A DNA stretch of 64,000 bases from Cyanophora paradoxa CCMP329 (taxonomy: Eukaryota; Plantae; Glaucophyta): the NCBI GenBank assembly GCA_004431415.1, contig QPMI01000526.1, positions 124,001 through 188,000 on the forward strand. Reading direction: 5' to 3'. Below the pieces are notes generated by a model. It was not told the origin of the DNA and ran no database searches. It saw nothing but the letters and a program-made list of their open reading frames with translations. This document shows, piece after piece, positions 1 through 64,000 of this stretch. The position numbers and the translations under genes were made by a program. Positions within the stretch are counted from its first letter, which is position 1. The number at the start of each line of letters is the position of its first letter.

Positions 1-1370
1 ACTGGCGGGGGACTGGGCGGCTATTCAAGAGAAGAAGAGGGAGGTCCAGGACCCAGCTGCAGGCTATAGGGGGAAAGCAGCTGCAGGCTCGGCGGCTCTG
101 GCCCGGCGACTGTGGGGGCGGGTACGGGGTCCTCGGAGATGGGACGAAGGGCGGCGCGTCGGGCCGCAGGCTAGGGCGGACCCGGAGCGCGCCACGTGGG
201 CAGGGGGCGGCGGGAAGCCTAGGACGGCGGATGCCGGCGCCGTGGGGAAGAGAGGGGCGTCGGCAGGGTGGACCACGGGTACGGGTACGGCCGGGCTTGG
301 AGGAGGAAGGGGCAGAACATGTACAGACGCAGCGGCGCCGGCCGCGGCTGGACGCTGCGGCAACGGCCGGTTGACGCAGTGCACGTGAGAGGGCGAGAAA
401 GTTTGCCGCGAGGCCGCCGGGCGGACCTCGACGAACCTGCGGGTGCGTCGGCGGCCCCGGTCGCGAGGCGGGGGTACGTATACCCGGTGCCGCAGGCGGG
501 CCCGCGCACTCTTCGGAGGGGCGGGGCGGATGGCCACGGCCTGTCCGCAGTCTGCCTCGCAACAAACCAACGGCGCCCGGCGGCGCGGCGTCCGGAGGCG
601 CCGCCAACTCTTCCGCTCCAGCTGCAGGCGACGGTCCTGCATCCGAATCCGCTGTCGCATGTTCAATTCGAGGCCTAAGGAAGCCGCGGCAGGCGCGCGC
701 CTCCGCCCCCGTCTTCTCCTTAAGCTTCTCCCGCGTCGCCGCCAGTGCGGCCGCCTCTTCTGCCTGTACAAGTGCGAGCCGCCGCGCCACGTGCACGTGC
801 ACCCTATATAATATCATAGTATATAGCTAGCTATAGGCCTAGGCCTGCGAAAATATTAATCCCGTCGGGCCGGCGCCGCGCGGGACGGAGCCCGGCCCGC
901 GGATCGACTCCGGGACCGGGCCGGGGCGCACTCAGCGGCGATCGCGATATATCGATTGCGAGGGAGGCGGCGGCCTCGCGGGGCGAGTTTGCGGTCCGCC
1001 TCCCGCAGGCCCGGTCTCGAACTCCCGCTCGCGGACCGGACCGGAGGCCGGCGCCGCGTGCGAGCGGGATCTGCGCGGCGCCGGCGGAAGCCTCCAAGCT
1101 TCTCAGAGGCTCGCGGAAAGCCGGACGCAACAGCCACGTTGATCAAGCTCGAGCGCTGGGTCTCCGATCGCGAGGCTCCGCCACTGTATGTGATGATCAT
1201 GATCACTGGGTCTGCGCCACTACGTGTACGTCACTCGAGAACTCCAGCTACGAGCACGAGCTTTCCAAGTTCCCAACCACGGGAAGCTCGCCTCGCGAGC
1301 CTATTTTTACCAGATCGAGCGCATCTTGCAGGCGGAGACAGCTGCAGCTGCAGGCAAGATCGAGAAGCGC

Positions 1371-1556
1371 CAAAGGAAACTTTCCTCTGACCCAGAGGAA
1401 AGTTTCCTCTGGCCCTGAACATTGTACCCCCCTCCAGAGGAAAATTTCCTCTGATCGACCCAGAGGAAAATTTCCTCAGGCCCCGGGCACTGTACCCCCC
1501 TCCAGAGGACACTTTCCTCTAGCTGTCGCGGCCGGCCCACAGGACAATTTCCTCTG
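1371..1556. repeat. Array of six ~19-bp palindromes, consensus CAGAGGAAA(A)TTTCCTCTG
   Basis: Copies start at 1371, 1393, 1435, 1461, 1503 and 1538. Short and long spacers alternate, giving a ~68-bp higher-order duplication. Confidence 0.85.
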
Positions 1557-2162
1557 CAGCTGGGCGATCCGGTTACGCTCTCTTACCGCAGTACTCGCAG
1601 CACTAGTTCGCGTGCGACGCTCTCCGCCTTCGGGAGTGCAGCTGGAGCATCGCATGCGCAGAAGCTCTAATTTTGGCCGCGTGAACGAACGTTCATGAAC
1701 GGCCTGCCGCAGTGCAGCAGCACAACAGTCGCTCGATCAATCCGCGTGGCGGCCCTCGGGACCGTCGATCGCGACTGCGCATGCGGGGCCGTTCGAATTC
1801 GCGGGGCCTCGCGGGGCCGCAGGGTCACTAACTTAGTAAGTGCCGCCAGTGCAGCCGCTGAGCGGCACTCCAGTTCGGCTCCTTCGGCCTTCGCCAAGCT
1901 TTCAGCTAACGCGGGGAGCGTCTCGGTGCGGCACAGTCCGCTTCTTCTCTCAACGCCCTCTTCTAGATCTTAAGCTTCTCATATTATTAAGCTTTTGTAG
2001 GGGGTGCACGTGCACGTGTCCGTGAGCTTACGAGCGCCCCCAGAACTCGACCTGGGCCGCGAAAAGCCCGCCCGTACGTGGAGGGAGAGGGATATGGGTG
2101 GTTTGATAGTTTGCACACGAACGCCGGGGGTACATAGAGGCGAGGGTGGCCCGCCGCCGGCG

Positions 2163-5100
2163 CTAGCGCTCGGCCACGCGCCGCGCTGCGAGTATGACCC
2201 CGGAAGGGTCCACGTACACCGGCCGCGGGTCGGCCGGGTCCCACCCCTCCGGCCGCGCGGGCATGTACCCCTCCGGGACCGGGTCCCCCGGCCCCCGCCA
2301 GCCGGGCGGGGGCGGCCCGACGAAGAGGGGGCGGGCCCCAGGGGCCGGCCCCGGCCCGGGGGCGCCGGCCGGGCGCTTGGCTGTGGACGGCGCCGGCTCG
2401 CCCGCCTTCTCCCCCCCTCCTTCGTTCTCCTCGTCCTCGTCGTCCGACTCGCGGGTGCGCTTGAGCCGCCCGCGCCGCGCGGGGGTACCGGTGGCGGCGC
2501 CGGCCGACCCCATCGCCCCCGGCCCCGCCCCCGCCCCCGCCCCCGCCCCGGCCTTCGCCTCCGGGGTACCCGCATCGCCCTCGCTCGAGCTCTCCAGGTC
2601 GACGACTTCCGGGGCCTGGCCCCCGGATCAAATTGCGAAAGTGAGAAAAGGCTTATATGAGGGACGCCCTCATTCTTGGCTTAGAAAGGAAGAAAAAGGC
2701 TTATAAGGGACGCCTTGAGCCCTCGGAGTTCTTTACTAACTTCTTACTAAGTTATTGTTTACTAAGAAATTGGGGTTTTTCTGAAGGCGCACCGCGTCCG
2801 AGGGGCGCCGGGGTACGGCGGGGGTAGAGGACGAGGGGGGGGGAGAGGACGCCGCCTCCTTCGGCGCGGACGCCGCCGCCGACACGCGCGCCGCGGCCGC
2901 CGCGGCCGCCGCCCGCGTCGACCGGCGCCGGGGCGCCGCCGCCGATCCCGGCCCTTCCTCCCCTCCGCTCCCTGTGCCCCCCTCCTTCTCCTCCCGCGGC
3001 CGCCACTCCTCCTGAGGCGTACCCCTCCCTCAGGACGACGAACAGGGGTACGAGATGAAATTCGGACGGGTACCTCGTCCTCGTCCTCTTCCTCTCTCTC
3101 GCCCCCGCCCTCCTCCTCCGAAGACGAGGAGGAGCCGACCCACTCTGCTTCGCCCTCGTCGCTGCCGGTACCCCCCGTCCTCCGAGCCTTCGAGTTCCTC
3201 TGCGCCCGGGCGCCCTTCTTGCCCCGGCCGTCGCCGCTGCCCGTCTCCTCCTCCGTGGCCGCCTCCGACCCGTCCCCCGCCTTGTCCGTCGCTGCGCCCG
3301 GCCCCGGCGTGAGTAAGTGAGTGAGCCTTCTTAGATCTCATCGGGTGTTGCAAGGGTAGAATCTTTTAAGGCGAAAAGTCTTAGAATCGCGCGCACCCTT
3401 GGAGAAGTAATCCAGGATGCCGCCCGTAGACTTCTTGGCCGCCCTGCCCTTCTCCTTCTCCTTGCCGCCCCGGGGCTTGAGCACCTGGCGCGAAGGGGTA
3501 AGACGGGAGAGCGAAGGGGGCGGGGGGCCCGGGCCCGTACACGAAAACTCTAAAAGCTTAAGCACCTGGGAGGGCATGCGCTGGCTCTCGGACTCCTCCT
3601 CCTCCGCCCCGGCGCCCTCCAGACCCCCGATCACAGGCCGCACCAGGTCCGGGTCTGAGGGGGCAGCAGACGTCAAGCGGCGGCGGGCGGGCGGCGGGCG
3701 GGCGGCGGGCGGGCGGGCGGCGGGCGGCGGGGCGAGGCTCTGGCTCTGGCTCAGGGGGGAAGAGGGGGGGGAGGAGGGGGAAGGATGGGGGGGGGGGAAG
3801 GGGGCGGGGGGAAGGGGGAAGGGGGGGCTACCGAGGTCCTTGAGGCCGCGCTGGGCGTCGACCTCGAGCGTCGTCCCCGTCGCCCCGTTCAGCGTCGTCC
3901 TGCCCGGGGGCGCTCAATGAGACGTTCAAGGAAACAAGAAGACGACAAGCCGGGCGGGAGCTTCGCCCCGCCCGGGAGGGAGCGGGGACGCGGCGTGGCG
4001 GCTTGGCGGCTTCCTTAAACCTAGATCTAGATGTAGGGTATAAATCGCGCCGATCGCGAGCTCAGAGTGAAGCTTCCTTCAACCCAGATGCTTCCTTGAA
4101 GCGCCCAGATCTAGATGTAGGGTGTAAAGTCGATGCTTGTACAGGTCGCCCCCGAGGACCTCTTAGAATGCTGGGATCCTCTAGCCTCCCGCGGCGCAAC
4201 CGATGTCTTGTTGTCTAATTGTCTAAAACGTCTAATTGTCGAACGCTGAGGCTCGATTGGATCTACTGGATTCGAAAACGAAGGGGGAAAGCTCACCCGA
4301 GGACCTCGAGCTTGCGGCGGAGGAGGGGCCACACGACGTCGTCCACCGAGCCCCGCGCCAGCAGGAAGCGAACGTTCACCTGCGCTCAGATCTGATCTGA
4401 GCCGAGACGACGGGTGGCTCCAGAGGGGTCGGATCCAAGCTCGCGCGCACGGCGCTCTTCTGGCCGATGCGGTGCGCCCGGTCCTCCGCCTGCGCGATCT
4501 CCTGCGGGGAGCGTACGTATTGGGGGGTATTTAGATCTTAGAAGATTAGGGGTGATTTAAATCGAAGGGTCGAAGATCGATGAGGAGGATAGGCTCTGCG
4601 GAGGGGAGGGCCGGAGGGCAGGGGCGGCACCCCGGGGGTCCAGCGGAGCTCGGCAAAGACGACGTTCGACGCGCTGTGCAGCGTGAGCCCTGCGGCGGGG
4701 CGGCGGCGGGGGCCTCAGCGAGGATAGACGAGCCTCGGGCAGGAGGGGGCCCCGAGCGCACCGACGCCGGCGGCGGTGATGCCAAGGATGGCGACCTTGA
4801 CCCGCGGGTCCTTCTGCGCGGCGGGGGGCCGGGGCGGATCGGAGCTCAGGCGAGCGAGCCCCCGAAGAAAAGAGGAGGCCGTACGCGTCTCAGAGAGACG
4901 CTCGGAAGGAGGTTAGGGAGGAGAGCGTTTTGCGGTTCGATCGCAAGAGACGAAAGGCTTCTAGACGACTCGGGGGCGGTCTCTAGGTGCGTTGGCGCGC
5001 CTGGAAGCGCTCGGCGAGCTCCTGGCGCTTGGCGGGCGGCGTGCTGCCGTCGATGCGGATGAACTGCGCCTTCTCCCCCTGCGCGCGCCGTGCAGGGCTC

Positions 5101-8100
5101 AGCGTTAGGCAACAGAAGATCCGGACCGGTGGCGGGGCGAGGATCTAAGAGATGTAGAGGGGCGCGGAAGAGCCGAGGGGGAGCGGGGCTGGGCGGGGCG
5201 GGGCGGGACGAGCCTCGGGGACCTAAGAGATCTAGGGAACTAGATCTAGCGGGGTGCGGAGGAGACAAGGAGGGTCGGGGCGGGGCGAAGCGAGCCTCGA
5301 GGACGTTAAAGATCTAGGAAGTTAGATATTGCGTGCACGGGAGAGCCGAGGCGGGGCGGGGCGGGGCGGGGCTGGGCGGGGCGGGGCGGGTCGCGCCTCG
5401 CAGGCGTGCTGGATGCCGTCGAGCATGGCGGCGTGGTGCCCGAAAATCAGGAACTTCACGTCCGCCTGACGCGAACGAAGGTCAGGCGAGGGAAGGGGGG
5501 TAGCGGCGGGGGGGAGGCTAGAGGGGGGGAGCCCGGCTGGCGCAGGCAGAAAGACGGGGTTGGCGTGAGGGACGACGAGTCGGGCGGGCGGGCGCGGAAG
5601 GCTAAGGCTAGGGGGGCGGGGGGGGGGGGGGGGTACGGGGTCACCTCCAGGAGGTCCCGCACGTACTCCTGCACGATCTTGATCTTAGCGAGGCCAGTCT
5701 CCCTGCGGGGACGGTCGGGAAAGGCAAGAAAGGGACGGAGGAACGGATGGGATGAAGAGGGGAACGGATGGGTCCGAAAAAGCAAAGGAAGCAAGGGTGG
5801 GAGCGGGGCCAAAGGTGGCGGGGGAGGCCAAAACGGATCGGGAGGGGGGGGGAGGCGGGGAGGGGGGTACGCGCGTGTAGAGCTTCATGAGGAGCTGGCG
5901 CCGCTCGCCCGCGACCGAGTTGTCGCCGCCCTCGTCGCCGCCGTCGCCTGGCGGGGAGCGCGAATAAGAACACGCTCCGGGGCCCGCCGAGGGCGGCGCA
6001 TTCAACCATGTTCTTATGATCCTATGTTATTAGAAAGCTCTTGTTCTTGTTCTTCTAGTTAAGACGCTCCTAGGTCCCACGAGGGCATCTCTCTCAGGTT
6101 CTTATGTTAGTACTAAGGCTCTTATCGCGCTCCTGGGCAAGGGGACGAAGGCAGCCGAAGCAGCCCTGCTCTTGTCTCTGAGGTTCTTAGAAGGGGCGGG
6201 GACGCCCGTTAAGGTGCTCCTACGGTTCTAGTGCGCTTCGTTCCGGTCTCTAAGCTTAAGGCTCGTACCCGGGGCGGGGACGCCCCCCGCGGCGTCCATC
6301 GCATCTTAGATTATGTTTTAATTCTCCTCTGTCATTAATAAATATCTAAGGCTCGTACCCGGGGCGGGGACGCCCCCCGCGGCCCTAAGGCCGTCCGTCC
6401 ATCGTGTCAGCAGCCGCTGCGGCTCTGCCCTTATATCGTGCAAGGTTCTAATGCTATTCGTTCCTATGTTATGTGCAAGCAAGAGATCGCACCCGGGGCG
6501 GGGACGCCCCCCGCGGCGTCCATCGCGTCGCGGAGGCGCTTCAGCAGCGCGCGCTCCTTCGGCGGCAGGTCGAAGAAGATCTGGGGGGGGGGGGGGGGGG
6601 GGGGGGAAGCGGGGTGGGGCGCGGAGGAGCGTGGGGCGGAGCGTGAGGCGGGGCGGGGCGGGGCGGGCGGGGCGGGGCGGGGCGGGGGGGGAGGCGGGGC
6701 GGTGACAAGCTGTTCATTTAGGAGGAGGTTCGCTAACTCGTGTTCGGCCTTCAAATAATCTCAAGGGTCCTCGGAGAAGCGAACAGACCTGCTGCCGGCG
6801 CTTGGCGGGCAGCTGCCCTACGGTTCTATGGGTTCTTTAGCTTCTTTAGGTTCTTCTTAGGTTCCCCTTCTTAGGTTCTTTTAAGGAGCCTCGGAGGGGG
6901 CGGACTTGCTGGCGGCGCTTGGCGGGGAGCTGCTGGAGCACGTCGTCCTTCAGCCGCCGGATCTGCCCGGGGGCGGCGGGTTGGGGGCCGGTCGTGAGGC
7001 GCCGAGGGGGCGGGCACAAGGAGAGGACGTTAAACGTGTGTACCCCGCAGGTAACGGAGTCATCTTAAAGCAGCGCGGGGCGGGCGCGGACCATGATGGT
7101 GGGGCCGAGGAGACCTATATAGCTAGAGTCCATCTCGTCTCGAGGAATCTAATCCAGCTCTAATCTAATCTAAAATCTAATCTTGATGGGGAGCGCGGAC
7201 CATGATGGTGGAGCCGATCTAATCTAATCTAGCTCCTTTCATATCTAATCTAATACCAAGGAATCCAATCCAGTTTAAGGAAGACGCAGAAGGAAGGACC
7301 GCGGACCATGATGGTGGAGCCGAGCAGGGCATGGAGCTCTTCCAGGTTGGTGGCCCCCGAGTAGTCCCACCCGAACCCGTCGAAGTGGCCCCCGCAGTAC
7401 CGCACCTGCGAGTAGGGCGCGGGGCGGGGCGGATGTCGGAGGCGAGCGAAGGTAGACAGATAGCATGCGCAGCCCGCCCGACCGGGCGGCGCGGCGCGGC
7501 GGCGGTGCGCGCGCACCCCGAACTCCTTGAATTCTTTAAAAAGGCTTTCGTTTAGAAGTGCCTTCAGCTCTGGGACCTTTAACTTTCTTTAGGGCGCACC
7601 CCGTACTCTTTCTCTCTTTCTTTTATAGGACCCCAGGAACTTTCTTTTAGGGCGCACCCCGAACTCCTTGAAGTTCTTGAAGAGGCGCGGCTCCAGCGCC
7701 TGCAGCTGAGCGCACCCCGCGGGTCGGAGGACGGAGCAAACAGAACAGAAGGAAGCCCAGGGGTCTCAGGAACGGCTGCTTCTTCTTACCTGGGTGAAGA
7801 GCTCGGCGGGGCGGGAGAGCGCCGGGGTCCCCGTGAGCAGCAGCGCGTGCGCCGCGGCCTGCGCAGACGGGTCAAGGCGAAGAAGGGGGGGGGGGGTCAG
7901 AGGGCGTGGGAAGCTCAGCGGGGTACAAGAGAGCACCTCTAGGTCCGATCCGAGGCGAGCTAGAGGAGCGGCGCTTTCTAACATGACTATGCGGCGGTCT
8001 AGGTCCGGGCGGGGCGGTCTAGGTCAAGACAAGGCTGGGGCGGCGGCGGGGCAGCGGCCCGTTCTCACCGGCGGCGACGAGGGCGGCGGCGGGGCGGTCT

Positions 8101-11100
8101 AGGTCCAGGCTAAGGAAAACACGAGGGCAGCTCTAGATACCAGCGGCTGGGGCGGCGGCGCGTTCATTCTCACCTTGACGAGGGGCAGCACGGCCTTCGT
8201 CCGCTGGGCCTGCGGGCGGCGTGCGTCGGACGGGTGCCGACCGGCCAGGCGCCGGGGCGGGGGCGGGGCCTCGACGCTAAACAAAGCTAGAGCTAGAACT
8301 AGAACAGGAGCTAGCTTGAGCCGGCCAGCGGATGGATTCGATTGAGTCTCAGATTCTCAAGGTTCGGAGGTTTAAAGAGAGGTTCTAGTTCTATTACAAG
8401 GTTCTTAGATTTTCTTGGTTCTAAGAGGGGCGCACTTGGGGGCGGCTTAGCTTTAGCGGATGGATGCCGGCCAGGCGCTGGGGCGGGGCCTCGGCGCAAA
8501 AGGGAGCTAGGGATGCGGGGCCAGAGCGGAGCCAAGGATGGCCGGGCGGGGCGGGGCGGGGCGGGGCCGGGGCGGGGCCGGGGTGTGCGCCTAGAACCGA
8601 AGCTAGCGTGAGCTAGCTTAAACTAAAGGGGCTGGGGCACGCGCCTTGACGTTCTTGAGGTAGTGGGACTCGTCGCAGATGACGAACCTGCGGCAGGCGA
8701 GGGCGAGGGCGAGGGCGGCGGGTCAGCGGGCGCGCGAGGAGGCCGGGAGCGACCCTAAGGTGCGCCAGGAGGCTTCGATGCCGCGCGTGACGGGTGCTCA
8801 AAACGGGCGCGGCTCAGCTAGCCGCGCGGAGGGGTTGGCGCTCAAAACGTTCTAAAACTAGCCTTCCCCCCCCCCCCCCCCCTTCTCCCCGCCCCCCGCC
8901 CCCCCCCCCCCTCGAGCGCACTTGGGGGCGGCGGCAGCGAAGTCGGCGGCGAGGCGCGTGACCAGGTCGTAGCTCACGATCGTCACCAGCGCCCCCTGTG
9001 CATGCCGCGCGGCAAGCGCGCGTCAGTCCGCGGCGCATAGCTCCCCGCTGTCTCTCTAGACCTCTTTAGGTCGTCGACCGTTAGGGCCTCTCTAGCTCTC
9101 TTCAGGAGTTGCTCCTTCGAGCCGCACCTTGCGGATGCCGTCCTTGGTCTTCGTGATGATGTGGAAGTCGTCCTTCCGAAGGTACGGCAGCCAATCCAGC
9201 ATCTCCTGGGGGGGGGCATTTGGGGGGGGGGAAGGGAGGAAGGGAGGGGTAGAAGGGGGGGAGGGGGGTGCGCACGTCGCGCCAGTTGAAGCGGACGGAG
9301 GAAGGGCAGATGACGAGGAGGGGCCAGTCTGCGGTGGGGCGGGAGGGGTACGTGCATCAGGCGTGAACCGAGGGCGGGGGGGGCGAGGGCGGGGAGGAGC
9401 TGCGTCTATACGATATCTGTCCCCCCGCGCCGGCCGGCCCTCGCGCTGGGCAGAGGCGGCGGGGCCAAGGCGGCTGGGGGCCGGCCGCGCCGCGGGCGGG
9501 CCGCGAGGGTCGCTCTAGGAGGCTGGCAGGGCCCGGGGCCACGTCTTAGGGCCACGGCCCTCCGAGCCTCCCAAAAGAGAGGAAGGGGAAAGGAGGGAGA
9601 AGACTTGTGGGGGCGGGTGAGGGCGGCGCGGGGCCCGCGGGGTCTCGGGCGGGCCCCCCGCGCGCCGCGGCCCCGGCGGGGTACTGGCCCCGCCCGCGTC
9701 GATGTCGGGAGCCGGTTAGAACGCGGCCGCGAGCCTTCACGGGCCGCGCCGAAAACTACTCCCCGCAGAACCGAACGGAGGAAAGGAAAGGGGACGTGCG
9801 CGGATCCGAACCGGCGCGGTGGACGGCCGCGATGGCGATCGCCTGGACGGTCTTGCCTGCGCGGGTTCGGGTTCGGGGGCGGGCGTTTCGAGCGGGGCGG
9901 GTTCGGATCCGCACCGAGCCCCATCTCGTCGCCGATGAGGCACCGCGCGTTCCGCTGGAGGGCGTACCTGGGGGGTACGTTATCAACAAGAGGGGTACGC
10001 GACCGGGAGGGGGTACACGAACTCGATGCCGGCGCGCTGGAAGGGCATGAGCTTGTCGAGGAGCGTCTTGGGGAGCTTCTGAAGCATGTCTGGGGTACCG
10101 GGATCAGAGGCGAGGAGGTGCGGTGTTGAAGAGAGGGGTACCGGCGACTGGGGAGGGCGGGACCGGTGCGGACGACGAGGAGGAGGACGAAGAGGAGGGG
10201 GGTACGGAGGAGACGAGGGGCTTGGCTTCCTGTACGCCGGGTCAAGGTTCGGAGGGAAGAAACGCGCGCCAGCCGGGTACCTGGATTCGCTTGACGACCT
10301 CGGGGGGTATCAAGTGAATCTCGGCGCCGGGGATGCGGCGGCACGCTTCGACGAGGGCGTTGTAGCTGCGCGAGTAGCTGTACGTCCAAATCTTCTTCTG
10401 GGCGTCTGCGCCGGCCGATCGCTTGGCAGCGGGCGCGGGGCGCGGGCGGCGGGGCGGCGCGGGCACCCCAGGCGCGGGTCGGATCATGCTGCTCCTTGAA
10501 CGTGCGCACGGTCGGTTCGTGATAGATGTTCGAGCTGGCGGCGAAGCGGTCCGGGCCGAGCATCTGCGCAGGCCGCGCTGTTGGCGGGAGAAGGCGCGTG
10601 CAGGCGGGACGCGCGGGCCTGGAACGTGATCTGAACGGTCACGCGGCCTCCTGCCTGTGCGGTCTTAGGCGAGCCTCCGCCTGCGCCCATCCACGCGGGC
10701 AGCGTGCGACCGGGGCTCCCGGCCGCGGCAGCGCTCCCAACCGCGCTGCTGCGGGGGCCCGCGGCGCCTCCGGGCCATGCGCCTGACTTCCGCGGGCTCG
10801 CCTGCGCCGCCGCATGCAGCGTCAGGCGCTGTGCGAGCGCTCCTGCGTCCTGCAAAGTGTACCGAAGTTCGAATGGGCTCATCGCCCCACTGGAACTGGT
10901 CGCACGGCGTGCAGGTGTAGAAAGGGCGACCCCTGCGCGTGCGGAGAGCTGCGTGAGCTCGGGGCGATGCGGGTGCTGCGTGAGCTCGGGGCGATGCGGG
11001 ATGACTAGTCGGGGCTCGCACTGGTTCTTTCCCTCCTTCTTGACATACAACAGCGGTCGAGGCTTCTTGCAATTCGGGCACGGCTCGAAGGGCTTCGGAG

Positions 11101-11116
11101 GGCCCGCGCCCGACAT
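2163..11116 (-). CDS. SMARCAL1: SMARCAL1/ZRANB3-like SNF2-family annealing helicase with N-terminal GRF zinc finger and HARP-like region (multi-exon)
   Basis: Spliced exons give CPNCKK..NQGRPFYTCTPCDQFQW (GRF), LMPFQRAG, CLIGDEMGLG/KTVQAIA, DWPLLVICPSS, IVSYDL, VICDESHYLKN, LLLTGTPALSRPAELFTQ, NLEELHALL, RRLKDDVLQQLPAKRRQ, KFLIFGHH, IRIDGST, GLTLHSASNVVFAEL and QAEDRAHRIG. The 3' end is approximate. Confidence 0.88.
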
Positions 11117-11195
11117 CGCTCGCAACTTGTACCCCCCGGCTAGTTGCTGAGCTGCGAACGAAGGGAGGCGCCGCAGCTCTGGATCTAGATCTCCA

Positions 11196-12023
11196 ATGCG
11201 CGCGCCGGAGGAAGTCGTCGACATTCTTGGACGGCAGCCTGTGCCGGACGACGTCGCTTCAGGCGACGAGTACGGAGAACCCCACATCGTTGTCGACTTC
11301 GACGAGGCCGCCATTCAGGCTCGCCGCGATTCTGCGAACAACTTCGCGCACCGCGACTTGATTCCAGCGGACCCAAAGCGCGAGATAGCCAACGCTCTCG
11401 CTCTGCACGGCGGTCGTCTTGTCTCGAGCTCGAGCGCTAGCTCGCAAATGATCTTCTCGTTCGCCTCGGGGCAAGAGATCGAGGTTCGCGCGCTATCGCC
11501 CGCAGTTAGCCCGGCCCCGGCCTCGACCGCGGGCGCGCGCGCGTACGCGCGTGCGCGTACGCATAACGCGCGCGCGCGCGCGCGCGTACGCATACTTCGA
11601 ATTCACCCCCCGGCCCTTCTCCCTTCACCAGGACGCCCTTCACCGAATGCTGGAGGACCACAACCTCATCTGGGCCCGGAAAGCGGCTGGTTTTCCTGAC
11701 GTCGCGCGGGTAGTCGAGTTCAGAGCAGGTTCGCCGGCGCCGCGTGATTCTGCACGTTTCCGTTTAGTTTTGAAATGGTGCTCGAATTCGAATAATTCTT
11801 GATCGATCGATATCATGAATTGATCCGCTTCGTCGGCATGCGCAGTACGGGACGAGGCGCCCGAGACCTTGTCACTCAGGGCGCCGTTCAACGTGTAGGC
11901 CTCTCCAGGCATCGAGCAGCCCTTGGGCTTAATTATAAGCCCAATCGATATCTTGATCACGATCAGTTCATGCATATGCGCGCGCCGCCGCAGCTGCAGG
12001 CCGGGCAGTATCATGAATCATGA
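11196..12023 (+). CDS. Hypothetical protein, divergent from SMARCAL1
   Basis: ATG lies 80 bp from the SMARCAL1 ATG. Coding-like segments MRAPEEVVDILG..., DALHRMLEDHNLIWARK and YHELIRFVGMRS are separated by intron-like stretches. No family recognised. Confidence 0.3.
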
Positions 12024-12505
12024 TCAACTGGCCTTTGAGCTTGATCATGTCGCGCTTCAAATTCGCGATTCAAAGTTGTTGGCTCGCTGCATGAGTCATG
12101 ATCAGCGGCTGCAATAGGAATGTAGACCGCAGGGGGGCTTCGCTGTCGCGAGTGAATGACAGCACTAATAGAAGCCAGGCGAAACTATATGCAATATATT
12201 CGCTTGGCTTCTGACCGCTTGGCTTCTGACCTTCACTAATAGAAGAGTATATAGCCGCACCAATAGATCTAGAAGCCGCGAAACCGGCATTTCGCAATTC
12301 AATAATCGCAACTAAACCAGTCCCTGCAAATAATACTCGCAGCTGCAGAATCCCGAGAATGGATCACGTGAAACTAATTGCAAATGCCACAGCAGGGCCA
12401 AACTGAAGTTGAGAAATCTACATATATAAAGCGAACGACTGTACATGGAAAGCCATACGCAAATAGGACCAACTAATAATAACAGCGCAGAAGGCGCTGC
12501 GTCAC

Positions 12506-13905
12506 TCAACGGAAGGGGGCGCCCATGGGCGGCAGGAGAGGCGGGGGCGCGCCCCCCGGGGCGAACGCCGCGCCAAAGCCGTTGGGGGCGCCGACCCCGC
12601 CAAAGCCGGCGGGGCCGCCGGCGGCGGCCCAGACGCCCTGGCTTTGGGCGTGGGCCGCGGCGGCGGCGGATGGCCAGACCCCGAACTGGGGCGGGGGCCC
12701 GGCCCCGAAGTGCGGGGCCGACTGGCGCCGGGAGGACAGGTCGGGGGAGGGCGCCGCGGCCGGCATCGAGGCCCGTCGCGAGGACGGCAGGCCCGGGAGC
12801 CCCGGGGGGCCTCCTGCCTCCCCGCGCGGCCCGAACAGCAGCGGCAGCGGCGACGCCGGCGGCGGCGGGAGGCCCCCGTACCCCTGCGGAGATCCGGGGT
12901 ACCCGTGCGGCGAGCCGGGGTACCCCTGCGGCGACACGGGGTACCCGTAGGGCGAGCCGGGGTACCCCTGCGGCGACACGGGGTACCCGTAGGGCGAGCT
13001 GGGGTACCCCTGGGGCGACCCGGGGGAGCCGGGCGAGGAGGGGTACCCCGATGGCGAAGAGGGGTACCCGGAGGGGGAGTAGCCGTAGGCGGGGCCCGCC
13101 GCAGGGGGGGCGCCCTGGAAGGCGTTGGGGAGGGGGGGAAGGGGCGGGGGTACGGGGGCGAAGGCGGCGGGGCCGGGGCGGAGGCCGCCGGGCGAGTAGG
13201 GGAGGGGCGCGGCGACGTAGGCTGGGAAGGGCGGCGCCGCAGGCAGGGCCGCCGGCATGCTGGCCCGGCGCGGCTGGCTCGAGACCGGCCGGTGGGCGTA
13301 CGGCGAGGCCGGGGCCGGGGACGCGTACGGGTACCCCGCGAGCGGGTCGGGGGGTACGTAGGCGCCGGTGGCGAGGGCGGCTGCTGCTGCAGGAGGGGGC
13401 GGGGGGGCCGAGAAGGCGTGCTGGAGGGGACCGCCCGGCGAGGGCGGGTCGACGGAGAGGGACGTTCGGCGGGACAGGGGCGTGCTGCCCGTCCCGGCGG
13501 GGCCGGGCCGGGGCCGGGGCGGGGCCGGGGCGGGGCCGGCCGGGAGGCCGCCGAAGGGCCGGAAGGCGGAGGCGTGCGGCGCGGCGAAGGGCGCCAGCGC
13601 CTCAGCGGAGGGGTCGGCGGGGTGGACGTGGAGGGGCGACGGGGCGGGGAGGGAACCCTGCGGGGCCAGCGACCAGAGGTCGGGCGGGTTCGAGGAGAGC
13701 GAGGGCCGGCGGGCCGCGCCGCCGCCGCCGCCGCCGCCGCCGCCCCCGGGGGCTCCAGGCCGCTGCCCGCCTCCGAGCCCGAGCCGCGGCGGCCCCAGCT
13801 GCTGTAGGCGGCCGAGGCGACGGATGCGCCGCTAGGAATCCCGCGTTGGAGCCGCGCCGCTGCGACGGCGGCGCGGCCGGGCCGCCGCCGCCGCCGCCGC
13901 CGCCT

Positions 13906-13936
<31 letters not shown>

Positions 13937-16900
13937 TGCTCGAGACGGAGGGCGCCGCTGGCGCGTGATGTCCCGGCGCGGCGCTGTGCGCGGGCAGGAG
14001 CCCGCCGCTGCCCCGGGCGCCGCAGCCGGCGCCGCCGCCGCCGGCGGCTCGGGCCCCGCCTCAGGGATCTCTATGGAGAGGGGGGGCCGGCCCTTGCCGT
14101 CCCGCGGCTGCGGCTCGACCGTGGACCCAGAGGAGAGCGACTCCTCCGAGGGGCCGAGGCGGCGCCGCGAGGGCCGGCGCCCAGCCACAGGCGCCCCCCC
14201 CGAAGCCGGGTCGGTCGCGGCCGAGCCGAGGGAGGCGAGGCGCGAGCGCGGGGCGGCGGGGGCCGGCGGCTCGGAGGAGAGCCGCGCCAGCCGGGGGGGT
14301 AGGGCCGCCCCCTCCCCGATCGCCAGCTGCGAACGAAGGTGAGGCGGGGGGGGGGGGGGGAGAAGCGCTTCGCTCGCACCGATTCGGAGAGGAGGGCGGG
14401 GTGGATGCCGCCGGCGCCGCCCGCGGCGCCCCCCGGGCCCCCGCGGGCCACCCCAAAGAGGCTCTTCGACCGCGGCCGCCGCGCCGCCCCCGGGCTCGCG
14501 TCCGACGACCACTGCGCCGAAAGCTGAGCCGGCGACAAGAGGAGGAGGGCGACGGGGGTGCGCACGTCCTCGCCGAGGAGGGCGGGGTGTACCCCGTCGA
14601 CGAGGGCGTCCTCGGGCGAGCCGCGGACGTGCCCACATAGGCTGCGGTGCCGGGGGCGCTCGGCGGGCGGCGGCGCCAGACCCTCCGGCTCCTGCGCGGG
14701 CGGCCTGAGAAGAAGGGAGGGGGGGGGGACCAAAGAGGGGGGTTACCGCGTCGGCGGCGGCCGAGTCGAGGGCCCCCACGAGGCGCCGGGCGACCGAGGC
14801 GACCGATTCTTCCGCACGGGAGACCCTTCGCCTGCGGCGAAAGGAGCTCGAGGCTCGAAGCGAGGGCGGGCGATAGGGAGGGGCCGAGGAAGGGTTGGAG
14901 GGGCGGACCGGGCGCGAGCGGCGGCGGCGCCGCCGACGGTCGTGAGGACGGCGCTGATGGCTCGGTGCCAGCGGTGGAGGGCGGCGCCCGCGCCGGGGGG
15001 CGCCGGGGGCGGGCCCCACGCCCGCCGCGTCGCCGCCTTCGACGCCGCTGCCTTCTGCGCGCCGGCCCCGCCGCGTCAGCGAGGATATAAGAAGCGAGCT
15101 TCGACTCGAGGCCCAGACTTCTCAAGACACTAAGAGTGCCAGAGATTGAAACTCCTCCAAAGCGCAAAAGAAGCGGGCATTGGCTTCAGGCCCAGAGAAA
15201 GCGCTGGAAGGAAAGCGGGACTCCTCCAAAGCCCAAAGAAGAATGATAGGAGGCCGAAGCTAGAGCGCGAAATGCCTAATGCCTAATGCCTAATGCCTAA
15301 TGCCTACTAGGCCAAGTGAAGCGGACCTCGAACTTAGTGCGGCGCTCAGCGAGGGCGGCCTCCTCGGCGGCGATGCGGGCACGCTCCTCGGCGGGGCGCA
15401 GCAGCAGCCGCGCCGCCCGCCGCAGCTCGTCGTCCACCCCGTCCGGCAGGTCCGCGCTGCAGGCAGGGCCGGGTCGGGTCAGATCAAATCGCAGAGGGCG
15501 GGGCAGAGATCAGAGGCAGGGCCGGGCCGGGCAGGGCTGAGGCAGGCGGATCGGTTCGGGTTCGCGCCCGGGCGGCCCGCGCGTGTGATACGATATAATA
15601 CCGTAGTACGATATGATGTGATATGATATGATATGATGTGATGTGATATGATAGGAGGGTGTGGTGCGACGCGAGATAAGCGGCGTGCGCACCAGGGCTG
15701 GATGACATAGTTCTGGCCGTCGCCGAGCAGGATGGCGGTCCGGTACTGCTCCGACTCGGCGACGAGGCAGAGGGCCTTGGCGGCCGCCCGCCGTGCCGCG
15801 GGGTCCGGATGCCGCCCGGCCGCGAATAGCAGCGGCAGCAGCGGCGCAAGCGGCTCGTGCGTCGCCGAGTCGCGGGCGAGGGCGGCCGCCATGTGGCACC
15901 CGGCGGCCGCGACGCCCAGGTCGTGCGAGCAGAGGAGCGTCTGCGTCTTGGCCACGGCCCGCGCGCGGAGGGCCCGCCCGCGAAGGGAGCGCAGGCGGAG
16001 GAGCGGGACGAGGGCGTCCGCGGCCGCCAGCTTCAGCCCGTCGTGGGGGTGGTCCAGGAGGGCGCACAGCGCCTCCACGGCCCCCGCCGCCCCCATCGCC
16101 TTGTGGCAGTCGCCTGCGCCGAAAGAGGGGCGTCGGCCGCGCGCCGAGGGGGGAGGAGGAAGGGCCCCTTAGGCGCACGGCACTTGGCGAGGTTGCCAAG
16201 GAGCCACAGGGGCTTCAGCTTGTACTCGTTCTGCTTGAACGCTGCGCACGGCCGCTAGGTTCGGAGGGGGGGGGAGAAGCCGGAGGGGGGCACGCACGGT
16301 TCCTGACGTCGTTGATGACGTCAGTGAGGATCTCGCCGCAGGCTCGGCGGCGCATCTCGTCCGCCCCCTCGCCGTCCGTCATCGACACTGGGCGGGGAGC
16401 CGAGTCAGCCGAGCTGCGGGGGGGGGAAGGAGGGGGGTACGGAGATACCGGCGATGGCGTAGCTGGCCGTCTCCTCGTCGATGTTACGGTCCACCTCGGA
16501 CGTCACGAGCGAACGAAAGTCGAGATCCATCTCCCCCCGACCCCGCGCGTCCTCTGGAGGAGAGAGGAGGAGGAGGCGACTCAGCTGAGCGGGGCGGGGC
16601 GGGCCGCCGGGCGGTCTCAGCTGGGCGTACCCCGCTTCATGAGGGTCGCGAGCAGAGAGAGGATACGGGGCCTGCGGGGCGCGCGCAGGGCGGGTAAGGT
16701 AGGCGGGCGGGCGGGCGGGCGGGCGGCGGGCGCCAGAGCGAGAAAGGGCGGGGGGGGGGAGGGGGGGGGACAGACCGTTCCCCGTCCGCTAGCTTTCGCT
16801 TCAGGTTCTCGCACAGGACGCGCACGATCCCCATCTCGACCATGATCTCAGCGAGCCGCTCTGCGGGGCGGCATCGGCGCGGCCCGCGGAGCGGCGGCGC

Positions 16901-17409
16901 GGCGCGGCGCGGGCGCGCACCGTGCGCCACGGCGCGAGACAGATCCCTGTACGCCCGCATGCGCTGCACGACTGCCGGCGCGGCTCGGGCGGGGCGGGGC
17001 GGCCGCGCGCGGGGGCGGGGCCGAGGCGACTCACGCTTCGCGTCGCCCTGGATCAATGGGGCAATGCTCCGTTCGACGTCCTCCTCACCCCAGTACTCAA
17101 GGGCACCCTCCGTGGGCCCTCGCGCCCTGCGGGCCGCACATTCGGCGCGCGCGGCGGCGTAGCGCGAGGGCGGATGCTCACGTCAGCGCCCCCGACGTGG
17201 ACCCGGGACTGGAGCGGCTGGAGATGGCACGCTCAGAGGCCGGCTGCCCGGAGTGGGTGCTGCCGTCCTGCTTGCTCGACCTCCTCTCCTTATCAATCTC
17301 CTTGCGCACCTCCCCGACCTCTGCAAAGATGCGTTGGCCGACTCGGAGCAGAGACACGGGGCAGCTCACCGTAGGCGCCGTGCGCGCCCTTACACGCAGC
17401 ACAGCCCAT
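12506..17409 (-). CDS. Armadillo-repeat protein with MGC N-terminus and long Pro-rich/GYP-repeat C-terminus
   Basis: Exon 1 is MGCAACKGAHGAY followed by a GTGAG donor. ARM-like helices include EIMVEMGIVRVLCENL, LWLLGNLAK, MGAAGAVEALCALLDHPH and ARRAAAKALCLVAE. The spliced link to Pro-rich ORF 12506-13258 is inferred. Confidence 0.65.
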
Positions 17410-17729
17410 GCTGTCTGCAGCTACAAGTGGCGGGCCGCGGCGGCTATACGAATGGGACCGATCTCACGACACCGCATCTCGGCGGATGAGTCTGCGCATG
17501 CTCTCGCATGCTGCCGCTGCTGCTGCGCAGCTGTGGAACCAAGATGGAGCTACTCCAAGGCGATCGCTTTCCGCGTACAGGATAGGGTGCTCTATTGGGC
17601 CGCCTAAGCCTCAATGTAAAGGGGAACCCCCACAACTTGCCCAAGCGAGTGTACCCCCCGATCAGGGGAAGCACGGCCAAGGCGAGCCAGCTGCAGAGCG
17701 ATCGCAGAGCAGCGGTTCGGGCGAGCGCG

Positions 17730-20700
17730 ATGCACGCGGTGGCGTTCGCGCTCACGCCGGCGCCGGCCCAACACGCGCACGTGAGCCCTGCATGGCTCAA
17801 GCAGCTCCCCGCGCGCTCACGCACGTCGCAGCGCCTGCGGCCATTGACGCTGGCGCTTGGGACGGCGACGTCCCCGCTCGCACGACCCGCGCGACCCGGC
17901 CGTGCACGTGTTGCGCGGAGCTGGCTCGGCGAGACCACCTCCCTCCGCCGCGATGCTTGGCGAGCTCGTTCATTGTGCCACAACACGCGCTTCATCGTCT
18001 CCGCCGCCAAGCCCGGCGCGCTCTCGAGTCCGTGTCCGCCGTCCCGCCGCCGAGCTCATATGCATTCTCAACGCAGTGCCGCCCACAAGCACCGCGCGCG
18101 TGGCGATCGTCTGGTTCCGGGGCGACGATCTCCGCGTGACGGACCACGCCGCTCTGCAGCAGGCGCGCCGCCCGTTCGAATTCGCGCCTCCCGCGTACGC
18201 GTACGGGTCCGATCAAACCCAGCGCAGGCGATCCACGATGCGTCGGACGGAGCAGGGGCGGGGCACGTCGTACCCCTCTACTGCATCGATCCACGCGCTT
18301 TCGAGCCGGGCCCCCTCAACGGGCTGGCCCGGACGGGCCCCCACCGCGCCCGATTCCTCCTCGGCGCGCGCGCGCGCCCCGCCCCGGGCCCGCCCCGCCC
18401 CGCCCCCCTGTCACACTCTAACGTCTTCCAGCGCAGAGTGCCTTAGGGACCTTCGGGACCGCCTTCGTTCGCTCGGGAGCGACCTCATCGTCCGCAGCGG
18501 ACGGCCCGAGGACGAGGTTCGTCGAGCACCGTACCCCCTCCCCCGAAATCCCGGTTCGAATCCGATCGGTCAGGTTCCGAGGCTCGCCGAGGAGCTAAGG
18601 GAGAGGATGGGACCCGAGGGCGGCTGCCGCGTCACGGTCCACTGCCACAAGGTCGTCGGCACCGAGGTGCGCGCGGTGAAAAGTGCCCGCGCCCGGATTC
18701 GAACCCGCGCATCCTTCGGACTTGCTTCGTTCGCAGGAGGCTGCGGTGGAGTCGGCCGTCGGCGCCGCGCTGCGGGCGGCCGGCCATGAGCTCAAGCCCC
18801 AGTGGGGGCCCTCCACCCTCTACCACGTGCACGACCTCCCGTTCGCGGTACCCCCCGGCTGCCCTTCCCGCCCGCACGAGTGCGCGTACACGTACCCCCC
18901 TTAGACCGGGGTACCCAGATCGGGCAGCTCCCGGACGTATACACGGAGTTCAGGAAGATCGTGGAGAAGGAGTGCGAGCCGCGGCGCCCGCGGGCGGCGC
19001 CGCGGGCGCTGCCGCCCCTCCCGCGCCCCCTGCTCGCCGCCTCGGCCGCCGCCGGTTCGATTCCGGACGGAGTCTCCGCCTTCGGGTACCAGGCGAGCGC
19101 CCTGCCCTTCGTACCCGTCCCGATCCGGGGATCTTTTCGATTGATGTACCCCCCGGACAGGACTCGGCCGCGGAATTCGATCCGCGGGCGCCGCTGGCGC
19201 TGAGGGGGGGAGAAACGGCGGCCCTGGAGCGGCTCGATCACTACCTCTTCGGAAGGTCGCGGGCTCGAATCCCTGCGGGACCCCTTTTCCTTCCGCCCAC
19301 TGAAACTTTCGGCGCAGCGACGCCGTGGCGACGTACAAGGAGACCCGAAACGGGATGCTGGGTCCGCCCTTTTTCTTGCAGTCGGCTGCTCTGGGCCGAA
19401 CGCTCTCTGACTCCCCCCGCCCCCTCCCCTCCCCCTCCCCCCTCCCCTCCTTCCCGCTTCATCTTTCTGCTAGGCCCCGACTACAGCACGAAGTTTAGCC
19501 CCTGGCTCGCCTTCGGCTGCGTATCCCCCCGCACCATCCACACCGAGGTACCCCTCCGCCCCTCCTCCGCTGTACCAATCCCCCCCGCTGAACCCCGAGA
19601 ACCACCAGATCAGGCGCTACGAGTCCGAACGGGTGCGGCTCAAGGGTTTCTCGGTCCTGTATCCCCCTACTGACCCACGACACCTTACCCCCTTCAGGTG
19701 GCCAACGATAGCACGTACTGGGTTCTGTTCGAGCTCATTTGGCGCGACTTCTTCAAGGCGCGCGCCGTACCCCCCGCCCCCCGCGGCTTCATTCCCCCTT
19801 CCACCACTAACTTACCCCCCCGGCCAACAGTTCGCGGGCATGCGGCACGGGAAGCGGCTCTTCACGAAATCAGGTGCGGGCCCCGAGCACACACCCCCCC
19901 CCCCCCCCCCCCCCCCCTCCGCGCCCCCGACCGCGCCCCTCGTTCCGAGCGGCCCCCGAGGCCGACGCCGTTGCCGACGCCGGGGCCGGGCGCAGGGATG
20001 CGGCGGGCGAGGAAGGGGCGCCGCTCCCGCGAGGACGACGACGAGGTGCGGAGCTCACGTTTGCGAGAATCATAAGCTTATGAGAATGAGAATCGTATGA
20101 CAGTACGAAGCTCACGTTTGCGAGAATCTTACAGCGATTCGCTTTAGACACATAAGCTTAGCTAGCGCTTACATTAGCTTACAATAGGTTTAATTTTGAT
20201 TCTCGGGGCCTGAGTCCCCGTTCGTTCTGCCTTATGAATGCCGCACAGGTCTTCGAGCTGTGGTGCCGCGGGCTGACCGGCGCGCCTCCCATCCTTTGCC
20301 CCTTCCCCCACCCCCCTCCCTTTCTGTTTCGTAAGGCTCATCCCGCGAAACAGGGTACCCCCTCGTGGACGCCAACATGCGCGAGCTGAACGCGACGGGA
20401 TTCATGTGCGGCGCCGTACCCCTCCCCGCAGATCCTCCTTCGCGTACCCCTGCCAACCCCGCCCCCCGCCAGGTCGAACCGGGGTAGGCAGAACGTCGCG
20501 AGCTTCCTCGTCAAAGCGCGTCCTGTACTCCCTCCTGTTCGAAAATCTCTCTCCTCCTGAAACCGAGCCCAGGACCTGCACGTCGACTGGCGCCGGGGTG
20601 CCGAGTACTTCGAGCGCCAGCTAAGTGCGAACGAAACGCCCCCCCCCTCCCCCCACCCCCCGCCCACACGAGTCGCTCCTGACGCGCTCCACAGTCGACT

Positions 20701-21910
20701 ACGACCCCTGCTCCAACTGGGGCAACTGGCAGGTGCCTAGTCCGATACCCCCCTTCTTCGCCCCCCCCCCCCCCGGTCCGACCCGATACCCCCCGCAGTA
20801 CGTGGCGGGGGTGGGGAACGACCCGCGCGAGGATCGGTACTTCAACGTCGTAAAGCAGGTACCTTGGAATGAGCTCGGGGTGGTAGAGTATACTTGAGAG
20901 TGGGCGGGCGGAGCTCGAGGGCTAGAGGGGCTTTGCCGCCGGCTTGCGCCGCCTTCTTCGCCTCCGTTTTGGTCCTCGCCAGGGACGGCTAGGCTAGACG
21001 GAACTGCTAGGCTAGGCCCTGAGGTGGGACGGCTAGGCTAGGTAAGACGGCTAGGCTAGCTATAGACGGGACGGCTAGCTACATGTATAGCCTAGGGAAC
21101 CCGGCTAGACGGGACGGCTAGGCTACGTGGGACGTCTAGCTCTAGGTTAGATGGGGCGCTCCCTCTCTTTGTTTTTCACCTTCGGCCCTCGCGATCGCCA
21201 GGGGGGCGTGTACGACCCGACGGGCGCCTACGTCCGGCACTGGATCCCCGCCCTCGCCAGGGCGCGCCCCCAGCCCGACCCACGGTTGACGTATTGACTT
21301 GGGCCGGGATGCTGAGCGCGTGTACCCCGCGCCGCAGGTCCCGAACCACGTCGTGCACCAGCCGTTCCGCATGACCGAGGTGCGCGCCCGCGAGCGAGCG
21401 CGGCCTAGATTAAATCAAGCTGCCATCTCGGCGCTGCGTGAGAGCTCGGAGGTATAGATAACCGGAGCTAGAGCTGTGAACGGGGCGCGAAGTTGCATCA
21501 CGAGCTCACCTGCGCCGCGCCGCGCAGGTGGAGCAGGCGGACTACGGGTGCGCGGTGGTGCCCGCCGCGGAGGCGGCCGCGGGGGGCGGCTACCCCGCGC
21601 CCCTCGTACAAGTCCGGCAGGCGCGTCCAATTCGCAACTTTAAGCCTTGAACTTAAGCCTTGAACTTTAACATGGATTTGATTGGAAGGCCGCTCTAGAC
21701 GAAACAAAGGATAAATTCAAACAAGTTCGACGTTATTTTGAGATATTGGACGCTTACTAAGTAAGGCTCAAATAAAAGTGCAATTGTTGGATTTGATCTG
21801 ATGCGACTCGCGATCGGCAGCCGTCGGAGTCGTTCGGGAGCAGCCGAAAGCACGCGCGGGAGCGGAAGGGCCAGGGCGGCGGGGAGGGCGGCCGAGGCCG
21901 GGGCCGGTAG
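17730..21910 (+). CDS. CRY-DASH: Cryptochrome DASH (photolyase family) with probable organellar transit peptide
   Basis: IVWFRGDDLRVTDH, GPHRARFLLECL, LPDVYTEFRK, GGETAALERL, YKETRNGML, DYSTKFSPWLAFGCVSPR, STYWVLFELIWRDFF, GYPLVDANMREL, SNRGRQNVASFL, DYDPCSNWGNWQ and GNDPREDRYFN. An alternative stop at 21650 applies if the last GC intron is not used. Confidence 0.93.
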
Positions 21911-22507
21911 CGCTGGCGCTGGACGTTTCGGCGGGCCGTCGTCCCGAAGTTTAGGCCTAGATTCTGTGGAGAGGACCTAGGTCTACTCTGCGAAATTTAG
22001 ATCTGGCCAGCCGGCGCCTTAAGCTTTAGCTTGTCCAGCCTAGTCGATGTTTTGGAAGACGGGATGAGCCTAGAATGAGCCGCTGAGCCGCCGAACCGCA
22101 CCGCTGAGCCGCCCACGGGGGTACCGTAGTACACGAGCTCGAGCCTCTCGAAGGCCGCCCGGGTACCGGAACGGCTGCCTCCTGCCTCCAACGGCTGAGC
22201 CCTGCCCCGCACCCACCCCTCCCCCCACCCCCGCCCCCCTCCCCCGGCCCCCGGGCCCGCCCGCCCCCTCTAATCTCCTCCCGCCCCTCTTCGCTCGCCC
22301 CTTCCCCCCCGGGCCTCTCCCACGGCGGGAATTCGAAGTACAATAGCTAGCCTTCTCCCGTCTCCTGCACTGCCGCATACACCGGAGCATTCAATGCTTT
22401 GAATTGTATGCTCGAGCTCAATTATCCAAATTAAAGGCCGGCGAATTGTGATGGTCAAATTTAAAGCTATGAGCTGCAGCTCTCGCGCGCGTCGACGTCG
22501 CGCGATC

Positions 22508-24582
22508 CTAGCGCAGCTGGCCCCGGACCTGCGCCAGGATCGCGCCGAGGCAGTTCCGACCCGTCCCATCTCCGCCGTCGGCCCAGAAGCTCTCCTTCGC
22601 CGCCGCGCGGTGCACAAACGGCGCGTCGCCGGTCGCCAGCAGCTGCGAATCCGAACGCGGCCCGGGGCGTCATAATTCGCACTCTTCTTCGATGTCGAAT
22701 ATATACTATAATTGCGGCACTGCACGACTGGCACCAGTTGCGCGAGGCGGGCGCTCTGGAAGAACTTGGCGCGAACGGCGGCGGTCATGACGTCGACCAG
22801 CCGCCGTTCGCGCCAAGTTCTTCCAGAGCTTCCAGAGCGCGAACTGTAACGTGCCGGGCCAGCGGCCGAGCGCCCGCGCCGCCCCGGCCGTCGGAGCGAG
22901 GCGGATCCTCTCCGCGAGATCGAAATTGCGCGAGCGGAACTTACTTCTGCGCCTGCGCCTGCGCGCGAAAAAGTTCAATTAAAGGCGTCGACGTCGACGC
23001 CAGTGCTATTCCCTGGCTTGCGATTTGATCCGGAGCAATTACAATGCAGACGGGCGAACCTGGAAGTAGTGCTCCGTCGACTTCCAGAAGTGCCGCGGAC
23101 CCTCGCTAACTGCCCGAGTCGAGAAATCGAAGTGCGCGAGCTGGAACGGGGCTCCCTGCATGAAAATTATACAAAGGAAAATTATACAAGTATGCGGGCA
23201 TGCGCAGGCGCCTGTCAACGCTGTACCTCGTAGAAACTCGCGAGCTCGTAATATGGAGAGCGTGCCTGGTGGAACGTGATGCTGTCCACAGGCCAGTGCA
23301 TGTGCTGCCGGATATCGATCTGGGATCCGGAGGCACGGAAAATTCAAGGGAGGCGAGCTTTTATGATTTAGGAGCCGAGCCAGAGCGAACTGGCCCTGCC
23401 GCAGTGCGTACGCTTTTCAAGCTTATGCTTCGGCCGCGGTAGCGCCGATCTAGGCCTCGGGGAAAATCCTGAATGCGCCCATGGCCATGGCCAGGCGCAC
23501 CGATCGCGAGTTCGCGTCGTCCTCGCTGTGGTATACGTACGAGTCCTCCTCGCGATCGCGACCGGCGTCCTCGCTCTGATGATCACGATCACGATCACGA
23601 GTGTTTCGCAAAATTCACAATGACCGCTCAAGACGTCGACGCACCATGGCCACCACGTCTTGAGCGGCCGCGACAATGGCCTCCTCGGCGCGCCTGCGTT
23701 TCTCCGTCTCCTCGTCGAGCGCCCGCTCCGCATCCGCGAGTTTCTCGAGGGCCTCACTCGCCTCCTCCTCCGCTTTTGCCAAGCGCTCGATTATGGAGGG
23801 CACTTCGCTGGCAAGCTGCTCCGCAATTCCCGCGCGGCTCTCAGCCTCACGGATCGCGTACTCCGCCGCCGCCAGGCGCTCGCGCATCGCAGCGGTCTCC
23901 AAATCGCTCTGCGTGGGGTTTTAGGGCTTCGGCACCAATTCGTTATTATTAAAGGCAGATTATGGAGGGCACTTTGTGGGCGCGATCCTCCGCAATTCCC
24001 GCGCGGCTCTCAGCCTCACGGATCGCGTCCTCCGCCGCCGCCAGGCGCTCGCGCATCGCAGCGGTCTCCAAATCGCTCTGCGTGGGGGTTAAGGGCTTCG
24101 GCCTCAATTTCGCAAGTGAAATTCAGGAGGGCACTTTGCGGGCGAGCTCCTCCGCAATTTCCGCGCGGCTCTCAGCCCCACTGATCGCGTCCGCTGCCAC
24201 CGCCAGGCGCTCGCGCATCGCAGCCTTCTCCAGATCGCTCTACGTGCACGTGGGGATGCGATCTCGAGCTCGGATTTCGGCGCAATCGCAAGCTGGAATA
24301 TTTATGGATTCATGACTATGCGCATGCGCACCGTTCGAGCCGCGATCTCGGCCTTATCAGCGCGGCTCCTCTCTTCTTCAATCTGCTTCTCATATACCTG
24401 TCGCGCATTCGACTTTTGATCGCGGTACGTCGCGAAAACGTTTAAATTCAGTGGCGCACGGTACGAGCTTCGCGCGCCGTTGCGGCCGCCGCTGAGCCGA
24501 TCGAAGTGCTCACAGCGGCGAGCAGGATGGAGATCTCTTCGTCCGCGGGCGCTCGATGATCAAGGCTGTCGACGAGCACCAT
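22508..24582 (-). pseudogene. NADAR1: coiled-coil repeats plus NADAR (YbiA/DUF1768) domain, disrupted or degenerate
   Basis: ITFHQARSPYYELASFYE|GAPFQL..WKSTEHYFQ|AQK, IRLAPTAGAARALGR, VMTAAVRAKF and LLATGDAPFVH..SFWADGGDGTGRNCLGAILAQVR. There is an in-frame TAA at 22941-22943 and a second frameshift near 22840. The N-terminus has three repeated 35-aa coiled-coil exons. Confidence 0.75.
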
Positions 24583-24868
24583 GATAAGGAGAAGACGAAG
24601 AAGATTGAAGGAAGCCGATATCTAGAGGCCTGAGCTCGAGGGCGAAATGGAGAAACGCAAACGTATATATGGTAATGACGCACGCGCGCGGGCAAAATGT
24701 GTGTAAAGCCTGGAGAGGAAAATTCGAAGGCCTCCCTCAATTTCGCGGGCCACGCCCATGCGCATGCATATGCACGCGTACGCCTCGATCCTCACCAGCG
24801 TAATATTTCATTGCAATTGTTTGCTTCTCAGCCGACTCGCGGCGAAAGACCAGTCGTTTATTGAAATC

Positions 24869-26388
24869 ATGGCAACGTGTGCTGCTTCTGGTTGCACGCG
24901 CCCGCCTTACGCCGGCCATCCATTCTGCGGCGTGACCTGCGCCATCAAAAGCCTGAACCAGCCAGGTACAGCATAATTCCCGCAAACAGCCTGCGAATCA
25001 CCGCGGACTGCGAATTGCATGCGGCGCGGCTCATTTTCCTTCTAGTGCCGGCGGGGCTTCAGTGCTTGCTCCAGGACTGCTCCCGGCCGCTCAGCAAGCG
25101 GAGCAGCGGGCGCCTGAACGACTTTTGTTCCAAGGCCTGCTGTGCGCGCTGCTCATGACTTCGACGTTTTCTCAAGGCGCCCGGCAGCGCCTTTTTTAAA
25201 GTTTTCGACTGATCGGGGCTCTCCCTGGCGTATGCGCCGCGGCGCAGTCGATCGTTCGTTGCAGGCCTTTCCGCAGCACAAGGACGCGGCCTCCGGTGAG
25301 GGTTTAAAATTTAGCATCCCTTTGATTACTATCGAATATCGATCGCGATATCGTTCAATCGGATATCTGATCGAAAGAATTTCGAACAGGAACGCTAATC
25401 GTGGCTCTCGGTACGCAGCACCCGCTATTCGCGAGCGTCCACGCACAGGTTCGAATTCGCGAGCTCAGCGGCTGCATTGCAAATAATAATATATATATCA
25501 ATGAGAATTTGGATTCGCGCACGTACAGCTCCAGAAAACCGGCGTCGCCGCGGCGAACGTGCGCGCCGTCATGGCTGTCTTCCCCGGGCCAGCCATCGTC
25601 AACCGGCGCGCATGCAGCCCTGCAGGCTCTCGCTCACTCTCGCTCCGATTCGGCTCTCATCCCGCGGCTGCCCGCAGGTACAAGCAGCACCTCGCGCGTG
25701 TAGGCGCGACGACGGAAGAGCGCTGCTTCCACGGCTGCCGCACCGTCGCGTGCAAGATCGGCGATGGCGGCAACCTCGCGCCCTGCGCCTCCGCGGCCTG
25801 CAACCTCTGCAGGCGATTCTGCATCGCCTCTCCAATCCAGATCTAGTTATATATATATATATATAGATGTGTCCGATGACTTAATTTGCGCCGCAGCATT
25901 CTCAAGGTGGGCTTCCTTATCGAGCGCGCGAGGTCTGGGAGGGGCATCTGGTTCGCCCGCGACGCGAGCTACTCGAACAGCGGATACGCGGCTGCGACGC
26001 AGTGGGCGTCTGCCGGCGGCGCCGCCGTCAAGTATCTTTTCGTCGTAAAGGCTTGCAAATATTAATGGCCTTGGCCGCCCGCCGCGCTTTAATTTCTGTA
26101 CTACGGTATAATTAGAAGCCCGCTGTAGGATAAAGGCGAGGGAACTAGGTCCTCGCGGGTTTGGCGGGGGCACTAGGCGTGCTTCCGTTCAAGAAGCGGC
26201 GGCTTCCCCCATCCCCATATACATTAATATTACCGCCCGCCTCGCTTTAGAAGCCCCCTCATCATGACGACCGTCGGACGCGATCGATATCGCAGGTCGC
26301 CACCGGGGGCGCGACTGTCAACGGGCGCGTCGTCGTCGCGGGCGTTAACGACGCCGCCCTCCCGACCTACCTCGTCGCGTACTCGTGA
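24869..26388 (+). CDS. ART1: two zinc fingers plus PARP-like ADP-ribosyltransferase domain with non-canonical active site
   Basis: CAASGCTRPPYAGHPFCGVTC; CLLQDC..DFCSK; EERCFHGCRTVACKIGDGG..CASAACNLCSIL; GRGIWFARDASYSNSGY; YLFVVK|VATG; RVVVAGVNDAALPTYLVAYS*. Confidence 0.82.
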
Positions 26389-26869
26389 GCCTGCCGCAGT
26401 CACTGAGTGTAGTAAGATAACTGAGCGCAAGCCGCTGAGCGCTCGGCCGCATTGCTGGATATGTTCTATAATGGCAATTGAAAATCGAAAAAAGGCCAAG
26501 ACTCTGTCTACAGGCTCTTAGCAGTGCTCGGCCGCTTTTTTGGCTCAAGCTTTGGCTCAAGCTTACGAACGTGGCCATGGGCCAGGCGCCAGTGCAGCCC
26601 ATGCCACCAGCTGAATGGCAATGATGGCAATCCCATGTGCATGTGCAGCCCACTCTAGACACCAATAGGCCTTGCCCCATGCATATGGCCAATATTCTTA
26701 CACATCGAAGGATTCAATTATTTAATAAAATACAGGATTCCTAATAGCACACATTGAAGGATTCAATTATTTAATAAATTACACGGCTCCGCACGCGCGC
26801 GCCCATTCTCGCCTTGCTTCGAGGCCTCCAAGCCTAGGCCTCCTTGCAATTGCAATCGGCAGCGAGGCT

Positions 26870-28671
26870 CTACGCCTCTTTGAAAAAGACGACGGCGACG
26901 GGCAGCACCGCCTCGGCCCGATAGACCGCCCACTGCGCGCGCAAAGCTCAGGCAGGATTGAGGTTTTCGCAGGCCGGATCAGGATATTCGCAGGCTAAAT
27001 TGGACTTTTTGCAGGAAAGACTGGGCTTTTTGCAGGCAGGATTAGGCTTTTTGCAAGTCGAATTAGGCTTTTTTCGCGGGCCGGATTAGGCTTTTCGCGG
27101 GGCAGACTAGGCTTTTTGCAGGCCGGATTAAGCTTTTCGCATGCTGGGTTTGGATTTTCGCAGGCCGGATTAGAGTGTTTCGCAAGCCGGATTAGGCTTT
27201 TCGCAGGCGCGATTACGCTTTTTCGCAGGCAAGATTACGCTTGTGGCAGACAGGGTTAGGGTTTTCAAATTCGCGAGGTCTTTAAATTCGCGAGCCTCGG
27301 AGGCGCGAGCCGCTGAGCTGGGGTTCGGACTCGGGATCCAGCTCAGCGGACCTCGGGGTAGTTCAGGCGGCTCCCGTTCCCCACTTCGCCTTTGACCTGC
27401 GCAGTTGACATTGATCATGAGGGTCTTAGCTGAAATTTACTCCATGAAGCAAAGAGTGGAAGCGGGCTTGCACCGAGTGGAAGCCGGCGGGGATCTCGGC
27501 GGGCGTCATGTTGGGCCGGTCCTGGTGGAGGACCCAAGGCCGCCCGACCGCCACGCGGCACCGCACCATGCACCGCACCGTTCCTCTCACGCCCTTCATC
27601 GCCAGGGGGTAGTCGAACGCCTTCGAGGAGTGGTTGCACGTGTAGATCGCGCGGCCTGGGCTCGAAGATTTTGCTCATAATCATCTCGATATTAATATTG
27701 TATTATATATTGAAGCCGAGCACCCCATCCGTACTGCGGGTGGACGGTGGCTCGTGACAGATCAAAGCCCGTGGTGATGATGGAGCACAAAGCGCAGCCC
27801 GCCGCCGCATCGCATCTGCCGGCGAGATGATTATAAGATGGTATATACGTAGTCTGCCCCCGTGCCGCTCTCCCGCTTCGTGCGGACAATGCGAAAATGA
27901 AAATAAATCAAAGTTCGATTCGGGCTCACTGCAGCAATGCTCCCACGGAGCACTTCGTCGGGGCACCGTGCCAGAGAAGCTTCTGCACGCGCGTTAACAT
28001 ACGGAGAGTCAGAATATATATTCTTAAGCTTGATATTGTACGATCGCGAGGGGTCATAAGCGACCTGCGTCGCGTCACCGATGCCCGTCTGGTACGCTTT
28101 GTACGATTTCTTTGCTTGACCGTTGCGAATCGAGAAGCACGCGACGATCTGCACCGCCGAGAACGCTCCTTTGACCCAGTCGGACTGCATCTGCTGCAGG
28201 AGCTGTTGCGTCGTGGGCGAATCGCTCGCGAACGAGACTTGAATTGCGAGCGAAGGCGTCGCAATCGGTTGGGCTGATGAAGCGAGTCACGCGAGAAGAT
28301 TTATTTCAAACCTCAACGAAACCAAGCTTTTAATTAATAAACTAGTCGAGCGCCGAGAAATTACCTGCCAAGGCGCACGTCTTCGAGCAAAAATCGTGCG
28401 GCTTGCCGGACGAGGAGACGAAACGGACGCGCTCGCAGCCCGCACGCGAGCACTTCGAGCCCTCGGGCACCACATCTGCGAGGGGTTATAACTATCGAGG
28501 TCGTAATCGTGAGAGCGCGTGACTAAGAGCTCGCGATCAATCGAGAGAGCACGCGACGGGAGCCCGTGCACCGAGCGCGACCGCAGCGCGATTTGCGCAC
28601 GACTTGCCGCAGTACTGGTGCCCCACGAACGACGGCTTCACGCATCCAGGCGCCGCGCATGTGCCCGTCAT
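26870..28671 (-). CDS. ART2: two zinc fingers plus PARP-like ADP-ribosyltransferase with intact H-Y-E triad
   Basis: CAAPGCVKPSFVGHQYCGKSC; CSRAGC..HDFCSKTC; LLWHGAPTKC; GCALCSIITTGFD; WGRAIYTCNHSSKAFDY; CMVRCRVAVG; GFHS|VKGEVG..LNYPE|WAVYRAEAVLPVAVVFF. Confidence 0.87.
26955..27250. repeat. Degenerate ~21-bp minisatellite (TTTTCGCAGGCCGGATTAGGC) in the last intron of ART2
   Basis: About a dozen consecutive variant copies are visible. Confidence 0.85.
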
Positions 28672-29474
28672 GTCTGCAGGCACACGTTACTATTTATTTC
28701 GGTTCCCGTTTAGTCGATGCATATGTCGACGTTTTCGATCGAGAATCATCCTACAGCCAGGCCTGTTTCATGTTTTCCCCTCACATAAGTGTGCCGCAGT
28801 GCACTTCTGAGCTCGGTGCCGCGGCCTGCCTCCTCTATTTATATGTCTACAGCTCTAGATATATATGTATATATAGAGCTATGCATATTGACCGTCGGAC
28901 GTCCAAGTACTTTTGCTGGAACTGCATGCGCAGTTGTGCCCCCTCGCCTGGCCTATCTCTCCTCTCTGTTCTTCGCGATCGTTCGCTGTTCGGATTTATT
29001 TCGGTTCCCGTTTAGTCGATGCATATACATGTCGACGTCCGACGTCGACGTCCGAACTTGTTTCATTTTCCCCCCTTCCTGGCACGGTCTGCTGGCACGC
29101 ACTACTCTGTTATTTCGGTTCAGGATCATCCTGTTTCATGTTTTCCTCTCGCGTACGCGTGCCTCCCTGAATATATATCGATATCTATGGCCTATAGATC
29201 GCTGGGCGCCGGCCCTCTCTAAATGTCTAAATGGACATATGCATGCATCTATATAACGTCTGTATAACGTCCAAACTATTTTGCTGTATATAAACTATAT
29301 TAATTCTATTTTGTTTTGGTGAATTACCGGCCACAGTCTCTAGACACCAGCACTATATTAATTCTAACTTGCTCCCTGTTATATCTATATATCTCTGTTC
29401 GTTCGTCTAACTCTCCATATCTTCGCGCTGTTCGGATTCCGCGCGCGCCCCAGACCGTCGGACGCGCGCTCAGC

Positions 29475-32400
29475 ATGGCTGCGCATGCAGCGGCTCGAGC
29501 TCCGGATCCCGAAGTCGCGGTCAGCTCTTCCGGCACCGTGGCACCGCGCGCCCTCTGCTGGACGGCGCGCGCGCTCTCTCCCCAAATTAAATGGTCCGCG
29601 CGCAAACCGCAGGTTCACGTGAACGTGGCTGCCGCCACGAAATGGGGGCAGCGCATTTTCATCCACGGGCGATGCTCTGAGGCGCCCGGTAAGGATTATT
29701 TCAAGGAGATGAAGATCCAGGGAGGAGAGCACTATCCGTGAGATCTTTTGAATCAAAATTACAGCGCTCTTTTTTCTAGTGTTGATTTGTTCGGGCAGGG
29801 CGAAGAATGTCTGGTCGGTGAGCTTGAGGCTCACACCCGAGAGCCTCGGGATTGGTACTTCTAATTATCGTCACGCGCGATTCTCGTTTCGTGTGCGTAA
29901 TCGCGCGCTCCTAGCAAGTGAGCGCTCCGAGGCTCCGCGGCCCGCAACTGCATCCGCAGTTCGTCACATGCTTCGACGTCGCTCGAAGCCCACAGATCGT
30001 CCACGCGGAGCCCATCGAGGCTTTCGAATCACGCCAGCTGCCCCATGGCCACTCCCTTGGAAGCCTCGCGGGCTGTACCGTTCGCGTGGAGAGCATCTAT
30101 ATGCCGACAGGTTTGCGGCTTTAACTTTTGATTCAATTTGTGGCAAGGGAATGTGGCAATCGTAAAATCAATGCCGCAGTCGCAGAAGTGCACTCGAACA
30201 ATCCGAATTTCAAGGATCTTTTCTCCCTGGACGTCGTGTGCCTAGGCCTTTATCACTTTTCATCTGCGGTTAACCTTCGAATCCATGATCGAATCCTTCG
30301 AAACGCGACAGCCCTGCACGGTGTCCGTGCCGCAATTCTTGGCGGTGGGCCGCGAAGTGTTCGTGCACACCGGAGACTTCGATTACGCACCTCTGGACGC
30401 TTGCGCATCGGACCGTGATCAGTGCGTCTCGAGCTAGATCAGAATTCAGAATTTTTCAGCCATTCGCATACCGATGCGCAGAGCTCAAATGTGGAGAGGC
30501 ACGGTGCGAATCAACTTGGGCAATTCCAGCTCCACCCGCGACATCACGGTGAATTAAATTTTGAATATTTATTGATCATGATTCGCAATTGCTTCGCTTG
30601 CGCATAAGCATCCTCTCTGCCAGCTTTGCGCTCGGAGTCGCTCCCGACCTTTGCTTGCAGATTGCGTTGAGGGGAGCGAACGACACTCTTGTGAATATAT
30701 ATGTGCGCGGATATTGATGTTTGAGCGTCGGCCGAATATATAGTGATCCACTCTTTGCTCCCTAGGCGGACCGAAAGCTGCGCCTTGCGCACGCTCCCTC
30801 GGAATTCGGACATGTTGCAATCTGCGCATCTCTTTTTCAAGGTCGCACATGGTTTTATAATTTTGTTTGCCAATTACGAAGCTGAGACTTTCCTGGCCTG
30901 GAATATTAATGGGCAGACGCTGTCCCGGAACTCCGAATGCAGTGCGTGATTCGTACACTCGAAAGCCGAGCGAGGGCAGCAACGGAGAGGGCTCTTCAGT
31001 CGGCGTTGGCAGGCGCTCACGTTACCTGCACATGGAGCGGCTGGGAAAAGGGCAAACCCTATCAATTTCCTGGCGACCGCGAGTCGACCTCTTTCACTTC
31101 AGTCTCCGTGCGCCTCTCTAAGATGTCTGATTTTCAAAGACTGATGTCATCGTTTCATTTTCCGTGCAGGATGTGACCTTTGCTTTGCCATCGTCCACTC
31201 CGGTACGAGAGGAGCGCTTTGTCGAATTTCAGATCAACTGCCCCCGTGCTTTGGCGGGAGATCGCGTAATGTTGACCGGGTCTTGGTTGCCTAATCCTGG
31301 CATACCGCTCACACCTTCGCAGTGGTCTAGTTTTCTTGTTTCTGGCTCGCGTATATAATGGAGTTTTCGCTGAATTTTCGATGCAGGGCCCCAAACGTTT
31401 TCTCAACGAAGATACCAGTGCCAGCCGACGACAAGATGGCTCCCCCTCTGGAATACAAGGTGCTAATTGTCTATGATTTAATCTATAATTATAACAACAT
31501 TGCGCATACGTAGTACCATTTCATCGCGAGAAGTGGATTCAACCGCACAAGCATGCTAACGGGATCGGAGAAGATTTTGCGCATCCTACCTTACGGTGTG
31601 ATGGCCGTCAATGACGGTGTACTCGACGCCCGTGCGCGAATAATATGCTGATATGCCCTGTAGCATCTGCTAATATGCCATCTGCTAATATGCCCTGTAG
31701 CGGAACGGGCAGCCTCCTCACTCGATCCGGCGCTGCTTGCAATTGAGAATTCGAAGGGCAGTTGCACCGTTCACTTTGACGTCACAATGCCATATTTCAC
31801 TCACGTTCAGCCGAGAGACATTGTCTGTATCGAAAGCAATCTCTTCGACAGTAAGCTGTACGGTTATTTAGAGATGCGGCGTTCTGAATCTTCGAGAGAT
31901 CCAGACCGGCCAGCTGCAGGCTTAAGGTGACGTCGACGTGCACTTTCTAAAAACCAATGAATATTAATATATACGTGCCAATAGCATCTTGCAATTAATA
32001 TTGACTCGGATCCGGACTGGGCCGCTGCATGCGCAGCACCTACACGATTTCATTGCCTGTTCATGCCGGCGCAGCTGCTGTCATCAAGTACCAGGTGCTG
32101 ACTTATGCTTATGCACCGTGCAAAGTACGCAATCCAATGATTCAATCAATACATTAATCTCCGTGCGCAGTACGTAATTCTCAGGCGAGGCACATTGGTC
32201 TCTCAACTTCTGTGTGAGCGTGATGCAATTCGCTGCCGAGAAATTGTTGTCCCTCCAAGCGACCAATCGGTCGTCGTTCGCGACGTATATGGTCAATGTC
32301 CGACATCGCCACCTCTGAGTAAGCAATGGCCAAACTAATTATAACCGTCGCGATTAAACGCTGAGCTCTAGATCTTCGGCGCAGAGAGTGAGCGGAGCGA

Positions 32401-33286
32401 AGCTAGCGCTGCTCCCACGCACACGGCTACCTCCCAGATCAGCCGCAAGCAGGACGCGCCGTCTGCTGCTAGCGCTGGATCGAGGGGCTCAAATTCGATC
32501 GCGAAGGACTCGCGATCGGATTTGGGCGAGGCGGGGCCCGTGCATTTCTACAACCGGGGGGAGCCCTACTACGAGTTCACGAACTTCTACGAGGAGGCGC
32601 CTTTCTCCCTCGACGACAAGCGCTGGCGCACCTCCGAGCACTACTTCCAGGTTCGATCGGCTCTAAATCTTGTGGCGGACGTTAGCATGCAGATATAGCG
32701 CCACATAGCGGACGATAGTTGTTCGCTTGCATTGGTTGATTGCATCTGATGCCCGCGGCCGGTGGCGTGGCCATGGCCATGGCAGGCCCAGAAGTTCGTG
32801 AAGAAGAACCCGCGGCTCGCCGCCGCGATCCGCGACTGCTGGACTCCCCGCGAGGCTCTGGAGAAGGCGCGGCAGCCGTGGACCCAGGAGCACATGGACA
32901 AGGACTGGGATGGCCGCCGGGACGCCGTCATGCTCGCTGCTCTCCGCGCCAAGTTCCAGCAGAACGAGAGGATCCGAAAGAAGGTTTATATTTACTGAGC
33001 GGCATCGATTATATTTCGGCTCCTGCAGCTGATCATGAGCGTGACGCGCGCGCAGCTGCTGGGCACGGGCGACCGCGTGCTCGTGGAGCGCACGGCGCTG
33101 GACTCGTACTGGGGCGACGGGCCCACGGGCCTCGGCCAGAACCGCCTCGGCGTCCTCTTGATGCAGGTGCCATCGATTTTGAACTACGTATACATTCCCG
33201 AATTCCAGTCCTTTATTTGCTCGCTGAAATTCGAACAGGTTCGGGACGAGCTAAAGAAGACGTCCACTCCTTCCGGCAGCAAATAG
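29475..33286 (+). CDS. NADAR2: about four divergent CBM20-like domains fused to an intact NADAR domain
   Basis: NADAR: VHFYNRGEPYYEFTNFYEEAPFSLDDKRWRTSEHYFQ|AQKF, DWDGRRDAVMLAALRAKFQQN and LLGTGDRVLVERTALDSYWGDGPTGLGQNRLGVLLMQ|VR. CBM20-like starts: VHVNVAAATKWGQRIFIHG, TVSVPQFLAVGREVFVHTG, VEFQINCPRALAGDRVMLTGS..LEYK and TVHFDVTMP..DIVCIESN. The NADAR call is strong; the N-terminal model is moderate. Confidence 0.75.
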
Positions 33287-33902
33287 CTGATCATGAAGAG
33301 GCTGAAGAATTTCGAACACGTAGATTTTAAATACAGCGAATGCGCCTTGAATACACAAGATCTAGACTAAATTTAGAAGTGTCTTGATTTCTGAATTTCT
33401 ATTTGAAACGTATTACAAATTGATTGAATTTCTGAAACGTACAGATCTAGAGGGCTTACTTCAATTGAATTTGTGAAAAGCTTGTTCTCTCATCTCCGAG
33501 GCTCGCCATCAGACAGAGAGCTCACACATGCACTAGAACCAACCAAGCTATATATACAGCCTGGTAGCTACGCCGCCTACAGCGACGGCTACGGCTAAGC
33601 CGTGTGTGACGGGGCGTGCCCGAGCTGGCGGAGGCGGGCCTCGAGCCGCTCCTTTTCCGCTCATCAATAAATATATATTGCCGCAGTGCAAGCAGAAGAC
33701 AAGAAGCTTTAGTACAAGTAGCACAGAAGTAAGCGACGCCCACATTATAATTATATCTAATACGAGTCTGGGACCAAGCTGCGTATACGCCACCCGCAGC
33801 GCGAGTCGCGGCTACGGCTGCGGCAGTCACGCGTACGGCTAGTCACGACAAGATATAAGCAGAAGATCTGGAAGAAAGTATATACGGATCTGGCAGCTAC
33901 GG

Positions 33903-35865
33903 CTACGGGGCGTGCCCGAGCTGGCGGAGGCGGGCCTCGAGCCGCTCCTTCTCTGCCAGGACCTCGAAGTAGCCCCGCTTCACGTTCTCGTACTTCTCCA
34001 GCGGCACCTGCGCGTGCGACGTCACGGCGTCGGCGTCGGTGTCGATTCGAATCAAGCTTATGAAAGAAGGCTCGGCGTAGGGCCAGGAGGCGTGTTTATG
34101 ATGGAAGATGGAAGATGTTTATGCGTATTATAATTACATATATATTAGGATGTCGGTATCGATTCGAATCAATTGCAAGGCTCGCATGAGGCCACGTGCA
34201 CGCCCCCGCGCGCATTCTTCTGCGCCTCGAGAAAAGGGGCCCGGGTGCCACCGCTTCTAGAACGGAAGCTCGCCTAGCTAGCGCCTCCGCCACACCCGCT
34301 AGGGACCTAGCTCCCTCGCCTCTATCCTGCCGCTCGCATGAGGAGGCCAAGCCCCCGCCCCCGCGCGTTTATACGACGGCATAAACAGCTCACCGTGTTC
34401 TGCGCTGGCCCTTGCTGGCCTTGGCCGTGGCCGGCGCCCTGGCGGGACGCCGACGCCGCCCGCAGCTGCGCGCGAACGTGCGGCGTGGGCGAGGGCGAAG
34501 GTCAGGCTACAGATAGCTAGGCGCCGGCGGCGCGCCGGCGCATCACGAAGGCCTCATCGATCGCACCTGCGAATTCGCACCTGCACGTCCAGCGCCTCTG
34601 CGCGCTGGCGCGCGGCCGCCGCTTCCTGGCACGCGGCCGCTGCTTCCTGGCGCGCGCCCACCGCTTCCTGGCGCGCGGACCCCGCCTCCCGGTGCGCCTG
34701 TGCATGCCCGCGGCCAGGCCGCGGCCATCGGAGTCAGACGGGCGTACAGCTGCGTAAAATCATTGCAATCGTATTTTACGGCGGTGCACCCGGGCGGCGG
34801 CGGCGCGGGCCTCCTTCAGCTCCGCAGCCAGCCTGGTCATCGCGGCCGCGGCCTCCTCCCGCCGCCCCGCCTCGGCCGCCTCGAGCTGAAGCGGCCAGCG
34901 CGCACCGTCAAATTAAATTGACGGGTGCGAGAATTCGAAGCGGAGCGCTCACGCGGGCGGCGGCAGCGCGGGCCTCCTTCAGCTCCGCAGCCAGCCTGGT
35001 GATCGCGGCCGCGGCCTCCTCCCGCCGCCCCGCCTCAGCCGCCTCAAGCTGAAGCGGCCAGCGCGCACCGTCAAATTAAATTGACGGGTGCGAGAATTCG
35101 AAGCGGAGCGCTCACGCGGGCGGCGGCGGCGCGGGCCTCCTTCAGCTCCGCAGTCAGCCTGGCCATCGCGGCCCCGGCCTCCTCCCGCCGCCCCACCTCT
35201 GCCGCCTCCAGCTGCGGCGGAGTCGACAGCGTCACACGGAGCTGAAGCAGAGAGACGGGCGCGAGAAGCTTCAGCGGAGCGCTCACGCGGGCGGCGGCGG
35301 CGCGTGCCTCCTCCAGCTCCTCGGCCAGCTGCGCCATCAGCGCCCTCGCCTCCTCCCGCTCCGCTTCCGCCGCCTCGGCCTGCAGGCGCCACGGCCGGCG
35401 ACTCAGAACGCGATGTAAATGTGCCGCGCAGCAACGGCCGCGGCCGCGGCCGCGGCCCGGCGCCCGGCGCCGGCGCGCGCGCGCACCGCCATTCGCAGCG
35501 TTTCGACGAAGCGAGAATAGCCCCCAGCCGATCGCGAGCTGCACTGCGATCAGTGCCGCCCGCGGCTATATCTATATATATCTAAAAGAAAATGCGGTCT
35601 GAACCGCGCGCGCGTGCACGCACATTGAACTCGAAGACGCGCTGTCGGCGCCGAGGTCTCGGTCCGGCCTGCCGAGGAGCGCCCTGGCCTTGCCGAGGAC
35701 CGCCGCGTACCCGTCCCTCTCGCGGTGCGCCTCCCGCTGTACCCGTACGAGCCGGGGGGGGCTCGCGGGGCAGCCCGACCCGAGCACGAGCCCGCGGCCG
35801 CTCGAATCCCCCCCGAAGCTTAAGCGCCCGCTGCAGCCGCGGGCCCCCTGCGCGACGTCGACCAT
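33903..35865 (-). CDS. Coiled-coil protein with tandemly duplicated 163-bp exon-intron units; may be the 3' part of the RRM/RS gene
   Basis: Repeated exon LEAAEAGRREEAAAAMTRLAAELKEARAAAAR; last exon VPLEKYENVKRGYFEVLAEKERLEARLRQLGHAP*. Confidence 0.55.
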
Positions 35866-36111
35866 GCATCGTCAGAACATATGATGATCGGAGTGGAGGC
35901 AAGCGGGTCTAGTTGCGTATACGTAGCGCGTGCTTGCTAGGTCTAATACAAATGCACAACCAGTCCCCCATATATACTTAAAATTAGATGACCGTGAATA
36001 AGATTCTAATCTTTCTCACCATCATGTGCATAGTTTGCGGCGGTGGCATAAGGCCGTCTCCGTCCGCGGCCGCCGACCTGTGCGCGCGCGCGTTCCGAGT
36101 TCAAAGCTCAA

Positions 36112-38830
36112 TTATATTATATAAACTAATATCATGGTAACTTCGAAAACACGCACGATGTCAACGGCGCCGGCGCCGCTGAAGCGAGGGCCGCAGCGAC
36201 ATTCAAAGGCTCCTGCAGGCCCGGAGCCGGGTCGTGGCCTCCCGATTGGAAACCTGTACCCAGAGGGCTCACGGCGCGATTCGGATCCAGTTGCCCCGCC
36301 CCCGCCTCCGGATCCGGATCCGGACACGAGCTTGACATGTCGACGTCGAGCGGGGCTGCAGCCGGCGCTGACTTGAGCGGCTCGCCCGAGCCCGAGCTGC
36401 TCTGTTCATGCTGCGGGGAGGCCGCGCGGGCCAGCGGGGTGCCGAGCGGGGATCCGGAGCCCGGATCCGGAGCAGGCCCGCCGATGTCGACGTCAGAATC
36501 GGCCTCGGGATCGGGGCGCGCAGCTGCGAGCGGGCTCGTTCGTTCTAGATCTGTTAGCGCTGTCGCTGGCCTGTCGCCGGCCGCGGGGGATCCAGGGACT
36601 GCCGAGGGTCCAGATGGCGATATCGACGGCAGCTTCTTCGGTTGGCTGTCGCTTTCGCTGCGGCGCGGACTGCGGCTGCAGCCAACATCGCGATCGGGGC
36701 CAGGGGTCGGCCGGGGGCTGGGGCTGTGGATACGACTCCGGCTGGGGCTGGGGCTGGGGCTGGGGCTGGGGCTGTGGATTCGACTGCGGCTTTGGCTGTG
36801 GCTTCGGCTGCGGCTTCGGCTTCGGCTGCGGCTATGAGTACGTCGCCGGCTCTCCCCTTGGCTCCCTTCGCTGCTTCGGGATCGGCCGCGACTGCGACTG
36901 CTGCTGCGGCTGCCGCTTGAGCTTGAGCTTCGACTGCGCGCGCGATCGCGAGATCGATTGCGCCGCGACCGCTTACGGCTGCGGCTGCGGCTGCGGCTGC
37001 GGCTGCGGCTGCGGCGGCGGCGCCGACTGCCGCTGCGGCTGCGGCTGCGGCTGCGGCTGCGGCTGCGGCTCCGGCCCCGCTTGACCGACTCTCGGGACAG
37101 GTACCTGCGAATTCGAAGAAGACAGAAGAGTGTCAGAAAGCTAAGAACCAGGACAGGCGCCTAGGTCTAGGCCTAGGCCCAGGCCTCCGGCAAGATCTAG
37201 ATCTAGGGCCGCCAACTCCCCCTAGAAGACATAAGAAGATCAAGATCAAGAAGACATAAGAGTATATATCAGAAAGTTAAGAGGGCCTCCGGCAAGATCC
37301 GCCTAGCTCTAGGCCTAGGCCTAGGCCTAGACCCAGGCCTCCGGCAAGATCCGCCTAGCCCTAGGCCTAGGCCCACGCCTCCGGCAAGATCCGCCTAGCC
37401 CTAGGCCTAGGCCCAGGCCTCCGGCAAGATCCGCCTAGCCCTAGGCCTAGGCCTAGGCCTCCGGCAAGATCCGCCTAGCCCTAGGCCTAGGCCTAGGCCT
37501 CCGGCAAGATCTAAATCTAGATCCAGGGCCACGCACTCCCTCTCAACCTCCTCCAGGCCCGCCGAGTCCTCCTCGGTGAAGGTCCCCCGCTGCGCAGGCG
37601 GCCGCGGGCGGAACAGGCCGCGTCGGTGTCAATAATACATGCATACCGCAGCGGCCCGTCGTGCCGGACGAGGGGGGGAGGAAGAGGGGGAGGGAGGGGG
37701 AGGGGGTGAAGAGGGGATCGAGGGGAAGGGGAAGGGGGGGTACGAATCAAAGCACCTCCTTGGAGAACTCCGCGACGCCCGTGCAGCTCCCCCAGGACGA
37801 CTCGACCTCGATCTGGCCGCGGGATCCCTGCGGCGCGCGCGGCGGCCGGCCGGTGGTTTAAGTGGGGTTTCAAAACTTTAATTTGAGCAGAATCGGCCGC
37901 CGGCCGCCGGCAGCGGGCCCGGCGCGGGCGCACCCTGACGAGCCGAGCGGCGTCCTGCCTTCGGCGGAACCGGACGAAGGCGGCCGAGAACTCGCCGGGG
38001 CGGCTCTGCATCCGTATCAGCCGCACCGCCTCCAGGGGGCCGTACCTGGGCGGCCGGGCGGACTGCAATCAGATATTAAAGGTTGAGCGCGATCGCGAAA
38101 TGGACAGTGGGGGAAGGGGGGAGGGGCGGGGGCGGGGGGGGTAGGGGCAGGGCGGGGAGGAGGGGGGGAGGGGGCGGAGGCCACAGAGCAGACCGCCTGC
38201 AGACGTTCGGGGGGAAATGGAAAGAGGGGAGGAGAGGCGGCGGGGTGGGGGGTGGGGGGGGGGGGGGCGGGGGGGGGGGGGGCGGGGCTTTGCGAAGTTC
38301 TGGATCGAAGTTCTTACCTCGGAGGGAAATGGAAAGAGGGAGGAAAGGCGGCGGGGTGGGGAATGTGGGGGAGGGGGAGGGAGTGGGGTAGGGGAGGGAG
38401 CGGGGTAGGGAGAGGGGGAACGGGGTAGGGTAGGGGGTGGGGGGCGGAATTGGGGGGGGGGGGGGGGGCGGACTGCAGGCGATCGCGAGAAAAATGGACA
38501 GAGGGGGAAGGGGAGGGGGGGAGACGGGGAGAGGGGGAGGGGGAGGGGGGGTAGCGGACCGCCTGCAGGCGAGGGCGAGATCGCGGCGGGACGGCGCCGG
38601 CTTTCGGCGCCCATTGACTGTGAACCTCCCCACCCAGACCGTTCCTTTGCCGAAGCGTGGATTAGCATTCGAGGGCCTTCGGGAGACGTCCGCTGCAGCT
38701 GCAGCTGCAGCTGCAGTTGGCCTCGAGCTCGGCGCTGGCTGAGCCTCGCGCGCGCCGCGGTCGATGCCACCCGACGTAGTCGGAGTGCACGCGCCTACAG
38801 CCGGCGGAGCAGCAGGTCCTGTGCTCTGCG
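36112..38830 (-). CDS. RRM plus RS-rich (SR-like) protein; start and end uncertain
   Basis: TVWVGRF..RRDLALAC|YGPLEAVRLI..AAFVRFRRRQDAARLV is RRM-like. (GCGGCT)n at ~36975-37070 encodes RSRSRS on the minus strand. Confidence 0.55.
37158..37520. repeat. Intronic tandem repeat of 34-40 bp (GGCCTCCGGCAAGATCCGCCTAGCCCTAGGCCTA)
   Basis: About seven copies rich in AGGCCT and CCTAGG palindromes. Confidence 0.85.
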
Positions 38831-39950
38831 CGCAGGTGCATGCACATGTGACGTGGCGTCTCTACGTCAACGATCGCAAGCGCGCGCGCGCAAGCGAGGC
38901 GTGGCGAACCTTGCCTAGCGACTGATCATGATCATGAGCATCAGTGGAACCGCCTTCCGTGCCGGCCAGCTCCAGTCTGACAAGGAGCTCGATTTCTCGG
39001 CCCTGGCAATAGATCAGTGCGGCCCCGGAAGGCGAATACTGGTACTAGTCGGCCGCGACCGGGCGCCGAGTAGTCTCTCACGTACGTTCAGCTTTATGCG
39101 TTGAATCTGACGCCTGCACACGCGGGCGGGGAGCATGCTTAGAGGCTACGTCGCGCCGCAAGCACGCCGTGACGGGCCGCGGTTGCGGCCGAGCTCACCT
39201 GGCTCCCGCTGCGGCATCGGCATCGGTAAACCACAGCTTGATGCGCCTGGATTCACTGCGCATGCGCGCGCGCATGCGTGAGACCGCGTAAGTGGCGCGC
39301 GTGATGCGCGTCGTTGCGCGATGGCATACCTGTCAAGCTCTTCGTTCGCTGGATTGAATCGACTCTTCAGTTCGTCTCTCAGACTCGTTACGTCGAGCTG
39401 TGGTGAGGGAAAGGAGTGAGCGACGGTCCAGCTGCGGATCCGGAGGGAAGCGAGTGCTCGCGCGCGGAGCGCTGGCCGCGCTGCGCCGTGAACAGCACGT
39501 GCGCACCTTGGCCGATGGAGACCATTCGACCGCGACCACCGAGCTCGAGCTCAAACGCTGATCATGCATGAGACATTCGCGCCGCGGGCCTCTAGATGCG
39601 AGTACCCCTCGATACTAAGAGTATGATGCGATCAATCCGGACTGTACCGGACATACTTCGAGCTTCGGGACTCGCAAGGCTGCATGCGCAATGAAAGATC
39701 GGGCCGGGGCGCCGCCGGCGCCATCCTATGCGCCGCCGCCGTGTACCCCATGTACCCGTGCTCCCCCTGCCCTCTCTACCCCTCCAGCTGCCACAGCCCC
39801 ATATCCGGTACCCCACCCGAGCCCCGCAACCCCGCCTGAGTACCCTCTCGATGTCGATCCAGGCGCGAGGTGCTCGCAATTCGGATACCCCCAACACGTC
39901 CGGACGGCGGCGCGGCCGGAGCCGCGGGCCGCGGGCCCGGCGCCGGGCCG

Positions 39951-45389
<5,439 letters not shown>

Positions 45390-45512
45390 GTTTCGGCAGC
45401 CTGTACCCGGACGCTAGCTAGTCCCCCCTCACCAGAAAAAGAACACGGACCAAGCCAGCGACCCAGCCAGCGACCCAACGAGCCCAGTGAGCGGTGCAGC
45501 AACTCGGGCAGG

Positions 45513-46567
45513 ATGTCTCGGCCGACATACGACGTCATTAGGAGCGAGGCTGTGAGGCATGCGGTCCGCAACGAGATGCGTTCTCTGGAGCGCGCCTTCG
45601 AGTTCTCGGACTCTGAGGTAGCTAGCCGCACACCGGCGGCCATCCCCGTGGGTTGCCGATGCGGGCCGCCTCGCCCCACGCAGGAGGAAGATGAGGCACC
45701 GGTTGCCAAGCCTCAGGCCCCGACGATTCCGCCCAAGGACGGGATCCGCGGCGATAAGTCGACCTACAGGAGGGACTTTACAGGCGTCGGCTCGTTGAGT
45801 AAGCACCCCCTCTCGCTGCTTGCCGACTCTCTTCACCTCGGCGCGAAGCTGACCGCGGCCGTGCCCCGAAGGCAAAGTGGACAAGACGCACTTCATGCCG
45901 CGCAACGAAATCACTGCGTTCCGCGGTGCGCGAGGCGGCCCGCCACCTCTGCCGCCGCGTGCCTCTGATCTGGACCCGCTTCACTCTATCGCAGAGGCCG
46001 TATCGAAGGCCGTCAAGTTTAGGTGATGGCCGCTCCGGCGCAGGGAGATGCATATAGGCGCCGCTGCTCGGTCAGCTCCACCCTGGACTCGGCCGCCCGT
46101 CCGCGCCCGCACCCTTCTTGAGATTTGTTTCCAGGATTAGCTTGTATCACAGCGCAGGTGTAGTTTTTAAGTGACTGAGTAGAATACAGCAGTTCAGGTT
46201 GGACCGGATGGCGTTTGCCGGCCTCCCCCGGCCGGGCTAGCGCTCAGGCCCCGGACCCGAGTAAATTTGGCCCGAACAGGGTGCAAGCGTCACCCCGAGG
46301 CCCTCGCCGCTTCCCACCCCTTTCCTCCGATCCCCATGGGTTGCGAGTTCTCCAATGCGCATCTTATCTAGAACCAACATGCTGGCGAAAAGACTGGAGA
46401 CTGCAAAGACTGGGCCGGCAGGCCGCGGCACTCGTCGCGAGGCCGGGGGGCACCTTCGAATTCGCCGCCACTGAGCGCCCCTCCTTGCAAGTGTCGCCCC
46501 GAGCCGGCGAAGGCCGGCCCTGCCGCGCCGGGCTTCGGCCGGCAACCGCCCCAGCACCGCAGGCCTA
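45513..46567 (+). CDS. Hypothetical protein divergent from DDX41
   Basis: MSRPTYDVIRSEAVRHAVRNEMRSLERAFEFSDSE|EEDEAPV..KSTYRRDFT. Downstream exons are uncertain. Confidence 0.35.
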
Positions 46568-47516
46568 GAGCCGCTTCCGAGCCGAGAGGGGCGGTGGCGG
46601 AGGACGCGGCGGCGGCCGCCGCTGTCGGGGCGGCCAGGTCACCATCGGCCGCCTTCTCCGCGCCGCCGCCTCGAGCTCGGCGGCGGCGCCCTGGCCCGCA
46701 GGTGCCCCGCCTCCGCCTGCGCTGCCTGCGTAGCTTAGTAGCCCCGGGAGGCGCGGGCCGGGGCGGGGCGGGGCGCGGGCGCGACGTGGCAAAGCGCGAC
46801 CCTGCCTTATCCGATCGCCCCCGGGCGTCCTCCCCGCCTGCGAAGAGCGCCGGCAGGCGCGGGGCGGGGCGCGGGCGCGAGGTGCCGGGGCGCGGCCCCC
46901 TCGGCTTCGTCATTGCGGTCCTGCCTCATCCGATGGGCATCCTCCCCGCCTGCGTTGAGCGCGGCATCAGCGCCGGCCGGGCCCTCGCAGGAGGTCGGCG
47001 GAGCACCCCGCGCCCCGCGCCCCGCACAAACGCTGCAGCAGCGCCATCCGCGCCCGCTCCGCCTCCAGCGCCGCGCGTGCGCCGCGGAGCATCGGACGAA
47101 GCACAGCACCTGCCGCTGGGAGGCTGCCGCGCTGCGATAGCGCGAGGGACTCAGGTCCTCGCCGCCGGGCGGGCGCGTGTACACGTAGCCGGCGCCGCGG
47201 GTCGGAGCCGCGAGCGCGGCGGAACGAGGCCGGGCGTTCGCAGCGCGGGCCCGAAGCTAAGGCCCCGAGAGCACCGGGCCGACTGCTGTTCGCGGGCATT
47301 GCTGACGATGCTCCTCGTGACGCACGACCCGTGACGCTCACTCGCAACCGCAGCCCAAGAGAACTCGCACCTACGATCACTCGCACTCTGCAACGATCGG
47401 GACTTCGTACGTGCTGCTGTGCAAGCATGGCCCGCCCGCACGCAAGCCTTGATCGGCGCCCTCAGCAGCAGCAAACTCCACAGCACCCTCGATCCTCCAC
47501 CCCCACCCCCCCTGAT

Positions 47517-47677
47517 GTTGCCAACTGGCCTGCAGGAAAACCTGCAGGGCCAGTGCAGGCCTGCAGGAAAACCTGCAGGCCAGTTGGCAACGGCGAGAAA
47601 ATGCCCCCAGCACATCCATGCAAAGCGCCCTACCCCCCATGTCGTTGCCAACTGGCCTGCAGGAAAAGCTGCAGGCC
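47517..47677. repeat. Nested inverted repeat: 20-bp arms GTTGCCAACTGGCCTGCAGG enclosing CCTGCAGG-AAAA-CCTGCAGG units
   Basis: Arms at 47517-47536 and 47572-47591; a third half-copy starts at 47644. Confidence 0.8.
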
Positions 47678-47790
47678 TGTACGGGCCCTACGGGGGAGGC
47701 GGGGAGAAGCGATCAAAAGTTCGCTGAGCGCCTCGTTGCGCCAGCGTACTTCTGGCGAGGCACTCGCGCTCTAGATGTCACAGCCAACTC

Positions 47791-48277
47791 GGAGCTCGTT
47801 CAAGCCGCGCCCCGCGGCTCCTCTGCTCTCGCGTCGGGCCCGAGTGCGATTGGCGCAAATCGCACTCGGGGCCTGCGGGCGTGCCTGCCCGTCGGCCGGG
47901 TCCGTCGCTGGTTGCTGCAGCACCACGCCAATCAAGACGAGCAGAAGAGCAGGTGTGACCGCTCCGCGCTGAGGCGCTGTGCCCACGCCCGCTTCGTGTA
48001 CCGGTCACGGGCTGCTGGCTGACAGTGTGCGGGCGGGCAGTGGCTCCGGTCGTCAACACGCGCTTTGAACGTCGCGGATAGCCCAGAGCGCGTTCGAGCC
48101 GCGCCCCGCGGCTCTTCCACTCTCGCGTCGGGCCCGAGTGCGATTGCAATTGGCGCGAATCGCACTCGGGGCTTGCGGGCGTGTCTGCGCGTCCGCCCGG
48201 CCCGCTGCTGGTCGCTGCAGCACGTGAGCACACCAGATTAGCATAAGATCATGTGTAACCGATCCGCGCTGATCGCT
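47791..48277. repeat. Two diverged ~190-bp direct repeats, each with a 13-bp hairpin
   Basis: CCCGAGTGCGATT..AATCGCACTCGGG at 47839-47870 and 48133-48170. Confidence 0.8.
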
Positions 48278-48619
48278 AAGCCCGGCCCTCGCAGCACGCC
48301 GACGGCACCGCGCGCAGCTGCAGTCCGCCCGTGAGCGCGCCCCGCTGCCCAGCGCGGGTCCGATTTGACATGCACGCCAGGACGCGGCAAAGCAGGAGAG
48401 AGGTCGCAAGCCGCGCTGAGGGTCAGGCACCGCGATTCTTTGAGAGCAGCGCCGCGGCGCCGGCTTCGCGGCTTTACGGCTTCGGTGGCGGCCTCGCCCT
48501 TCCATGAGTGTCTGTGGAGCCTCCTTGCGCCTCGTACTCTCTACCGCCCCTCCTTCGCGCCTCCGCCTCCGATCCCGCCCCCGCCCCCTCGAACGCCAGC
48601 GCTCTCGCGTGAGCCGGGG

Positions 48620-49066
48620 CTCCGGCAGGCGGCGGAGGCGCGGCGGGCGGCGGCGCGGCTCGCCCAACGGGGAGGAGGTTCGGCTGTGCCGGGGCGGCGG
48701 CGGCGCTCGGCGGGCGGGGCGGATGCTCGGCGGGCGGCGGCGCGGCTCGCCGGCGGGGCGGAGGCTCGGCGGGCGGCGGCGGCGGTCGGCGGTGGGGCCC
48801 GGGGCGGAGGCTCGGCTGCCGGGCAGGCGGCGGCGGCGCTTGGCGGGCGGGGCGGAGGCTCGGCAGGCGGTGGCGGCGCTCGGCGGGCGGGGCTGAAGCT
48901 CGGCAGGCGGCGGCGCGGCTCGCCGGGCGGGGCGGAGGCGCGGCGGGCGGCGGCGCGGCTCGCCGGGCGGGGTGGCCTCGGGAGGCCCAGAGGGCGGCGG
49001 CGCGGCTCGCCAGGCTGTGCTTAGGCGCGGCGGGCGGGGGCGCAGCGCGCAGGGCTTTAAAGTTTT
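48620..49066. repeat. GC-rich repeat element, copy 1 (GGCGGCGCGGCTCGCCGGGCGGGGCGGAGG units)
   Basis: Ends in GCTCGCCAGGCTGTGCTTAGGCGCGGC..GCAGGGCTTTA, shared with copy 2. Confidence 0.8.
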
Positions 49067-49213
49067 CCTTTCCTCCAACAGGGCCACTATTACTGCAACT
49101 GCAGGGTCCCTATTCCGTTCATTGTTTACAGTAGTTAAGAACAGTAGCAAAGCGAAATGAACTATGTACAACGTTAATTATATAACTGTTTTAAGGTCTC
49201 TCGATTGCGCGCT

Positions 49214-51132
49214 CTATGCAACGGTCATGGATGCGCCGCTGTTGACGGTCACCGAGCCGCCGTGCACGCGCATCTTGGCCGCCGGCTTGAGGCCCAGGCC
49301 CGAGAGCTTGTATATCCTGCGCCCGCCGCGTGAGGCGAGGGCGGGCGGGCGGGCGGGAGGGGCGCGGGGGCCGCCACCTGCTCTCCGTCGTGACGTAGAG
49401 ATCGCCCCGGACGCTGTCGTACGCGAAATCGAGCGGGTGCATGATGCAGGCCGAGGTGCCGACTGCATCGCGTCAGCTTCGGGGGCGCAGGGCCGCCCGG
49501 CCGCAGAGAGCGGGAGCGGGGGCGGGCACCGCCGTCGGTGTCCACGTTGCCAGTGTTGGCACAGCTCGTGACCGTGACGACCTCGTTGGTACGCAGGTTG
49601 ACCGCGCGCACTCGGTGGTTCCAGTACTCGGTGAAGAAGAACCACTCGCCCCCGGGTACGCGCACGACCTCGCCGGACTGGGGGTACAGGGTCAGGCGGG
49701 GGGGGGCGGGCAGGGGTACGCGGACGCACGCGGGGATCTTCTGTCTGGGCGGAGGCGCACGGGCCGTCGTAGTACCCCGTCGCCCCGCCCCTAGGAGGCA
49801 GACAAGGAGTGAGAAGGCGCAGCTCTGGGTACACATGCCCAGAAAGGGGCGCGCACCCGCAAAAGACGCCCGAGAGCTGCGGGGTCGGGACGGACAGGTC
49901 GAGGTAGTAAATCTTCTTCGTTGGGTAGTCCTGCGCGCCGCTGATTAGTCCGGCGGGGACGCTTCGAATCGGGGCGGGCGGCCGCGGACCGTCAGCCAGA
50001 GGCGGTCGAGCGTGCGGTCGTAAAAGAGCCCGCTGTAGTATGCGAACGTGCCAACAAGGGAAGCGAGGGGCTGCCCCGGCGCTGAGTCGGCGGCGAGGGA
50101 TCCGGGGAAATGAAGGCGGGCGGCCGGACCTGGTACGCCCCTGTCGAAGCTGAGACACGGTAAAGCCCGTCGTTCGTCGCCACCCACCTAGCGGCAATAT
50201 TAAATTGCAAGTGGGCGGGTATAACGCCAGAAGGGGGAAGGGAGGGGGTAGGGGCGAGAGGGGTACGCACAGCTCGTTCCTCGAGGTGTCCACCGTGATT
50301 CCATTAATCTGAGTGGCGCCGGTCATTCCAGACACGAGGGTCTGCGACGCGACGTCAACGTCAAGGGAAGCCTTCAGCTTGAAGATGTGCGCGGGATTGG
50401 ATCGGAGGAAGGGCGGACCGTGGGGGCGCCCCCGCGCGGGATCTTCAGGATCGTTGCAGAGCTCTCCAGCGTCACGTAGGCGGTGCACTCGTCGTCCAGG
50501 GCTATGCCGTCCGCCTGATTCGCGCCATACGCGGTGAGGAGGTCGAGAACGACGCTCATCTTGTGTTGCGGGTACGTCGTGAGCTTCTTGAGGGCGCTGA
50601 ACTGGTGCTGCGGGCCAGATCGGGGGTGGGGGCCGGGGAGAGGGGTTGGCTAGGCAGCGGCCGCGGGCTGCGGCGCGGCGCGCGGGCGGCGCGTACCGAG
50701 ATGTAGTACAGACTACGATCGATCCAGCAGAAAGCGACGGACTGCGGGGCGGGTATGAGCATGGTTCAGAGTTTGAGCGATCGATATATCGCGAGCGGCC
50801 GCGGTGATCGAAGAGCGCGTACGTAGACGTTCGGGATGCGCGTGGCCGTCCCTGCGCGCGCGCGCATGCGCCGAATGCGTCAACGCGATCTGTGCTTTCC
50901 CCGCAGCGCTAGCGGCCCGCCGCGAGCTGCGGCGAGTATCATACTCACCAAGGCCCGGTTGATCGAAGGGCAACGCTGAGTCTGAGGAGCCCAGCACGGT
51001 CGTCACTGTGGGCGCTGGAATGTACTGAATCACCTGGGCGAAAACGGCGCGCAGCTGCGAGCCCGCCAGGAGCACGACGAGCAACTGCAAGGTTGCACGC
51101 GTACGCGTACGTCCGCTGCCGCGGGGAAACAT
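49214..51132 (-). CDS. Secreted NHL-like beta-propeller protein
   Basis: Signal-peptide-like LQLLVVLLAGSQLRAVFAQ. Blades: PQSVAFCWIDRSLYY, ADGIALDDECTAYVT, NGITVDTSRNEL|WVAT, YSGLFYDRTLDRLWLT, FFTEYWNHRVRAVNL and HPLDFAYDSVRGDLYVT. Confidence 0.78.
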
Positions 51133-51969
51133 CGCTCCGGCTCGCCGCGACCGGCGCTCACAGCCGCTCGCCGCCTGCGAAGGCTGGCGTCTTCTGCTGG
51201 TTTCGAGCTCACGATGAAGCCAGAGTGACTCCGGTGCTTCCGCCGGAGCTTCGCTGCGTAACCCCAACTGCAAACTTGCAATTGCTTCGGTGACGCACAC
51301 CGTGAAAGCTGGCGCGGCTGGGTGCGCTCAGGGTCGGCTGAACAGCGTAGGCGCGGTGTGCGGGTCTTGGAGGAGCTGAGCTGGTCACGGTGCGAGCTGT
51401 AGCGATCGAGCTGCAGGCCTTTTTTGAGGTACCCGAAAGGCACCATCTTTTTGATGTACCCATGACCACAGCCCGAGTCTGCTGCCCGACTCTGCCCGAG
51501 CCGGCCGCGGAGCGGGCCGGTGCGCGCGCGCGCGCGGCCCAGAACATGCCATATGCATGGCCTGACCAGCCGCGGCCGGAGAGCCGGCCGCGGCGAACCG
51601 GTACCCGCAAACGTTAACGCATATCTAGAATGCATGCGCTAGCTTTCAAAGTTAACCATGCGCGCCACACTGCGGCCGACAGCGGCAAGCGCGGCCACAA
51701 CGGCAGCACGGACCACAGCGGCCGACACACTGCGGCCTTCGTCCGCGGCACACGCAGCACGTGCACGGACCAAGCCCACGGCCAATTTGCAATGAGGCAG
51801 CCGCGCGCTGCCCCTACGGCAGCCGCTAGACCGGCAGCGAGGCACTCGCGGAGGCCGGCATGCGATCTAGATCGAGCGAGAGCGAGGGTCGGCCTCGGGC
51901 GCTACAAAGCCGGCAACAAGCTCATCGGCGCGCGCGACTGCCGGGCCGCGCGGAACGGACGCGTGGCGG

Positions 51970-52670
51970 CCGCGGGCGGCGCGGCTCGCCGGGCGGGGCG
52001 GAGGCGCGGCGGGCGGCGGCGCGGCGGGCAGCGGCGCGGCGGTCGAGGAGTTCCGAATCAGGCAAGGCGTCGCCCCGGGCATGGTGCGGAACGCCACGTA
52101 GCGCGCGTGGTTTGACACCAGTCTGTACTTACGCTGCTGCATTTGCGGCATGATCGCAGCCAGGGAGTTCCCGCGGGCGAGGCCGCTGGAGACGGGCGCG
52201 TTCAGGAACTCGGTCGGGAGCAGAGGCGAGCCGGAGGCGCGGCGGGCGGCGGCGCGGCTCGCCTGGCGGGGCGGAGGCTCGGCGGGCGGCGGCGCCGCTC
52301 GACGGGCGGGGCCGCCGGGCGGGGCGGAGGCGCGGCGGGCGGCGGCGCGGCTTGCCTGGCGGGGCGGAGGCTTGGCGGGCGGCGGCACGGCTCGCCTAAC
52401 GGGCGGAGGCTTGGCGGGCAGCGGCGCGGCTCGACGGGCGGGGCGGGGCGGAGGCTTGGCGGGCGGCGGCGCGGCTCGACGGGCGCGGCGGAGGCGCGGC
52501 GGGCTGCGGTGCGGCTCGCCGGGCGAGCCAGAGGCGCGGCGGGCGGCGGCGCGGCTCGCCACTGGGGCCTGGCGGGGCGGCTTGCGAAGGCGTGGCGGGC
52601 GGCGGCGCGGCTCGCCAGGCTGTGCTTAGGCGCGGCAGGCGGGGATGCAGCGTGCAGGGCTTTACATTTT
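51970..52670. repeat. GC-rich repeat element, copy 2
   Basis: Same unit and same terminal ~70 bp as 48620-49066, in the same orientation. Confidence 0.8.
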
Positions 52671-53051
52671 TAATCTATTCTGTGCGGCCTTTAATTTCCA
52701 TTTCGCGCTGCTTCGACTTCTGCGAGCGTTGGCTGCAGATCTAGATGCTGTCTCTATTATTTAGACCCCACCTTGCACATCCTGAGACGAGCGGGGGGCG
52801 AGCACGAGTCGAAGACCTAGTACTATGATAGTCGAGACTTGCCCCTCGCGATCGGGCCTTACAATAAGTTCAAACGGCTGCCATTGCCAATATTTATTAG
52901 CGAGCAGCTGAGCGCTCCCTCCGTATACGGCCCGATAGCTGGCCGGGCGTTAACGTTGGCCTGCGGATCCGAGGCTTGGCGTTAACGTTAACGGGGCTCG
53001 AGCTCGCTGAGCCGCCGGGTCCGCCCCGAGCAGAATGCCCCGATGCACTAT

Positions 53052-54965
53052 TCATCCGAGAGAGACTTTGACGCCGCGGGCGACGAGGAGCTGCTGCACG
53101 ACGGCGCGGGCCTGCGCGCGGGCGGGCGGGCGGCGAGCGCTCATTCAGGCCAGGAAAGAGGGGGGGGGGGGGGGGGGGGGAGGCGGACCTGGGGGTCCCA
53201 CGGGACGGGGCATTTGCCGACGGAGAGGAAGGAGAGGGCGCGGGGCGGGCGGAGGGCGAGGATGGCGGCGGTGGGCGGGGGCAGCCCCACGAGGCTGACG
53301 CTCCCGCAGCTCTCCGGCAGGTGCTGGAGCAGTGCGGCCGCGTCGGCGGGGTGCACGTGCTCCAGGATGATGGACGTGAGCCCGGAGGATCGGAGGGCGG
53401 CGAGCTGCGCGGCGCTCGGCCGCTGCTGCTCCTCGAGCTTCTGGAGGGAGAGGTGGCGCAGGGCGGGGCAGTGGGCGAGGGCGCCCGCGGCAAAGGCGAG
53501 GGGCCAGGCGCCCAGCGCCGGGTCGGCGATCTCCACAACGAGGTGGCGCAGGCGGGGCAGGTCGCCGGCGGCGGGCGGGGCGAGGGGCGGGCGCGGGCGC
53601 CCCCCCTCCTCCTTCCTCGTCGTGGCGAGGAGCTTGAGGAGCTCGAGGGCGGGCAGGCGGAGGCGGCCCGTCAGAGCCGCCTCGTCGAACGCGAGCCTGT
53701 GCACGCTAGTCGCGCGGGGCGCCGCGGAGAACTCCGACGCGTCGCACTCCATGAGCGAGACGTGCAGCTCCAGCGGCTGCTGCTGAGGTGCTGCTGCGGG
53801 GCCGGCAGCGGGAGCGGCGGCGGCGGGGAGGAGGAAGGGGTCCCCAGAATGGCCGCCCAGGCGCCGGCCTCGGGGGGCAGGCCGTCCAGGTAGAGAGCCT
53901 TCAGGAGCGGGTTCGCCCGCACCGCCGCCCCCGCCGCCTCCGCCACGCCCGCCGCCTCGCGGGGCGCCGCAATCTGCTCAGATCAGCTCGGCTCAGATCG
54001 ATTGGATCAGATCAAATCAGATTCGGACCTTCAGCATGCGGAGGTTGGTGCAGCGGGCCGCGGCGCGGAGATCCGCGTTCGTGGGTGTATTGTAGAGGAG
54101 GTCTGCGGGGCGCGGGGTGAGCGCAAGGGGGAGGGGGGAGAGGGGGGGGGGGGGCGCACGCGGAGGGACGAGGGATCGGGGAGGGCCTCGAGCAGCGGGG
54201 CGTGAGGCAGGTCGCCCGAGCCCGAGAAGCAGCGGAGGCCCGAGAGCGAGCCGAGGCGGGGCTCCAGGCCGCGCCAGAGGCGAGTGAGGCGCGACTTGAC
54301 GGTGCGAGCGGCCCGCGGGTCCCGGCAGCAGTGCTCGCAGCTGCACGGGAGCCGCAGGTCGACGACGAGGCCCGCGGGCCCGCCGGCAGCGCGCACGACG
54401 TCGCGCGTCCGCCTGCAGACGCGGCTGAGGGATGCCAGGCGGCGAAGGTCCTCGGGCTGCGTCAGCGGCTGGGTGCAGGCCTCCCGCAGGATCCTCAGCA
54501 CGAGGGCGTCCTCCGCGGCCGCGAGAAACTTCTCCGCGGGCGAGGGCAGCGCCGCCGAGGATGTTCCCGCGTCGGATGCTGCAGCTGCGGCCGGCTTTGG
54601 GCGGTTTGGCTTCGCTGTTGCGCCGGCGCCGGCGCCGCTGCCCCGGGAGCCGGAGCCGCCGACGTTGGGTCCTCCGCCGAACACCATCTGGAAGCGGTCC
54701 TGCGGGTCCACGTCCTGCAGCCCGTGCATCTCCGGGAACATCATGGCCATGATTTGATCCACTGAACGCGCGCGTACGTGCTGGTCAGCGATGTCCATGC
54801 GATAACAAGTAACTCGGAGCGCACTGTTCGGATTCGCAGCGATGCTCGATCGGCCTCCCCCCATTACAGCGCTCAGCCTGCGCGAGCACACGCTCGAGCC
54901 GTGTTGGGGAGCTCGAGGCGGGCCCAAGTGCACCTTCGAGCGACGTCGTTTAAATTTGGGTCCAT
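53052..54965 (-). CDS. F-box-like/leucine-rich-repeat protein
   Basis: EDALVLRIL..LASLSRVCRRTRDVV is F-box-like. LRR-like segments: CTNLRMLK, PLLKALYL, LPRLRHLVV, CPALRHLSL and LTSIIL. Confidence 0.6.
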
Positions 54966-55717
54966 CGCGAAATCACGTCGAGGAGAGCTGCTTCCGAGGC
55001 GGAGGGCCCTACGGGCGGTTAACCGGTTGTCTGGTCGATGGTGCAGACGCAGGGCCAAGGAGCACCGGTTCCTGCGCCCCGCCTCAACGTGAGATGGGAG
55101 CGCGAGCAGCGGACAGCGCAACGCCGGCGAACCGCGGCGTCGCGTAACCGCAGCGGATGCAGCTTCGGGGGCGGAGAGTCGAGGGATGCGCGCTGGTCCC
55201 GATTTCGCTGCGCGCTGCGTCGCTCGCCGCCCTTCTCGCTTCGCGCAAGCCTCAAATCGCTGGCCGCCGCCGGGCTGCTGAGATCGAGTACTAGTTCTAG
55301 CCTATATAGCTAGTAGTGGGCCGCACCTCTACCCGGGACAGACTTCGCCCCCCGGTGGCCCAGTGGAGCAGCTAGCTATAGCTAGCGCTATAGCGCTGCT
55401 CACGCGTGCCGCAGTGCGGATTCCCGCCGCGGCCCGCCGTCACGGCGTGCGCGCCGATACGATATCCCCCCAGACGCGCCGGTGGAGACCTGCGTTCATG
55501 CCTGCCCGGCCCGTCCGATGGTCGACGTCGTATACGTACTGCGGTACGTCCCCGTCCCCGCCGCCGGCCTCCTAGGCCTCCTCCTCTTCGGGCCATGCGG
55601 GCCATGCGGGGAAGTGTTGTCGCTGACATGTATTAGCGATTCGACGACCGTCGGACATCGCACGCGCACGCGTCGCAGCGCGGCGGGCGGGCGGGAGAGC
55701 CGATCGAGGGCGGCCGC

Positions 55718-58700
55718 CTAGCGCCGCTGGTCGAAGAGGCGCGTGCCCTCGTCGAAGGCGAAAGGTCGCCTGCGGTCCCGCCCCCGCGCCTCCCGCACGA
55801 ACCAGCGCCCCGCGAGAGCCGCCGCGGAGCCCGCCGGCCCGCCGAGGACGCCCGTGCCGCCCGCGGCGCTCCCCACGCCGGCCTGGCGGCCCGGCGGGGC
55901 CTGCTCCGACTCGGCGTAGATGTCGAGGCAACCCTGCGGGCGGAGCGGATCAAATTCGAGCGCTAGCCGCGAACGGGCCCGGGCCGGATTCGAACCAGGA
56001 GGCGCTTCATCTGGAACGAGAGGAGGTACGCCTCGGCACCGGGGGGTACGAGCTCGTGCACGTACACGTTCACCTCCAGCTCGATCGCCTGCGCCCGAAA
56101 CTGAGCTCACGAGTGGCGTACCCCGGCTGAAAACAATTAACGTACCCGGGCGACGTTCTCGGAGCCGGGGAGCGGGGCGCCCGGGGCGGGGGAGGCGGCT
56201 CGGGGCGCGGCGCCGCCCGTCCGCGTGATCGACAGGACCGTGAAGCGGGGCGGGCGGAGGGGGTACTCGGCCGTGACCTCCACCGTCGCCTCCATGGCCA
56301 CTGGCGGGGGGGGGGGGGGGGGGGGACGGGTTGAGCCGGAGCCGGGGAGGGTACGCGATTCGGGGAGGATGAGAAGAGGGGGGTACCGCCGTCGGGACGC
56401 TTGGCGAGGGCGCGGAAGGAGCGGGCGCCGTGGCGGAGCCAAGCGGCGTCGGCGGGCGCTCCCGCGCCCGTCGAATCGACGTCCATCGCCTGCGCGGGCT
56501 CGCAAAAGGGGGGGGGAGGGGAAGGGAGGGGGGGTAGAGGCGCGCACGTCGGCTCCGCCGCTGCGGCGCGGCGCGGTGGCGACGAGCTGGCCCCTGCCAG
56601 AGACTCAGCGATACGAAAGCAAGCAAGCCAAGGCGCCTAATGAAAGTGGAGCGAAATAAAGCGAGTGTCTTCTATGTAAAAGGGCGCGGCGCACTTGGGA
56701 AGCTCGGCGAAGAGGGCGATGCGTGCCGACTCCGGCACGGCGGCGGCCGGCGCGGCCGCGAAGCCCAGGCCCGGCGGGAGGTGCACGTCGCCCTTGCCTG
56801 CGCCCCCCGCGTGAGGGAGGCCGCGGGCACGGGGCCGGCCGGCGGGGGGCGGGGCGGGGTGCCGATGGGGCAGCGAGGAGGGGCTGGAGGGCCGGTCGGA
56901 GCGCTGGAAACCCATTTCTAGAACGAGCGCTTAGAGCTCAAGAGCTAGGCGCAGCCGGTCCCTCCTCCTTCGGTCCCATAGCGAACTTGAAGTTTAGCTA
57001 GTATGAGAAGAGTAGATCAAAGAATGTAGTGGAGGAGCTTGAAGTTCCGAAAGCTCGACCGACTCTAAGATTCTGACTGGTTTCCCAGTTCATTTACTAT
57101 GAGATTCCGCTCCGTTTCCTAGTTCATTTCATTTAGGCTCCCCGGCGCACCCAGGAAGTCGAGGAGTCCGGAGAGGACCGACCGGCCCCGCAGGCGGCTC
57201 CGGATCGCCTGCGTGCGGGCGGGGGGTACGGGGTTCAGAGGGGGGTACGCTTCCCTCTTTTTTTTACTTCTGCGCGGCATTCGCGTACCTGGACCACCGT
57301 GCGGATGCGCTGGTGCTCGGGTGACACGATGTCGGCGGCGGGCGGGGCCGGCGCCCCTGCGTCCCCGTCCCACGCGCCCCTGCCGCCGGGCCGTCGGAAG
57401 GGGGAAGAAAGTAGGGGGGAGGGGGGGGGGGAGTACGGGCGCACTGGGGGAACTCCGGGAGGAAGGAGAGGCCGGCGGCCCACTGGGCCCACTTGAAGGG
57501 GCGCCCAGGGTACCCCGCGGCGAACTTGAATCGGCCCGCCCTGTACCCCGCCGACCGACCCGTCAGCTGCGACCGGGGGAGGGGAGCTAGGTACGGGGGG
57601 GGGTACGGGGCGCGCGCCCGCCGGCGGTGTGGTGGTTGGCGGGGTTGGGCGTCTCCTCGCCCGTGTCGTCCGGGAAGAGATTCGCCAGCAGGGAGGCAGC
57701 GCTGCGCGGGGCCCGCAGGTTAGGAAGAGGGCCCGCAGGTTAGAAAGAGGGCACTATCTTTCTTAAGAAGGCTCGATCGCCAGCAGCTTTAAGAAAACTA
57801 CGGCTACAAAGGTCTTTATTGTGTTTCTTAAAGCGTTATACTCTTAGCACGCACGATTCGACGGCACCCCCGGAGGAGCCGCCCCCGACGAGAGCGGCGG
57901 CCGCGGCGCCCGGCATGAGCGCGCCCAGTCCTGAGCTGCCGCCGGCGGCCCCGGGGGCAGGCGACGCGGCCCCCTCGCCCGGCGCCGACGAGGACGGCCG
58001 CGCCTCGTCCTTGGCCTGAAAAGAGGCGTCGGAGGGGGGCGAGCAAGCACGCGGGGGTAGAGATTTAGACGGGGGGTACTACCTTCTCGGTGGCGACCGT
58101 GACGACGTTGAGCTTGGGGAGGTACTCGAATCGGAGGGCGATCGGGCGCGGGAACTTCGAGCGGGACTTGCCTGCGGCGAAAGTGGGCCCGGGGGGTACG
58201 GGAAGAGGAGGATGCATGCAAAGGGGGGTACCGTCCTCGCGGATCTCGAGCACGACGGAGAGCGGGTGAGGCTTGTAGAGGCCGCCCGGTGTGGCGGGCG
58301 GAGGAGGCCCCGCGGCCTGCGGCACGGGCGACGAGGCGCGCGCGCGGGCGGCGGCGCCGCCGGCGGGCGCCGCGCCCCCGTCCGCGTCCATCGCATCCTC
58401 CTCCTTCACCGTCTGCGGCGGCAAACCGTAAGAGGAGCTCGAGGATTAAGATGAGGAGGCGGCGCACGGCTGCGCCGTCAGACTTTCGGGATCGCCGGCG
58501 GCCCGCCCCTTCGTCGTCGTCATCGACCGCGCCTTCCTCGGCGGGGGCGGCGGCCGCCGCCGCGGTCGAGGCGGCGGCGGCGGCCGCCGCCGCCGCCGCG
58601 GCGAGGCCGGCGGCGCTCGAGGCCTCCTCCTCCTCCGCCGCGCGCGCCGCCCACTCCTTCGCGTCCCGCGAGCTGCCGGAGATAGACACCTCCACGAATT

Positions 58701-59883
58701 GATCTGCGGCGCCGCTTAGCTTAGCTCCGAATTGATCTGCGGCGCCGCCCCGCCCCGCCCAGCGCCGCCCCGCCCCGCCGCACCGAACGCTTCTTTGTAG
58801 GCCGTGAGCTGAGAGAAAAGCACGTAGAGAGGGGCCGGGAGCAGCATCGCGGTGGAGTGCGCCTTGCGCTGCTTCGTCTTGTTGTACCCCAGGTACTGCT
58901 GCAGCGGCTCGGTGCCCTTGAGCACGTCCTTCAGCTGCGACTTGAGCCCCTCGAAGAACTTCTTGCGGTCCTGGTTGGACGTCGCCATAAGCTTTTTGCG
59001 GCCCCGCAGCTCCTTCAGCTTGTCCTCTAGCCTGCGCGCCGCGCGGAGGTGAGCGGCGCGCGCCGCGGATTCGAACGCGGAGCGCCAGCGTACTCCTTGC
59101 GCTGGTGGAGCTCGTAGGCGAGGCGGGCGAGGATCAATTTGTGCTCCCGCTCGCGCTCGTCGGCGAACGCGGTTGCTCGCTGCTCCGCGGGGAGCCGCGC
59201 CAAGTCCGACTCGCTCGGCCGCTGCGGGAGCTGCAGGCCTTGCCGGAAGCTCTCCGCCGCCGGGTCCGCGAGGAACTCCGCCTCGCTGATCCAGACCTTC
59301 TCGACGCTCTCGAACTCGCGCGGCCTGCCGCCCGGTCGCCTGGCGCGTGCACGCAAGGCGGCGGCGACGAGGGGCGCACCGGTAGTCCCGGCAGCGCTGG
59401 ATCTCCTTCATGAAATGGTTCTTTTCGTACAGCAGGTTCTGTAGCTGGAGATTGCACGCGTCCAGCTCCTTCCGCCGCTCCGCGTTGTGCAGCTTGGCAG
59501 CCTCGGCGGCAAGCTGGGCTGCTCCCGCGCGGCGCGGTCAGCCCGGGCGCCCGCGGCCCGGCCATTCGAACCGCGTACGGACCGTCGCGGTTCTGCTGCT
59601 TGAGGTCCACGAACATCATCGAAATGGAGAGCATGAGCTTCTTCACGTCCTCGCTGACAGCCGCGGGCTTCTGCGGGGCGAGGACGCGATATCAATCCAA
59701 CCGCACGTGCGAATGAGTCGCCCGGATGCGTACCTCGGCCGTCCCGTCGCCGATCCGCTTCTTAGCATCCATAAGCCGGCCCAGCGCCGCGCGGATCGCG
59801 TCGCACGTAGCATGGAGCTCGACTACCGTCTCCACCTTCCTCCTCTTCCCTCCGCTGTCGATGTCCATCGCACTCGCCGACAT
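55718..59883 (-). CDS. THOC5: THO complex subunit 5
   Basis: FVDLKQQNR, LDACNLQLQNLLYEKNHFMKEIQRC, HKLILARLAYELHQRK, LLPAPLYVLF, YKPHPLSV and FEYLPKLNVVTV. Confidence 0.92.
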
Positions 59884-59999
59884 CGCTCCGGACGACGGTA
59901 TCCCCCAAACGCGAGTCCAAGAAGTCCAAGCCGAGCGAACTAGACATCTAGCAATCTCCGGCTCGTTTGAAGCATACAGAGCGTCGCGCCACGTGGGGC

Positions 60000-60720
60000 A
60001 TGGCCTCGCCGCTGCCGCCAGCGAGCGGGTCGGCGAGCGGGCCGGCAAAGTCCGAGCGGGCGGCGCGGCTCGAGGAGGAGTTCCTCAGGCGGCTCGACCG
60101 CGACATAGCGACGCTGCAGGAGAGCTTCATGGGCATCGTGCGGGCCGCCAAGGTGCGGCAGTGCTCGCTTCGCGGTCGTGCAGCCCTGACTGGCCCGCCG
60201 CGGCGCTCGCGCAGATCGAGGAGAAGGACCAGGTGCAAAGGCAGAAGTTCGAGATCGACGTGCGCGCTCAGAGCATGGTCCGCGCCCGTCCCGCGCCCGC
60301 GCACCCGGGCCGCGCTCGACCCGTCTGCAGGTCTTCGCGGGCCAGTCGCTCAGCAAGCTGATCTCGGAGCTGCGAGAATCGGCCCTCAAGCACGACTTCG
60401 CGCGGCTAAACCGCCAGGTCGACGCCCAGGTCAGCCCCCGAGCCGCCCAGCTCCTCCCGGCGACTATCCCAAATCAAATTCCGGCGCACGTACAGGAAGC
60501 GCGGTTCGCGGAGCAGCGGGAGCTGATCGAGTCGCGGATGGAGGAACTCGCGCAAGGCGTCGACTCGGCGCTGCACGAGCTTGAGGCGCACTACAACGCC
60601 TCCAGGCACCGGGTCGAGGAGGACCCGCTCTCCGGGGGTACCGGCAGCTTTGGCGGCTTCGGCTCGGGGGCAGGCGCGGGGCAGGGCCAGGACAGGCTCG
60701 AGGGCGCCGGGGGCACGTAG
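60000..60720 (+). CDS. MED22: Mediator subunit 22
   Basis: RLDRDIATLQESFMGIVRAAK, FEIDVRAQSM|VFAGQSLSKLISELRE..DFARLN and LHELEAHYN. Confidence 0.88.
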
Positions 60721-60813
60721 GCGAGTTCTCCGCGCCCTCTGTAGAATGAATGAAAGGACTCGCGTTCGACACGGGGCGGGGCGATTCCCTACGGCCGCTC
60801 CCTACGGCCCCGC

Positions 60814-62926
60814 CTACGCCGCCACGCGGGCGCGCTTGTCGCCGCCCGCCAGAATTTCCAAGTCCCTCAGATCCCGCTCAAGCACCGCCTGCACGTACCC
60901 CCCGTCAAAGAAGAAGGGGAGGAGGGCGGGCAGGGTGGAGGGCTTCCAAGCACCATGAGCTTCTTGATGCCAGTCTGCTGTCCCTCGAGGACCTTGTAGA
61001 TGCGCTGGAGGTTCTGGTCGTCGATGGAGTCGCCTGCGCCCGAGGCGGGGCCCCCGTCCGCAAGCATATGCGCCGAGGCCGAGGACTGCAGCCGCTGTAT
61101 CCGGCCCTTGAACTCGCCCGGCTTCTCCAGCTCCTTGTGGATCTGGAGGGGTACGAGTGAGTTCTTCAGGGCCCGCGGGGGGTACGGGAAACGAGCCGGC
61201 CGGGCCGACCTGGTCGAGCTTGGACCAGAACTGCTCCTCCTCGGCGAGGAGGGGTACGCCCGCCGCCTTGACCGTCTCAACGAGCCGCATGACCTGGGGC
61301 GGGGCCGGCTCGCGCCCGGGAGTACGGAAGGCGGGCGGGGGGGTACGCGAACCGAGAGGAGCCGGTGGGCCAGGTGGGAGTGCCGGTCGCGGCACTCGGC
61401 GACGCGGGCGGCGACCTCCAGCTCCTGCTTCTGGCGCATCGCGCGGAGCTTCTCCTCCATCTCCTGCGGGGCGGCGGGTCAGCGGAACGGGAGGGAGCCG
61501 GGGGGGAAGAGGGCGGAGGAAAAGGCGGACCGTGATACGGGTACGGTGAATCGCGACCATCTTGTCCTGCTCCTGTACCCGCAGCCTTAGGTCCTGGAAG
61601 CCCGTCGCCTGCACGGGGTACAGCCTGCGAGCGGGTCCGAGTCGGCGGGGGGAAAGGCAGAGAGGTAGGCGGGGTACGGGCGCACGTGGAGGGGTCCGGG
61701 TTGTTCTTGACGGCGTGAAGCCAGAGTGACTCCTGAAAGTTCTGCGGACGCTGCGGGGTATGGTGGTAAGTCCGGGGGTACGTATGGGAGGGAGCGAGGT
61801 ACGCGGATCCGCGGACCTGCTGGTACCGGGCCGCCTCCTTCGGATCGTCCAGGACGTTGTATAGCACGGTCTGCGGCGCGGGTTCGAATCCGCGGAGGAT
61901 AGGATTTGCAGGGGTACGTACGCGGAAGCGGCAGCTGGGGTTGGCGGGGTCGGGATTGTAGGCGGCGATGAGGGATTCCCACGGGGGCGGCGGCTGCGCG
62001 GGCGCGGCGGCTGTGGGGGCGACTGTGCGGGAGTGAGGCGCGGCGGATGCGAGAGTGAGAGAGGGTTACAAGCGCACGGGAGAAGGGCTTTGCGCCTCCG
62101 AAGAGGCCGCCGGTGGTGGAGGTGGAAGGGGTAGAGAAGGAGAAAGTGGATGTGCCGGCGGCGGGCGCGCTGGTCCCGAACAGGCCGGTACCCGTCGACG
62201 ATGGCTGCGTGCTCGCACCGAACAGACCTGCGCGGGCCGCGTGAGGCGATGCGGCGCGGGCGGCTCGCCCGGCGGCGCGCACCGCCGGTTGTGGACGTGC
62301 CGGCGGCGGGCGTTGAGGAGAAGCTGAAACTGCTGGGCGCCGCCGCTGTGGAGGTGGCCGTGGTCCCGAAGTTGAATCCCGTGCTTGTCCCAGCTGCGGG
62401 CGCCGTGCCGAACGCCGAAGTTGTGCTCGCGCCGAAGGGCTGCAGGGACAGCGAGCACGGGGCGGGCGTCAGAATGAGCGGCGCGCGTGGAAACCCTGCC
62501 AGCAGGCGCTAGGATTCGCTCTCCCGCGCCGAGGCCGCACCGTGCTGGTCGCGGGGGCGCCGAATGGCGAAGCAGTCGCGCCGGTTGCCCCCGGAGTCGA
62601 CGCGGGCTGTGCGCTCGTCCCGAAGTCTGACAGGCGTGTGAGCACGGCAGGGACAAACGGGAAAGCGCTCAGCTAGAGCGGCTCAAACGATCCCGCGACG
62701 CACTGAAGCTGGAGGTAGGCGCGGGAGTCCCAAAGGCCGATGGCTGTGTCGCGGTGGTCGCACCGCCGAAGCTGAAGGATGGCGTGGAGGTTTGGGTCGT
62801 CCCGAACGCCGGCGCGGAGCTGGAGGTGCCGAACGCCGGGGCGGCTGCTGCTGGCGTTGAAGAGGACCCGAAGCTAAATGAAGGCGTCCCGCCCGCCGCG
62901 GGCGTCGTCCCGAAGCTGAACGACAT
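60814..62926 (-). CDS. NUP54: FG nucleoporin Nup54/Nup57
   Basis: FG-rich N-terminus, then YNPDPANPSCRF|TVLYNV, LWLHAVKNNPDP, GFQDLRLR and LEGQQTGIKKLM|AVLERDLRDL. Confidence 0.88.
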
Positions 62927-63086
62927 GGCGCACTTTCCGGGGTACGCGTCGGCCCACCCAGTCTACCCCCCAGCCGAGCTCGCGGCTCGCCGCGGCGCGC
63001 AGCTTGGGCCGCAGCGCCGGCGCGCTGCTGTGCTCCCCTCTCGCGCACGAGAGCGCTGGCTCCTCGCGACGAAACCTTCGCAGCGA

Positions 63087-64000
63087 ATGTCGAGCGCTCG
63101 CCTGCCGCCCTCTCTTCCCTGCCCCTCTTGCCAGGCAATTTGTCCGTTGTTGAAGGTCAAAAAGCTGAACCAGAATCAGTGCGAAGCCCGTCGCAGCGGC
63201 CCATTTGTTAACCATCTCCGACTTGGCGCCGTGCGCAGCGGCCGCCTTTTTTACAGTTGCTTCAGAGGCAAGTGCAAGGAGTACAAGTGGGCTGACGAGC
63301 CCCCCTTCCAAACTTGGGTGCATTCGTTTCCTGCAATTGATCGATCGTAACTTTCCGTTGGGGGAGCGCTCGCACACCGTTTAAAGCGCGGCAGGTGAGT
63401 TCGCGCAAGTCAGGAGCATCATTTGGAGGCGCTGCGGCGTTCCAAGGCAGCTCTTCTGGGACGCCCTGCGGTTCCTCTGCTGGGGCGCGCAGCTCTGCTG
63501 CAGCTGGGGCGCCCCGCAGTAGCAGCGAAGCAAGCGGAGCAGCGCGCTCCTCAACCGATTTGGCTCTTCAGATCGCGTTCCAGGCCCGCGCGTCCCGCCT
63601 GCACGCGCTTTCTCCAGCCGACAACGCCGCTGCGCAGATGCTCGCCCCAGACCGCTTCGCCGCCAGCTCGAACATCTATCACGAAGCAACAAAGCGCACG
63701 TTCGAATCCAAGGAGCATCACGGAGTGTTCGGTGCCCGCGCCGTCCCGCCGCCCGCGTCCCGCGCCCGATGCCAAGCGATCGGCCAGCGCAGATTCCCAG
63801 AAGGAGATCTGGACGTACAAATACTCGAGCAGCTACAACGCCCTCGTCGAGGCCTGCCGCCGCATCCCCGGCGCGGAGATTCACTTGATACCCCCCGAGG
63901 TCTTCAAGCAATTCCAGGCGCGTGCGCTTCGGATTCAACTGCAGCTCTAGATCTTGCTTTTCCTTATAGTTCTTGAAAATTGATCCCTCTCCTGGGCGCC
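63087..64000 (+). CDS. Paralog of the SMARCAL1-like N-terminus (GRF zinc finger plus HARP-like region); incomplete at window edge
   Basis: CPSCQ..KVKKLNQNH|GRLFYSCFRGKCKEYKWAD, MLAPDRFAASSNIYHE and IWTYKYSSSYNALVEACRRIPGAEIHLIPPEV, with the same intron positions as 10280-11116. Confidence 0.85.

Follow-up and report, generated by a model that had tools for sequence, protein, structure and literature searches.

Two mirror-image copies of a putative ADP-ribosylation module, pairing PARP-like and NADAR genes, at a locus of Cyanophora paradoxa

In the DarT1-NADAR system of bacteria (DarTG1), the NADAR protein reverses the guanine-N2 ADP-ribosylation of single-stranded DNA that is written by the neighbouring ADP-ribosyltransferase (ART) (PMC11543638), and in the YarT-YbiA system of myxobacteria a YbiA-type NADAR encoded beside an ART acts as the antitoxin (PMC11125620). 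NADARs of all tested subfamilies, including those of oomycete and sponge, remove guanine-N2 (and cytidine) ADP-ribose (PMC11543638, PMC11125620, PMC12945103); the proteins of Phytophthora nicotianae (PDB 8BAU) and Amphimedon queenslandica remove guanine-linked ADP-ribose in vitro (PMC11543638, PMC12945103). No writer is known for the eukaryotic NADARs (PMC11543638, PMC11125620, PMC12945103), their physiological role is unclear and endogenous base ADP-ribosylation has not been found in eukaryotes (PMC11125620, PMC12945103). NADAR domains are also carried by some invertebrate RNA viruses (PMC9503650). Nucleobases can be modified by PARP-type enzymes (bioRxiv 10.64898/2026.03.31.715305); the base marks of human PARP15 (G-N1, U-N3) resist NADAR, and thus the linkage formed by a PARP-type writer is not necessarily one that NADAR can remove. 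We found no prior account of a eukaryotic PARP-like ART/NADAR module in the literature consulted; an earlier mention of a PARP-NADAR context is possible.

The locus described here, part of a window of 64,000 nucleotides that was analysed as a whole, carries two such pairs, designated NADAR1/ART1 and ART2/NADAR2. It resembles DarTG1 in placing a NADAR gene next to one for an ART of the diphtheria-toxin/PARP-like (ARTD) class. However, the DarTG1 toxin is DarT (DUF4433/BC4486-like), whereas ART2 appears to be a true PARP-catalytic-domain protein that also bears zinc fingers; neither ART gave a DarT match, their resemblance being to the PARP catalytic domain and, through the model of a family member, to the folds of PARP3, PARP4 and tankyrase. 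DarTG1 is an operon, whereas the genes of this locus are spliced, divergent and 1.6-3.6 kb apart, and at the position of Phytophthora E125 NADAR2 has the YbiA-type Glu instead of the Asp typical of the DarT1-linked antitoxins (BC4488 subfamily). YarT-YbiA shares with this locus a YbiA-type NADAR beside an ART, but YarT is a Rhs-toxin-like ART of bacterial operons and has no zinc fingers. NADAR2 has both the domain and the catalytic residues in common with the Phytophthora and Amphimedon NADARs; those orphan proteins are described as unlinked to a writer, whereas here a candidate writer lies next door. ART2 is akin to PARP3, PARP4 and tankyrase in its H-Y-E triad, in the alignment of its exon 6 to PARP3 and in the best folds of its family model, but differs in a four-cysteine knuckle that follows the HG motif and in two fingers at the N terminus whose type is uncurated. 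The head-to-head pair DTX3L-PARP9 of vertebrates is likewise reported to combine a PARP-family gene with a divergent functional partner, the two evolving together as one unit in immunity (bioRxiv 10.64898/2026.04.23.720386); in that pair the partner is a ubiquitin ligase rather than an eraser, and the families are unrelated.

Gene order and gene models

The gene order is NADAR1(-) ART1(+) ART2(-) NADAR2(+), and all four genes bear introns; exon models thereby agree with the order and orientation of four spliced genes that an earlier note on this DNA had proposed. The models were built by hand from the genomic sequence, and profile and Pfam scores given below for the four genes come from single exon pieces. 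The models are self-consistent, running from ATG to stop with a length divisible by 3 and without internal stops. Their introns have GT-AG borders and lengths of 68-135 nt, apart from one that measures 419 nt and a single GC-AG intron. The features are as follows.

22508..23301, minus strand: NADAR1, a NADAR gene that looks degenerate (sequence reading, Pfam, local NADAR profile); exons about 23301-23227, 23155-23060, (22958 or 22939)-22735 and 22642-22508 including the stop
23302..24868, no strand: NADAR1-ART1 spacer between the start codons, 1.6 kb
24869..26388, plus strand: ART1, two N-terminal zinc fingers and a divergent PARP-like domain (CDS 876 nt, no internal stop); exons 24869-24965, 25046-25141, 25248-25295, 25390-25448, 25529-25812, 25897-26044, 26136-26186 (speculative) and 26296-26388
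24878-24940 and 25063-25140, plus strand: zinc-finger motifs of ART1 (regex, six frames)
26870..28671, minus strand: ART2, two N-terminal zinc fingers and a PARP-like H-Y-E domain (family profile, Pfam, PARP3); exons 28671-28572, 28475-28365, 28273-28065, 27982-27930, 27815-27724, 27655-27474, 27396-27352 and 26932-26870
28597-28659 and 28375-28452, minus strand: zinc-finger motifs of ART2 (regex, six frames)
26949..27266, no strand: tandem-repeat array with periods of 21, 86 and 107, within the last intron of ART2
28672..32295, no strand: ART2-NADAR2 spacer between the start codons, 3.6 kb, GC 0.51
32296..33286, plus strand: NADAR2, an intact NADAR gene (Pfam PF08719, local NADAR profile, residue reading); exons 32296-32318 (tentative first exon), 32389-32650, 32786-32983 (exon 3), 33056-33166 (alternative acceptor 33029) and 33239-33286

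Distances between the start codons had been given as ~290 and ~800 bp; the models place them 1568 bp (NADAR1-ART1) and 3625 bp (ART2-NADAR2) apart. Further upstream ART exons that would narrow these gaps were considered and rejected, since a regex scan of the whole window in six frames detected the finger motif only four times, two per ART, and no extra upstream zinc-finger exon. Distances of this size (1.6 and 3.6 kb) speak against a compact promoter shared by the two genes of a pair at this locus. The first contains a tandem repeat (169 bp × 2.8, 23789-24246); in the second (28672..32295) a search for coding signal yielded nothing convincing, the sole trace being a NADAR-like segment (30419-30604) that stayed below threshold (local NADAR profile, E about 1). 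Rfam and tRNA scans of the window gave no matches.

The AT-richer island that had been noted around the four genes was clearly recovered, with a GC content of 0.51-0.62 compared to 0.66-0.74 in the flanks. This is explained by introns and spacers, as the exon GC3 of the four genes (0.80-0.86) is equal to that of neighbouring genes. The host is a GC-rich eukaryote and the neighbours of the island are housekeeping genes; an origin of the island as foreign DNA was rejected because its exon GC3 is the same as theirs.

The PARP-like proteins ART1 and ART2

Two ORFs with Pfam PARP matches (E 1.8e-15 and 1.8e-10) are present on L013, a metagenome contig found via its NADAR gene; one of them lies head-to-head with a zinc-finger exon and the NADAR gene. 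Relatives of this head-to-head PARP number 323 at E <= 1e-3, and a 60-sequence alignment shows no variation at H, Y, E and four Cys. A family profile was built from 120 relatives of this gene and compared with the complete set of 1702 ORFs in the window, where it matched only the exons of ART2 and ART1, in colinear order, with nothing else better than E 5. Membership of the two ARTs in the PARP-like family rests on this profile, their exon-level Pfam PARP scores being below the cut-off. For one family member the predicted structure reached a pLDDT above 90 in the catalytic part, and the best PDB folds for this model were PARP4, PARP3 and tankyrase (TM up to 0.76).

In ART2 the profile matches run through exon 3 (25-79), exon 4 (89-100), exon 5 (110-127), exon 6 (140-196), exon 7 (199-207) and exon 8 (210-225), and include the four Cys behind the HG motif as well as the C-terminal strand. 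With Pfam PARP PF00644 (cut-off 26.7 bits) the piece from exon 6 reaches 16.3 bits (E 0.007), and it matches the catalytic domain of human PARP3 with E 0.002; a word-indexed search with the same piece returned no candidates. The triad consists of H in the HG motif (exon 4), Y in a G-x-I-Y motif (exon 6) and the E that ends exon 7, all aligned with invariant columns of the family, and the four-cysteine knuckle follows directly on the HG motif. Judged by these alignments, ART2 keeps the H-Y-E residues its family needs. Helical regulatory, WGR, ankyrin and SAM domains are all absent. For exon 6 the preferred donor is at 27474 (alternative 27441), and the gene extends 440 bp past its expected end, the last exon (26932-26870) lying beyond the tandem-repeat array.

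ART1 is more divergent. Its exons 5, 6 and 8 match the family profile more weakly than those of ART2, with exon 8 at 202-224 and exon 5 at 72-115, the stretch that contains the HG motif and cysteine knuckle. The triad is incomplete: H is kept, W stands in place of the catalytic Y, and R or V is found at the E position. Exon 5 (25529-25812) uses a GC donor, with a GT donor 33 nt further on, and a whole-library phmmer search with the exon 5 piece detected only two repeat proteins as chance matches.

As had been suggested, both ARTs have the same zinc-finger spacing and first intron; in fact the first two introns are common to both, each in phase 1. The fingers of ART1 and ART2 are 45-48% identical. 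No significant Pfam family was found for this finger, all matches being sub-cut-off, among them a weak match of the ART2 fingers to zf-FCS (E 0.0037). The same type of finger occurs on NADAR proteins elsewhere: in several lineages the PARP-like and the NADAR partner both bear it, and in L002/L003 it is present on both neighbours.

The NADAR proteins and the duplication of the pair

Three exon pieces of NADAR2 match Pfam PF08719 colinearly (profile 2-52, 45-110 and 107-160) with 21.4, 34.3 and 36.8 bits; singly these lie around or under the Pfam NADAR cut-off of 35.1 bits, and the assignment uses their colinearity. The local NADAR profile matched the pieces with E values of 8e-19, 2e-14 and 2e-11. 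Equivalents of the Phytophthora NADAR residues E43, K50, E125, D130 and W133 (residue list in PMC11543638) are present by sequence, as the Glu within the EHYFQ motif, the Lys seven residues on, the Glu of LVE, and D..W in the next motif. On this reading of its residues, NADAR2 keeps those required for guanine de-ADP-ribosylation, and the YbiA-type Glu is compatible with ADP-ribose hydrolase activity (PMC11125620).

In NADAR1 the last exon matches Pfam NADAR (E 1.5e-6), and the local NADAR profile gives weak colinear matches at 2-22, 28-40, 71-103 and 101-145, with profile positions about 40-70 undetected. The gene as assembled requires a frame change between about 22860 and 22815, for which an assembly indel is possible, and with the first acceptor of exon 3 it contains an in-frame TAA at 22943-22941 that is avoided with the downstream acceptor. 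The lysine equivalent to Phytophthora K50 is either lost or directly succeeded by a stop, and the E125 position is occupied by His. NADAR1 looks degenerate, apparently having neither an intact frame nor the key catalytic residues.

The introns after HYFQ and before LLxTGD, which had been described as common to NADAR1 and NADAR2, were found in the exon models of both. A search with exon 2 of NADAR2 yielded a single match, to an incomplete gene call on L001, a JGI contig of 4 kb. The NADAR encoded there has the intron after HYFQ as in NADAR2 and a cysteine-rich head-to-head neighbour, and the contig stops short of any PARP part. The paralogues of the window are strongly diverged: their best exons are 45-51% identical, and at the DNA level there is no similarity. 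Both pairs go back to one old inverted duplication and count as one event. The repeated pairing within the window, which the earlier note took as the signal, is therefore not independent evidence. Nor are two working pairs supported: pair 1 looks degenerate and pair 2 looks intact, and from their sequences we take pair 2 to be the copy that works, pair 1 being presumably a duplicate in decay or put to another use. Of the earlier observation as a whole, gene order, shared introns and island stand, whereas the ATG distances and the integrity of pair 1 do not.

Duplication and decay of this kind might also be explained by a selfish toxin/antidote element, in which ART2 would be a poison killing cells or gametes that lack a linked NADAR2, so that the pair spreads, duplicates as a unit and decays. 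Tight linkage, the duplication as a unit with one copy decaying, and the strong divergence of the paralogues (45-51% identity in the best exons, DNA similarity absent) would fit such an element, as would alternating multi-copy clusters elsewhere and the bacterial precedents DarT1-NADAR and YarT-YbiA (PMC11543638, PMC11125620). Nevertheless, codon usage is host-like, the neighbours are housekeeping genes and the locus is without any mark of mobility; retention of the pair, with its partner zinc finger, across very distant lineages fits a long-lived host function better. We consider a toxin/antidote element unlikely.

Linkage elsewhere and the proposed module

Whether homologues of the ARTs and NADARs also adjoin outside the window was examined from both sides, with a positive result. 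Starting from the PARP-like family, 7 of 15 distinct places have a NADAR gene no more than 10 kb away, the sponge Ephydatia muelleri (CM110735.1) among them, and one more has it on the same contig at 30 kb. Another of the seven is a cluster of 3 NADAR and 4 Pfam-annotated PARP gene calls in 20 kb, three of these four reaching the local family profile at E<=1e-4; multi-copy clusters are frequent among the linked places. Starting from NADAR, PARP-family ORFs were detected in 5 distinct contigs (L002/L003, L005, L013, L047 and L052). The orientation is head-to-head in 8 of the 12 linked places, and the settings comprise a sponge chromosome, several long metagenome contigs, and fungus-like and AT-rich amoeba-like contigs. 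About half of the sampled PARP-family genes have no NADAR within 10 kb, and most NADAR-anchored contigs are without PARP, many of them being too short or of probable prokaryotic origin. The ART-anchored places seem for the most part to derive from genomes of sponge type, where both families are expanded, and these are not independent events. ART/NADAR adjacency recurs independently outside the window. Viral contigs scanned with ART2 exon 6 and the family alignment gave no matches, and a scan of bacterial and archaeal genomes detected only 'MAG' records resembling mis-binned host contigs, with no prokaryotic source found.

These data bear on the simplest reading of the locus, namely that the genes are neighbours by descent only, a chance adjacency copied by segmental duplication, with NADAR2 acting as a YbiA-like enzyme on riboflavin intermediates and unrelated to the ART. 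The YbiA-type Glu of NADAR2, the best PDB sequence match of its exon 3 (E. coli YbiA, E 0.0016), the long spacers and the fact that the two pairs of the window are one event would be in line with it. Against it, the two genes are also neighbours, in differing arrangements, in sequences of sponge, fungus-like and AT-rich amoeba-like type, and the partners carry a common zinc finger. Furthermore, NADAR2 groups with PARP-linked NADARs, to which 9 of the 10 best scores of its exons belong, and no riboflavin-pathway domain or gene was seen in NADAR2 and a sample of nearby flank ORFs. This makes neighbourhood by descent alone a very improbable explanation.

We consider it rather probable that the locus represents two mirror-image copies of a conserved eukaryotic ADP-ribosylation module that is directed at bases and likely has a role in conflict or defence. 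In essence, the earlier proposal of a linked writer/eraser module with a zinc-finger PARP-like ART in a eukaryote is upheld by the recurrent adjacency and by the position of NADAR2 nearest to PARP-linked NADARs; the closeness of the genes and two working pairs are the parts that fell. The writer would be a protein of roughly 290 residues in which two small zinc fingers precede a PARP-type catalytic domain; this part lacks a helical regulatory domain and has a knuckle of four cysteines inserted directly behind the HG motif. The eraser would be a NADAR N-glycosidase. ART2 would transfer ADP-ribose from NAD+ to a target bound by its zinc fingers, most likely a nucleic-acid base with an exocyclic amine (guanine-N2-type linkage), a target proposed because NADAR enzymes are known to reverse such chemistry. 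NADAR2 would take the mark off and so limit or reset the modification. Adjacency would keep writer and eraser co-inherited and probably co-expressed, and the pair might serve in conflict with, or defence against, viruses or mobile DNA/RNA, the eraser shielding the cell's own nucleic acids.

The nature of the target deserves separate consideration, as a functional link could also exist with a target other than nucleic acid. The PARP-like enzyme would then modify proteins or make a soluble ADP-ribose derivative, and the NADAR would clear an N-glycosidic by-product or signal. Proteins are the substrate of most PARP-domain enzymes, the closest folds, as judged from the predicted model, are PARP3, PARP4 and tankyrase, and the zinc finger is uncharacterised, its Pfam matches all being sub-cut-off; moreover, a comparative study suggested that NADARs act on soluble ADP-ribose derivatives (PMC9503650). 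However, all NADARs tested to date act on base-linked ADP-ribose (PMC11125620, PMC12945103), and we found no report in the literature consulted of a NADAR hydrolysing protein-linked ADP-ribose. A target of this kind appears improbable, and the sequence data point to a conserved writer/eraser module that is probably for nucleic-acid base ADP-ribosylation.

A broader view, which we offer tentatively and hold to be possible though somewhat doubtful, is that eukaryotic NADARs have their long-sought endogenous writer in the zinc-finger PARP-like family. The two would form an ancient system of reversible nucleic-acid base ADP-ribosylation, patchily distributed in algae or protists, fungi, amoebae and sponges, which would serve genome defence or antiviral functions and whose activity the NADAR domains of invertebrate RNA viruses would have evolved to undo. 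A conserved neighbour with an intact PARP-type domain, often bearing the same zinc finger as the NADAR, represents a concrete candidate writer for the orphan eukaryotic erasers, and the writer question becomes testable with two small proteins. If true, the module would extend the bacterial ART/NADAR toxin-antitoxin logic to eukaryotes and could explain the presence of NADAR domains in some invertebrate RNA viruses (PMC9503650).

The four genes and their setting

The window is a eukaryotic, nuclear and intron-bearing segment with a GC content of 0.66-0.74, which drops to 0.51-0.62 at about 22-34 kb, bearing out the AT-richer island described in the earlier note. Exon models were built by hand from both DNA strands using reading frames, splice sites and paralogue similarity, and all four genes were found in the order that the note had given:

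22508-23301, minus strand, NADAR1, hand-built exon model
24869-26388, plus strand, ART1, hand-built exon model
26870-28671, minus strand, ART2, hand-built exon model
32296-33286, plus strand, NADAR2, hand-built exon model

All searches were performed per exon, and exons were concatenated solely for counts of length, phase, stops and GC. The models of ART1, ART2 and NADAR2 run from ATG to stop, are divisible by three and contain zero internal stops. Their introns are GT-AG and mostly 68-135 nt long, apart from a probable GC-AG intron in ART1 (25813-25896). With this choice the spacing from the last cysteine pair to the GF motif is that of ART2, and an alternative GT donor 33 nt downstream would insert 11 residues. 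The start codons of the two head-to-head pairs, estimated previously at ~290 and ~800 bp apart, are separated in these models by 1568 bp (NADAR1 and ART1, pair 1) and 3625 bp (ART2 and NADAR2, pair 2).

A sample of flank ORFs gave ordinary housekeeping matches, and the island is thus embedded among housekeeping genes:

15482-16168, minus strand, ARM/HEAT repeats
40562-41032, minus strand, helicase C-terminal domain
58719-59537, minus strand, Thoc5
60870-61478, minus strand, Nup54

Exon GC3 of the island genes (0.80-0.86) is the same as that of these neighbours (0.72-0.86), and the AT-richness derives from introns and spacers (spacer GC 0.51-0.59), which argues against a recent foreign origin. 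Paralogue identity reaches 45-51% in the best exons with no similarity at the DNA level; judged from these comparisons, the paralogues in the window are old.

State of the NADAR and ART genes

The introns said to be common to NADAR1 and NADAR2 were recovered, one directly after the HYFQ motif and one directly before LLxTGD. Three NADAR2 exon pieces matched Pfam NADAR at consecutive profile positions, and a local profile of 36 metagenomic NADARs matched the exons with E values of 8e-19, 2e-14 and 2e-11. By sequence, NADAR2 retains equivalents of residues E43, K50, E125, D130 and W133 in the Phytophthora NADAR of known structure, in which the E43, K50 and E125 positions matter for guanine de-ADP-ribosylation (PMC11543638). 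NADAR1 matched the local profile weakly and colinearly. As assembled, its reading frame has to shift somewhere from about 22860 to 22815, an interval that leaves no space for an intron; this may be an assembly indel. The first acceptor of its exon 3 leads to an in-frame stop, the next one loses the K50-equivalent lysine, and a His occupies the E125 position.

Between NADAR1 and ART1, a 169-bp tandem repeat (23789-24246; 2.8 copies, 86% match) has a period that is no multiple of three, and nearby minus-strand coiled-coil-like ORFs stop at about 23615. A gene of its own, or an upstream extension of NADAR1, may lie here. Inside the 3.6-kb ART2-NADAR2 spacer, a plus-strand stretch (30419-30604) resembles NADAR below threshold, with E about 1 over positions 108-143 of the local profile; it could be what is left of another, decayed copy, or the match could be due to chance.

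ART1 and ART2 indeed have zinc fingers and introns in common, with two small fingers each at the N-terminus, one per exon, and phase-1 introns after the finger exons at equivalent places. Across all six frames, the 64 kb contain just four copies of the finger motif, two in each ART, so there are no further upstream finger exons. ART2 exon 6 aligned with the human PARP3 catalytic domain (E 0.002) and with Pfam PARP at E 0.007, which is under the Pfam cut-off; ART1 is more divergent. The last ART2 intron (419 nt) holds a degenerate tandem array (26949-27266; periods 21, 86 and 107) and splits the exon ending with the catalytic Glu from a final 20-codon exon.

The PARP-like family and its linkage to NADAR

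Direct searches with ART exons recovered no relatives, and the better conserved NADAR was therefore taken as anchor. A metagenome scan with the NADAR2 exon 2 motif yielded 57 loci. One of these NADAR-anchored contigs, L013, carries two PARP-family ORFs whose Pfam PARP matches are significant. One of the two lies head-to-head with a zinc-finger exon that precedes a NADAR ORF. These PARPs and ART2 have in common a cysteine knuckle after HG, a G-x-I-Y motif, a motif whose last residue is the catalytic E, and a C-terminal strand. An L013 PARP had 323 relatives at E <= 1e-3, and H, Y, E and four Cys were invariant in a 60-sequence family alignment. The structure model of one family member, predicted with pLDDT > 90 in its catalytic part, was matched best in the PDB by PARP4, PARP3 and tankyrase (target TM-score <= 0.76).

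A family profile from 120 relatives, searched against all 1702 window ORFs, matched ART exons exclusively. Six ART2 exons matched in strictly colinear order, including the last one, whose place past the tandem repeat had been predicted beforehand; matches to ART1 exons were weaker. By alignment, the predicted H, Y and E of ART2 fall on the invariant columns; in ART1 the Y is replaced by W and the catalytic E is absent. Pair 2 is the candidate working module of the window, and pair 1 looks degenerate or re-purposed.

The neighbourhood check called for by the earlier note found the two families linked in several NADAR-anchored contigs and, in raw counts from sampled places, within 10 kb in 7 of 15 distinct ART-anchored places (L061, L063, L064, L070, L071, L072 and L073). 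One further ART-anchored place (L059) shares its contig with a NADAR (L043) at a distance of 30 kb. On an Ephydatia muelleri (sponge) chromosome (L061), a reverse-transcriptase gene has inserted into the space separating divergently oriented NADAR (minus) and PARP (plus) genes. In L063 (ENA ERZ24894575 ctg21293l), 20 kb hold three NADAR genes together with four PARP gene calls annotated by Pfam; three of these PARP calls reach the family profile at E<=1e-4, and one head-to-head pair is separated by 926 bp. Head-to-head was the commonest arrangement (8/12 linked places), found also in the fungus-like, intron-rich L047 and L052. L005, likewise NADAR-anchored, has a convergent PARP-family ORF, and L002/L003, an AT-rich contig with Asn-rich ORFs, has a finger-NADAR gene then a four-finger PARP gene in tandem. 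The three NADAR2 exons scored best against PARP-linked NADARs (9/10 top loci), the ART-anchored loci among them having been picked independently of NADAR similarity.

For about half of the family genes there is no NADAR in the vicinity, a PARP is missing from several fungus-like NADAR loci, and many NADAR-anchored loci are short or probably prokaryotic. Most of the long ART-anchored contigs seem to derive from sponge-type genomes in which the families are expanded, and are therefore not independent. Eukaryote-type PARP-family genes (L065-L069) also occur in records titled as bacterial MAGs, namely Nitrospirales and Stappiaceae 'chromosome 86' (CBDBCZ010000007.1, CBDBCZ010000013.1, OZ220037.1). 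OZ220037.1 and the ENA contig of L062 are both 211,012 bp; these look like host contigs, probably sponge, binned as bacteria.

The ART-type finger is itself fused to NADAR in many loci, N-terminally (L014, L041, L044, L006, L013, L020) or C-terminally (L033, L047). In L020 the finger is on one of two convergent NADAR-containing ORFs (2472-3086, minus; 3-1631, plus). The closest relative from the first NADAR2 search (L001:900-2300, minus strand) has an intron after HYFQ as in NADAR2; its head-to-head neighbour encodes repeated cysteine-rich modules resembling ART fingers, and the contig ends before any catalytic domain. A single ORF at L029:9368-10459 combines a Macro domain (E 6e-36) with a NADAR domain (E 3e-36), so that a single protein unites ADP-ribose erasers of two kinds.

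Putative mechanism and role

The comparative evidence supports a functional link between ART and NADAR genes; chemistry and biological role are inferred. NADARs of all tested subfamilies remove guanine N2 ADP-ribose, and some act on cytidine (PMC11543638, PMC11125620, PMC12945103); 2'-OH and G-N1 marks resist them (PMC11543638, PMC11125620, PMC12945103, bioRxiv 10.64898/2026.03.31.715305). PARP-type domains can modify nucleobases (bioRxiv 10.64898/2026.03.31.715305). Given these activities, the most likely mechanism would be that a finger-targeted PARP-like enzyme writes base-linked ADP-ribose and that NADAR erases it. Rapid divergence, copy-number expansion, patchy distribution and the NADAR domains of invertebrate RNA viruses (PMC9503650) would fit a conflict or defence role. 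The selfish toxin/antidote element proposed earlier is possible, with no specific support.

Bacterial ART/NADAR pairs are already known (DarT1-NADAR, PMC11543638; YarT-YbiA, PMC11125620). In the literature searched, we found no description of a PARP-NADAR gene pair, an earlier notice being possible, and eukaryotic NADARs are treated there as orphans. The eukaryotic PARP-NADAR pair offers a candidate writer for these orphans, whose role could then be put to a direct test.
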